Positions 1-64,000 of a stretch of 64,000 nt of DNA are shown piece after piece. Under the pieces are notes generated by a model that was not told the origin of the DNA, did no database searches, and saw nothing but the letters and a program-made list of their open reading frames with translations. Positions within the stretch are counted from its first letter, which is position 1. Each line of letters starts with the position of its first letter. This stretch comes from Mayamaea pseudoterrestris (taxonomy: Eukaryota): contig BROI01000015.1 of NCBI GenBank assembly GCA_027923505.1, positions 434,001 to 498,000 of the forward strand, in the 5' to 3' direction. A program made the translations under genes and the position numbers.

Positions 1-3000
1 AACAGAAAAACATGGCAATGTTACAGGAGAAGCGACATCAACAAACACGAGTACAACAGGCGTCGACTTGGCGTTGTCCTTTCAAGACAATGAAGGCTGT
101 CTCGACGTTTGGCGGCAGATTCAGGAGGTGCAGTCAAAGGCTGCCCGCATGATGCAAACCAAATCGGTTCAAGACTTGGCGGCTCAAGTGGCGGCCCAGC
201 ATCACGCTGACTTGTGCCAGCAGCAGGAACGAGACATGCTACTTTGGAATAGCAATAGTAACACGAGCGATAACGACGAAAACGGCAATTCACAACATTC
301 CTCGTCGCACGGAGGAAGCGAATCAAATCACCGAACATCGGAACTTTCAGTGGCATCGAGTGGAATGCATCATCAATCTTCATGGGCAGCAAATGCAGTA
401 TCTATCGAGTCCGCCAATAGCAGCAGCAATCACAATGGCAATAACGGCAACTGCCTCTTGTCGTCATCATCACTTCCTCAGCCTCCAACGATTGCAAACT
501 TGGAGGATGTGGCAGATTCGATTGCCACTCTGCAACACGTGCATCCGCAGCGGGAAGCGCTTGCCATGTGCATTGCCCAAGACGATTGTGCCTACTTGAC
601 GCAATTATTGGAAATATTTGCAGCGACGGAAGCTAGAGGCAACTACAGCAAACTGGCGACGCTGGCAGCTTGCGTCAAGACGATTCTGCTGTTGAACGAG
701 CCTGCCATTTTGGAATTGATTGTTACGGAAGCAACCCTATTTGAGCAAGTGTGCTCATGCTTGGAATACGATCCCGATTTACGGGAAAAGGCTAATCATC
801 GATGGTTTTTGCGGGAGCGAGCGCGGTTTCGTACGGTGGTGCCCATGGAGGATGACGACCTGGTTGGCGCAATTCATCGAAGTTTTCGCGTCAGTTATCT
901 GCGAGATACCCTGTTGCGACCCACCATGGATGAGTCGACTCTGAGCACGTTGACGAGTTTGCAAACGTTTACTCATGCGGACGTTGTCAAGGGCGTTACC
1001 ATGTCGCCAGGGACGGAGCTGGAAGGTGGGAGTTTATATGATTCGTATCTGGTAAGAGTCATTGATATGCTTTGCGCCGAGCTACATGCGATTTCCGCTA
1101 TGGAGTGGGCGCAACTCGAAACGCGACACGATGGAGAGTCAGCGAGTCACACAGCATTTACCTTGGATCCTTCCATTGTCTTCGACAAGTACGGGATCGG
1201 AGCGAGTCATACAAAGCAATATCTTGCACCACAGGATGGCTCGCTGGCGTCTAGAAAGATGAGAAGAAGGGGATGCTTATTGTTTCTGAAGGAACTTTTT
1301 ACCATGGTTCGAACTTCGTTGCAGCAAAGTGACAAGGATGATTTTATTTCCGTAATCTGCACCCTTGATATTGATCTTAACGAAGGCCGAGAAATTGCCG
1401 ACAACGTGTCGCAAACTAGTCAACAAGTTGAAGTCGGCAGCGTCGCGAGCACAACCAGGTCAGATCGTCTCGACGAAAAGCTTGATCAGGCTGTCAGTAT
1501 TGAACTTCACTCCTTACCTTCCCCGACAAACCTGCTTTCCATGTTGGGGAATGTGTTGGCCGATCCAGGAACCGAGTTGTCCGAAAAATGCGCTGCATTG
1601 GACATTCTTGCGGGAGTAGCTATGCACGATTCTTCTTTGATTCGTCGGCATTGTTTGGAGTTTCATACTTTGCGAACGAAGAGGCTACACGCAACGCTCG
1701 AGAATGTAAAAGAGTTGCCGTATCGACCCGTACCAAATGAACGAAACCAAGTTCTTTTTGTCTGTCCGCCGGACGACCTAATAATGGCGTTGCTCTACAC
1801 AGTGGCCGTGGAGAGAGATGCCGGCATGTTGCTTCAAGTTACGGAGGTTCTGCGGATCGTGCTTGACACTGACATGATGAATGATCAGGGTCCAGTCAAC
1901 GCCGGTGTTGGCGATGAAGCCGACGACCTTCCACATGGCCACGTGGGTCAACAGCCTCAGCCAAATCCTTTGCCAAGCCAACATTATCCCGGCTTATCAG
2001 GCGCTCCTGATCCAGTAAATGGCTCTGGCGAAAAGCACTTTCTATCTGTGTTTTATGAAAATTATGCAGAATGGCTGGTCGCACCGTTTCAGTTTCAAAT
2101 ATTGCGGCCTGCCCATCCGATACCATCTCATGTAATTCGGGATCCAACACAATCTGAAGTAATGCAAGAAATGATTCTGACCCCATTTCGCAAGAGTTTG
2201 AAGCTTGATGAAAAATATGTGACATTTGTTGTCGATTGTTCCATACGTCGAAGCTTTGCTGTTGAGCTTTTAAGCTTTTGTGTCCGCGCACATACCTATC
2301 GGATGAAGTTTTTCTTGCTTCGATCCAAAGTGATTGGGTCTGTGCTGCAGCTTTTGAGATGTGGCCAAAAGCAGGGCGTTTCGAATTCTCGAGCTTTAAA
2401 ACTCGCTGTTCTCAGATTCTTCCGCGCTATTCTATCGGCGAACGATGAGTCTTATCATCGTCACATAGTTCAACATGACTTGTTTGCGCCTGTTTTTGAA
2501 GCGCTTCGAATGAATCCCGTCGGTGACAACCTTTTGTCGTCGGCTATTGTGGAGATGTGCGATTATATCCATAGTGAGAATATCAACTCACTGGTCGAGT
2601 ACATAGTCAAGAATCACTTGCAGGCGAAAGACGGAGCTGTTCAGAGTTTAGAGGATGTTTCGAGCCCATATGTTAATACGCTAACGATGCTACGAAAGGC
2701 ATACGAAGAAAGCGAGGCGGCGAAGCGAAAGTCGGACTCTAATCGGCCAAGTTCACCATATGCTGCAGTAGATGCTTCTCCGACGTCTCCTCGGCACCAG
2801 CAAAATAGTCGACAACTCAGTGGACGGGCTTTAGCAGACCAACGAAAGTTTCGGGAACTTGACGAGGAAGAGAGTTACTTTGACTCTGAAGACGATTTTG
2901 ATCAAAGCGATGCACCACGACGAGCCGTACACCTGACCGGAGACGAAGGGAACATACATGACAATCCGGAAAGCGAGCTTCATCGAACGCCACGAATGTT

Positions 3001-3130
3001 CTCGCTCGCCCAAACAACACTCTTGGAAAATGATGGCACGGATTGTTTGGGTGGTCCAATTCTGCCCAAGTCTCCTCCGCTACATGACAACGAGGAAAGC
3101 AGGTGCGATCATTCTCCACCGACTGTATGA
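1..3130 (+). CDS. PPP4R3: Ser/Thr protein phosphatase 4 regulatory subunit 3 (SMEK/Psy2), 5'-truncated
   Basis: Frame open from the window edge. DLALSFQDNEGC..VW..I matches the end of the EVH1 domain; CLEYDP..HRxFL, IHRSFRVSYLRD and ELLSFCVRAHTYRMK match SMK-1/PP4R3 motifs. Confidence 0.88.
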   Translation, partial: TEKHGNVTGEATSTNTSTTGVDLALSFQDNEGCLDVWRQIQEVQSKAARMMQTKSVQDLAAQVAAQHHADLCQQQERDMLLWNSNSNTSDNDENGNSQHSSSHGGSESNHRTSELSVASSGMHHQSSWAANAVSIESANSSSNHNGNNGNCLLSSSSLPQPPTIANLEDVADSIATLQHVHPQREALAMCIAQDDCAYLTQLLEIFAATEARGNYSKLATLAACVKTILLLNEPAILELIVTEATLFEQVCSCLEYDPDLREKANHRWFLRERARFRTVVPMEDDDLVGAIHRSFRVSYLRDTLLRPTMDESTLSTLTSLQTFTHADVVKGVTMSPGTELEGGSLYDSYLVRVIDMLCAELHAISAMEWAQLETRHDGESASHTAFTLDPSIVFDKYGIGASHTKQYLAPQDGSLASRKMRRRGCLLFLKELFTMVRTSLQQSDKDDFISVICTLDIDLNEGREIADNVSQTSQQVEVGSVASTTRSDRLDEKLDQAVSIELHSLPSPTNLLSMLGNVLADPGTELSEKCAALDILAGVAMHDSSLIRRHCLEFHTLRTKRLHATLENVKELPYRPVPNERNQVLFVCPPDDLIMALLYTVAVERDAGMLLQVTEVLRIVLDTDMMNDQGPVNAGVGDEADDLPHGHVGQQPQPNPLPSQHYPGLSGAPDPVNGSGEKHFLSVFYENYAEWLVAPFQFQILRPAHPIPSHVIRDPTQSEVMQEMILTPFRKSLKLDEKYVTFVVDCSIRRSFAVELLSFCVRAHTYRMKFFLLRSKVIGSVLQLLRCGQKQGVSNSRALKLAVLRFFRAILSANDESYHRHIVQHDLFAPVFEALRMNPVGDNLLSSAIVEMCDYIHSENINSLVEYIVKNHLQAKDGAVQSLEDVSSPYVNTLTMLRKAYEESEAAKRKSDSNRPSSPYAAVDASPTSPRHQQNSRQLSGRALADQRKFRELDEEESYFDSEDDFDQSDAPRRAVHLTGDEGNIHDNPESELHRTPRMFSLAQTTLLENDGTDCLGGPILPKSPPLHDNEESRCDHSPPTV

Positions 3131-3818
3131 TTGTTTTATCAATAGCAACTGCGAAAACACTTTGTTGAGCTTGACGAAGCAAACATCAAGCTCAGTTGTA
3201 CAAGGCTAAAAGTAACACTGCGTGCGGATCTTTCTCCGACGTGGCTTGCTCGGTTAGCCGGCGGAATTTTAGTCCATCACGAAAACTACTGGAAGCTGAG
3301 TTGTGTCAGGAAAAAGAACAGCTTGTACTGCATCAGCTTTAGCTGCGACCGCTTCTGCAAGACAATATATACGTCACGAGTTTAAGAGAATAGAAGTTAA
3401 GATGAGGCGTTAGTTTTTTTAAGAGCTGCTATCGACATGGTTGCCGGTCCAAAAGGTTACATCCAGCTCATCCACCAATTAAAATACCCTTGCCTACCGT
3501 ATGAAGCGCATGCAAACATAGTACAGTGTTTACTGTCGAATGAGCCATGCGCATTACCCTAGAACTGTACTGAGTACTTCTGTGTGAGTGGCAACAGATT
3601 AGACCACGGATGGAGCAATGAGGCTATGAGTGCTGGAGCGACATCAGCTGATGATTGTGTACCCTCGCGACGTTTGCGATCTTTCCATTGATCGCTTCGC
3701 TTTGGCGCCTCACTGCTTCCTTCTCTTCATCATCTCGTGTCTAGCCATCGGATTTAATAGTACGTTTGTTTCCTCATTCATTCTGACGCCAACGCACAAC
3801 GCCTATAGTAGTTGCAAA

Positions 3819-4315
3819 ATGGCAGGCGACAATCAGCAGCAGCATCCCTTCTGTCATCTTCCTGGCGATCCGTCCTTGATTCTCACGACCAATGTTGATT
3901 TGGGCGACAAGAAGCTGGACATCATGAAGGCTTGTTCCAAGGCAATTGCATCTGCTACGGGAAAGCCAGAGAGCTATGTTGGTTCGTATTTCGTGTGTAA
4001 TTTGTAATAAACACATTTCACTTTCTTCTTCGCCTTGCACCAACTCTGCTTCAACTTTCTCGTGTGATTTGTGATTCCACAGCGGTCAGCATCACGGACA
4101 AGGCATCCGTCATATTTGGAGGTTCGGATGCTCCGACGGCACTTGGTTGTTTGTACAGCATTGGAGGCATTGGCGTTTCGTCCAATGGCCAAATCCAAGC
4201 GGCGGTGACAGATCAGCTTGAATCCTTTGGCGTTGCTGCCGACAGAATTTACATCAACTTTTTCGACATGGATCGAGCCAATGTTGGATGGAGTCGAAAG
4301 ACCTTTGCAGGTTAA
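3819..4315 (+). CDS. MIF: Macrophage migration inhibitory factor (MIF)/tautomerase family protein, 2 exons
   Basis: Intron 3982-4082 (GTTCGT..CAG, phase 1) joins PSLILTTNV..TGKPESYV to AVSI..FGGSDAPTALGCLYSIGG..RIYINFFDM..NVGW..TF. An alternative in-frame ATG lies at 3651. Confidence 0.88.
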
Positions 4316-4472
4316 TGCGAAGAATATGTTTCGTGTAAGCGTTCTACAAGCGCTGCAATTACATAGTTTAAACTCATCGGCTGTTGTTGTACATCAATTG
4401 TTTACGTCTACATCGATGTTTGTCACGTCTAGTGTGAAAGATTGCGTTAATCATTCACTTGCACTTATACTT

Positions 4473-5915
4473 TTAGTAACACTCTGTGCAGCAACTGCAA
4501 GAAACCTCTTGACAGTCAGCCGTGAGCGCCTTGAAATCATACGCCGCCGACTGGATACGATCGCAGACCGTAGAAGGCATGGAGCCCGACAAGTTATTTT
4601 CGTAAAGCTCTAAAACTTCCAAGTCGGGCAAGTTGCTCAGCTCGGATGGGACTTGGCCACTCAAGCTGTTCTCGTACAACCAAACGCGACGAAGACCACT
4701 CAAAAGACCAATTTCTGTTGGAATTGGACCCGATAGAGTCGCATTAGTGATGGACAATGATGCCAAATCTGGATGATTCGATCCAATGCTTGTTGGAATG
4801 CTGCCTTCGATTGTGTTGCTGTCCAACCAGAGGGCAAAGATGGATGGCAAACTTCCGGATGACAGGAGCGTCGGTAGATCAATCGTCAAAAGGTTGCGGC
4901 GCAAGTAAAGGTAAATGAGGTTGGGAAGCTGCGCGATGCTGGAAGGAACGTCACCGCTCAAAAAGTTGGATTCGATTTCCAAATGAGTCAGCTTGGAGAG
5001 ATTTGAGAAAATGCTTCCGTCCATGGGTCCTTGCAGAATGTTGTAGCTCATGGTAAGCTTCGAGAGGCTCGTCAGAGCGGAAATTGAGGGCGGAATGCCC
5101 GACGTGCAAACGACGTAATTGTCTTCCATTAGAAGCGTCTCAAGGTTGCCAAGATGCGTGAAAGGTGTCACATTTGCATCTCCATCGACATATACACTAT
5201 TTGTCGTCAAGTCAAGCGTCGTGAGGCTCTGCAAGAATGCCATTTCCAAGGGTAATGTACCCGTCAAGGAATGCTCACGGAGCAAGATACCAACGACACT
5301 GCTGCCATCCTCACTGCATGTCACTCCTTCCCAGTCACATTCCGTAATGCTGCTAATCCAGTTGATGGAGCTTGTCCATCCAGGAATGTCTCCTTCTCCA
5401 TTATTCTTGATGATCTGCGAGTTGGATTGGCTAAAGGTGCTGTAGTAAAAGACGCCGAGTGCGTAGCGCTGCACCTTTTGCGCGCGCTCCAGCAAGGCAT
5501 AGTTTCTTGATCCAGCTACCCACTCCAGCGCAAGCTGTTGCGGAGTCCCGACCTCCAGCATCTTTGAGTCACCATTGAGGCCGTACGTATTGTAGTAAGA
5601 TAGAAGAGTGTTCCCAAACTCTTGCTTGTTGGTTTGGACAACATTGGCTGGAAGCTCCGGCACAAAGACCACCGGTCCATCGTTGCCATCCCTCTTGGCC
5701 TGCGCAGCCTTGCTGGAAGGAACGGCAATCGCTGTAATCAGCAAGACCAGACCAAGAAAACCTCCAAAGTAAAAGACTTCCCTGCGCGCATACCAAGGGC
5801 GGCGCGACCGATTGTCCAACGAACTGATCGTCTCGTGAAAGTCAGCCATCATATCAGCGTCGTCATCCTTCAAGGATAGTTCGTGAGTATCGTAAATGGA
5901 GTCGTTTGCATGCAT
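4473..5915 (-). CDS. LRR protein with N-terminal transmembrane anchor (type II)
   Basis: TM segment FGGFLGLVLLITAIAV; cap PQQLALEW..QRYALGVFYYST..ECDWEGVTC; LxxLxLxxNxLSGxIP repeats; C-terminal ADC..CSCCTEC. Confidence 0.88.
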   Translation of the reverse strand: MHANDSIYDTHELSLKDDDADMMADFHETISSLDNRSRRPWYARREVFYFGGFLGLVLLITAIAVPSSKAAQAKRDGNDGPVVFVPELPANVVQTNKQEFGNTLLSYYNTYGLNGDSKMLEVGTPQQLALEWVAGSRNYALLERAQKVQRYALGVFYYSTFSQSNSQIIKNNGEGDIPGWTSSINWISSITECDWEGVTCSEDGSSVVGILLREHSLTGTLPLEMAFLQSLTTLDLTTNSVYVDGDANVTPFTHLGNLETLLMEDNYVVCTSGIPPSISALTSLSKLTMSYNILQGPMDGSIFSNLSKLTHLEIESNFLSGDVPSSIAQLPNLIYLYLRRNLLTIDLPTLLSSGSLPSIFALWLDSNTIEGSIPTSIGSNHPDLASLSITNATLSGPIPTEIGLLSGLRRVWLYENSLSGQVPSELSNLPDLEVLELYENNLSGSMPSTVCDRIQSAAYDFKALTADCQEVSCSCCTECY

Positions 5916-6221
5916 CGTAGAATATACCGGTAGATTGATTGATTAGCAGTCTTGTATAATAATCGACGAGAATCAGTGAGGAGGATCACGTCCGACTCGC
6001 AATATTGTGTTGCGCCATGGCCAAAAAAGATCGATTCAAACGCCGAGCCGGGCGACCGAAACATTTCGTCGCAACGGCTGCGCGACCGTTGAGTCGGATC
6101 CGATCAACGCAGGGTAGCTAAAGGCTTGTTGTCTGGGAAGTATATTATACACATCTAGTAGTAAAATGTATGCTTTAAATACTGTTTAGCACGCTTGCAT
6201 TGGTAGGTTTTATGCACATAG

Positions 6222-9200
6222 TTAATTGTCCAAGCAAGCGGTGCAACAGTTTTCCGTAGGGCACACGGTGCAGTTGGCGTAAACCATCACCTCGCGACCG
6301 CAGAGGGCCGTCGGCAGCTGACTATCAAAGGCATTTCCAAACAGGCCAAGATACTGTAGCCCAGTAAGTGATCCGAGTTGCGATGGAAGAGTGCCTGTCA
6401 TTTCGTTAAAGTCGAGCTGCAAAAAGTACAGGTCCTTCAAAGCGCCAATCTTGCCCGAGATGGATCCAGCTAACATGTTATTGTTCAAATCCAATACTCG
6501 AAGCGACGTCGCACCAAACAGCTCACTAGGCAAGTCCCCTGTAAGCATATTCTTGTCAAGATCAAGGTACTGCAGATGTGGAAGGGAACCGAGCGATGAA
6601 GGGATTTCTCCTGTCAGCAAGTTATCGTCGAGACCAAGCTCCTCCAAATACGGCAAGCTGCTCAGTTCCTCTGGTATGCTTCCACTCAAATAAGTTTTGT
6701 CCAGATTAATAGCGACGACAAATCCCTCGTTGTTGCATCGAATACCACCCCAAGCGCATTCTTTCGAGCTGCTTAAAAACAAATCGCCGTCGCAAGAGCT
6801 TGAGTCGCTCTTGGCCGAGCATTTAGTCCATTCATCACCAGATGTTGAAAAGTAAAGAGTAGCCAAAGCATACCTTTGAAAGAGTAATTGGTCAGTAGGA
6901 CAGACAAAGAATGCATCTTCGCTGCTAATCCAAGATAAAGCACGAGCTTGAGGAGATGTTGAATCATTTATTGCGCTTTCGTTTGATATGAATGATAGAT
7001 TAGAGGCAATAGCTGCCTTTCGTTCGCTCGACGACATCATGCATACAGTCGTTTTTGTCGACGGGTTTGCGGTAGTGACGGCAGTCGGAGACGGTTGTCC
7101 AGGCAGTTGTGACGGCTGTCCTGAAGAGAGATTTGAATTCTCTTCAGTATTTAAAGCTGAAGGACTCAAGGAACCAGCTGCATTGAGCAGCGAAGTAGGA
7201 AGAAAGCTGGGTGTAACGGAAGTGAGCGCAAGAGGACTTGCAGTAGGTGCTTTACTGGGAGTGTCGCTCACTAGCTCCGTCGGGTGGTAGCTTGGTTTGT
7301 TCAAAGGGGACATACTCGACAACGCCGGCGAAAGCGTGAGTTGTGAAGGGCTAACTGATGTTAGAAACGTTGGGAAGTGAGACTGAACAATTGACGGCAC
7401 TGGGCTTGAAGGGTCGGATAAAGAAGACGTAGGGGAACGCGACGGCAAATCAGATGGTCGAGAGCTTGTGGCAGTGGGCATTCTGCTTGGAAGGTCTGAA
7501 GGTGCGTCTGATACAACCTTTGCCTTTGTTGGCTTAGAATCAGGTAAAGATGATGGATATTGAGACGGTAAAGCCGGCGTAGTGCTCGGAAAGTCTGATG
7601 GTGCATCGGACGCGGCAAGCATACTTGTTGGCGACAGGCTGGGGGAATCTGATGATACAAAGCTTGGAGAGAGCGATGGAATGTCCGATAATCCGATAGT
7701 CGACCTGACAGTCGGTGTCGTGCTAGGATCATCTGAGGGTGCATCAGATGCTAGTAAACTCGTTGGTGAAGGAGTGGGGAAGTCTGTTGTTCTATCGCTG
7801 GGTTGCATCGATGGTGTGTCGGAAAGTTTAAGGGTGGGAAGCACGGACGGCGAATCTGAAAAGAGTAAGGTCGGTACGAAACTAGGTCTATCCGAAAGCA
7901 ACTGATGGCATTTACGAAAAAGAGTCAGAAAACAATGGTTGACAATGTAATTGACACCGGTAGACAAAAACTTACCGCACTTGGAAAAGCAGTCGCTGTC
8001 GGCTCGACCGTCGGCGTGTCGCTGGGAACATCAGGCTGCTCAGAAGAAATTCCTTTTGGTGGGGACGTGGAGCCAGAGGAGGGATGCACACTTGGTTCAT
8101 TATCCGAAGATGCAGAATAGTTCTTGCAATCGATGATACAGTTTTGAGCCCGCTGGAAGCCAATGTTCAGATACGTCGCTATAGAGTCCTTGCAGTCAGC
8201 ACAAGGACAAAGTTCGACTGCGAGGCAAACAACAGTATTTAATTCAGCGCATGTGGTGGTAACCGTAGGAAGAGTATTAACGAGGCAAGAATCACAAGCG
8301 GTAACAGAAACATCATCCATCTTGGTGAAGAAACAAGCTTCCAAGTTTGCCTGTGCTGTCATATCATGCAATACTTCCCAGGTCGGTGATTGTGACGGAT
8401 ATGCGCTGCGTGTAATTATTGGGATGTAAGTTGGTTTGTCGGAAAGTATTGAGCGGACGCCCGACGGTGACCCAGAATCAGAGCTGCTTGGTACTTGCGT
8501 CGGCCGATGATTATCAGGGACGGAACTTGGACGAATTAATGCTTGGCATCCAACGGAGCATCCAGCGCTGGCTTCAAAGCCACACGTCAAATAGTTTTCA
8601 ATTTCCGCGTAGCATAAGTCGCATGGACACTTTGCGACGGCTTCACAAGCGAGTGACTCTATGTCGCTACATGATGCTCCGGGTTGGGGCAGAAAGTCAA
8701 CGGTGCAGCTATCACAGATTTCTGAACCAAGTTCGGTGTAATATCGTTGGTAGCATTGATCCAAATACTCGGGCGCATTGACGCATGAGATTGGTCCAAG
8801 TGTGGGACTACTCGACGGCAGATCGCTTGGTAGTAAAGTCGGAGCACGTGATGGCATTGCGCTCAGCGATTTGCAATCAACATGGCATCCTCGACTGCTC
8901 TCCAAGCCACAAGTAAGATAATTCTCTATCGCAACTTCACATGGCGAGCAGGGGCATGATTCAATGGCGTTGCAAACAGAATATTCTGTATCGCCGCAGC
9001 TATCGTCGTCGCTGGACATTGCTATCGTTACACATGCATCACATTTCACAGATGTTTCTTCATCCATTTCGGCATCGAAGCATTGGTAAAGGTATGATAT
9101 CGCGTTGGTGCACGACATGGGTCCAAGCGTGGGATGGACAGTTGGCGATGAAAATGGCCGATTCGATGGGAGAGACATCATCGACGAGGCAGGAGTTGCG

Positions 9201-12200
9201 CTGGGTAGCCTGGAAGGTGTGCCATCGCAGTCCATTAAGCATCCACGTGTTTCCTCAAAGCCGCACGCTAAAAACACTTCCAAAGGTTCTGCACATGGGC
9301 CACAATTACAAAAGGCAAGTGCTCCGCATGTGATTGATTCTAGATCACCACAATTTGTCGTCTTTGGTGGAATCAAATCGACGACACACTGGTCACACTC
9401 CTGTACTGCCTGATCGTTGATCTCGACCGCAAAACATTGCTCAAGTCGTTGTCTCGCGTTGTTGCACGTCAAGGAGCTGAAGGTTGGCAAAGCAGAAGTT
9501 AATTCTAATATCCTTGCCGACGGGGCATTGCTAGAAATATCACTGTACGCCGTTGGGACAGAGTCTTCTTTCGATTCTAGGGAAGTTGGGTAGTTTGACG
9601 AGAAGTGTGTGCCTTGAGGCCTATGCGATGGAAAATCTCTTGATCTAATTGTAACGCCTCCTGGTGAAACGCTGGGACGAGCCGGTCTGCCGTCGATCCC
9701 GCCGAAAATATGGGACGGCTCATAGGTGGGACTGTCGGATATAGCGTCAGAATTGAAGGGAATCGGCGGTGAAGAAGAGTCACTTGATGGGTAGACTGTA
9801 AATTTCGTCGTCGCTTGCGGCGCGAGTGTTGGCAAGTCCCTCGATCCATTTGAAGAAAGCTCGGGAGACGCACTAGGAAAGTTTGATCGATCCCTCGCTC
9901 CAACTCCCCCAAATTTAAAAGAGGGTGCGGCAGAAGGAGATGGGTTGTCTGTGATTTCCAGATTTGACGACGCGCTTGGCGAGTCCGACGGAAACGCAGA
10001 CACAATTTTCGGATTCGTCAATGGAGCACTTGATGATCGTGGCATCGATGTCGGCCGGTCACTCAATCCATTGGATTTGTCTTCAGGCGACAGGCTAGGA
10101 ATGTCTGATCTAACATGTCCGCCAATCATTAAAGAAGGTGCGCTGGATGGAAGATCGGATGGCTGGTCCGAAGCGGCGTAATTTGGCGTAAAACTTGGCA
10201 GGTCTGATGATGACTCCCAACTAATTGATGGAGTAACCGATATATGAAGAGTGGCTTGTGGCATGGCTTCGCCTCCGACTCTGTCAAAAATCAAGGAAGG
10301 TTCGTTCGACGGGCGATCCGATGAGGCATCGGAAACGGTCAGACTTGACAAGGAGCTTGGCAAATCTGAAGGCGATTCAGAAGTGATGGACGGATAATCT
10401 GACGGAATACTCGAGAGCTGGGGAATGGTAGTTGGCAGGTCTCTGGATCCGTTGATTATGTCTGCAGGCGACGTACTTGGGTAGTCTGATCTGTCGTCTG
10501 CGCCTCCAAAAACAAAGGAGGGTGAAGTAGACGGACGATCTGACAAGTCGGGTGATGAGTGCGAGGACAAGACATGTGGCCTGTCCGATGGCAAGATGCC
10601 TGGTTGAGCACTGTTCGTTGTGGCACCTGGCGATATACTTGGAAAGGCTAAATAGTCATCTGCACCTCCTTCTCCTTCGAAAACAAAGGGAGGGGAAGTA
10701 GATGGACTATCCGAGGGCGCGTCGGATGTAGAAGGCGATGGCAAGACACTTGGCCAGTTCGATGGCAGCATGCTCGGTTGGTCACTTGGAACTCTGCTTG
10801 GAGCATCGGACTGTTGCTCAGAAGGAACGTCGCTTGGAAAAATGCTCAGCCGGCTTGAAGGAGCATCGCTGAGGTTTGAGCTTGACTGGAGGGACGGTGT
10901 ATTGCTCAGAGCAATACTTGGTTGACTTGAAGGGACATCGCTCGAAAGCTCACTAGGTTGGAGTGACGGAGTATCGCTTGAAGGCAGACTAGGTTGCTTT
11001 GTTGGTGCATTCATCGGAGCCCTACTTGACTGTTTGATCGGTTGTACTGAGGGCTGATCACTCAAAATCGAAGCTGCAAGCACAGTTGGAATGTTGCTTG
11101 AAGGAGAACTTGACCCCTCGCTGGGTAGCAAAGAAGGTTGATCGCTCACAACGGAACTCGGTGGCGATGAAAGGACGTCGCGAGGAGAACCACTTGATTG
11201 CTCGCTAACCACCAATGACGGCTGATTACTTAAATTCGAAGTCGGGATCCTTGTTGAAATGTCGCTTGAAGTAATACTTGGCCATTCACTGGGTTGCAAA
11301 GACGGTTCATCGCTTACAGAGGAGCTCGGTGGTGATGGAAGGACGTCCCGTGGAGAACTACTCCATTGCTCGCTAAATACCATTGACGGCTCATCACTTG
11401 GTTGCGTGGATGACTGCTCGACTCGCACTTTACTTGGCTGCACCGAAGGTTCGTAGCTCATTGTCGTTGCAGTGCTTGAGTGCAATGAAGGTTGATCACT
11501 GGATACAGTTATCGTTGGTAACGGATTATCGGTACTTGATTGCTCGCTATATAACACAGAGGGAGATTCGCTTGGAACGCTGCTAAGCTGCGCTGATGGT
11601 TGGCCACTAGGAACAGACATTAGTTGCAATGACGGAAAGTCGCTCGGATCGCTAGTTGGCAGCTCATTTATCGTGAGAAAAGGTTGGTTGCTGTGTGTCG
11701 AAGTTGAAAGCACATTGCTAGGACTCAAAGTCAATGTACCTGTTGGAGCAGCGCTTGAGCTTATAGTCGGACTTGATGTCGGCATATTCGTTGAATATAT
11801 GCTTGGTTCGTTGCTTGGAAGCGATGACTTCGCATCTTGAGGCAACACGCTTGAAGACTCCGAAGGCGAGCTTGTCGGCAAAGACGTCGGCAGGTCCGCC
11901 GCATCATAACAATAGTTGCGGTCTCTAGTACCGAATCCTTCACATCCTGGAACGGGCTCATAGTATGTTCGCACCCAGCAGCGCAAGTCACCAGTGCAGT
12001 CATCGTCATTGTAGCATTCTCCTTGACATTTTTGCAACGGATACTCGAGGTAGTTGTCGGCGCCGTCTCCCATAACGACCAAGATTCCTGGCAAAGGCTT
12101 GTAGCAATAGTCAAGCATGCTTACTCCCTCACCGGCGCATCCAGGGACAGTACCGAAACCATTGCGTTTAAAGCATGACAAACCAAACGCGCATTGGTCA

Positions 12201-12607
12201 TCAGTATTGCAGTCGCCTTGGCAGTTCTGAAGGTTTTCTCCATAAGGAGGCTCGCCAACATATACTAAAGCAGGAAATGATACATCTTCCTTTGTAGAGT
12301 TTGCTGATGCTTCCGTGAAATCAGTAGGTTCAGGCTTGCTCGTCGCCTCGCTCGTCTCGGAGGTTTGCTCGATGACAAATCCACTAAAATTCGGAACTCG
12401 TTCGAATCGCGAAAGATGCTTCATGTCTGCAATGTTCTTTGCATCATCGCATGAATATTTAAAGTCGTCTCCAACTTTCTCAAGTCGACAGTTGGCTTTA
12501 TCAGCTTGTGCTACAACGATGCAGTGGACGAGGACTATGGGAAGCAATACGGCGCTGCAGATTCTTCGACGCGGCGACAGCATTTTGCTCCGTTGTATTT
12601 GTTGCAT
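6222..12607 (-). CDS. Giant secreted protein (~2103 aa): signal peptide, 2 frustulin-like acidic Cys-rich domains, Pro/Ser stalk, 4 Cys-rich repeats, C-terminal LRR; 2 exons
   Basis: Intron 7902-7975 (GTAAG donor, CTGAC branch, CAG acceptor, phase 0) joins ORFs 7925-12607 and 6222-7967 in frame. Motifs CQGDCNTDDQC..CFKR..VPGC and CQGECYNDDDC..CWVR..VPGC; many PSxxPS repeats; LRR cap and repeats at the C-terminus. Confidence 0.8.
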
Positions 12608-13322
12608 AAAAAACGTAAGGGCGCTCGTCTACTTCTGGAAACTATAATAGTATGCGTATGAGCGAAGAGATGAAGCAGTAGAGGCGCGTCGTTCGGTCGT
12701 TCGAGAAATGAATGAAGGTCTTGGCTGCGAAATCAGCGATGCGACAGATCCGGGTCTTGAAACGGTGGTCAAGGTATCTTCGTCAACAGCCTCGAATAAA
12801 AGGAATGTCACGAAACCGATGAAGCAGTAGTCACGAAACATCAACGAGCGAGGCGAGCCGATGATTCTCTTGTCCACACATTCGATGAGTTTTTAGCGCG
12901 TTGATCGTGATTGCAATCAATTTCTCGAGAAAAGCAGGTAAAAAGTTGGCAGAAGATTACTACACATTGAATCTGACGACTAGGATGAATCCGCCACAGA
13001 GTATGGCAGAAGAAGGAAGCCTGAAACATGAGCAAAGGGGAAGCAAAGACTTGACCTTTTACTACTAGCTACTAGCTCACGAATCAGAAGAGCAGGTACG
13101 AATGCATGATTCTAGACCAGGTGATAATACATACACATATCCTGCGAATACTTTTGCAGCTAATCGGATTGAAAATATACGGTTTAGGAGTAAGAGCGAA
13201 CGAGTGATCGCGGCTAGACGTCTGTCAATCGGTGGCTTCCGCGGATTCACGCGAATTCATCATTCACCACTATTGTGCGGCATGCGGCTGTTCTAGCGTA
13301 AGTAATAATCTACCGAGTCATT

Positions 13323-15224
13323 TTACCTACTTACCCAAGTATGGAGTGTAACCGTAGATGCGCCGATCATTGCAAGTAATCCAAAGGCAATAACAAGCCG
13401 GTTTCCCCACAAGCGCTGGGTCGAGATGTTTGGCACGAGATATGAATGGATCAAAGGAGGAAAGACAAAAGAAAGCGGACAACCAAGCAACGATCCCATC
13501 AAGCTGACCACTTTGTCGAGCGACTCCATTGTGCAAACTGCGATTGCGGCCAAGAGCAAGATGAGCAAGCTGCTGAGGACATTTCGATGCAAGCGGACAC
13601 TGCAATTCCTGGAGTACATTGCCGCCTTGATTGAGCGAACAGTAATTTCAAGTGCCGGAAAATTCTGGAGCGGAAACGTAAAGATAACAGCAATCGAGTA
13701 GGCCAATTGGACGGTGTTAGCTTGCGAACCTATCGGTAGAGACGTCGTCAAAACTGTTTGCACTTGCGGTCCAAAGCCAGTCCAGCAGACTAGTCCAAAG
13801 ATGGTGTAAAAGGCAACGACAGCAAGAATCACAGTATTGTAGACGGAACCAAATTGTTTGCGACGTTCGACGCCATGTACAGCTTCTTGTAATGGAATAA
13901 GAAGCGTAATGGATCCTTCAAACAAGACGACCTTGTCGGTAACAAAAACACAACAAGACACGAGTGAGGACAACTATAACCATCAAATCATCGATATCCA
14001 GCTTAGCAACTCATGATACGTACACATGTACCAATGAAAAGATACCACGTATTCTTGTAAGGAGTAAGCGATTGAAGATGGTCCGCAATGTTAGCAATCG
14101 TTGTTGCTTCACCTTGAAAACTTTCCGCCAAGGCGTATCCAAGGCAAGTTGTCAGTCCGTATAATATAAGCGTGTTGGCAAAAAGGTTTGTGAGCGTGAG
14201 CTTTCGAATATCTCGCAGCCACGATAGCGGAACTTGTATCACAATCATGACGAGCAGCAAATGGCTTGCTGAAACAGTCAATCCAAACGCATTGTTTGCA
14301 AACGTGTGCAAATTTTGCGAAACAAAGATAAAGTACGTCAAGCACACTCCAGACTGCATCAAAGCTATTCCGGTTTTGACGATTCCTTCGCCATGCGCAC
14401 CCAGAGCTCGATATGCCAATTCTGGATACGACAAAACTGTTCGCTTGCGAGGCGTCGCGCCATGCAAAAGATTGACAATTTCCTCGCTCGCCTCTTGCTC
14501 ATATCGCCAACATTCCAACAAGCAATTTGAGGAGTATAAGAAGAAAACTGTTGTAACGACCAGCACAGGTAGCGCAACGAGATAACCTGCCGTAGCAAAA
14601 CCGTGTGGCAGATATAGAATGGCAGGTCTGTGTTTAGATGCAGATGTGAGTATAGTACAGTCTGCGAGAGAAAGAAGTCTAGGCGTTCACAATTTCAATA
14701 CGCACCCAACCATTCCTTTAATTATACCAAGAGTTGCTGCTGTCAATGTACCGCCAGTAACTTCTTCGTCTTCATCGCCTTGCTCCAAATCGGCCATGCG
14801 ATCCGAGACGGACGAAGGCAATGGCGACCAAGCCTGTCGATCTTGCGACTCCTCATGGGCCGAAATTATACTCTTCATGTAGGCATCTTCAGTTCCAGTG
14901 TCAAGCAAAATACTGAGAACCAGCTGGTGTCTTTTTCTGGAGGATTTTGTGGTTTTTCGAACCTGTGGTCGAGGTTGTCTGGACTTTTCAAGCCCAAGTT
15001 CTTTGGCAGCTGCAGCCAGCCGACTGTCATCTTTATAAGCAACGCAACAGGATAACCATACATTGAGCAACGAGCCATCAACTATTACATCAAAACAATT
15101 CTTACTTACCTTCTCCTGCGGTGTACGTTTTGAGATGAGATGTACGGCGATTGTGGTCTTCCATTGCCAGAGGGTCCGTTCCGTAATTCGATGATTCGCC
15201 CGCTGGTAGAGGTGGACGGTTCAT
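13323..15224 (-). CDS. Amino acid/auxin permease (Aa_trans) family transporter, multi-exon
   Basis: IIKGMVG|PAILYLPHGF across an intron, SYPELAYRALG, CLTYFIFVSQN, LFEGSITL, FTFPLQNFPA and many TM helices. First exon ATG at 15224 ends at a GTAAG donor near 15109; internal exon boundaries are only partly resolved. Confidence 0.85.
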
Positions 15225-15721
15225 GGAAATGTCACTCTGATGCGCAAGTGCAAATTTCTCAAATAGCTAAACACGATGCCTGGAGATGCTGTTGGCAATA
15301 TGATTTGGTCAGGAATAGAAAGACCGTCGTGTCTCGCTCGTCTCGAGAATCAATCGTGAAGTCGCACCTCGACGGCGGCGGCTGCTGCTGTTGCCACCTT
15401 TGCGCTATGCACAATGAATGCGATAAGTATTATTCAAATTATTGATGAATGCAGTCGCCTCTCTTACTTTGGGTTCTCGTAAAGCTACTACTACTTGTTT
15501 AGAAGAAAGCTGGTCGAACGAAATCTTGCCAGCGATGAAGTCCAAACCAAAACCGGTGCGATCTTTGTAAATTCATCGACAAGGCAGGTTGCGCACATAT
15601 AACAGGTGCGGGCCAGCAATTCCAAGTTGAGAATGGGAAGTTACGACTACTACTACCAGTAGAGTTTGATGATGGAAATAAATGTCTGGCTATGCACGAC
15701 AAGGCATACTGCAACTCATAT

Positions 15722-17298
15722 TTACGACTCGTTTACTTCAATTTTTGTGCCCTTCCGAATCTGTCCCCAACCAATCAGTCTCCAGTGCTTGTCAACGCGG
15801 CGACTCAAAGCAATCTTTTCGCCTTCCTCCGTACACACAGGCTGCGTCAACGCAATCTTGGCAAGTTCGCCCTTGACCGCACTCACACGGCCACCCGTGG
15901 CAGTCGATCCAATGTTGACCATGAGAATCTCAGCTTTGCTCAACTTTTGAACCTTGGCTTGCTTGCCTCCGTCACTCGTTTTGACTCCGAGCAGTCGTCG
16001 CAACAAGTAGTAACTTATTTCGATTTCCGAGTAAACATCCGGCAATTGTCCCTTCAAACCGAGCACCTGGCCAACCAGCCGATCAGCTCGTGTCAACGTT
16101 GGATCGATCTTCGTACCAACACCAATTAAACCTCCCGGCACTGCATATTGCAAATCATTTTGTTCAGCATACAGACTAAGCACCTTGCTATAAATAGGCG
16201 TGCATATCATCTTGTCATCCTGCTTATTGACAATGCCTGGTCTAACTTCAATTTCGTCGCCCACCTTCAAAACTCCTTGCAATATACTTCCACCAGCAAC
16301 GCCTCCCTGTAAGTGGCTCACATCCTGTCCAGGTCGGTTGACATCGAAGCTTCTAATGACGATAAGCTTCGGTGGACTCGTAAAGTCGCGAATCGGCAAA
16401 GGAATCTTGCGGACCAGATACTCGCATACAATGTCCATATTATACTTGAGCACTGCCGAGATGGGAATAATGGGAGCACTATCAGCCACAGTTCCAGCGA
16501 CAAACTTGCGAATCTGCTCCTGCTGCGCCAGCGCCGCGTCTGGCTTGACCAAATCTACCTTGTTTTGCAAAATGATTATGTGCTGAAGCCGCATAATTTC
16601 CACGGCAGCCAAATGCTCGGATGTTTGCGGTTGCGGACAAGTTTCATTGCCTGCAATCAATAGCAAAGCAGCGTCCATGACGGCTGCTCCATTCAACATG
16701 GTGGCCATGAGAATGTCATGACCCGGGCAATCGACAAAGGAAACGTGACGACGAAGGCTGTATTCCTTGCCCTTTTCAATAAAGGTGTCGGCATGTGACG
16801 ATCCGCGTGACGTAAATGATGGGCCAGTAGAGTTGTCTTCAATGGCTTTTCCTTGATAAATCTTGGCATTAGCGTATCCAAGCTTGATGGTAATGTTACG
16901 CTCCAGTTCCGTCTTGAAGCGAACTGTTTGAACGCCCGAAAGCGCTTTGACGACGGTCGACTTTCCGTGAGCGACATGTCCGATTGTACCTACGTTAATG
17001 GTAGCCTGACGAGATATCTATAAAAGAGAAAAATGAAAGAATGAAAAAACAATGGGAGCATGGAATTACGGTACTCCGATCAAAAGAGGTAGCCGATCGT
17101 TTTTACAAGGGAGACGATCACTAGCATTCTTTCTCATCAAGAATTACAGCGAAGCAGCAAACTCACCACTTCTTGGGTCAAAGCTGTGATCTGATTTAAG
17201 TCTAATTTCGTGATGTCCTGCTTGGACAGATGAGGCTGTGACGGGTTCTCCATGGGCCTGACATCGTCATCGGCAGCTCCAGCGGCGAAGGCAGTCAT
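15722..17298 (-). CDS. EIF2S3: Translation initiation factor eIF2 gamma subunit, 2 exons
   Basis: Intron 17018-17166. [53 protein letters not shown] and [14 protein letters not shown] are highly conserved eIF2-gamma motifs. Confidence 0.97.
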
Positions 17299-17603
17299 GT
17301 TCTATAGTTTCCAAAAGGGTATCTCTGCAAGAACTTGCAAGAGCTTGTAAGTCGTAGAGATATAAAAATGCTTTCTTAGCCTTCTGTTTTAGCTCACAAC
17401 GTCGAGCAACGATTACGTAGGCTCGATCAATTGCAATGAGAGTCTCGAGAACAGAGCGAAACGAATGAAATGAGCGGTCGAGAAACAACAAATTTTAGTC
17501 GTACCGGTTTTTGCTGCGACACAAGCTACGTACTCTGCATTCGTCGTTACGATCCCGTGCTTATACGTTCATACAATCCTGTGAGAGTTTTTAAGTTTGC
17601 CAT

Positions 17604-19912
17604 TTATGAATCCTTACAAGGTGTTATATAGACTCCATGACATTGACAATCAGTAAATGTCAAGATCTTGAAGTATGGATTGCTCTCAGCAATCTTTTTC
17701 AGCCACTCGTTGCAAGCGCCACATGGAGCTAAGGGATTCAAATCTTTTCGCTTGGCAGATTGCTTCAAAAGAACGGTCCGCATTGAACTCTGCGTCGACG
17801 CAGCGGAGAAGAGTTCTATTCTTCTCATTTGGGGTTCGTCATCGTCATCGTCAATGACAGTCGTGGGCGTGACAGTCGGCACCATCATGAACGACGACTC
17901 CATTGGCATGTCGCTGGCATTCTGCCGCACGGGAAGAGGATTTGTTAAATGCCACTCAGTAGTATCGCCTTCGCTACCAATTGAGCTCTTGCGACTAGTC
18001 TCATCCAACGAGGCATTGCTAATCGTTCGAGGAAACGTTGACTGGGTCTTCACATCGGGCTCTTGGAATGGTACAGCCAACACGGCGAGGACCTTCAAAT
18101 CTTGTCGCTTGAGAGCTGGATTGTTGGCGAGCGCTGTTCCGATCACATTTCGTTCAGCACAGAGAGAACCGGTTGGCATGGACACTTCCATATTCGTTCC
18201 TCTGTAGATGATAGGTTCTGTATTGCGCGATCGAACTAGCAACACCGCCAAGACTGGTTTGCGAGTCTGCCGTAGCCAGAACCGGCTCAACTCGTGAGAC
18301 TCATCACGAAACATTTGCTGGACTTCCCGAGAGAATGCCTTGATTTCGTCAACAACGCGGGCTATGTCAGCATTGTCCTCAGGCGCCACAGGCAAATGGT
18401 TCGTATCAACCGGCGGAACCAGCTCCATCGCAGCGTAGGAATGCACTTCAATATCGTCAATGACGATTTTGCATTCGTGCCAAAACGTCTTGAGCTGCCA
18501 AAAATGATAGTAAATTGGTTTGTAGTCACGAAGGCCGCCTAACGATACAAGCGAAGCAAATCAATCGTGTCAGCAAGCTCTTAAAAGCAGCACTTTCTGC
18601 ACCTCTACAACTTACACTGAATCGCATACGTCCTCGCGTTACTCCCATCCGCCCATGAAAGCGTCGTCGTAAAGGAGGTGCGCCAGTCTTCTTGAAAGGG
18701 CGGCTCTTCGCCGTGTAAACTTTGCAGCGTGGGCGTATTGAAGGCATCTAACTCATGTGGATAGGGCATCCCTCGTGCGTGTGCGTCTCGATAGGCATGA
18801 ATCTGCGGCAACAAGACTTCTTTGACGAAAAGTATATTGTCATCAAAACGAAAAATATTCGAATCCGAATGTATCTGAACCACGGTAATGCTCGGGTCAA
18901 CAACGCCAACGAAGTGCTTGATGAGATCTGCACATACTGCAGTCGAGTTCGCCTTGGGATCCTGCGATGTGTCGCGCGGCGTGCCAACGCCAGTGACCAA
19001 AACCAAGACACGATGGACCTTGCTGCTGGTGCTATCTCGTTGATGCTTGAGCGCAATTTGCTGCTTCCAACGAGGCAAGAGACTGGCGAGTAATGGGAAA
19101 AAGACATGCCGCACCTGCATATTGGGTAGCATTTTCTCCTGGTCCCGCCCTCGGACGCGCACTTCAGTATTGTCCTCAACATCTACTGGACGACCAAGAT
19201 ATAAGCCGGTCGGCGTTGGAGGATGCTGAAGGTAGTCGGATGGATCGCCGCTGCCTTGCTCCGCCTTTGGCAGGATGATCGAGTATCGTGGCGAATCGTA
19301 CTGCCGCTGATAGCAGGGAAGCAGCACGAGCGACGAGGGCGACATGTTTTGACAGATCTTGCTGCAGTATTTGTGGAAGCGAGAAAAGCGAGGACGACAT
19401 AAGATAAAGGAAGATTCGTTGCATGAGTCATTGGGGCGACGTGCATCTGTCGCCATCGACGCGGCAAGTTCGAGGCCGAGCACGAGATCCGTGTGAGAAA
19501 CGTTGTGCACGAGAAGCTCCAAGTAGCGCTTCTTATTCTTCGTCTTTGATCGATCTTTCTGCTTTGCCTTTGACGGTGGCTCTGTCGTCGCCGTTCGGGT
19601 AGATTTGTCGTCGTAATTCCGTGACATTGTGGCTCTTGATGAGGTCGTCGACTCATTCGTTGGCCAAAATGTACGCCAAAGCACAAAGCTCATGAAAAGC
19701 CGAGGCTGGAACATTGCACAAACCATGCTCAACAAGTCAGTTGGGACGAAAGTATTCTTGTTTGCCCTGCTTAGTGTTGAAGTTCTCGTGTTTGATGCAG
19801 CCGTCCTTGACAGAACATAAAGCGTGGCACCCGAGCAAAGGCCCCATACAGCTGTTTGAGTAACTAACATCAGCCAAGTTTGATCACCGTCTACCGATAA
19901 TCGATGTGACAT
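17604..19912 (-). CDS. Cytidine deaminase-domain protein with large N-terminal extension (~743 aa), 2 exons
   Basis: Intron 18539-18615 (GTAAG..TAG, phase 1) joins the two ORFs in frame. C-terminal GTNMEV, SLCAERNVI and PCGAC match the CDA zinc-site signature. Confidence 0.78.
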
Positions 19913-20040
19913 GGTGGATAAAAGACAGTGGATTAGTCTCGGGAGAGACGAAGCCTCGCGAGAATGAGGAAATGGAAAATGATCTTGGACTTTCGTCCGT
20001 CATGGTCGCGAACCGCGCGAAACGTGGGCAATTGTAAACA

Positions 20041-20172
20041 TGACGTTGTTTTCACTGGCACTCGTTTCATAATATTGCCTTATGACGTAGTTTTCACTGG
20101 CACTCGTTTCACACTATTGCCATGTGACGTAATTGACACTGGCACTCGTTTCATACTATTGCCTTGTGACGT
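20041..20172. repeat. 42-bp tandem repeat, 3 copies plus a partial, each starting TGACGT
   Basis: TGACGT at 20041, 20083, 20125 and 20167; shared core CACTGGCACTCGTTTCA..TATTGCC in the three full copies. Confidence 0.95.
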
Positions 20173-20318
20173 AACTGGACGAAACGAAGCGGGTAATGAA
20201 GGTGTCGAGTCATTTGCGGTGCGATTCGGAAAATCACGACATCATGAGCTCGATGACCGTCGCGGCAGGCATTTTCTCGACTTGCTCTTTTGGTTCCACC
20301 CCTCGACTCATTTAAACC

Positions 20319-21266
20319 ATGCAAAACGGAGGGACTACGTTGACTACTCCGGATGACGAAGAAGAGGCAGATGATAACGATCAACGCGACACTGTTTCTT
20401 TTGACGAAACCGCAGAGAAGTTTAGCGAGGTTCTCGCAACAATTCCTTTCAAGGGCGAGGACACCTATGCTGCAAAGATTGACGCCGACGAATCGGACGA
20501 ACAGAGCGAAGCACTATTAACCACTGCGCATGTTCATCAGGCTTCTAGCGCGCTGAATCCGACCAGCGTGTCGGCAACAGCTGACAATGGAACAGAAGCA
20601 GCGACAATATTCAATGCTTCTCCTCCGCCATTAACAACTGGAATGAATGGAGACGCTCCATATCCAAATCCATCAGCGAACGAGCTGCTAATCGCTCATC
20701 TACCACTGACTCATGCGGCGCCATTTCGGTTCATTGCTAAAGACACATGGATGCGCGTTTGTTACACATGGGCGACGGAGAAGCGATTTAGGGAGCGACA
20801 ACTTTGGGACGTTGTCGATCCGGCTCCAGGTACTCGCATTTACATTCTTTACGACGAAACAATTTTACCAGATGAGCGCATGACGAATCCTCGCGACCCG
20901 CGTTGGGAAATCTGTGGACGCAAGGGACTAAACAGCATCTTTCGCTACAAGCACAGCAGCAAGACAGGGACGGCAAGTTTTACCTTTCCCAACAAGGCTT
21001 TTCAACTCTGCGAGACTCTATACGACAAGTTACTTTTTTGTAACTGGTGGTTATATTTGTCCAAGAGCGAGCATAAGGAAAAGACGAAGCAAATCAAGGC
21101 CAACGCCATGGATGTTGCTGTGCCGACACCCACGTTACGATTTCGCTTGCGAGCACAGGAAGACTCCTTGATCATGTCCGTCCATCGGGCAGCCCAGTCT
21201 CGGTTTCAGATGCAACATTTTCGGCAGCTACGCCAGTGTTATTGCCGATGGTCTTGTCGCACATGA
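20319..21266 (+). CDS. Hypothetical protein
   Basis: 315-aa ORF with an acidic N-terminus and a Trp-rich, globular-looking C-terminal half; no motif recognised. Confidence 0.5.
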   Translation: MQNGGTTLTTPDDEEEADDNDQRDTVSFDETAEKFSEVLATIPFKGEDTYAAKIDADESDEQSEALLTTAHVHQASSALNPTSVSATADNGTEAATIFNASPPPLTTGMNGDAPYPNPSANELLIAHLPLTHAAPFRFIAKDTWMRVCYTWATEKRFRERQLWDVVDPAPGTRIYILYDETILPDERMTNPRDPRWEICGRKGLNSIFRYKHSSKTGTASFTFPNKAFQLCETLYDKLLFCNWWLYLSKSEHKEKTKQIKANAMDVAVPTPTLRFRLRAQEDSLIMSVHRAAQSRFQMQHFRQLRQCYCRWSCRT

Positions 21267-22053
21267 GCTGGAAGGTGTTCGCAACGCAATTAATGTACTT
21301 TACAGCAATGCCTCGAGTCTTAACTGGTGTACAGCTAAAGAAGCATATATGGGCCCTGGTGTTGACACTTTGATTGGCCACCCATTTATGTAATGTGCCA
21401 GTTGAACCTGCATGATCTCATCCCAGATACTGCTCAGTAGATGCGTAGCGCACTTACTCACTGTCAATCAACTGGTCTACTTTCAAGAGCGAGCTGGTGG
21501 ATTCCTACCCTGCTGGCTTCGCTTCAACTACATGTATTCCAGAGTACTTCGCTGGTGGGTACTGCTTCACTTCTAATCCCGTACACGGTAGGTAAACCCT
21601 CAAAAACTAACATACTACCGGGCCGAACATGTCTGTGTCTGTCGTACTGGGTCTTGTCCGTTTGCGCTTTTGGATGGTTTCAACCATGGTGGGATGGAGC
21701 TCGACCGACAGCATGCCGCTCAATACTCTTTAACGACACGCGACACTTCACCAAAAAGGCTACGAGCCATATTATGAGCATGCTAGGTTCTGCATATAAT
21801 TGTTGGAAGATCTGGTTAAGTCAAGATGAACAAGCCATAGCAACGTCAAGTGTCCTGTTCGAGGACTCCCACAAGCTTTTTCGCGGGAATCCTCGATGCA
21901 GTGAGCGATCAAGAACCGTGGAACATGAAAAGAACGTGCTCTTTCCTCCATTGATGCATCTCTCATGGGTAATTAGCTTGACGACTCCCGGTAGAAGCGT
22001 CTATTGTTTGTTTGCAACCGATTCGATTTGTTGATTCCGCAGCCTAAACCGAC

Positions 22054-23670
22054 ATGCAGCCTCTTCCAATCCAACAAGATGTCGATAAGGAGTCGCTTTG
22101 GAGTCGTCTCTGTCAACGATGCCTTCCCAAGACGGCTCTTGGCGCTGGCAAGATGGCTTGCCTCGTTTCCACTTGTGCCATGCTTCTCGGCATGGCCTTG
22201 CTAATCACATCGCAAGTCCTTCAGCACCAGCATGCGCAAGACTCGGCTCCGTCGCAAACTTTTGTCGACACTACCGACTATGACAGTCTTAACCAAGAAT
22301 GGATCCACCTTCGCGAAGAGCTTGTTCCAAACATCACCCTTGTTCTTCCACACTCACCACAGGCGCGCGCTCTCATGTGGCTTTCCGCTTTGAATCAGCA
22401 AAACTCTACCAAGAGTCCATCGCCTCTCCCAATTTCGGAGCGATATGCTCTCGCCGTCCTCTACTACCATTGGACTGGATGGGCTTGGCATATTCCGCAC
22501 GAGAATTCACTTGCGGGAGGAGGCTGGAACTTGACGTACATGGCTCAAGAGATGCAACAACTGCTTGAACGTGGCGGAACAGATGAATGCGAGTGGTTTG
22601 GCGTAACATGCGCGGACAATGCTGCTGCAACTGACGGCGTCAAGACGGTTACGGGCCTGAACATGACGGGAGGGACCAACTTTTTTCTTCGTGGAACCAT
22701 CCCATCCGAGCTGGGACTCTTGAGCAACATGCAAGCCTTTTCAGTGGAAAGCAATCATTTGCTTGGGACGGTCCCGCACGAGCTGAGTGCCTGGTCGGAT
22801 TTGCGAAAGGTCTCTTTTCGCTTTAATTTACTCACTGGACTCGGTGAATCGTACAAGAGTTGGACTCAGCTTGAGGTCTTGGAGTTGGGAGAGAACAAGT
22901 TCCACGGCAACATTTCCTCGGCTGCCTTGCGCAACATGAGCAATTTACATACTCTCACGTTATCCAACAACCGGGAACTGCGCGCAGATGCTCCATTGTT
23001 CATTGATGCTGACAGCATAAATGGACCGCATTGGCCGAAGCTGGAGTACGTCTCGGTGGCTGTCACACAAGTCGAAGTTGACCTTTCATACTTTTCCGCC
23101 AAAAACTACCCCGTCTTGAAGAGCATTGACGCCGGACAAGCTGCATTCGCCGGATCGATCCCTGCGACGATTGGCGGCTTGACACATCTGGAGCTGCTCA
23201 ACATGATCAATCCCGTTGCTGGACAACTAAGCGGTTCGATTCCGTCGGAGATTGGCTTGTTGTCTGACACTCTCACGTTCCTCGCACTTGACGCGAGCGG
23301 CATTTCTGGTAGCATACCGACTGAAGTTGGCGAGCTGACCAATCTGCAACTGTTGAGCGTCATTATGAATTCAATCACTGGCTCCTTCCCGACGGAAATC
23401 GGTAATATGGCAAGTTTGGAACAGCTTTCCGTTTACCAAACCCATCTGACTGGAACCATACCAACTCAGGTCGGTCGTTGCACCAAGCTAGCCGAGCTCC
23501 AGGTCATGTACACTGATCTGACGGGAAGCATGCCGACTGAGATTTGCGCTCTTAAGGATAACACTCAGGATGAGCTCTTTATGATTGCAGCTTCCTGTGC
23601 TGTTAGAGCTAGCTCGGCAACTCAGCGGATGATAACGTGTACTTGCTGCGCCATATGTTACGGCGACTAG
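22054..23670 (+). CDS. LRR protein with N-terminal transmembrane anchor (type II)
   Basis: TM segment CLVSTCAMLLGMALLI; SPQARALMWL..ERYALAVLYY..ECEWFGVTC cap; GSIPSEIG-type LRRs; C-terminal CTCCAIC. Confidence 0.88.
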   Translation: MQPLPIQQDVDKESLWSRLCQRCLPKTALGAGKMACLVSTCAMLLGMALLITSQVLQHQHAQDSAPSQTFVDTTDYDSLNQEWIHLREELVPNITLVLPHSPQARALMWLSALNQQNSTKSPSPLPISERYALAVLYYHWTGWAWHIPHENSLAGGGWNLTYMAQEMQQLLERGGTDECEWFGVTCADNAAATDGVKTVTGLNMTGGTNFFLRGTIPSELGLLSNMQAFSVESNHLLGTVPHELSAWSDLRKVSFRFNLLTGLGESYKSWTQLEVLELGENKFHGNISSAALRNMSNLHTLTLSNNRELRADAPLFIDADSINGPHWPKLEYVSVAVTQVEVDLSYFSAKNYPVLKSIDAGQAAFAGSIPATIGGLTHLELLNMINPVAGQLSGSIPSEIGLLSDTLTFLALDASGISGSIPTEVGELTNLQLLSVIMNSITGSFPTEIGNMASLEQLSVYQTHLTGTIPTQVGRCTKLAELQVMYTDLTGSMPTEICALKDNTQDELFMIAASCAVRASSATQRMITCTCCAICYGD

Positions 23671-23769
23671 TTGGTCATGGCAATCGTTCGTCTGACGGCA
23701 GTTCCATACACATCTAACGTAAAGTTTAACGATTTATTTATTGTTGACACACTTTGTACGCCAACTGCA

Positions 23770-25650
23770 CTACAATCCGCCAAGCAACTGCATAAACTCG
23801 GCTTCCACTTGACTCCATTCCTCCGTTTGCTGTGAAACACTCCCACGCTGCAGCAGCGCATGCACGCAATGCATCCGACTTTCGCTCGAAAGTGCCAACG
23901 AGCCATGTCGCAAGACAGCTCGAGCAGAATTAACCAAATCATGCGTCGTCAGCTCCGGCACTGTCGCAAGAACCCTCGCTAGAGCTAGGCACAGGCGATC
24001 GTCCGACGCAATGTCATCCTTGGGTGGCGGAGTCGCCATGAGTGTTTGCAGAAGCAACGGTAACAGTGTCCGAACCGCCACTGGCGGTACCAAGGCTTGC
24101 TCCAAAACGCGTGTCACCAAGACGCGTCCCTTGCGCAGCTTCAAAAGTAATGCCAACGGCGCCGCGTCGACTTCCGTCGCACTCGTCATTCCAAAGCATT
24201 TGAGCAAACGCTCTAAATGGACCTGAACCGTAAAAGCCGGTACTTGTCCGGGCGCGGCGGTGCGCCAGCATTCCAACACATTGGCGTATGCTTGGTATGC
24301 TTGGTCGCAGTAAATGCGAGCCTTCCAGAGCGACGCGCGTTGCTTGTTTGACGAGTCGTGATCGACCGAAACAGAAGCTACTGTGGGAGCGATTAGTGCC
24401 CGAGGACGAAGCGCATTGGTTTTTAGCACGTGGCCTAGAGTGTGCTTTTCACTGGACCACTCTTGCGCTTTCTTTTGCCGGCTGAGCAGCTCCTCGAGAA
24501 TGTCAGCCTTATTCTTGTAAGCGTCTGGTTGCTGCGCATGTTGGATCGGCGGCGAAAGACCAGTCCGGCATAATAGCTGGTACTGATAGTCGGCTTCGTG
24601 GTCTGTTGGCGCAGACAATAGTGCCTTAAGCATGGAATGCACCACATAGGAAATGTCGCGCGCCGTCATGTACTTGCTTGCAAGTTGCTGTGCCGAAATG
24701 GGTGGCGCTTTTGGATGCGGGTTGCAATATATGCGAGGCATTGTAGCTGGTGGCATCATATGTTGCGCTTGGTGATGATGATGTGGCGGCGCCTGCATCA
24801 TGCGAGACTGCTGCCAAGCAACTGGAGGAGGATGCTGTCCTGGCGCATGTTGAACTGGAGCTGGCATGGCGGGAGCATGACTTTGCGCATTGGCAGCGGC
24901 TTGGTGTATCTTGCGCGGCTCGGCTGGAGTTGGATGAGCGCTTGGCGGAGGGGTTGGCGCCACCATTGCGGCAGATGACGACTCCAACAGCATGCTGTTT
25001 TGCGGTGTATGCGGAAATTTTTGCGGCTGCGGCAGTTCCATAACGTTCATCGATTTCTGTCTTCTTGGATAAGAGTCCAAAGTCCCTGAAGTTGCCGGCT
25101 GCTGAGAAGCTGTAGATGTTGACGTCGCTTGCGGCAATTGCTCTTGCTGGACAAGCTTACTCGCTGCCTCACTGAGCAGCTGCTGACTCGGATCCACTGG
25201 AAGACCGGGCGGCGCAGTAGGGTACAGTCGAGGAGTTGCTGTCAAATCATAATCTTTAAATTCTGAAAAGTCAGCTCCTGGTGATGCTGCCGCGAGACTT
25301 GTCGACTTTCTCGCCGCGTCCGCTGACAAAAAGTCTTCCTCCAAGGCCGACGCCGTGAACCGCTGGAGCGAAAGACTCCAGGCGTCGACTCCAGGCGCGG
25401 CTGCAGCCGCAGAATACTGTGGAATACTGGAATGCGCATGCGACAAGACTAGAGAAGCAGCGGATGAAGGTGTTTCGGTTGGTTGAATGTTGCTAAATCT
25501 CCCTCCCGGCCCCGAGGCGTCAAGTTGCGCTAGCTCCGATTCAAGCTGATCAAGATTCAACCAGCCGGCGTCGCCGTCATCAACTTGCAAATCTGCCAAC
25601 AACTGATTGGCAAACGATGAGAAGATATCGTCCTCATCTCCGAGCGACAT
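23770..25650 (-). CDS. PAT1: mRNA decapping activator Pat1-like protein
   Basis: Acidic N-terminus, Pro/Gln-rich region, then YMTARDISYVV..DYQYQ, LGHVLKTNALRPRALI and LLKLRKGRVLVTRVL, resembling Pat1 middle and C-terminal motifs. Start placed at MSLGDEDD. Confidence 0.7.
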   Translation of the reverse strand: MSLGDEDDIFSSFANQLLADLQVDDGDAGWLNLDQLESELAQLDASGPGGRFSNIQPTETPSSAASLVLSHAHSSIPQYSAAAAAPGVDAWSLSLQRFTASALEEDFLSADAARKSTSLAAASPGADFSEFKDYDLTATPRLYPTAPPGLPVDPSQQLLSEAASKLVQQEQLPQATSTSTASQQPATSGTLDSYPRRQKSMNVMELPQPQKFPHTPQNSMLLESSSAAMVAPTPPPSAHPTPAEPRKIHQAAANAQSHAPAMPAPVQHAPGQHPPPVAWQQSRMMQAPPHHHHQAQHMMPPATMPRIYCNPHPKAPPISAQQLASKYMTARDISYVVHSMLKALLSAPTDHEADYQYQLLCRTGLSPPIQHAQQPDAYKNKADILEELLSRQKKAQEWSSEKHTLGHVLKTNALRPRALIAPTVASVSVDHDSSNKQRASLWKARIYCDQAYQAYANVLECWRTAAPGQVPAFTVQVHLERLLKCFGMTSATEVDAAPLALLLKLRKGRVLVTRVLEQALVPPVAVRTLLPLLLQTLMATPPPKDDIASDDRLCLALARVLATVPELTTHDLVNSARAVLRHGSLALSSESRMHCVHALLQRGSVSQQTEEWSQVEAEFMQLLGGL

Positions 25651-27549
25651 GATCAAAAGCGCTTGTATGGTTACACCACAACGCTCTTTCCAAGAAAGTG
25701 GGATGCGAGCAACGATCTTCATGGTGAAGCGCGCCGATCATTTGGGTTCTGAGCTGATGCTTCGCGGTACTCATGATATCTTTGATACCGTGACGTAAAA
25801 AGCAGTGGCAAAAACTTTGATTTCAAGACCACCGGTGGCTGCAGCTCCTCCACCGCCTGCTTTGTCGTGGGTGCGGTGTTGGAGCTCATGAGGTAGGACG
25901 GACGACGATGAGCGATATCCTTGGGGATGGCGTCAGTCTGGGGCGAGTTACAGATGAGGCTTTTCTGAGCGTCGTGGAGGGCGTCATGGGCGATATTGTT
26001 CATTGTCTCCTTTGTCGTTCGGTCGATGATATTGTCAATAGACTTTGGCAAAGATGAGCCAAGTAGTTGAGGTCATTCGACATGCATGCTGCAATCTTAA
26101 TTTGAGCGTCGCAGGGATCTCTCTAAGACGCGCCGCGATCAGCGTGGTGGAGGATTTGTTGCCCGCCTTGATGCCCGCAAGTACGTTTCAAAAGATGGCG
26201 TAATCCTTCGATCCTGCCGCTGCGTAAGATGTGAAGGATTCAGTCGCGCGCTCCCTTGCCGGCGTCGATCATTACATTGACGCACCAGCTGCTCCTTTTG
26301 GTGTAGATTTGCACGTCAATGATCTTGGAATGGTCACTTTGTCTAAAGGTGCAATTGCGCCGGTGTTGAACGCATTACCGCGCTCTTGGATGGCAATCGG
26401 CCGCGGCCGGTAAATAACTCGTTAACAATGATAGTTGCAAGCCCTCTTTTTTCTCATATCAGTCTTTATATTAATTGTTGACTGTATAGGACATTAATGT
26501 GCTTGTAACTCTTTTAGTTAGTTAGTCATTTTTTACTCTAGCATGAGTGATTGTCGAATTATCGAGTGTTTCACACGGGAGAATCCAGAGTATTGGTCCG
26601 ACTCATGTTTAAGTTCTAATACCGGTACGATGGGTCGACGCCGGCAAACGAGCATTTCGCCAACATTTCCATCGACCATGGCCTCTCAAGCATCGCCTCC
26701 CTCGTATACGGCAGCTCTTGGAGCTGTACTTAGTGCAATTAATACACACCTCATTGTCCAGAATGTTCCTTACAATGCTGATCACATCAATGAGGTTGTC
26801 CGCAACGACCAACGTGAAAGGAATGACTACGCCACAATTTGCAGTGAGTTGGCCAAGCTGTTCCCTCATCGGTTGACCTCTTGTGCATTATTAAAAAGGT
26901 AGCCCTTGAGCTGGTAGAAACGCTCGTGCTGCTGCAAAAAAAGGGTCGCGGGTCTGGACGCGGGTCTGGACGAGGCGGTGGACGCGACAAGACGGAATGA
27001 GTGGCCGTATTGATTCTGCTGCCGCTACAATAGAGTACTCGATGCACGCAAGGAATCTTTACATCAAAGAAGAGATGAATATGATATGCTTGTGACTAAA
27101 AAAAAAAGGAGAAGGGGAGCGAATGGCTAGCGGATGCAAAGGTTGATTGGGGCGCATTGGCTGACGCCAAAAAACCCGATGGCGTTGCGCCGAACGAACA
27201 CTTGCCGAGCGACCCCCGATCTAATGGACAACATCTTTCGAAGCAATAAGGCATCACTGAACTAAAAACTTTTCGCTTGCTATGGACATAGGCATTGTAT
27301 ATGCTCTGGGTCGGCAGACGATCCTCCGCTTCCTCAGTCCTCAGTCGCATGAATCACACGGCACATGCGTCATGCGTCGAGCGCATCCTTCCCTTACGTC
27401 ATTGTAAAGTGATCAGCTTTGACGCAACATATATTAGTAGTACATGAATGCAACCATAAATTACACATAATTATCAACTTTAATAGAGAAACCTTTTGCC
27501 AACTCATGATAACCTTCCTTTTTCAAACCACTAACTCGTTCATGCACAG

Positions 27550-28998
27550 TTACAAGCCTGAAGTGTCGCTTGTCTGCATGGCATGCTGACTCGTAGGAGC
27601 GTTAAGAACCATGCGCTCCATGGCTGCAGCCATCTCGGCCTTCATGGCGCTTAATGCCTTGGTCATTGCAACCATCTCGGCCTTCGTGACCAGCTCGGCC
27701 TTCATGGCGCTCAATTCCTTGGTCAGCAACGGCTCCATCAACTTGACCGTTTTCTTGGGAATATTATCGATCTTGTCAAGTGCAAGGAGCACTTGCCCCA
27801 CAAGATCGTCATCATCTGCAAGGTAGTACTGGTGAGAATCTAATGCCCAGAAGGTCTTAGCTATCGCCCGCCAATCTACTTACCGTCCTGTACTTCGACT
27901 TTGAGTGGAAAGCGTTGCGGCGCACGCTTAATGAGCGGCGCAGCTACGGCCAAACGAAAAGAAGCACTCTTAGACATGCGGATATGTAATGGCATGCACA
28001 CTCAAGCGAAAATCGCAGTTGATTCTTACCAAAGGGCTGGTTGAAAGTTTGAGGTGGCTCGTGGGCTGTAGGATACACAACGACAGATGAGATGTCAGCC
28101 TTAATGCTACAGATCACATTCTTTGTACAGACTATTCATTACCTCTGGACGACACGAAATGCCCTGGCCTTGGCATGTGAAAGTCTATCAATTGTTCTTC
28201 CCGAGATTTTTCTGATCGGCAAAGGAAAGTCATAAATGAAGGGTAAGTGTTGAGCTAACTTATCACATTCAAAACGGCAGACACAGCAAGTAAATACCTC
28301 TCTCTGTCTCCCACTCGAAAGACTCCGGATATGCATTGAAGTAGTGGGGCTTGAAACTGATGGCGCTTTCGAATGCAAGACCGTCAAATTCAGCCTTGGC
28401 TTCGTCAATGCTGGGTTTCGGTACGTCCAAGAAGCCATGCATGCTCAAATAAGCCTTGGTAACAACAATTGGAAGCCTATTCAGCGCCATATCCCCAAGA
28501 TGACGAAAAAGATGGATGCAACCCTTCTCTTTCATAGCCAAAAGGCATTCGCCGAGAAGTCCCTTCAATTCTGTGTTAAGAGCACCGCCCGCATCCCAGT
28601 AATTGTAGAGTCTCAGGAGAAAAGAGCCCTTGTCGTCGCTTGCCTTGAACATCAGAAAGATGCTTTCGTACGCCTCCACGTCGGGAGCGAACGCCATGTA
28701 AAACTTCTTTGCGCTTTCGACAGCTTCATCCAGTGAATTCGCATTGGCAAATGCCGACTGAAGGTCATCCGGACGTAGTCCCTGTTTATATTGAAAATGG
28801 AATGCCTTATGGTAAGCATGACAAGGCCAAATTTGACCATTTGAGACGCCGATGAGTCAGATGCGCACTTACACTAGTGCCTTGGCTCGTCTTAAAAAGG
28901 CTAACGGACGCCCCAATGATCACACATTTCGCAAACCGTCCGTGGTCAATTGTGACTGTGCCTGCCACGGAAGCAGACGCCTGCTCCTCTTTCGTCAT
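27550..28998 (-). CDS. Six-exon hypothetical protein (354 aa) with C-terminal coiled-coil repeat
   Basis: Exons 28998-28873, 28805-28298, 28211-28143, 28065-28030, 27943-27884 and 27815-27550. All five introns are GT-AG, 67-86 nt, with consistent phases, giving 1065 nt without an internal stop. Confidence 0.65.
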
Positions 28999-29327
28999 GG
29001 TGAAATTGTTCTGCTTGCAAAAAGTTGTGCAAGAAGTAAACGAATGAACTGGTGACTTCCGAGCATCGACGCAACGCAAAAGCAGCCTTGGGATGCACGA
29101 TCGCATTTCCCCGAAAGGTGATGTGAACAGCTGCTGGTCGCATGTTCCAAGGAACTCTCACTGGCGTTGCAACAGGTGCGACGTGAACCCATGGCCAAGA
29201 TTCCTTCGAGATTCAGCGCAATTTCTTTCATTGAGTCAACAACTTCAAGCCAGTGAGAAGGGCAAAAAATGAAAAGTAGATATTGCAAGCCACCTACGTG
29301 ATCTACAACCACGACATAATATAGGGA

Positions 29328-30298
29328 GAGCACCCATCGTGTTAAAAGACGCCGGCCGAGCTAGGTATCTTTATTGTCCGTTCATATTTTCAAACCTCTG
29401 GCGCAAATCAACTTCCGTTGAAGGACCGACCGTCGGATTGATGTGGTTGCCACAAAGCTGCGGCAGTTGCATCGTTGACGATGGGAAACAAAACCTTTAC
29501 AACTGTTACAATTCTGGGTAGTGATTGATAATGCAACAGCATAGATAAGCAACCTTTGACTTTGCAAAGCGAAATGGTGCGCAACTAGTTGATCCAGTCA
29601 AAATCTCAACGTCAACCACCTGTTGACGACGTGATGACGTCCACCGTCAACCGCCTCATTGACCTAGATTGTTGAATGCCAATACAATGTATGAATGCCT
29701 GATACTCAAACTCGATTCATTTTAAAATGTTATTTGTACAGCGCACAGGCATCTCTCGCTTTTTCCAATCAAGGTTTGAGCTTCAAACGGACAAACGTTA
29801 TTGACCTGCATCAGCATCCTTTTTCTGCGACATGCTAATGCACTGCTTAATGGATTCAAGCCAATCTTTCATGTGATCTCTGTTCCTTGTGAAGTATAGA
29901 AGCAAGTTGCAAGTGTGTACTATTGAAAAATGAGAAAATCACTCTAAAGAGCGGCTGCAACTGCGATGAGGAAGGGCCAGATGCAACTTGACCAAAGATG
30001 GAGCAGCAGCGGGACCAATACGACTCGTATGACAAAAGTAATTACACAGATAGATGCCGCTTGACTTAATTAATAGATCTAGTGCTTTAAAGTAATATTC
30101 ATGTACGTTTTGAAAGATGAGTCCATATCCTTGGAGTGCAGAGAGCTCATACGGGTGCATCATCCCTCGTCGACTTGGCTAAAATCTGCCCAAGCCGAAA
30201 CAAAATTGTGAATACATAGTTCTCGCCCGGCTCGATGGAGAGCGGGCCAGTACCGTGTACAAAAGCTCGGCCGGCGTCTTTTAACACGATGGGTGCTC
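29328..30298. mobile_element. Non-autonomous DNA transposon-like element (MITE) with 35-bp perfect terminal inverted repeats
   Basis: GAGCACCCATCGTGTTAAAAGACGCCGGCCGAGCT at 29328-29362 and its exact reverse complement at 30264-30298; the interior has no long ORF. Confidence 0.8.
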
Positions 30299-30389
30299 AC
30301 CGATATTACCTATTGCCTCCCTAGCAGTTCGAACCTTTGTTGTCGGCTCGTCATGCGCGTTTCTCATTCACGTGCGTGGACTGACGGAT

Positions 30390-30428
30390 GGAATCTTCGG
30401 AATCTTCGGAATCTTCGGAATCTTCGGA
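30390..30428. repeat. 9-bp tandem repeat (GGAATCTTC)x4
   Basis: Four perfect copies read directly from the sequence, followed by a partial copy. Confidence 0.95.
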
Positions 30429-31078
30429 AAATCCTTGCGCCAGAGGCGATGCCAACCTGCGCGCACACGAGAGACGCCAAGTCTTCCTCGCAATTGTGCA
30501 TCTTCGACTGAACCATTGCCTGAAAGATGGTGAACATGAAGGTGAACTGGAGAATGGTCTATGACTAATTCATCCGCAAGAATTGGAGAAGGTGTGGCGA
30601 ACCAACCCACGCATAGCTCGTGCCAAAGAAAGCATTACTTCTTTGGATGGCTCATTGAATAAGATTGTCCACCGCGAACCTCGTTTGTAAAACAAGAAAT
30701 TGATTCAGGTTATCGAAGAGCGTGAACGACATTACAAACACTGGATGCAGTGAATTAGCGCGTAAAGTTCTCCAGCAGTTGTTGTTCTTCAGAAAGCGTG
30801 TTTGGTTGAGCCTCGACCTCGACCCTTTGCATATATTTTGTGCTTGACAAGCAAGTGAGCGACACTTATACTTTGGCCAGCAAAACGTTTCGCATTATGA
30901 AAGAGATTACGAGTATTGGCGGCCATTGGCGCGAACTGGGGACCACGATCCACGATCATATATATATGCCAATGAATGACATGATATCCGACATGCCACG
31001 CGACGATGCACGCCTCCTGGTGATTAAGAAACTAAAATAATAAAAGATGGGGCAATTACAGTTATACAAACCATTAGT

Positions 31079-33826
31079 CTATACTGCTGGCTTTTTATTC
31101 TTGACCTTGACACGGATGACCTTCCCATTGCCGCCGCCAGCAGGGTCCTTCTTCCTCATTTCAGCTCGCAACTTGGCCGTGAAACTATCACGTACATCGC
31201 CATCGGACGCAGCATTCCATGCAAAGCCACTATTTGCGTCGCCTTGGCGAGCGTGTACCTGCTCATTGTCGCTCGAATCCATGCTGCCACCTTCCTTGAT
31301 AAGTTTGCGCCTTGAGTTTAACTTGCGAATGCCCCTTTGTTGCGACTGTTGACTTCCTTTCGTGGAAGCAGCATCGTCATCTGATTGAGGAGAGTTTCCG
31401 AATGGTGGACTGTTGAGAATTGCTCTACCAGAAGATGATTTGCGCATGTTGGGTCTGCGACGAAGCCCGCCTGTCGATAATGTCATTGACTTTTCTGTAT
31501 GCAAGTTTAAATTCGCCAATGTAGCGGTATTCTCTGGAATGGGCGAGTTCTTGAGCGGTGCAGCACTCAAAATATCTCGTCCAGACGCCGACTTTCGCAT
31601 GCTAGGCCTACGACGGGTGCCCGCCGACGAAGGCGTTATCTTTTTCCTAGTAGGCCCTGGCCCTGACGATTGGCTCCTCATCCTTGAACCTTCCATTGGG
31701 GATTTGCCTAAATCAGGATCAGTTTGTGTGTTGTCTCCTCCAATAAGCTCTTGCGAAGATGGTGAGTCGATTTTAATGGTTGGCAAGCCACTGGTTCTTG
31801 GTTTGCAAGGCGACATGAGTCTGGGAATCGCCCCTGTCGTTGGTTTTTTCCGCTGTAGGGGCGTAGGTTCTGGCACCATATCGAGTTTAAACTCAGCCGT
31901 GGGTGGGCTACTTATACTTGCCCGTCGTTTGCTCTTATCCCTCGTTGTTGCGCGCCTGGGCGAGACCGTCGGTGAATACGCCATGGGACTAAACTCGTCT
32001 TCATTAGTTGATCTGGGTGCAAAGTCCATACTTGCGCTACGATGATGCCTGCGGCGTGGACTGGGAGATGGCTCAGGAGCATATTGCCTCGTGCACAAAC
32101 GCGGTGATTGTTCAGGCAACCACGCTTCCCCCTGAACGACAATGTTGCTGGTGCTCTTTCGTCTAGTCAAGGCTTTCGGAATTTTCAAAGCCTGCCAAGG
32201 CACATCGTCTGAAAACGTTCCTCCAGGCGAAGACGCCGCTGTCTTTTCGGATCGACAAGAAGCCGAGCTATTGCTATTTCTGGCTAGTCGAAGGCTCTTT
32301 CCACTATTACTTGACGCTGGTGAGCTCTGCAAGGCAGCGTGCTTTCTCAATGTTGCTGACTGACCCACCGGGGAAACGTATTGTTGGTCCGAATTGCTGC
32401 CGTTGGAGCGGACAGTCGGCGTCGTCTCGACGCTTTTTGGTCGACCAGTTGGCGAGGCAGGGCCGCCATTAATAGTTGTCAGCTTGTTCAACGATGTGCT
32501 TCTCACGTATGACACTGTCCTAGTGGCAGGACTCTGCTGAGATGGAGACGCTTTGCTTGGTCGAACTGAACGGGTGCCCTTTGCGCCGTTGTCGGTTGGC
32601 GGTAGAGCTTTGCTATTATTGCGTATTGGTGTCTGGGGAGCCGGAAAAGTTGCATCTTGTTTTGAAGTTGATAGCTGTTGTTTTCGCCCCAATAGCTCGG
32701 ACAAGTTAATTGCGGCATCGTCTGGATTACCGGATAGCAGCATTGTCTCCATAAGTTCATTCAGAGTCTTCATTGTAGGACGCAAATGCGGATGCCAGGC
32801 TGATTCTAATAACTCCTCCAGATTGTTTGAGCTGATGAACTTAAGGTCAGGCCGTTCATGTGCGAGCACAACCCGGGAATAGTGATGAAAACGGTCATAT
32901 CCGTCGAACGGCCGTTTCAGCGTGATGAGTTCCCAAAGAAGAATTGCAAACGCATACACGTCCGATGAACACGTTATTGAAGCATTGCACAAGACTTCTG
33001 GTGCAGTGTACGCCAGAGTGTGGATGACATCGTCGCTTTTGGTAATTGACGAAGCAACATTCTGCATCCCCTTCTGCCTCGCCTGACCAAAGTGACATAG
33101 TTTGACTCTTCCATTGTGGCGCAGATCAAACCCAATCTTTTCTGGACGCAAGTAGTACACAATGTCGCGATCATGCAGAAACCTGAGACCCGAGGTAATA
33201 TCCAAGGCAATTTCGAGTCGCTCATTCATGGAAACGTCAGCCGACTGCATTCGCCAGATTCGATCCAGTCGATCCGTCAATGTCTCTTGTAGCCGATCCG
33301 TGACGAAGAAGAAGGAGTGAAATCCCTTTTCAAGAAACGAGTCAATGCCCTTAGCATTGCATGCATACAGCTGCGAAATGTGTGGATGCGGCTCCAAATT
33401 CATAAGCAGCTTGACTTCCATGATCATTTCAGATGCCGCCGTTGCTCCGTGATCCATCTGATCCACTAGACCTGGTTGCAGAAACTTGCAGCCGTAGTGG
33501 TAGGGACTGCTCGTGACGCGGTCGGCCAAGCGCTGTCGTGCCATTTGCGCATGACTTCCAAAGCTGCCTTGCACCAAATCGTGACGCAAATGAATCGACG
33601 TGATTGGTATTTCTCGGTAGTAACTCCCCATGTGCCGAATGGCTGATTCGTCCATGATGAGTTCCTGCGAGTAAAGTAGGGCAACGGTAACTTCGCGTTC
33701 AGGGTGCTTGTGCGTAAAGGTTCTGTCAAAGTTTGTGGCGGCGATTGCTGCAGCCTTGAGAGCGTAGAGAGCATTCTGAGTTGGCTCGTCCGAGACTAGG
33801 TTAGGACTCCATTCAATTTCCTGCAT
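31079..33826 (-). CDS. Protein kinase-like protein (probable pseudokinase) with long disordered tail
   Basis: HPHISQL, RLEIALDITSGLRFLH, YTAPEV, SDVYAFAILLWELITLKRPF and RPTM are present. The catalytic loop and DFG motif are degenerate (YYLRPEK, HFG). Confidence 0.85.
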   Translation of the reverse strand: MQEIEWSPNLVSDEPTQNALYALKAAAIAATNFDRTFTHKHPEREVTVALLYSQELIMDESAIRHMGSYYREIPITSIHLRHDLVQGSFGSHAQMARQRLADRVTSSPYHYGCKFLQPGLVDQMDHGATAASEMIMEVKLLMNLEPHPHISQLYACNAKGIDSFLEKGFHSFFFVTDRLQETLTDRLDRIWRMQSADVSMNERLEIALDITSGLRFLHDRDIVYYLRPEKIGFDLRHNGRVKLCHFGQARQKGMQNVASSITKSDDVIHTLAYTAPEVLCNASITCSSDVYAFAILLWELITLKRPFDGYDRFHHYSRVVLAHERPDLKFISSNNLEELLESAWHPHLRPTMKTLNELMETMLLSGNPDDAAINLSELLGRKQQLSTSKQDATFPAPQTPIRNNSKALPPTDNGAKGTRSVRPSKASPSQQSPATRTVSYVRSTSLNKLTTINGGPASPTGRPKSVETTPTVRSNGSNSDQQYVSPVGQSATLRKHAALQSSPASSNSGKSLRLARNSNSSASCRSEKTAASSPGGTFSDDVPWQALKIPKALTRRKSTSNIVVQGEAWLPEQSPRLCTRQYAPEPSPSPRRRHHRSASMDFAPRSTNEDEFSPMAYSPTVSPRRATTRDKSKRRASISSPPTAEFKLDMVPEPTPLQRKKPTTGAIPRLMSPCKPRTSGLPTIKIDSPSSQELIGGDNTQTDPDLGKSPMEGSRMRSQSSGPGPTRKKITPSSAGTRRRPSMRKSASGRDILSAAPLKNSPIPENTATLANLNLHTEKSMTLSTGGLRRRPNMRKSSSGRAILNSPPFGNSPQSDDDAASTKGSQQSQQRGIRKLNSRRKLIKEGGSMDSSDNEQVHARQGDANSGFAWNAASDGDVRDSFTAKLRAEMRKKDPAGGGNGKVIRVKVKNKKPAV

Positions 33827-34461
33827 TTCGTTGCTTGTGCTGTGTTTTGTCAGCTGTCAAGATGAATTCGAGAAGGCAGGCAGCAGGAGATAGAGGCAGC
33901 GTGCAGCGTGAATTGCTAGCGAAGGCGACGTCCAATCCGTCGACGTTAAAGCCCTTTCGGCTTGCTATAGATAAGCTGCTTTCATTAAGCAGTCTCTAAC
34001 TATGATGGCGATAGTGGCGTAGCGTCAAGTTTCGGCTTTGTGCAATGTTCCCTTCGCTTCACTGGGTTGTTGATCATGCTCACTGCTTCGTTTGCGCTGC
34101 ATTTAGTGCCGCTATGACGCTGCTGCAACAGGAACTCCCTATTTTTGCGAAAACTAAGAAACGAGGAGTCTGATGCTTGTAGAAACAATTGTTGCTGCGC
34201 AAGCTGCAGGCTATAGAAGTTTATGCATATACTCGTGGTCTCCACGCTTGAGAACTGTGTCTCAAAACAAAGTACGTCAACCGACATTTGGCATTTGGCC
34301 ATTTAAAAAGTCGAAAACGCTTAGAAACACATAGAGCGTCTATATTTCGTATTATTCAATATTCAACTAGCACTTGCCAAGAGAAATCGTACTCCAGTCG
34401 TGAAAAGAGCCCGCCAATACCCTCCAAAACCAGATACAGTACTGTATCCAACAATAATTAT

Positions 34462-34878
34462 TTACTTTGTCGCCTTGAGCTTATCCTTCCATGGCTTGGC
34501 GGCTGTAAAACCTGGACTCTTGGAGGCGGCAATGTCAATCGTTTCGCCAGTCTGTGGGTTTCGTCCCTTGCGCGCCGCTCGAGCCTTCACGACAAAGCTT
34601 CCGAGTCCAGGAAGTGTCACCTTCTTTTCGAGGGAAACTTGTTCTTGGATAGTCGAAATCAATGCATTTAGTGCGTTCTCTGAATCCTTCTTGGTCAATC
34701 CAGACTTTTCGGCAATCGAAGCAATCAAGTCAGCCTTCTTAAAGCTTTCCTCCGTCGTTTCCGCCTTGGTCGCCAAGGTTCGCGTCAGAGAGGAAGGAGT
34801 CGTTGATGGATTGAGCAAGAAGGATGCGACGCAAGACATCAAGGAAAGGAAGAGAACGATTCGTGCTTGCCGCATCAT
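34462..34878 (-). CDS. Plastid-targeted HU (bacterial histone-like DNA-binding protein)
   Basis: KADLIASIAEKSGLTKKD..VTLPGLGSF..RAARKGRNPQTGETIDIAA..PGF is the HU signature. N-terminal signal peptide ends VAS|F and is followed by a Ser/Thr-rich transit region. Confidence 0.93.
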   Translation of the reverse strand: MMRQARIVLFLSLMSCVASFLLNPSTTPSSLTRTLATKAETTEESFKKADLIASIAEKSGLTKKDSENALNALISTIQEQVSLEKKVTLPGLGSFVVKARAARKGRNPQTGETIDIAASKSPGFTAAKPWKDKLKATK

Positions 34879-35300
34879 GTTTCGGAAAGCAATTGGATGT
34901 ATAATAAAGTCCACCGTGGAGGCGAGACACCAAGGTCAACGGCAGGTTTCGTAAGTTGTGATTTGTGGGTGAAGCGTGGATTTCGACGGTCGAAATTGCA
35001 TGTCGCACCAGGAATTGGTTTACAATTGCCTGGCTCGAACATAATGAATTGCTATTTATTTTGTTATTGCCCTTTGGGTGCTGTTGCGACGGCTCAAGCG
35101 TCGACCCGACGGGCGCGACCATGGCCATCGCCAACAACCAACAACCATCAACACGCACCTTTACTCGTTCAAGTACTCCTCCATCGCTCCCAAAGTGTAG
35201 TTCTAATCTCTAGGCAACTAAATCGAACATTGGCGGCTAAAATAATTGTAAAGACGATGCAGAACTGTTAAATTTGTGTCAAATTTCTTCATTTTGCGCC

Positions 35301-36824
35301 ATGGTCAACGTACCTCTTCGACTCGGCAACAAGACGTTGCGACGACAGTCATTGGAAACACTCGCCTACTTATTGACATTCCTACTGATATCATCATGTG
35401 TTGTTAATATTAGTTTCCTGGAAAGACATTTGAGTGTGGAAGAGGCTAGGCATGCACAGGAGTCATCTCCATTGTCAGCAGTCCAATCGAGGCAAGGGCT
35501 CATTCGAAAAGGTTCGTTCGAGACAATATCTGCTGCAAACCCAATTGTCGACGTCGACGACGGCTTTACCGCCGAAGATGCTTCCTATAGTGTTTCCGAG
35601 TCAGAGGATGAGGAGGAGGGGGATGATGATGAAGAAGACGAAGATGTCGAAGAAGAGGAAGCAAAAAATGAAGTCCACGCACTGCTAGAGGCTGAGAATG
35701 CAACAACCAAGGAAATAGCAGCAAAAATTGGTCAAGCAGAAGAAGGTGACGCCGTAGTCGATGATGATGGCAATATTGCTCGGAATGACGACGGCGAACA
35801 TTCCTACGACGACGGAATCGGATCCGTAGAATTTCGACTCGTCGATTTGCTTGGGTCCAATCTGACAACACTTATCAACAAGCGTCAAGTCTTTTCATTG
35901 CTCATTGACGCCGGTATCGAATCGATGGATCTTGAAACTATACGACAATTACCAAACTGGAAGCAAATCGAATCGCTTTACTATCCATCCAAACGACGTC
36001 CAGTGATTCTTGGATTAGAAACATGCGAGGAATATCGACATACCGTTTCCACGGAGGATCGTTACTTGGCCACTGCTGGACTTTTCAACACGGGGACGAA
36101 TGCCCTGTCCTATTTGCTCCGACAAAATATACTCATGGAGAAGAAGGCACAATGGCAAGTGCCGTGGTCGAAGCATCGACTACTTCGCATAAGCGCGAAC
36201 CACACTGCGCCAAACATGCAAAACTTTCATCGCGGACATGTACTGCCGATTGTCATTATTAAGGACATGTATACGTGGCTGCAGAGCATGTGCAACAGTC
36301 CGTACGAAGCTCGGTGGAAACATGGCGAGGGGCATTGTCCAAATTTGGTTCCCAATAAATACGATCTGAATCATTTTCCGGCGTTGCGTGGACGTCAATC
36401 GGTGCCTGTCAAGGTTAGATTTTCGGGAAACCTCACAATGTATTGGGATTCGCTAGTTGCGTTGTATAATGAGTGGTATCGAGATTACTACGATGCTGCC
36501 TTCCCTCGTCTGATTGTTCGATTCGAAGACTTGCTGTTTGCACCAGAAGAACTACTGCAAGCTATTGCAGATTGCGTTGGTGCCGATTTGGCTCCGTCGA
36601 TTCACTTTAACACGGAGTCAGCGAAGGAACATGGATCACAGACAAACCTCGTTGGTGCCATAATTAAGATCGGAACTGGTCAAGGAAGGTTTAAAAACAT
36701 GACCGAAGACGACTTGATGTATATCGACGAAGAAATGAACGAGCAACTTCGGATAGACTTTGAATATACAAAGTCTAACGTTCAACTGCCGCTGAAAGCA
36801 GATGTGTTTGCCAAAAGTCAATGA
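35301..36824 (+). CDS. Type II membrane sulfotransferase-like protein
   Basis: N-terminal TM segment and acidic stem; AGLFNTGTN (PAPS-loop-like), WSKH, IIKDMYTWLQSM and VRFEDLL motifs. Confidence 0.6.
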   Translation: MVNVPLRLGNKTLRRQSLETLAYLLTFLLISSCVVNISFLERHLSVEEARHAQESSPLSAVQSRQGLIRKGSFETISAANPIVDVDDGFTAEDASYSVSESEDEEEGDDDEEDEDVEEEEAKNEVHALLEAENATTKEIAAKIGQAEEGDAVVDDDGNIARNDDGEHSYDDGIGSVEFRLVDLLGSNLTTLINKRQVFSLLIDAGIESMDLETIRQLPNWKQIESLYYPSKRRPVILGLETCEEYRHTVSTEDRYLATAGLFNTGTNALSYLLRQNILMEKKAQWQVPWSKHRLLRISANHTAPNMQNFHRGHVLPIVIIKDMYTWLQSMCNSPYEARWKHGEGHCPNLVPNKYDLNHFPALRGRQSVPVKVRFSGNLTMYWDSLVALYNEWYRDYYDAAFPRLIVRFEDLLFAPEELLQAIADCVGADLAPSIHFNTESAKEHGSQTNLVGAIIKIGTGQGRFKNMTEDDLMYIDEEMNEQLRIDFEYTKSNVQLPLKADVFAKSQ

Positions 36825-36916
36825 CGAAGAACGTAAGCGCATATCTAAATTAACGACGACGTTACTGTACTAATAAACAGATACATACTATTTTGAAGGG
36901 CTATGTACGAATGAAT

Positions 36917-39900
36917 TCATGCCTCCTCGATCGTAACAAGCAAATCACCAGCAGCGATTTGTTCACCAGCCGTTACTTCAATGCTCACAACGGTACCTGC
37001 CACTGTTGCGGCAACCGCCGTTTCCATCTTCATCGCACTCAAGCTAAGCAAAGTGTCCCCTTGCTTAACTTTGTCACCCTTCTTCACGCGTGTCTCTACA
37101 ACGACACCAGGCATCGGTGCGCCAATACTTCCAACGACGCCAGAAATCGCTTTAGGACGCGCGACAACAGTTGATGTAACCTTCGTATCTTGTACCTGTA
37201 CACTTCGCGGAGTTCCATTTAGTTCGAACGAAAGTGTGACCGTTCCATCCTTGTCAGGCTCACCAACTGAGAGCAACTTGATGACCAGCTGCTTTCCGGC
37301 TTCAAGCTGAACCTCCAGTTCTTGCCCGACCTTCATGCCGGTCAAGAATGTTCGAGTATCCAAACTGCTGACGTTTCCGTATTCATGCTTAAAGCTCATA
37401 TACTCGTCGAACACAGCTGGATACATTGCATGACTCAAGACATCAACTTGTCGAATAGCACCATCTTTCAAATCGCCGCTCCATTTCTCTTCCAGCAACG
37501 ACTTTGCACCCACCAAATCATAGGGCTTTAAGTCGGCTCCTGGTCGACCTTGAAAAAGTGTCAAGCCATCAGTCCCGGGTATCGTCTTGCCTTTGATCAC
37601 CTTAGAGCGAAAAGGCTCCGGAAAGCCAAATGGAGGAATACCAAGGAAGCCCTGGAAATACTCGATGACTGAAGCGGGAAACGATAACGTATCAGCTTCT
37701 CGTAACACATCCTCTTCCGTTAAATTATTGGCAACCATAAATTGAGCAAGGTCACCTGTCACCTGCCAGCGATAAATCCAGAAGAGTAAGTGAGTGGCAT
37801 GTCACGCCACACGAACAGAGAAAATTCCTCGATGAAACAAACCTTGCTGCTCGGTGTAACTTTAATAATATCGCCTAGCAGCCTGTTAGCCGCTGCGTAA
37901 GCCGTTTTGACTTTTGACCATTGCCCGGTTAAGCCAAGCTGTGTTGACTGAAAAAGCAGATTAGTGTATTGTCCGCCTGGCATTTCATGGTTAAAGACAT
38001 CGCTAGAGCCAGTCTTCTGCCCAGACTCAAACGGCGCATAAATTCCGCGGCATTCCTCCCAATATTCGTTCAAAGCCTGAACGTTTGCAAGGTCGAGACC
38101 TGTGTCTAATTCCGTTCCCTGTGTTGAAGCGACAATCGCACCGAGTGACGGCTGGGACGTTGTACCAGACATGGCGTCAGATGCGGCGTCGACTGCATCT
38201 GCGCCGGCTCTAGCGCATGCAAGCATCGAAGCCACCCCAGTGCCGGCGGTGTCATGTGTGTGGACATGGATAGGAAGGTCAGGGAATTCTCGGCGCAAGG
38301 TGCCTATCAACAGCTTCGCTCCTTCCGGTTTAAGTAATCCAGCCATATCCTTCACTGCAAGCGTATGGATACCGAGATCGTTCAGTTCCCGCACGAAATT
38401 AACGTAATACTCAAGGCTGTACATTCCGTTCCGAGGATGGACAACATCACCAGTGTAGCAGACAGCAGCTTCGACGATACCTCCAGCCGTTCCAACCGCA
38501 TCGATGCCGAGCTTCATGTTCTCAATGTAATTGACCGAGTCAAAGACGCGAAAGACCTGTTACGCCATACAACAAAAATGGTGAGAAACAAACAAGCGCC
38601 GGCAAAAGTTAGCCCCAGACTTGGTGGCACTCACATCCATGCCTGTTTCTTTGGCTGTCTTGCAAAACTCGTAAACAAGATTGTCCGGATAGCTAGTGTA
38701 CCCGACTGCGTTAGCGCCACGAAGCAGCATTTGAAAGGGAATGTCAGGCACCGCTTCACGAAACTCGGCAAGGCGATCCCAAGGACACTCGCGTAAAAAG
38801 CGCAAGGCGACATCAAACGTCGCACCGCCCCAGCATTCTAGCGAGTAAGCATTAGCTAGTGCCACCGAGGTGGGATCGGCAACCTTCTTCATATCGTAAG
38901 TGCGCATTCGAGTGGCCAGCAATGACTGATGAGCATCGCGCCACGTCGTATCTGTTATTAAGAGCCCCTTGTTCGCACGTACAGCCTTAGCAAACGCTTC
39001 GGGCCCCTCCTCGTCAAAAATCTTTTTCAGTGATCGGTTATTTTGCTGATTTGCTTTCGGCGTAATTGTCGGAATCAAAGGATCAACCGAACTCGGAGGA
39101 CCTCCAACGGCACCGAGGCTCTTTGGAACGCCATTGACAACCACATTAGCAATGTAGTGTAATAGCTTCTGAGCGCGATCTTGCTCGCGGAGTGGGGCCA
39201 GCAGATGCGGATTGGCGGCAATAAACCCTGTGTTAACCTGTCCCTCCAAAAAGTCCTTGTGCTGCAAAACGTTCAACAGAAATGACTTGTTTGTCTTGAC
39301 GCCTCGGACGCGAAATTCACGCAACGCCCTCACAAGCTTGGCTGCACAATCCTTGCGGTTGCGTGCCTTGGCTGAAATTTTGACGAGAAGACTATCATAG
39401 TGCGGTGTTATGTGAGCACCAGGAAAGCCCGGCCCATCGTCGAGGCGAATGCCCATGCCAGCCGGCAAGCGAAAGACACTAATGGTACCAGTGTCGGGAC
39501 GAAAATCTTGACTCGGGTCCTCCGTCGTGACACGACATTGCATCGCCACGCCCATGGGTTCAGGAATCGCCTCTTGATTCAGTCCAAGCTCTGACAAAGT
39601 CTTTCCAGATGCAATAAGGATTTGCGACTGAACAATGTCAATGCCTGTTATCTCCTCCGTCACGGTATGCTCCACCTGCACGCGAGGATTGACCTCCATG
39701 AAATAGTGATTGCCATGCAAGTCGACCAAGAATTCAACCGTTCCGGCGTTTCGATAGTTCGCGTCCGCGAGCAAGCGGACGGCATCGTTCAAAATTTGTT
39801 GGCGAGTCTCGTGGACAAGTCCCTCAGCCGGCGCAAGCTCAACAACCTTTTGATGTCGCCGCTGCACCGAGCAGTCGCGGTCCCACAAGTGAATGACATT

Positions 39901-40973
39901 ACCAGTTCCGTCGCCAAGGCATTGAACTTCCACATGACGAGGCTGCTCCACATACTTTTCCACAAAGCAGCGGCCATCTCCAAAGGCATTCTGCGCCTCG
40001 TTCGATGCTTGCTGAAACATTGGCTCGAGATCATTGGCAGTTGGCACGATTCGAATGCCTCTACCACCCCCACCCATGAGTGCCTTGACAATGACTGGAT
40101 ATGCGCACTGATTCTTCGGATCCGCAATCCAGGCGCCAGCTTCAGCTGGAGTCTCAAACGCCGTCTCTGATCCAGCAACAACAGGAACTTTGTTTTTAAT
40201 GGCCATGTTTCTGGCGGCCGTCTTGTCTCCAAAGGTACGTAAGTTTTGCACCGTCGGTCCAACGAAGGCAATCCCCGCTTCCTCCAATGCACGTGCAAAG
40301 CCTTCATTCTCCGAAAGAAAGCCATAGCCAGGATGCACAGCTTCCACCTTGTTCTTGACGCAAATCTCGACAATGGTTTTAATATCCAAGTATTGAGCAA
40401 CGGGTGATTTGCTCGTGTTAAGTTCAAACGCTTGGTCACACTTGTAGCGATGTTGCGTGAAGCGATCTGGGTGCGGAAAGTGAAACGTTGCAGTCAGTAA
40501 CAGTCAAAAACAGATACTCGTTCAGCAATTACAGCGACAAGCGCTTGGTCAGTCTTCATTCCGCAACGTTGATCTCATCCCGTCTCATTGTTCTATCACT
40601 TTTCTTCCTCACCTTCATGAGAGTAGATACCAGCCGTGGCAATGCCTAGTTCAGCAGCTGCCCGAGTGATGCGGGTGCTGATTTCACCGCGATTGGCCGC
40701 GAGCAGTTTCCCAAAGGGAGGCTCGGTGCCTTCAATCGTCAGCTTCTTCTTTGGTACGCTTTCATCTGGTGTATGAAAGGTATGGAAGCTGACAATGTGC
40801 TGTCGACGCGATGTTTCCGACCAGCTATTGTTGGCTAGGATCGATCCAGCCGAAGCCGAACGAATCAAGCAGCTGCTGCTTCTGCGTCCGAGTAAAGACG
40901 ACGGACTGGAATTGATGGTTACGCGAGAACGCTGCAACAATGCCAAACGTGAGAGAGACATGGTGCGACTCAT
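36917..40973 (-). CDS. PYC: Pyruvate carboxylase, probably mitochondrial, 4 exons
   Basis: Introns 40467-40612, 38557-38634 and 37763-37842. Motifs [60 protein letters not shown] and biotinylation site SAMKMET. The presequence is Arg/Ser-rich and lacks acidic residues. Confidence 0.96.
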
Positions 40974-41414
40974 CGTTTCCTCGAGTGTCAAAGCTGCTGC
41001 GAAAAGGATTACAAGCGTCGATGTTGATGTCTCGATTGCGTTCCGTTCGACAATCGCATGGCCATGCATCCACAAACAAGATCACGCGATGGAACTTGGA
41101 TATTTTAGTCTTGGTGCGACCTATTTGGAAGCGCTGCGACATTCACTACCTACCTCGGCAAGCTCGCCTGACAGTCGACTACGGAGGACAGCCAACGAAC
41201 AAAAGTAGCCGAACAAAGCCGACGGAACGAGCGATAGTCTAGTAGTGCTAGCAGGTTGGCCGAGGTACAAGGTATTGCTATGAGACGGCGAGCTTACTTG
41301 TACATCGTAATGTTACCATATGCATGAGGGAGTGAACCTCAAATCTGTTTACCTAAGTTTTGTTGTCGCCTTCAGATCCCCATCAATTAGAATGACTTTT
41401 CCCAAGCGCCATAT

Positions 41415-42063
41415 TTAGTGATTCCAGGTGAAGCCCAAGCTGTCAAGGTCGGCAACCTGCTCTTGGGTCAACGCTCCATACTTTGTTGGATTCTTCTTCT
41501 TTTTCCGTTGCTTGTTGACCCAGCGGCCCAGCTTACGATTATCCTTGTACTTCTGGGGGACGTTGCAGTTCTAACAATTTCGTAGAGAGAAAGGGGTTGA
41601 GTGTTGATGAGCAAAGCATGACTTGACTTGAAGGCCAAGGTGCGAAACCATCGTTTCGTCCACCAGCACTTCATCTCAAATCACAAGCCTTCTGCCAAGC
41701 GCACGAATTAGTACTTACGCCGTAATGATCGTAGTAAACCTTCAAGTTATCTCTCGATTGAGCCCAAGTAAGCTTTTCTCCAGTATGCGGAAAACGTGGT
41801 CCGTGATTCGACGTTTGATGCAGCATCGATCTTGGCTGCTGTCGCTGTTGCAGGGGCGAATTGGGTCGTCGCATCTTGACGACGGCATTATGGTCATCGA
41901 ATGGTAGCTTGCGTCTCTGCTGCTTGCAACGAAAGATGTTGCTGTCAAAGGCTGGCTGGTCGAACCGGTGCCACTTTTCTTCGTATGAGTCGCCCCGCGT
42001 GAGTTGATTTTCGTACAACCACATGTTTTGCAGTGGAGTCAACTCGGAAATGAGAGTGGGCAT
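41415..42063 (-). CDS. Helicase-associated (HA) domain protein, 2 exons
   Basis: Intron 41571-41718 joins W..RDNLKVYYDHYG to NCNVPQKYKDNRKLGRWVNKQR..LTQEQVADLDSLGFTW, an HA consensus. Start codon is uncertain. Confidence 0.82.
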
Positions 42064-42672
42064 GGCGGAAAGTGGCGGAAACGAAAGGATTGAATGCTGG
42101 TCTGGCGCGTGGGTTTCTTGCGCGTAGGTGATGATCGGGGCAGTGAAGGTGCAGCGTTGCGTCAAGGTCAGGTCAATGCAGATGAAGCGTTTAGGTTAAC
42201 TCTTTGAATTAAAGGAGAACACGAGTAAACACTCAACACCCCACTCCTATCGCCACAGACACTGCCAAGCATGCAGTAATATGGAAGCGAGTGGCTTCCA
42301 GGATTATCCGCCGTCACAAATGATGCGAGGTGTTTTTGGTCGGCACGCAAGAATTTTGGCGATGTGTGACTGAAAACGGACACCGAACGGCAATGGGCCG
42401 ACGACACGACATGACGATTCGCTGCCTCCACTAATTTAAACTTGAAGCCAATTCCACAAGGATGGGGAGTATCGACGTAAAGTCGGCATGTCTGTACAAA
42501 TAATGCGAATTTAGTAATACGGAAGATTCTCAATGCGAAGTTGAGATTCGCTCGCCGATTCGTCATCGTGCACTTAGTACCTCTAGTGCACGAACGAAAA
42601 AGTGGAGGTTGAATAAAATCATATATATAAAACGTGTGTTTAGCCTGGCTGTGAATGAACTATCACGACGGT

Positions 42673-43263
42673 TCATACAAAGGCTGTTCGTATGGCCGCT
42701 TCAATTGGAGAATACACCGCCATGTCGTCTCCCGTTGTCTGCAACTCAGCGTTGTTTGGACACTGAAATCCTCCATGCTGCACTTCCGTATTTGCATCAA
42801 TCAATTGGTCCATATTTGCTGGCTCATTGTCACATGGCTGTTGTTGAGCTTGTCGTTCGGAAACTCCTTCAGGCTCATCCAATGGGATAGTGACAACCTT
42901 TTGTTTCGAAATTTTAGTGAGCGATCGGTGCGGTCGTACCCACTCAAAGCCGAGTTCTTCCAGCAAAGCCACACGATAAGGAGCGAGCTTCTGCTTTCGA
43001 TAAAACATGCGCTGATTCTCGACCCAGCGCGAAAGCGTTTTGTTGGCTGGGTCTTTCGAAATGACCTGAGAGTGACGAGGGAGGTGTATAATGTGAGCAA
43101 ACGAATCTCAATCTCCTGATTTCACCCATGTTTATCCAACTTGTTGTATGATATCGAGAGCTAGACAACTTACATTGCAGCTTCCATTCGCCTCTTTGTA
43201 TCGTTGCAGAGCGAGTAGTCGTTGCTGCCATCTCCGTTCGTACACAAGATCCGTTTCCGTCAT
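42673..43263 (-). CDS. Helicase-associated (HA) domain protein, 2 exons
   Basis: Intron 43066-43173 joins MTETDLVYERRWQQRLLALQRYKEANGSCN to VISKDPANKTLSRWVENQR..RVALLEELGFEW. Confidence 0.82.
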
Positions 43264-43826
43264 GCTTGAGTCAACCGAAATGTTCTGTCTGCAACATATA
43301 TGCACAGATGTTCTTTAGAAATTTGACAACAAGTCCAAGCAACTTTAAACTCCGTACATCATAGATCTAAAGTGGACGATATCAGTCGTCGATTTTAGCG
43401 ACGACGGCTCGTTTTGCTCCGCTTTCGCCCATCCGCAGTTTGGCTGGCCCAAACGGTAGTCAAGCACAGCACCCACAAGCAACAATCAGCAATAGAAAGC
43501 TGTATCTATACGAATCTTAGCATACCTTTTGATTTGTCAACTGCTAACCAACAATCAATAGCTCTCCAAAGAATATTCAATCAATCGACTGCTGTTTCGG
43601 TTTTCGATTCGTCGATGGGCGAGGCGCGGCGATCGCGATTTGTGGTTGACCCTAACCTTGGATGACGTCTTAGTCGGGACTGTGATCCTCTTTCAGTCAG
43701 GTGAATCGTCAGCGGACAGACGCTGCCTTCACCGTCCTTCAACGACGACGTGCCATTCGACCATGAAGATCAAGACATCACTTGCGTAACAATTCGAGTC
43801 TTACATCAAGAAACAAGCGAATAAAC

Positions 43827-45137
43827 ATGGCGAGAGTAGCAAGAAACAATCTCCCAATACTAGGATGTCTCGGATTGCTAGTCGGGACATCAGTAGCCTT
43901 TGTGCTAAAGCAAAATGCTCCTGGGATTCGGAATTCTGCTTTCGCATCGACGTCACAACTTTACACGACAAAAAAGACATTGGGATTGCTAACATTTGAC
44001 TTGGACGACTCGCTCTATCCGATCGCTCCTGTGCTAGAGGAAGCAAACGCTGCTTTCAAGCGGGCCATGGCACGATTCGGTTACGACGATGGAAACATTC
44101 AGCCTCAAGATATTGTGGATACGGCTCGTCAGATTCGCGAGGAATATCCACCCGAGGAAGCCGCTGTCTTGACACATACGGAAATTAGAACCTTGGCAAT
44201 TCGACGAAAGATGGAGGAATTTATTTTGAAGAAGAAGCTACAGGAAACGGCCGACTCGTGGGCGACTCAGCAAGAGGATTTGAGTCCAATTGTTGTCAAT
44301 TTTGCAAAGAAGTAAGTGATTGCCTTGACGCTCTCTTTTACGTATGATACGGATCCATAAGTTTACCTTTTCTATGGCTCACGTCGTTATTTGTTTCTCA
44401 ATAGATGGGCAAAGGAAGCTGTTTCGCCAAACGTTGTTCAGGCCGTGTTGAATGCTTGGGAAATGGAGCGACACCACGCCGCAGAGCGTCACCTCTACCC
44501 AGAAATGATTTCAGCATTGCAGGAAATCAAGCGCAACCACCCCGACGTTATCATTGGCGCAGTTACGGATGGACGAGCTAACCCAATGTTCATGACGTTT
44601 ACGCTGGCGCCATATTTCGACTTTTGTTTGAGCTGGGAGGATGATCAAGCGTCGCGCCGAAAGTTTTTTCAAGATCTTGGAAGCGCTGGAGGAAAGGAGG
44701 ATCTAAAATGGATTTATGACGCGGCATTGGAGAAGTATCAAGAGCTCAGTGCAGCTAAAATGGCTTTGTCAAACCAGTTGGAACCGAATCCCAACAAGAT
44801 TTGGATCCATTGCGGTGATGACCTGGCGTACGATGTGGGTGGAAGTGCGCAAAGCGGCGCCAAAACGATATTCTTGGAGCTTGCTGAAAAGTATGGCCAG
44901 ACCGCAAGGCAGCGCGTCGACCAACCCAACGTGCAGCCAAGTTGGAGTACGACACCAAAAGAGGAGCTTGAGAAGCGCCGCAGCATGAACGAGGTGGCAC
45001 GCAACCAAGTAGATGCGACTGTTAACTACCTGTCCAGGCTCCCGGAAGCCATTCAGGACATTATTGACAAGGAGAATGAGCGACTCTTGTCGTCAGGAAG
45101 TGGTCGAAGTGCAACCAAGGAGGAGGCTAGCGCATAA
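43827..45137 (+). CDS. Plastid-targeted HAD-superfamily hydrolase, 2 exons
   Basis: Intron 44312-44404. Signal peptide ends SVA|F; motif I FDLDDSL, motif II VTDG, motif IV HCGDDLAYDVGG. Confidence 0.85.
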
Positions 45138-45603
45138 ACGCACAGGTATAAATTAATATGTACTCTGCATACCCATTGTCTGTACTTGTTAGCTATGCTG
45201 TGCGCGTATAATTATCACTGCCGGAGCATCTCTTAGATTATTGAGTAGGGTAAAGCTTTTCCCCGATGTAAATGCACGATCACCCTTGTTCGGGGTAGAT
45301 TTTGTTGACGCCTTGCTTGAAGTGAGTGGCATCACCGAAAGAATTGACATTTCGCAAATGACTTTCGTGTCATGTAACTTATGCACGATTGGGTTGAACC
45401 ATTTGTTTCGATCATTGCCTTTGGGTGCGTCAGAGTTTAAATGACTTGTTTTCTTGCTTGAACTAGTTTGATTGGCTAGTCAGATCGGTGTCAGTCGGGT
45501 CAAGTGCGTTGGCAATTGCTGTGGTTGATTAGACCCTTTCGCATCTACATACTCGATTCATTTTGCTCACCGCGACGCGGTTGTCCGACAATCGACCACG
45601 AGG

Positions 45604-46353
45604 ATGGATCAACTTGACTGCGCAGCTCTAAACAATGAGGGAGTATTTTACTTCCAGCAAGGAGAACTGGCGGCATCGTTAGCCAAGTTTCGCAGCGCTC
45701 TTGAGCTGACGATTGGGAGTTTGGAGCCCACAGTGACACCCGCCACAGAATCCTCGCAAAGCTGTGGTAGAGACGCTCCTTCAAGAAGTGTTAATCAACA
45801 CCGTCCAAGGGAAGGTAACAGCAGTATCGATTTCGTGTCCATCTTGCCTGTCGAAGATGTCATGTCTGGTCTGCAGACATACAACCGGCCGATTAACTTG
45901 GTGGCGACGCCAGCAGCGTATTCTTCGGACCCACTGGTGAACGCTACCGTTGTCTCGTCCATCATTCTCTTCAATCTCGCTTTGGTCTATCATTTGAAAG
46001 GGCTCGAAGGATCTGACGACACTAGCCGTTCGCGTCTTCTTTCGGCGCAGTCATTGTATACAAAATCACGAGCCCTTTTGGAGGAGGCTGGGTTCTCGTC
46101 GTATCAATCATGCGGCCACCCAGTGGTTGACATTCTAATCATGGCGATTCTCAACAATCAGGGACAATTGACCTTTTCTCTGTTGGACTATGAGCAGTCT
46201 CAAAAGTTTTTTGACTGTCTCGTCGTCTTTTGCTCAACCGTAAGACCTCAGGATCACCAACAAGACGATGGCGCTTTACTCGAATGGCACATGTCAGCCT
46301 TTCTCGTCAATGCTATAACGCTTCAACAACCCACGCATGCTTCAGCCGCGTAA
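45604..46353 (+). CDS. TPR-like helical hypothetical protein
   Basis: LNNEGV..A..F..AL, FNLALVYHL and ILNNQGQ motifs; ends HASAA. Confidence 0.7.
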   Translation: MDQLDCAALNNEGVFYFQQGELAASLAKFRSALELTIGSLEPTVTPATESSQSCGRDAPSRSVNQHRPREGNSSIDFVSILPVEDVMSGLQTYNRPINLVATPAAYSSDPLVNATVVSSIILFNLALVYHLKGLEGSDDTSRSRLLSAQSLYTKSRALLEEAGFSSYQSCGHPVVDILIMAILNNQGQLTFSLLDYEQSQKFFDCLVVFCSTVRPQDHQQDDGALLEWHMSAFLVNAITLQQPTHASAA

Positions 46354-47258
46354 TGAGTAGCTACTTTCAACTCTACATTTGTACACATGCACAAACATGT
46401 GGCCCCTTCCGCACTCGCACGCCAACAACCTGATTCGCTAGCACCGCCATCAGCTACAAACTACAAACAAATTATGCTACTGTATGGAAAATAACCATTC
46501 TGCTACACTTTAAGTTTTTACAACGACACAAATGCCATCTGAAACTCACTATTCCGCGTTATCTAACCTGTACAACTAATATATTCTCTCCTTTGTGAGG
46601 TGGTGATGCACATTACCGTCAGGCTGCCTACACGCTGCTATTCTTACGCAATACTTTCCCTGCCATATGCGCTCTGTACTCGTACAGTAGTTGTCGAAGA
46701 CTTGTTCATACGGCGCTCCAAGGGCAGGCACTTTTGCTAAAACGCACTGCACGAACGCGTTTTACTCGTACGACGTACGCGTGCCTAGTAGCTTAATGAT
46801 GCTACGACAGTGTGACGTTTTGCGATTACGTGGAAAAGAAACGGACCTTTCTGCTTCATGGCGTTCGGCATCATTCGTTTAGCGCAAGCATATTGATACA
46901 AGTGTTTCTCCGATGAGCGCATGCAAGTATACATTGAGGGTCTTGCTGAATGCTTTTCTCGACCTTCGATTGGCTGAAAGTGTCTTGGGTGATTGACATT
47001 GGCGATAAACGCCTCGAAGAGCTACGGAGTACCAACCAGCTCTTGACATCATGTATCTCTTACATCATGGTCGCTGACCGCTTCTTCCTGATCGTAGAGT
47101 AGCTGCGAGAGACCATCCGCAAACGAGGCAGACTTTTCTAGGAACATAGTACGACCAGAAAGTTTGATAAGCCAAGGGAAAAGAGAAAACTTGGTTCACT
47201 ACTTGAGTTCACAACTATAGTAACTTCGATCTGCGGCAGGAAACAACCCGACTCGAAC

Positions 47259-48698
47259 ATGACAAAGTCACAGCAAATAACAAGTAAAGATCGATCCAGA
47301 TCACGCTCTTTTATAACAATGACTAACGATCATGGATTCCAGCTCGACAATTTGCCTCAGACTGCGGTGAGGGATAGTAGCTTGCCCGAGATTATGCACG
47401 ACAATAGCGATGAGACCGTTGATTCCCTCGTCATGGCACGCCGCATGCTTCCAAGTCACAAGCCAAGTCGCATGCAAACTACAAATGGACAGGAGACTGC
47501 TGCCACCGAAGATATGGTGGAAGAGTCGGATCATGAACGGCTGGCATGCAGCTCATTCAAGGAGGAGCAGGTCTTTATCTCGCCGGTCAAAGTTTCGAAA
47601 GCAAAGGTGGAATTCTTCAACTCGCCGCAAGTTTTCGTCAAGGGCGACGCAGCTTCAGCCACACCAGGCAAAAGCCCAAACGGGGTCATGGAAGGACCTT
47701 ACGGCGATGATTGCATGCAGTATGGGAACGATTCAATGGATCTCGAAGCATTGACGGAATCGCCGGTCAAGACGCACCGACGAACGAAAAGCAGCGATGC
47801 CGATCCGTCAAGTACTCGCCGACGGTCTCGTGTCACAATTGATAAGGAAGACAAGACCGACAGTGCAGTCATCAGCAGTCCGCGACGAAGCAGCAGATTG
47901 ACCCGCGCTCCAGGTCTGCAGGGACGAAGTAGTGCTTCTGGTCGGGTGCTGGCATCGCCTCGTACACCTGAAATGGCGACGAAGACTTCTAAATTGCAAG
48001 CATTACAGGCTGGCGAGCAATGCATTGTATTTCCAAACTTTCAAGACTCATTCATTTCCACTGCGTCGTCCACTGATGCTGGCCCGTCTATGCCCTTTCA
48101 TGATTCTGCCTTTTCGTCATCGCAAGGTGAAAGCTTGCGACTGAGTCGAGAGAGCACGGATTCGGAAGATGAGCATATCTTTCACAGTCACAAGGAACAG
48201 AGACCAGTGTCACCATCAGCTCGTCGTTCGTCGCCGGTCCGGCGTCGATCTTCGCGACTAATGCGCGCGTCGCCGACTCAAAGAAGCACCCAGCAGCAGG
48301 CCCAGACTCTTGCGAGTGCTACTGATTTCGTCGTGGCTGCATCTCCACGACGAACCAACAGCCATCGTACATCGAAACGGCCTCCAACCTCTCCGACGCG
48401 TACATCCCGCAAGGTACAACCTCAGTTGCAGCAACCGATCGCTCCCGTCACTCGATACGAAATGGAACGTCAGCAGACACACGCTACGGACCTATTTGCC
48501 GAAATTAAGTCGAGTGCTGCTGACCGTCGTCGCCGGCGGCACTCGAGCATTGAACAGGTCATTTTGAAACAAAAGTGCACCTCTTCTGGGCACGAGGCGA
48601 GCGTGTTTGAACAAGCGTCGAAGGAGACTATGAATGATTTGTTCAACGACTCTTTCACCGAGTTGATTTGCTGGCGACGGGCGGGTGTTGAGTACTAG
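47259..48698 (+). CDS. Ser/Arg-rich low-complexity hypothetical protein
   Basis: 479-aa ORF with many SP/SPR motifs; no domain recognised. Confidence 0.65.
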   Translation: MTKSQQITSKDRSRSRSFITMTNDHGFQLDNLPQTAVRDSSLPEIMHDNSDETVDSLVMARRMLPSHKPSRMQTTNGQETAATEDMVEESDHERLACSSFKEEQVFISPVKVSKAKVEFFNSPQVFVKGDAASATPGKSPNGVMEGPYGDDCMQYGNDSMDLEALTESPVKTHRRTKSSDADPSSTRRRSRVTIDKEDKTDSAVISSPRRSSRLTRAPGLQGRSSASGRVLASPRTPEMATKTSKLQALQAGEQCIVFPNFQDSFISTASSTDAGPSMPFHDSAFSSSQGESLRLSRESTDSEDEHIFHSHKEQRPVSPSARRSSPVRRRSSRLMRASPTQRSTQQQAQTLASATDFVVAASPRRTNSHRTSKRPPTSPTRTSRKVQPQLQQPIAPVTRYEMERQQTHATDLFAEIKSSAADRRRRRHSSIEQVILKQKCTSSGHEASVFEQASKETMNDLFNDSFTELICWRRAGVEY

Positions 48699-49258
48699 TT
48701 ACTAGTCTTAATAGTATTTGCATAAGTGTCTGCAGCCTATTATAAAGTAACTACCCTACTTGGCCACTGATTTTTAGCAAGCCCTGGTGATGGGTACATA
48801 GCTCCATCATTATTACACTTTCGCAGCCTCGTCATTTAAACGTACTCTACGTCCATCGTCCCCTTCTAGTTTTGACTCTTTTGGCAACGTCTGCATACTA
48901 TAAGTAGCTAAAATTTGCAGTACATATAATATATACTCTATCATACAACTACTGTTGGACGACTCTCTCCGAGCAATTTTAGCAGCTGCCGCGGGAGCTC
49001 GATCGAAGTGTCGGGTCGTCTCCGTATTCAACTCCGATGTGCCATAAGTGGATGACCCGAATCCTGACGCAGTCGAAACAGCTTTAGTATGGTCTACAAA
49101 GTAGAGGAGTATTTACTACGCGCCGGCATTCGTGTTTGCTTCGGATGGACGGCAAAATTTCGGTACGCCGGGAATGAAGGAGCCGAAGAGTTCCGGTCTG
49201 CATGCACCAATGGCAGCAACACTGCAATAGTCTATTGCTTCATTCGGCGCCTTAGACG

Positions 49259-51589
49259 ATGAGCAATTCGCAGCAGTTTGACGACGATCAGTTCGAGAAT
49301 CGAGACGGAGGAGACGACGACGCAGTTACCGTCGCGTCGAGCGCCAATCAAAGCACGAGCCATACTCAGGCGGCAATTGAAAGGTTGACTCAGCAAGAGG
49401 AAAGAGCACTCTTGCAACTACAAGATGCTCTCGACTGCATGGTAGGAAACGCAGGCGGTAGTAGTGGTGGATATGTGGCGGATATCGACTACTCTGCCTA
49501 CATTACGGCTTGCGAGAGATGTCCGGAAATTTTGCAGAATCCATCCTTTCGCATACCCTTTTTGCGGCGGTTTAACATGGATCCATGGGCTGCAGCAAAA
49601 CGAATGATTTGTTACTGGACGGAACGGCATTTTCTGTTTGGTGATGCTGCGTTTCGGCCACTGACAATCGCCGTGCTACCCGCTCTTTTTCAAGAAGCTT
49701 CGATTGTATTGCTTCCTCATCGTGACAAGGAAGGCCGCAGCGTTTTGTTCCTCGACCGCTTGAAACTGAATTATGAGCAGCTCTGTGACGACAAGGGCAG
49801 AGCTCAGTGTTTATTCTACCTTTTGGACCTTGCTGTGCAACAAAACCCGACTGCATGTACCAAGGGAATCGTCGCACTTGCACTAGTTGCAAAACCTCCT
49901 AAATATGATACGGTGGCCAAGACGAAGGATGTTTCTTGGTGGGATTCTTTCTTTCAGTCGTTTAGTAACCTGTACGAGTGGAAGTTTCCAAGGCATTGCG
50001 TGCGGATTGCAACTCAAGCGATGCCAGTCCAAATATCCATGATACACATATGCACGCTTCCTCAATCAACTGGTGTCGGCTACTTGCGCACTGCAGCCGT
50101 CAATGTTTGCTTAAACATGATTGGGTCTTACTATAGTACTCTCACTAAAGTACATCATGGGAACAGGAAACCAGAGAGTTTCGAGGAAGACGATGATTCT
50201 GACGGAGCGGAAGGTGCAGACCAGTTTGCACGAATGCATCAAGCGTCACTGTTGCGACAATTGCGCCCGTACGGTCTTTTTAAGCGACAGCTACCTGAAG
50301 TCATTGGAGGATCGTTTACCATGCAAAACTTTGGGCAATGGATGCAACGCCAATCCAGTCAAGAAGCACGAAACTTCGCTTCCAAGGAGGAATTGCTGCA
50401 GCGCAAGCGCGAGATCAACCTTGTTCATTCGAGACAGAAGCGACAGAGACGGAGACAAGAACACGACGAGCTGGGCAATCAGTGCGAGCAGTTAAAAATC
50501 GAAAACCAGCATTCAAAGGCGGAAATTTATCGTCTCGAGACATTGCTTCGTCAAGCGAACGATATTGTGAGGCAACTTGAGCGGGAAGGAAACGATGGAT
50601 CAGTGGAAGTGACCTCATCATCCGAGGCAATATTTTCAAGTGTCTCCCATTCTGACTCGTCAGCCGTGCCTGTAACATCAATGGATAGTCCGGCGGTAGA
50701 TGACAATGAGCTTAGCGCGCGCATTGGCTTTGCGGAAGGTCAATCAATGATGCTGGATTCACAGTCAATCCCACTTTCCGCAACTTCAAACGCGACAATA
50801 AATTATGCGCTCCAACCGCAGTCTACAGCTTCTCCTCCGGTGGCAACGCAGCAGCCTGCCGCTCGCATGTATAACGCAGCAAACATGTTCTCCTCTCAGA
50901 GTACACACCAATTTTTACAAAGCGAAACAGCCTCTTCGTCGACTCCTCCGCCATCTCTGTCGCTGAGTGCGCCAATGCCCCACGTACCTGAGCCTTTAAC
51001 TGCACTTTTTGCGCACGATCAAAACATTCCATCCGCGGCCGATTTGTGCCAAGGGTTTTCGGACGACGAAGACGATCATGCGTTTAAGAATCAAATCCAA
51101 GATGTTGTTGAACCGCAACCTAATACGCTATGGAGTTCAATGCTTGGCTTGTTTCGGCAAAATACATTTGCAGGCGGGAATATGAACCAACCGCCCACCA
51201 TGGCTAGCGCTGCGGCTTCATCTAGCTATCAGGAGGCATCACGGCCTGTTTCGTCCGCAGTATTTGGCGACCATTATGCACACCACGACTTTCATCGGCC
51301 CTCAACTTTTGCCACTACCAGCCCCGCATCATATAGCTCACCAGGATGGCAAGTTACCACCACCACAACGATTGCTCCTCTCTCGCCGCAGCTGCAACAA
51401 CCATACCTTGGTCAAGATTGCCGCCCGCAGCATGGAAGTGATCGCTCACCAACGCAATGGTTCGAAACCGTGAACAAGTCTCCACTGACAGATTACTACA
51501 CGGATCGATCCAGCCCAGCATCGAGCTCAGCTGCGCCAACCATGGCTGCGTCGCAGTCGCCCGTCGACGCAGATTGGTACTCTTGGTAA
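49259..51589 (+). CDS. CRAL-TRIO/Sec14-like domain protein fused to a bZIP domain
   Basis: FLRRFNMDPWAAAKRMICYWTERHFLFG, DKEGRSVLF and QLPEVIGGSF are CRAL-TRIO-like. They are followed by KREINLVHSRQKRQRRRQEHDEL (N-x7-R-x9-L) and a leucine heptad. Confidence 0.75.
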   Translation: MSNSQQFDDDQFENRDGGDDDAVTVASSANQSTSHTQAAIERLTQQEERALLQLQDALDCMVGNAGGSSGGYVADIDYSAYITACERCPEILQNPSFRIPFLRRFNMDPWAAAKRMICYWTERHFLFGDAAFRPLTIAVLPALFQEASIVLLPHRDKEGRSVLFLDRLKLNYEQLCDDKGRAQCLFYLLDLAVQQNPTACTKGIVALALVAKPPKYDTVAKTKDVSWWDSFFQSFSNLYEWKFPRHCVRIATQAMPVQISMIHICTLPQSTGVGYLRTAAVNVCLNMIGSYYSTLTKVHHGNRKPESFEEDDDSDGAEGADQFARMHQASLLRQLRPYGLFKRQLPEVIGGSFTMQNFGQWMQRQSSQEARNFASKEELLQRKREINLVHSRQKRQRRRQEHDELGNQCEQLKIENQHSKAEIYRLETLLRQANDIVRQLEREGNDGSVEVTSSSEAIFSSVSHSDSSAVPVTSMDSPAVDDNELSARIGFAEGQSMMLDSQSIPLSATSNATINYALQPQSTASPPVATQQPAARMYNAANMFSSQSTHQFLQSETASSSTPPPSLSLSAPMPHVPEPLTALFAHDQNIPSAADLCQGFSDDEDDHAFKNQIQDVVEPQPNTLWSSMLGLFRQNTFAGGNMNQPPTMASAAASSSYQEASRPVSSAVFGDHYAHHDFHRPSTFATTSPASYSSPGWQVTTTTTIAPLSPQLQQPYLGQDCRPQHGSDRSPTQWFETVNKSPLTDYYTDRSSPASSSAAPTMAASQSPVDADWYSW

Positions 51590-52170
51590 CGTATGAACAT
51601 GTAGCGCGCAAATTATGAACCTGACACGACAAATGCACGCGCAAATACAGCTTTATGTATTGATGCCGGTTGTAAAGCTAGGGGACGGAACCTTCCTAAT
51701 ATTTTAGTTCATAGTAGTGGGTTTTCGCTCTGTATACTATGCTGCGCAAATTACATTGGTCGCCGCTGAAACCTACCGGTACAGTATACTTGTAATGAGT
51801 AGCATAGTCGGGTTCAAGAATACTTGTACGTCGTACGCATATCGCACCAACACTAACGTCTATCGCTGCGACACAGAAAGTCGGCACGCTCAACGGTTCC
51901 GCAAGCACACCATCACTTTTGGCCATGGTTAATCATCGGACCCAATAACTTTGCAATTTCCAAATTTAGTACTCTTGGCGACAACGCTTTCTTCGAAGAA
52001 CACTGAAGGCTGTAACGATTGGATTGACAGTGAACTGTTAATCTTCACTGTCAGTTCGAGACTCGTGCCTCATCAACGACATCACTACTCGTTGGCTGTT
52101 GGCTTGCAGCTTCCTTGTCGACTGCTTCACAATTGAAAAACAGCTTTATCGACTCCAGTAAACTATAAGC

Positions 52171-55100
52171 ATGTCGAGCAAAAAAGGCTCTCGTCATGGT
52201 CGCGACGAAGTGCCATTGCTGTCGCGGACTGTCGTCGATTCGTCATTCGACGGAGCAGTGCAGATCCACTTTCCCAATGCCCAAGCCAACTCAAGATCGA
52301 TGGCTGCAATCAATTTGTCACTGCCAAGTAAATCTTCAAAGAAGAAACGTGGATTAATAGTTCGTCTCTTGGCGCCGCTCAAAAGGAAGCAGCCTGCTCC
52401 TCCAAAGTCTATCACTCAAAAGCAACAATCAACCCAGTCTCAGTCGAATTCACATGTTCGACCCATAGCGTCAGCGACAACCACCTCAACGAGTACAACA
52501 AATAGTCGACTACCAGAAGTGCAACAAAACACTTTTTTACGTCAAACTCATAGTCGAGCCAATGCTTCGCCGCCGCGACTGGAAATGCCTCGCAAGGATA
52601 CAGTCAGGAAGCTTCGTCCCTTTCCTGTGCCTCTGCGAAGGAGGCGGAACAATAATGCTCTCGCTGACGATCCACCAGATATTGAACAGTCGCGTGCGTT
52701 ACCGTCATTGACGACTCCTGCGGCTGCGACTGGCGTTGGTCATAATATTGCTTCTGTCGCAGATACTATTTCGCCAAGACACGATGACGCCTATGGATCC
52801 AATGCAAAACACAGCTTTACTGCTGACGATACATTGTTGCAAAGTGAGCAACCACGCAACAATCTACTATTTGATACAAAATCAATTTTTAGTTTGACTA
52901 CGAGTAAATCTGAAACGACAACCTCGTCAGTTCAGTTTGAGCAAGAAAGCCAGTTGTCTACCGAAAGCGATGGTGCGCTCGATTCGTTATTAACGCCGGA
53001 AGCTCGACAAAGTCATGGCAACTTTTTCTTTTCGGATGCAACTCAAGTCGCGAGTGCATCAGTCATTGAAGAAAAGAAGGCGGATGAAGATGCCACCGCA
53101 TTGTCGACACCAAGGCGTTCGGGCATTGATTGGCCGTACAATGATAGTGCTGATGCTGACGAGAATGATGAATCTCCTAACGGATCGAATTCCAACACGA
53201 ATCCATCTGAACAAAACGACAATCTTGCAAGCAAGCTTGATACGCACATATCAAGTCATCACAAGTCTGAACTATTGCCAATGGAGCAACGAATATTGGC
53301 TTTACTCAACCGGCCCTTTGGACGAGCGCACTTGCCGGTTGATATCGCGCGCCGCTACGTGGCCGAAGTGAGCCAAGCTGAATGGGACGCGGACGAGCAC
53401 AAGTGGAAATACCGAGTCTTATTGCAGAATCGAAATCTACAGTTGTCGCCACGCAATGATCAGATTCCACAGTCGTTTACCACGGCCTTTACCTGGCGAT
53501 CGCTGGCTGACTTTCTTTGGCTGGAGAAGGCGCTTCATCACGAGTTTCACGGTGGCTTATTACTTCCCGATTTAAATATTGCATTGGGACGAGCCGTGGA
53601 CTCGAACTTGGAGGGCATGCCAGTGGAAGCTGATCGACTGAAACATTGGCTGAACGATGTATTGAATGGGATTAGAGGCCAAGGAGAGCTCATTCTCGAT
53701 CACGAAACTGTCGATATATTATACGCAGATGCAATGGAAAGGTTTCTTTACCAATCGGGGGGTCCTTTAGAAGACGACGATGACAGTATCGTCGACCACA
53801 AAAGCGCCAAGAGGCCTCATAAACCTGAATCATTTCTGCAGGCACTGTGGAACAGGCCGTTGTCCATGGTACCGCTCGACTTTTGCGTCGGTCCAGACAC
53901 GGTTATATACTCGTCGCGGGCAGACACGCGAGCACCACCTCTCGGATATGCTGCTTGTGCTTCCGGTGCTCTAGGAAATTCGACGTCGTATGATGCTCAG
54001 GACTCAATCATGACGGATCATATCACGGTAGTCTCCTCTGCTTCAACACGACCATCGTCGGTGCTAGCAATTCACTCGATTGCGGTGGACGCGGAGGGAG
54101 AATTGGCGTCAATTTATCGCAAGACTGCCTTGTCGGCTATGGAAAAGCTGCAAGTTTTAAAGGAAGAAGAGGATCTGCTTGGTCAAAATTGGAAACGTTT
54201 TGCTGAGTGTCTTTCTAACCTTTTTGCGTATGAAAAAAATGTTGAAAGTGCTAAGTTATGTGGCTTGAAGATATGTAGCGAGAAAGTTCCTTTCAGCCAA
54301 GTTAAAAGGGGCAAGATCGAAGATGGCCTTCGTGTGTTAGCAGACCACAAAAACCAAAGAGTTGTGCCTGCACTTGAAGAGTTGCAAACGATGCTGGCTG
54401 CTTTCGTCGCAGATTTAAGCGCCGCAGAACCTTCAATCAGTGCCTTTAAGGCAGCCACAAATGATTTGCACGATGCGGAGTATGTTTATAGAGGAGAAGC
54501 ATTCAAGAAAGATGTACGACCAGTCGATCAAACACTATCACAAGACGGTCTTCTATCCAAAAAGCCCTTGGACTTAATCGAAGATGACTGTTCTGAAACC
54601 GGCTCATGTGAACTTGTGCGACATCTTAGAGCGCACGAACGCCTTCTCCAGCGCTCTCTCACGGAGTTGTGCCGAGGGGTTCCAATTCGAATTTCTCGCA
54701 TGTTTTGGAGGCTCTGGAAGACAGAGGCAACGGAGTGCGCGTTGATCATCAAGGCAGCAAATGTACTGAAGTCAAATACCGACGTGCGGAACGGAGAAGC
54801 TGTGGCGCGAATGAAAAAACGACATTTGAACGAAGAAAAAGAAGACTCAGTTATTGAGCTTGACGTCATAAATCGTTTACTTACGCTCGGATCTTCCGGT
54901 AGTAACGAAACGGGTAACAAAGTCACCAATATGCGAGGCGACGGCGACAATAATGTGAAGATGACAAAGCTTCTGGATCACCAGCATGTTCTACACATTG
55001 CCCGTGCACGAACAGGCCGATGGGATGAAAAGCTTACACGAGCGATTATGGAAGCAATCGACGTCAAAGATCCAGACGTCCGCGTCGAAGAAACCTCAAA

Positions 55101-55959
55101 GGAACTCCGGCTAGTGCGTAGATATGCTTTCGGTCTTCGACAGCAGGTCAGTCAGTGTCTCAATGCTTTAGAACGAATCCTCGTATCGTACGTGGACGCG
55201 TCTAAGCTTAGTCAAGGTGGCATCAACAAGCGCGACGACAACTCAATTCAGAGAAGGCGACGTGAATTATTGATAGAATTGTCGAAACTCTGTAGAAGCA
55301 AATTCCTTATCGAAAAGGATAGGACGAGACGTTCTGCACAAATGTTGGCGATTTTGTCAAGAGTTGGGGTTGTTGCGCAAGAATTGAACGTGGATGAACT
55401 GGCAATGCAGGTCCTATCTTGTCGCGATTCCCAGACCGAATGGCTATTAAGAAGCATGCGCGAATTGCTTATGGATTACTTCAATCGAGTTGAAGTCATC
55501 GAAAGTTTTGTTTACATGGAACGCGTCGGTATCCAGATTGAAAATTATTTCAGCAGACGTCGCGCAGAATCGCTGGCGGATTTTGAAAAGAAAACTGATT
55601 TGACTGCAGCTATTAACGCCGCCAAGCGAAAGGCATCAAAGAAGGTGGTGCATGAGCTACAGGCGAAACTCGACATGCTTGCATCAGATGTATCACACAC
55701 GAAGGTTAAAGCGGCAAAGGATGTTCACTTGGGCGCAAAGAAAATAAAAGCCGAACTTCATGACTTGGCAATTCGAAGTCTGACCCGATCGCGCGAGGGA
55801 TCTACTGAAAGGATAGTAGGCTTGATCTCAATTTGGGCGGAAGAAGAGGGACGATCAGCGACTACTGAACTTACAGCTTTGAAGGCTGTGATGGACGTAA
55901 TGCTTCAACAAATGAGTGCACTGTCGGTTGAAGCAATGATTTACCGTGTGGCGGATTAA
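52171..55959 (+). CDS. PX-domain, coiled-coil (sorting-nexin-like) protein
   Basis: KYRVLL..TWRSLADFLWLEKALHHEF.G.LLPDL..LKHWLNDVL resembles a PX domain. Long helical C-terminal region and disordered N-terminus. Confidence 0.6.
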   Translation: MSSKKGSRHGRDEVPLLSRTVVDSSFDGAVQIHFPNAQANSRSMAAINLSLPSKSSKKKRGLIVRLLAPLKRKQPAPPKSITQKQQSTQSQSNSHVRPIASATTTSTSTTNSRLPEVQQNTFLRQTHSRANASPPRLEMPRKDTVRKLRPFPVPLRRRRNNNALADDPPDIEQSRALPSLTTPAAATGVGHNIASVADTISPRHDDAYGSNAKHSFTADDTLLQSEQPRNNLLFDTKSIFSLTTSKSETTTSSVQFEQESQLSTESDGALDSLLTPEARQSHGNFFFSDATQVASASVIEEKKADEDATALSTPRRSGIDWPYNDSADADENDESPNGSNSNTNPSEQNDNLASKLDTHISSHHKSELLPMEQRILALLNRPFGRAHLPVDIARRYVAEVSQAEWDADEHKWKYRVLLQNRNLQLSPRNDQIPQSFTTAFTWRSLADFLWLEKALHHEFHGGLLLPDLNIALGRAVDSNLEGMPVEADRLKHWLNDVLNGIRGQGELILDHETVDILYADAMERFLYQSGGPLEDDDDSIVDHKSAKRPHKPESFLQALWNRPLSMVPLDFCVGPDTVIYSSRADTRAPPLGYAACASGALGNSTSYDAQDSIMTDHITVVSSASTRPSSVLAIHSIAVDAEGELASIYRKTALSAMEKLQVLKEEEDLLGQNWKRFAECLSNLFAYEKNVESAKLCGLKICSEKVPFSQVKRGKIEDGLRVLADHKNQRVVPALEELQTMLAAFVADLSAAEPSISAFKAATNDLHDAEYVYRGEAFKKDVRPVDQTLSQDGLLSKKPLDLIEDDCSETGSCELVRHLRAHERLLQRSLTELCRGVPIRISRMFWRLWKTEATECALIIKAANVLKSNTDVRNGEAVARMKKRHLNEEKEDSVIELDVINRLLTLGSSGSNETGNKVTNMRGDGDNNVKMTKLLDHQHVLHIARARTGRWDEKLTRAIMEAIDVKDPDVRVEETSKELRLVRRYAFGLRQQVSQCLNALERILVSYVDASKLSQGGINKRDDNSIQRRRRELLIELSKLCRSKFLIEKDRTRRSAQMLAILSRVGVVAQELNVDELAMQVLSCRDSQTEWLLRSMRELLMDYFNRVEVIESFVYMERVGIQIENYFSRRRAESLADFEKKTDLTAAINAAKRKASKKVVHELQAKLDMLASDVSHTKVKAAKDVHLGAKKIKAELHDLAIRSLTRSREGSTERIVGLISIWAEEEGRSATTELTALKAVMDVMLQQMSALSVEAMIYRVAD

Positions 55960-56143
55960 TCCGGAGCAAATCTACTAAAACTGTGAGATGCTCAGGAACC
56001 GGTTGCTTGTTTGCATAGTTTCCGGCGCAATAATTGTTACAGTAATGTGCATTACTTTTTGCTAAGTTTCCGAGCTACATTATTTGCGTAACGATAATGC
56101 CGCCTCTTCGCTAGTTTGTGCTTTCAATAAAATCCAGCGAAAC

Positions 56144-58098
56144 TCATTGCCTCGAAAACATTTTAATGAGGTCTGCTACCCGTCTCGGATCCTCGTCATT
56201 ACGAGTACCAATTTTATCCGAAATGGCTTGGCGTTGATTGCTTGATTCCAAGATCCTGGAATTATATGCGGCGTTCTCAAGCTGTGTCGACATGGCGCAC
56301 ACATTGCTCTCGGCAGAGAATTGGCACTGCGTTTCTAGCTGCTGGTCGCATGGTAAGCTGCTGGATAATGTTTGGTCATCTTCATCCGCCGACTCGCATT
56401 CGCAGTGCACGCTAAAGTCTACTTCTTCCACCTCACTTGGAGTTATACTTTCGCAATCGCCGTCTGTGACCACTTCACCTGGAGACACACTTTTGCAATC
56501 GCCGTCTGCAATTACTGACATTGCTTGCATCGTCCATTGAGTTGCATCATCAGCCTCGGCCAAAACGTTGAGCGCTTCTGGTAGCCCGTTGATGGAAAAT
56601 GAATCATTTTCGGTGCAGACGGTCGTTCCAGCATAAGTTTCAGCTACCGTCTCGTGGCACATGCTTGAATTCTCACCACTGAATGCTTGTTTGGTGTCCT
56701 CACCCGATTCGCTTTGAGTCCGTGAGAGATAAACGGCTGCACCAAAGACAATCATTGCCGCAGCCACTGTGGCAGATGCAGCACCAGCGACCACAGTTTC
56801 TCTTCCGATTTCATTTGCGTCAGCCACAGAAGCTGTCCTATTTCCTGATGTATCGTCGTCAGTTGAGGCATCCAGGATGAACGATATGTCACTCGTTGTA
56901 GCTAATGACATTTGAAAGAGACGTTGATACATGTGTCAGTAAGCATGCAACTGGACAAGAATCACACTACAATCGCGATCAAGAACGTACCAAAGATATT
57001 ACTTTGGTCGAGCTGTTGTTGAAGCAGAATAATGTAGTCTGCTTTACCTTCTTGAGTAAACGCACGGGATAAAGAGACATCGAGCGTTTCTCGTGTCGGG
57101 AAGCCCTCACCTCGAAAAGTTGCCGTTGAAGTGTAGTTCATTACAAATGGTTCGACAGGCGACGTTAGCCTCTTTGCTTCCAAACTTGTTTCAAATGCCA
57201 GCACGTCCGGATAAGTCTCATTGAATCGCTGTATTAGGTACTCTGCGGTAAGTGATACCACTTGATCGACTTCAGTATCCTGAGGAATCCTTGTGAGGTC
57301 GAGACTATATAAGATTGTGTAAGGTGACAGCGAGACGTCGGTTGTGCTTGTAGGGGAAGCAACTACTGATGGCGTGGTGTTGTCGCTACTCGGAGCAACG
57401 GTTATTGATGGCTGCTTGGAAGGTTGTATTATATTCGCACTTGAAGGAGCGATTGTCAGCGATTTGTTTGTAGGCGGAACTTTGGCTGCAGGCATGTCGG
57501 CGAATGGTCGGAGCGACGGGGCAGCACTCAGAGTCGGAGAGGGGCTGAGCGTAGGAAAGCTGGACTTTTTGCTTTTCTTGCTCTTGCGAACCTTTGAAGC
57601 CTTCTTCGACTTCTTTGCAATCAAATGTTTCTTCTTGGCGACACTTCCTTTGGACGACCACACTTTTGGCGGAGGGACCTTGAGTGATTTGGAGTTTTTT
57701 GAAGCGCCTTTCGGATAGAGTGACTTTGGTAGTCCCTTTGATTGGCTGCCCGATAAATTGTAATCCATGTCATCGCGTCTTGTTTTAGCACTTCCAGTGC
57801 GATTGACATTTTTTGTCTTTGATTCTTTTGCATAAAACGCTGCGGATCCGCTACTACTTGCAATCAACGTCTCATTCGCTGTTGACTCAATTGTAACTTC
57901 GCCCGTAGGCGCCAAATTTGAGCCGTCATCAACTGAATTTACGGTGCTGGTCATCTTGTACGTTGGTAAGCTTTCTGCTGATGAATCAGCGACAAACAGG
58001 TTGTAATCGTCAATTCCAAAGGCTCGTCGGCGACCCCTAACGTTTCCTTCGAGGCTGAGGACAGGGCTGAGCAGGCCAAGCAGCATTAACCTTTTCAT
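56144..58098 (-). CDS. Type I membrane protein with Lys-rich lumenal segment (~621 aa), 2 exons
   Basis: Intron 56902-56990 (GTACGT..TAG, phase 1) joins the ORFs. Signal peptide MKRLMLLGLLSPVLS, KxxK-rich tract, PT/PS stalk, TM segment VVAGAASATVAAAMIVFGAAVYL, acidic tail. Confidence 0.75.
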
Positions 58099-58630
58099 CT
58101 TGAACTGCATTCCCGCACCGTGCACCTAATTCCAATGGGTCTCTTGGCGGCTCTTTGGCAAGCTTCGCTTGTTTGTGCTCATGCCATGCGCAGCTCACGG
58201 AAGTTGTTTGCTAAAAATCGTTTCAACGTGTGACGTGGGGTCGCCCGGCTCGTTCACCGCGCACCGCCAACCCGCCTTGCGCATCTTACTTGGTAGCTAT
58301 GAGACGAGCGCCTATTATAAATCATTAGAAATTGCAACAAGGCCATCTAATCCAGTCAAGAGTAATATGGACTCCAAAAAGTTGCCGATATTTTAAGCTC
58401 ATCGCTGATTGATATTTGAACCGAAGAGGACAATTTGCGGAGTACAGATCCATTTTAGGCGACTATAAGTTCCGTGACTACGTGCATCTGTCATTTACCA
58501 AGGGTGGCTTAAAGCTTAAACTTACGTAGGTAACAACGTGTTCATGTGGTCTGTCTAAACAATAAAAGTTGATTAAGATATTCGCTGATCTTTGTACAAG
58601 AAAAGTGTCTCCTCCGCGAGCTCCAATACT

Positions 58631-59359
58631 TTACGCCGCTGCGGCCAAAGTATAGGGAGACGGACTCGGACAGATGCCTCCTGATTCCTTCAATGCCATT
58701 CGCAGCATTTGCATCTTTTCATGACACTCTTTCAGTCCTTCTCCAAAGCCGCCTTCTCCGTAGCAAAACTGGAGTGCTCCAAGAACAACCATTGCAGTGC
58801 TTACAGTCCCCGAAGTAATATTGACGGTTCTGCTCAGAAGAGTATTGGCCATGGTAAGCAGTCGAACTGCTGCTTGGATTTCACCAAGTCCAATGCGCGC
58901 GAGAGCCAGATTATGTACAAAAACGGCGCTGGTGTAGCTCATGTCTTCGTGGCATTCAAGGCGAAAGGCGAGGAGCGATATTTGGCAAAAGATATCGAGA
59001 CGGCCAAGTCTTGTCAAGCAATCTTCACTCGAAATGATATGAATCCAGTGCGATGGTGGTTCGTTTGCTTTAAGCTTCGGGGCTTGGAGAAGGTATGTCT
59101 GCGCTCTTCCAAGCTTGCGCTTTAGAATGCGATGAAGAGCTTCGTCAGGAACAACACGACGAGAGCTTTTGAGAATATGTATTGCGTCTTCAAGAACTTC
59201 ATTTGCTTCTTTGAAGCAGCCCAAAGCAAGGAGCTGAACTCCTCGATTGTTTAGGCAAAGGCTCGCTCGGATGACCGTGTCCGTGTAGGATGCGGAAGTC
59301 ATCAAGACGCTTTCATCGATGGGCCGGGCGGCTGCAGCTGCTATCGTTGAGTTGCACAT
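58631..59359 (-). CDS. TPR-like helical hypothetical protein
   Basis: LNNRGVQLL..EA..L.DAI and VHNLALARI motifs; ends LAAAA; similar layout to 45604-46353. Confidence 0.7.
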   Translation of the reverse strand: MCNSTIAAAAARPIDESVLMTSASYTDTVIRASLCLNNRGVQLLALGCFKEANEVLEDAIHILKSSRRVVPDEALHRILKRKLGRAQTYLLQAPKLKANEPPSHWIHIISSEDCLTRLGRLDIFCQISLLAFRLECHEDMSYTSAVFVHNLALARIGLGEIQAAVRLLTMANTLLSRTVNITSGTVSTAMVVLGALQFCYGEGGFGEGLKECHEKMQMLRMALKESGGICPSPSPYTLAAAA

Positions 59360-59839
59360 GATGTGAGTTGTTGCTTGATTGGTTGATTGCGACTATGCTT
59401 TGTTGAAAGTGTGTGCACGGTACAATGGAAAGAGATTCATTGATTCATGGCCTCCATCGGCGTCCAAGTCGTGACGGGAAATGAAGGATGTCACTCTTCT
59501 CGTTGCATCATCCAAAACGTCAGTCCAAATCTCGTCAGCAGTTATGCACGCATTCAAGGCAATTGTATTGTTAAGGATGTATCCCAAATAGCATGGCGTC
59601 CTTGAAGCAGGCCGTATTGCCTCCTTATCATTCTTGAAGGTTGTTTGAATCATGCTTGAAGAAAGTGCCACCACTGACTCGGAAAATGCTGCTGACGAAG
59701 AGCATAGTTTTCAGTGCCGCTTCGCGTCTTAGCGGCAACAACAAATCGCACGACGAGACCATGGGACGCATCGCGTCGTCATCGTCATGCTGGTTGCTTC
59801 CACTGTTCCAATTTCGTCGTTCCTTTTCTTACATCAATC

Positions 59840-60749
59840 ATGAGCAGCGCTACGAATGTTAACCGCAAACGAAGTCGCTGGGACAACGACAGAGAAAAAG
59901 TAGTGGCACCGTCACACGCGTCAATTCCAGACGACGCTGCCATTCAGGCCCTGATGAACGAAGCGCAAGCTCGACAGGTTGAGCGAGACAGAAATCAGCA
60001 GAATGAACGAGTAGAAAACAAGAAACGACACGACCTAGTCGCTCATCAAAGGAAATCACGCGATACAACAGATAAGAGTGGAAAGCAAGGCGAAGACTCG
60101 TATTATGGACCAGCGTCTCTCACAACAAACGATAATGGCGGAGACGAGGAAGCAGTGGTCGAGAAAGAAAGGCCGAACTTTGGCATATCAGGAGCATTGG
60201 CAAAGGATGCCAAGGCTGGAAACATGTACCGAGGAGTGTTACTCAAATTTCAGGAACCTCCCGAGGCTCGAGCACCCAACACGCTGTGGGTACGTTCGTC
60301 GTTCGTCATTCGTTGGCATGCGTGCAACTGATCTTGGCCTGTGTATATTTGTGTGTCAACTCATACACTCGTGATGTTTTCTCTTTCTTCGCTTCATCCA
60401 GCGTCTCTACGCTTACAAGGGCGACGAATTGCTCGAGACACTGCATATCAGTCGACAGTCGGCATATCTCCTGGGACGCAACGCGGACATTGCCGACATT
60501 CCCTTGCTGCATCCGTCATGCAGCTCACAACATGCCGTCATACAGTTTCGAGCCATTATTGATCCAAGCACCGGAAAGACTAATACGCAACCGTATCTTA
60601 TGGACTTGGAGTCATCGAATGGTACCACGCTAAATGGCGTGCCGTTGGATGGTGCTCGGTATTACCAGCTGAAGAAGGGCGACGTTATGCGATTTGGTGC
60701 GTCGACGAGGGAGTATGTCCTATTGACGGCAGCCACTAAGAAAATATAG
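59840..60749 (+). CDS. SNIP1: FHA-domain protein SNIP1/DAWDLE/Pml1, 2 exons
   Basis: Intron 60290-60401. EKERPNFGISGALAKD, LKFQEPPEAR.P..W|RLY.YK, AYLLGR..HPSCSSQHAVIQFR, PYLMDLESSNGT and FGASTREYVLL. Confidence 0.93.
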
Positions 60750-60940
60750 CTGCGCATGTACATGTATATTGATAAGGAATACAAGTTCGAGGGACATTCG
60801 TTGCCGATGATGCAACAACAACAGAGAGCCGCATCGCTAAGGTTGAGCTTGGCGCCCCTTGATATAATAAACATTAATAAAGAGAGTTTAACTTGAGCTG
60901 CTGCTTAGTATTGCGTCTGATTTTCTATAACTAGTTCGAG

Positions 60941-62537
60941 TCAAGCGTCGCCCCAGGCTTTCAAGCGCCCAGGATCTATCGCTTCCAAGCTGGCTCTCAA
61001 GAAAGTCTCCACTTGCCGCATGGATGCCCGCTCCGTCTGGTTTTGCACATGACACATAATCATGGCTTGCTTGATCGCTTTAATAGCTGGGTCAGTGCTG
61101 TTCCAAACATCCGCATACACGGATGGGCGATGCCCACTTTTGACTTGATGGCGGGCCGTCTTGGATCTCACGTCTTGAAAGGGGAACTCTTTCTGTAGTA
61201 GTGTATACAAGACGTTTCCAAAGCTATACACATCCACCTTTTCCGATTGTGCTTCATAAGCGTATTCTTCTGGTGATCGATTCTTGCCAGGATTCTTTGC
61301 GACAAAGTAGAAACAGTTGGTGTCGGTCGTTACGTTTCGAAGAAGAAAGCGAGCGCGGTTAAAGTCATTTAGCTTGTAAACGCCGTCAATGAGAATATAC
61401 TGATTTCCAGCAATGTCTGTGTGTGCAATGGTTGCTCGATCCTCAAAGTCAACCGTATGAGCATCCGCTAGTCCCATGGCTGCTTGCGTTGCTGTAATAG
61501 TAAGACGATATTGAGTGAGAACCACACGCACCCATTCCTACAAACAATGTAGCCGTGAGCTCATGACACTCACCAATTTGCAGTTTCCGCACACTAGTCA
61601 CATTCTCCTCGGACCAAATTACTTTATTAATGTCTCCGCCGTTTGAAAACTCGAAAAAGGCTGACGTGGAGCAGTAGCCATAGACATCGACGACATGCTT
61701 ACTCGACGTGAGTCGCTCCAGCGCCATGGCGTCCCTGCGGTTGCGTTCAACGTTGCGGGCCGTGTAGTCGTGGTCGTATCGCAGTGTTTTTATGACGCGT
61801 CGCTGAAAGTCATAATCGGGAACCACCCAAACGTCGCGCCAAAAGCCATTGTTCACCATGCGGATCAAATCGTATATTACTTCATTGCCGGCGACTCGAT
61901 GATGAAAGGGACCCGCTAGCGAAAGCTCATGAATCGAGTTGCAGGTTGGATACTGTTGCGTTTGCCAAGCTGCATTAGGTTTACACTCGTCAGTTTCCAT
62001 GGGATCGGCGCGTCCACTCCGATAGTCGCTGCTGCTCGCCTCGTGGTCAGTGTTGGACATTGGGTAGGCGATTCGTCGGTTTCGTCGCGACGTCTGTTTT
62101 TGTTCCACTACCGTGTCATTTCTTCGTGTCGCGATTGCGTCTATATATTGTAAGACGCGTGGAAACCAGTATATATCTTGTAATTGCTTCCGAGAAGGCA
62201 TAACTGGTAGCGAAATGGATGACTTCGTTTGCCTCGAATCAACCTCATTGAGCGACAAGCTTTGACGGCGAATTGCCAAGTACATTGAAACTCCAGCATG
62301 CCAGCGATATGAGAAATAGCCGACCATCATCATGGCAAGTATAAGGGCAGATTTTGCTGACAAGAAAGACAGTCGACCCTTTGCTGTTGGTTGTTGCCGC
62401 GCTGACGACGAGCCGTGATGCATTTCCAGCCGATCAGAATCGTCGTCGTGTCTGTCGCGTACTCTCTTTCTCATTGTCACAGCAAACATTTCATTCACAG
62501 TCAACAAATTCTGGTATGCGTATATGCTCAAAAACAA
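60941..62537 (-). CDS. Type II membrane protein kinase-like protein (lumenal kinase domain), 2 exons
   Basis: Intron 61492-61573. TM segment SALILAMMMVGYFSY; NGFWRDVW, VIKT, AHTDIAGNQY, KLNDFNRA, RSPEEY and KVDVYSFG motifs. Start is uncertain (several Met codons). Confidence 0.8.
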
Positions 62538-63116
62538 TCAAGTCAAGGAGGAAGTGTCGATGCATGATATCATCCCAGCAGAAGACAAGTGCACACGGTC
62601 GTCCATGGTGGCGCGCGCCATCGCGGACGGTTGGTAACCGGTCAGACATCAGTCATAACCGGTGCGAATCGAGCTAACTTCACAAAGGAACCACCGGTTT
62701 GTGTATGCAAAATATTTATTAGTCGCTGACCAAAACTTAAAACAATGTTTTGGTTTCTCATTACCCATTGCCAGAACCGCCTTCGCTGTCCGAGCCCTAT
62801 GTTTTTGCTCTGTTCGACAAGTCGACTTCCTACGTACTTTACCAGCTTTAGTCTGCGTGCAGAAGATATTCTGGTGCGCCCTCTGTGGAGCCAGCCAATG
62901 CTGCTGTTACCAAAGCATATCTTCGATGTAACGTATTCAATGAGATGGGGCGCCTGTAGGACACGCATAAGGTACGCCGCAGCCATGGCTTTAAAAATAT
63001 CCTACCGGCAGTTTGTATAAGAATGAAACGGAACAAAACAATACAGAAAAGTCTATATAGCGTCTACAGCTTGTCTTTGCACATCAAGATTGTGGCATTC
63101 ACTGATTCAGGTAAAT

Positions 63117-64000
63117 CTACTTGCGCACCGGCTGGCCCTTCCTCCACTCGCCTTGGTGGCGCAAGGTACCATCCGGCCGAACCTCCTTGCCATAACCATC
63201 CATCTCGCCATACACCCAGTTGCCCTCATACCAGCCACCATCGCTCCATGACATTTTGCCGTAACCGTAAAACTCACCCTCACGAAATTCGCCTTCGTAT
63301 ACACTATGATCAGTAAAGACGCACCGACCTTTGCCGTGCCTCATTCCATCGACCCAGCTGCCAGTGTATGTTGATCCATCCTGGTACGTCATCTTGCCTT
63401 CAATCATTTGGCCGTTAATGTACTCGCCTTCAAAGACACGACCATCGGCAAACTTCATGATACCGCGTCCGTGCTTGTGATCGTTCTTTAGGCCTCCTTC
63501 GTAATAGTCACCATCACCATTAGACAATCGGCCATGGCCGGTCCATCGACCATGCTTCCAGTCGCCTGCACAAAAGCAAAATATAACAAGAAGTAAGCAT
63601 CAAAGTATACAGTTTATCGTATCTGGCAAGAAACATCGTGACAGACTCACCTTCATACCAGCGACCAGCTCGATCATATTCCAGCCGTCCATATCCATGA
63701 GGCATGTTTGTTGCGTTACTGATTGATCCTGTATACGTCCCTTGTTCGCCGTAGGGATCGGTAACGACGAGGGCTTGGACAGGGTACGTCCCCGCGCCGA
63801 CTGAGCTGGAATGATCTGTGCCATTCTCTACCTTATTGCCATTGCTCTTGCCATCCCATGAAACAGACTTGTTATCGGAGGACCCACCTTTGGAGAGATG
63901 GTTAGCTAATGACGAGCGCCGCTTTTGCTTGCCGATGGGTCCGCTGGATGGAGTATTGCTCGACTGCGCCGACGACTGCCCCATGCTGCTCCGTCGCGAC
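63117..64000 (-). CDS. MORN-repeat protein, probably 5'-truncated
   Basis: Intron 63566-63650. Repeated YxGxWxxGxxHGxG units; frame is open to the window edge. Confidence 0.88.

Follow-up and report, generated by a model that had tools for sequence, protein, structure and literature searches.

A spliced diatom gene encoding a secreted protein with two ACR domains, Ser/Pro-rich stalks and a leucine-rich repeat domain

The minus strand of the window, i.e. the whole stretch of 64,000 nucleotides analysed here, contains two long frames, 7925-12628 and 6222-8030. The first carries motifs of the ACR domains of frustulins and the second a leucine-rich repeat (LRR) domain, and we asked whether the two frames form a single gene and what a protein of such composition might do. 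A preliminary description of the locus had proposed that they are united by a 74-nt intron. The intron (7975-7902 on the minus strand) has a GTAAGT donor, a CTGAC branch-like site and a CAG acceptor and joins phase 0 to phase 0; its removal yields a single ORF of 1544 + 559 = 2103 amino acids, and without splicing the frame ends at a stop at aa 1561.

The stretch is covered by four public contig sets (X1 to X4), all derived from one study and none recorded as RNA; these are assembled contigs and not long reads. Analysis of the contigs revealed that positions 7902-7975 were skipped exactly in three of the four runs (X2, X3 and X4), as proposed. Introns of the neighbouring genes (3981-4081 and three within 13929-15110) were also skipped, all four in X2 and X3 and one in X4, so that these three sets behave as RNA. 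X1 retained every intron at even depth and carried a 1-nt insertion within the 74-nt intron, and among the indels listed those in coding sequence were of 6 and 9 nt. The 22 coding variants among those listed comprised 7 synonymous and 15 nonsynonymous changes and no stops. One spliced contig (X3 record 18, 6213-12229) bridges the junction and links ACR domain 2 and nearly all of ACR domain 1 to the LRR domain.

The exact skip of 74 nt ruled out two separate genes and the use of another acceptor; the candidate acceptor at 7856 would break the reading frame. For a transcript running into the neighbouring gene no joint was found among the contigs, and the fall in depth between the genes argues weakly against it. 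The locus is a real spliced gene that encodes one secreted protein. The protein had been described as hidden, which was mistaken, since the spliced 2103-aa product is letter-for-letter identical to P0007, an existing gene model in a public protein library. The features of the gene and its product are given in Table 1.

Table 1. Features of the spliced gene, its deduced protein and the adjacent LRR gene (positions in the window)
Feature	Position	Strand	Remarks
Exon 1	7976..12607	-	aa 1-1544; alternative start at the second in-frame ATG, 12583
Intron	7902..7975	-	74-nt GT-AG, phase 0; removed in contigs of 3/4 runs
Exon 2	6222..7901	-	aa 1545-2103 and stop
Predicted signal peptide	12503..12607	-	aa 1-35; basic n-region, hydrophobic core at aa 14-36, A-Q-A cleavage site; from hydropathy and inspection
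Short two-Cys N-terminal motif	12443..12496	-	common to homologues P0016, P0037, P0042 and P0093
ACR domain 1	12092..12250	-	6 Cys, CQGDC..VPGC (motif at 12223); preceded by lineage signature YxGEPP
ACR domain 2	11900..12052	-	6 Cys, CQGEC..VPGC (motif at 12028)
Stalk 1	9476..11890	-	805 aa, Ser 26%, Pro 15%, Cys 0
168-nt tandem duplication within stalk 1	11085-11399	-	
12-Cys four-helix repeat 1 (unnamed module)	9224..9475	-	
12-Cys four-helix repeat 2	8870..9121	-	
12-Cys four-helix repeat 3	8543..8794	-	
Repeat 4, 10 Cys	8123..8374	-	two cysteines missing
Stalk 2	7050..8122	-	333 aa, Ser 24%, Pro 17%, Thr 11%; contains the intron
LRR N-cap, helical, Cys-containing	6723..7049	-	
Six plant-specific-type LRRs	6309..6722	-	conserved Asp ladder on concave face
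Six-Cys C-cap, end of protein	6225..6308	-	without TM or GPI-type tail
Adjacent but separate gene: LRR protein with a type II TM anchor	4473..5912	-	479 aa; distant relative; context only

Analysis of the deduced protein agreed with the layout first described, a signal peptide, two ACRs, a mucin-like stalk, four Cys-rich repeats, a second stalk and an LRR domain, with no membrane anchor. The mature protein is about 218 kDa with a pI of 4.2. Hydropathy placed the sole hydrophobic segment at aa 13-38 and none beyond aa 38, and LRR families were the only Pfam families above the cut-off.

The motif C(E/Q)GDC..VPGC had been attributed to the ACR of frustulins, and this attribution held. Each domain has six Cys, and eight frustulin-like ORFs elsewhere in the genome match the motifs with E values down to 5e-20; these ORFs carry one to three ACRs followed by a Trp-rich domain or its start. 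The ACR pair searched against the genome (30.6 Mb, 41 contigs) gave 13 other matches at nine places, and the ACR profile gave no convincing match among PDB sequences. The frustulin-like genes, together with the type of LRR, suggest that this genome is that of a diatom. The frustulin hexapeptides CQGDCD and VPGCSG (PMC4712521) both fit here.

The protein was compared with the alpha-frustulins of Cylindrotheca fusiformis, the epsilon-frustulin of Navicula pelliculosa and frustulins 1-11 of Fistulifera solaris (PMC4712521, PMC4557024). It shares with them an ER signal peptide (a hydrophobic segment followed by A-Q-A, as seen from hydropathy), two ACRs with all six Cys and both hexapeptides, an acidic character and, arguably, a Pro-rich region of low complexity. 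On the contrary, it ends in an LRR domain, is about 2100 aa long, where the complete frustulin-like ORFs of this genome measure 377-494 aa, and carries an ACR pair of a distinct subtype with the signature YxGEPP. The RXL presequence motif is absent (the first R-x-L lies at aa 722), as are polyglycine (Gly occurs at most twice in a row) and the Trp-rich (ricin-B-like) C-terminal domain, the protein having nine scattered Trp in 2103 aa and the LRR domain as its C-terminus. The stalks (Pro 15-17%, Ser 24-26%) come after the ACR pair and not between the ACRs. Of the five features by which frustulins are described (PMC4712521), the ACRs and the signal peptide are present and the Pro-rich region is arguable; RXL, polyglycine and the Trp-rich domain are absent. 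We term the protein ACR-containing and not a frustulin.

We then asked how often ACR and LRR domains occur together. The ACR pair had 2400 relatives at E <= 0.001, and among the best 150 of these an LRR was present in three, the window protein included; a search with the ACR profile gave 50 longer proteins, five of them with LRR Pfam matches. The same LRR subtype was found in seven of 195 distinct ACR proteins (P0007, P0018, P0042, P0274, P0276, P0277 and P0278), so the combination, for whose co-occurrence a search had been suggested, is not common. The six homologues of the window protein are 1004-1193 aa long and carry 4-5 ACR-like domains, a Ser/Pro/Thr stalk and the same six-repeat LRR, without TM; the N-terminus of P0018 is apparently cut. 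All seven keep the ACR pair, and a single protein may have as many as five ACRs.

The window LRR is 43-46% identical to, and colinear with, the LRRs of the six homologues, and the LRRs are 38-46% identical between lineages and have the same repeat count; among the seven, three share 67-77% identity with one another. The LRR phylogenetic tree (29 rows) showed that the seven ACR+LRR proteins formed one clade (95/89). P0274 and P0276-P0278 had been recruited by ACR similarity alone, yet their LRRs fall in this clade. In the tree constructed using the ACR pair, support for a group of the seven was weak (SH-aLRT 85), and five further rows fell within it. Three shorter proteins with the YxGEPP signature (P0016, P0037 and P0093) are probably fragments.

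Searches for further members gave no addition. An ACR was found in none of the 120 matches listed for the LRR profile, among which long LRR proteins dominate, and the P0042 N-terminus found itself alone among 170 candidates. None of 79 metagenome ACR loci, most of them short, had an LRR or 12-Cys match, and an Atlas search with P0274 gave generic LRR clusters and nothing else. As judged from the sequences, the ACR+LRR proteins form a conserved lineage, and their architecture is not unique and not common either. No description of this architecture was found in the literature searched, most subscription papers being outside its reach.

The four Cys-rich repeats of the preliminary description, of 84 aa each, align on 12 Cys, two of which are jointly absent from repeat 4, the pattern that loss of a disulfide pair would give. 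AlphaFold predicted four helices for the module (pLDDT 90.9). The module had no match in Pfam or in the Atlas, nothing below E 8 among PDB sequences and nothing at E <= 0.001 in Foldseek, and the best VIA match (Z 5.9, rmsd 2.4 over 58 residues) was generic; such a lack of matches is not proof of a new fold. The PSCD repeat of pleuralin is a Pro/Ser/Cys/Asp repeat of about 90 aa with the PSCD fold. The repeats here are 84 aa long, Pro-poor (2-6%) and four-helical, and no pleuralin was among the PDB sequence or fold matches listed for the module; the two may nevertheless be related. A search of the genome gave 15 further 12-Cys matches, spread over seven places; contig C17 holds five of them. 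All seven regions fetched confirmed the module; the host proteins mostly begin with a signal-like segment, and two of them end in a hydrophobic GPI-like tail. The module looks like a lineage-specific stalk insertion, since it is missing from all six other ACR+LRR proteins.

The reading that we prefer, and to which we would give about an even chance, is that of a secreted acidic glycoprotein of about 218 kDa in the organic coat or pericellular matrix, a coat-associated scaffold and a member of an ACR-stalk-LRR lineage. The signal peptide would export the protein, and the ACR pair would bind Ca2+ and dock it into the frustulin coat. The Ser/Pro stalks would act as O-glycosylated spacers, lengthened in this species, and the four helical modules inserted in the stalk would be disulfide-bonded. 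By a rule of thumb a glycosylated stalk, if extended, measures some hundreds of nm. We infer the tethering of the LRR to the frustule, as we do every step beyond secretion. Frustulins are Ca2+-binding proteins that form a coat on the wall (PMC4557024), and a frustulin1-GFP fusion was displayed at the surface, in which the whole frustulin was used, the Trp-rich lectin-like domain included (PMC4712521). The available portions of the frustulin literature contain no mapping of the anchoring part of a frustulin.

The partners of the ACR in other proteins bear on this point. ACRs were also found on carbonic anhydrase, PhoX, trypsin, multicopper oxidase and GSDH+PKD, and with Hint, TSP1, DUF1800 and purple acid phosphatase; Pfam matches were obtained for 16 of the 32 long ACR proteins chosen. 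Going by these annotations, the ACR is mobile and occurs as a module in many secreted enzymes; ACR fusion as such is therefore ordinary, and an ACR need not imply attachment to the frustule. These partners favour a possible, though somewhat unlikely, alternative in which the protein is released into the extracellular matrix (mucilage, adhesive trail or biofilm) and is not bound to the frustule, its ACRs serving as Ca2+-binding modules and its LRR cross-linking matrix components. The same alternative is consistent with the missing RXL presequence, with the closest paralogue in this genome (L042, on contig C26), a secreted stalked LRR protein without ACR or TM, and with the secreted LRR proteins with glycoprotein-like regions known from diatoms (PMC9054022). 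It is harder to reconcile with the ACR pair kept in every member of the lineage, at up to five ACRs each, and with the ACR proteins studied to date, which are wall-coat proteins (PMC4557024).

The LRR domain was modelled with a pLDDT of 87.3 as a short plant-type LRR. The SERK/BIR ectodomains (PDB 4lsx_C, 6fg8 and 4lsc) are likewise short plant-type LRRs (target-normalised TM-score 0.76-0.82), but the window protein has no TM or kinase and a larger N-cap, and the match is one of generic fold and functionally uninformative. Asp was found at repeat position 7 in 30 of the 33 repeats of the seven proteins, as against 17 of 181 repeats from 29 other LRR loci of this genome, and at position 5 in 16 of the 33. 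The assignment of repeat positions to the concave face follows standard LRR geometry. Mean pairwise identity was 0.62 at the concave variable positions and 0.28 at the other variable positions (p = 4e-6, a value that ignores relatedness and is inflated by the three rows that are 67-77% identical); with five rows only, Asp still occupied 23 of 25 cells in repeats 1-5.

The conserved acidic concave face with its Asp ladder is a new observation. It argues for a fixed partner, probably cationic or Ca2+-bridged, over variable non-self sensing, and the acidic face could instead bind Ca2+ or be structural. In our preferred reading, that of a scaffold associated with the coat, the six-repeat LRR would bind one such partner, belonging to the wall or matrix of the diatom itself, for which a basic protein, a peptide or a polyamine-bearing molecule are candidates. 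The protein would thus act as a cross-linker or ligand-capturing scaffold, LRR-extensin-like in its working and not in its identity.

Mate or pathogen sensing had been suggested at first, and a sensor of non-self on the wall would agree with the plant-type LRR fold, with a long stalk that would push the LRR outward and with the MRM2-family diatom LRR proteins tied to mating type, a precedent for LRR recognition (10.1101/2024.04.15.589526, PMC5485032). We consider it decidedly unlikely, because the concave face is conserved among sequences that are about 40% identical, the opposite of what a species-specific or arms-race role predicts, and because the protein has no signalling output, being without a TM or cytoplasmic part, whereas MRM2 has a TM segment. 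A variant may be envisaged in which one invariant microbial or pheromone molecule is sensed together with a separate co-receptor. Some secreted LRR proteins of the plant type, such as PGIP, have an acidic concave face and inhibit hydrolases. Although the LRR face here is acidic and conserved, a PGIP-like role, in which the protein would sit in the wall and inhibit or hold an extracellular enzyme, with that face clamping a basic hydrolase, is very improbable, as there are six repeats only, no PGIP was among the 39 fold matches listed and no enzyme partner is known.

Secreted LRR and mucin-like proteins of Phaeodactylum were reportedly described by Schulze in 2015 and by Buhmann in 2016. The Nitzschia putrida secretome includes LRR proteins that bear additional glycoprotein-like regions (PMC9054022), and their signal peptide, lack of TM, low-complexity region and plant-specific LRR were all found here. 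The ACR and the 12-Cys module set the window protein apart from them, neither being mentioned in the available text of that paper, on which its Fig. S13 may bear. The MRM2-family TM-LRR proteins and the neighbouring gene product are of the same plant-specific LRR class and have Cys caps; the window protein differs from the diatom TM-LRR proteins in having no TM, in belonging to another LRR clade and in its fewer repeats, and the TM-LRR paralogues are without the Asp ladder. A list of silica-associated proteins includes one LRR protein (10.1101/2021.09.18.460806).

Plant LRX proteins, with 11 N-terminal LRRs and a C-terminal extensin, form a disulfide-linked dimer and bind RALF peptides (PMC7132299, PMC7357788). 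They resemble the window protein in design only, as a membrane-free LRR with a wall-protein module and a conserved ligand face, while the six LRRs here are C-terminal and the ACRs N-terminal; the likeness is an analogy and not architectural homology. It is conceivable, though unlikely, that diatoms have evolved, independently, an equivalent of the LRR-extensins, a conserved receptor that Ca2+-binding ACRs hold in the frustule coat. The Asp-ladder LRR of such a receptor would capture an endogenous ligand, either a cationic peptide or a wall molecule that bears polyamines, and pass it to membrane LRR co-receptors or build it into the wall. If true, the silica cell wall would thereby have a signalling module for its integrity or its assembly.

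The organisation and monitoring of the organic coat that diatoms have outside their silica are little known, and the lineage offers a handle on this question, since its short, foldable acidic-face LRR could be used as a bait for partners and the ACR pair is testable alone as a wall anchor. The gene model itself and secreted stalked LRRs in diatoms were already known; the survey adds the apparent mobility of the ACR among secreted enzymes, and with it a 12-Cys surface module that has no name so far.

The position of the gene in tandem with a TM-anchored LRR gene was as first described, the neighbour (4473-5912) lying on the same strand, 310 bp downstream. An origin by duplication of this neighbour followed by domain recruitment, which had been suggested from that position, was not borne out. 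The window LRR and the neighbour LRR are only 29% identical and differ in repeat number, the homologues being 43-46% identical to the window LRR, and the neighbour is the 53rd of 146 genome matches to the window LRR; a recent tandem duplication is therefore unsupported, and it fits ill with a fusion common to sequences that are 40% identical. A tree in which the window LRR and the neighbour were forced to be sisters was 15 log-likelihood units worse, which is not a formal rejection (AU p=0.089). With this AU value, and since chance adjacency is not very likely even in a genome with at least 58 LRR places, an ancient tandem origin is possible.

Analysis of the genome holding the window revealed that the unnamed 12-Cys four-helix module, which occurs in four copies in the protein under study, builds a protein family clustered on contig C17. 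A Pfam scan of four members of this family gave no match, and the members are apparently secreted or GPI-like surface proteins. Two of them lie in multi-gene blocks, L038 (C17:382000-391999) and L039 (C4:977000-986999), that were near-identical and in opposite orientation, representing either a segmental duplication or an uncollapsed haplotype. The regions L002 and L003, both on C1, were near-identical too.

Typical epsilon-type frustulin genes number at least eight in the same genome, and a 31-kb stretch of C1 holds three of these. Among public-library proteins, the frustulin ACR domain was found fused to carbonic anhydrase, PhoX, trypsin, multicopper oxidase, GSDH+PKD, Hint, purple acid phosphatase, TSP1 and DUF1800 (all partners together: P0281, P0290, P0284, P0287, P0295, P0312, P0307, P0308, P0066, P0072 and P0132). 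It is possible that the ACR domain is a general wall-tether or Ca2+-binding tag on secreted enzymes.

The nearest paralogue of the LRR under study within its own genome is L042 (C26:241384-245040), a secreted LRR protein with a Ser/Thr/Pro/Asp stalk and without ACR or TM. The third LRR gene of the window is unrelated to the clade of ACR-LRR proteins. Further LRR matches at C6:770550-771230 sit within a 9573-aa open frame. In the chlorophyte clusters retrieved from the ESM Atlas with the homologue P0274 (rows 2-3), the LRR is joined to a cellulose-binding CBM1 domain, possibly another wall-tethered LRR design.

As for the other genes of the window, the product of the small two-exon gene presumably resembles a MIF/tautomerase-type protein. 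The two adjacent ORFs may be exons of a single gene, and one of them carries the cytidine-deaminase-like motifs CAERN and PCGAC.

Location of the features in the window and elsewhere in the genome
Feature	Location	Strand	Remark
Small two-exon gene	window, about 3820-4315	+	intron 3981-4081 spliced
Amino-acid-transporter-like gene	window, 13323-15220	-	three introns spliced; label by inspection
eIF2-gamma-like gene	window, 15722-17017	-	label by inspection
Pair of adjacent ORFs	window, 17604-19999	-	
Third LRR gene	window, 22057-23670	+	TM-anchored type
Epsilon-type frustulin loci (L002-L013)	C1:1346349-1377510, C4:289413, C5:353216, C13:287343, C24:405934, C29:219533		
12-Cys module protein	L034:4232-5821		C17
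12-Cys module protein	L035:4969-6735		C17
12-Cys module protein	L036:4119-6356		C17
12-Cys module protein	L037:4907-5857		C17
12-Cys module protein	L038:5232-6308		C17
12-Cys module protein	L039:4042-5100		C4
12-Cys module protein	L040:4886-5122		C12
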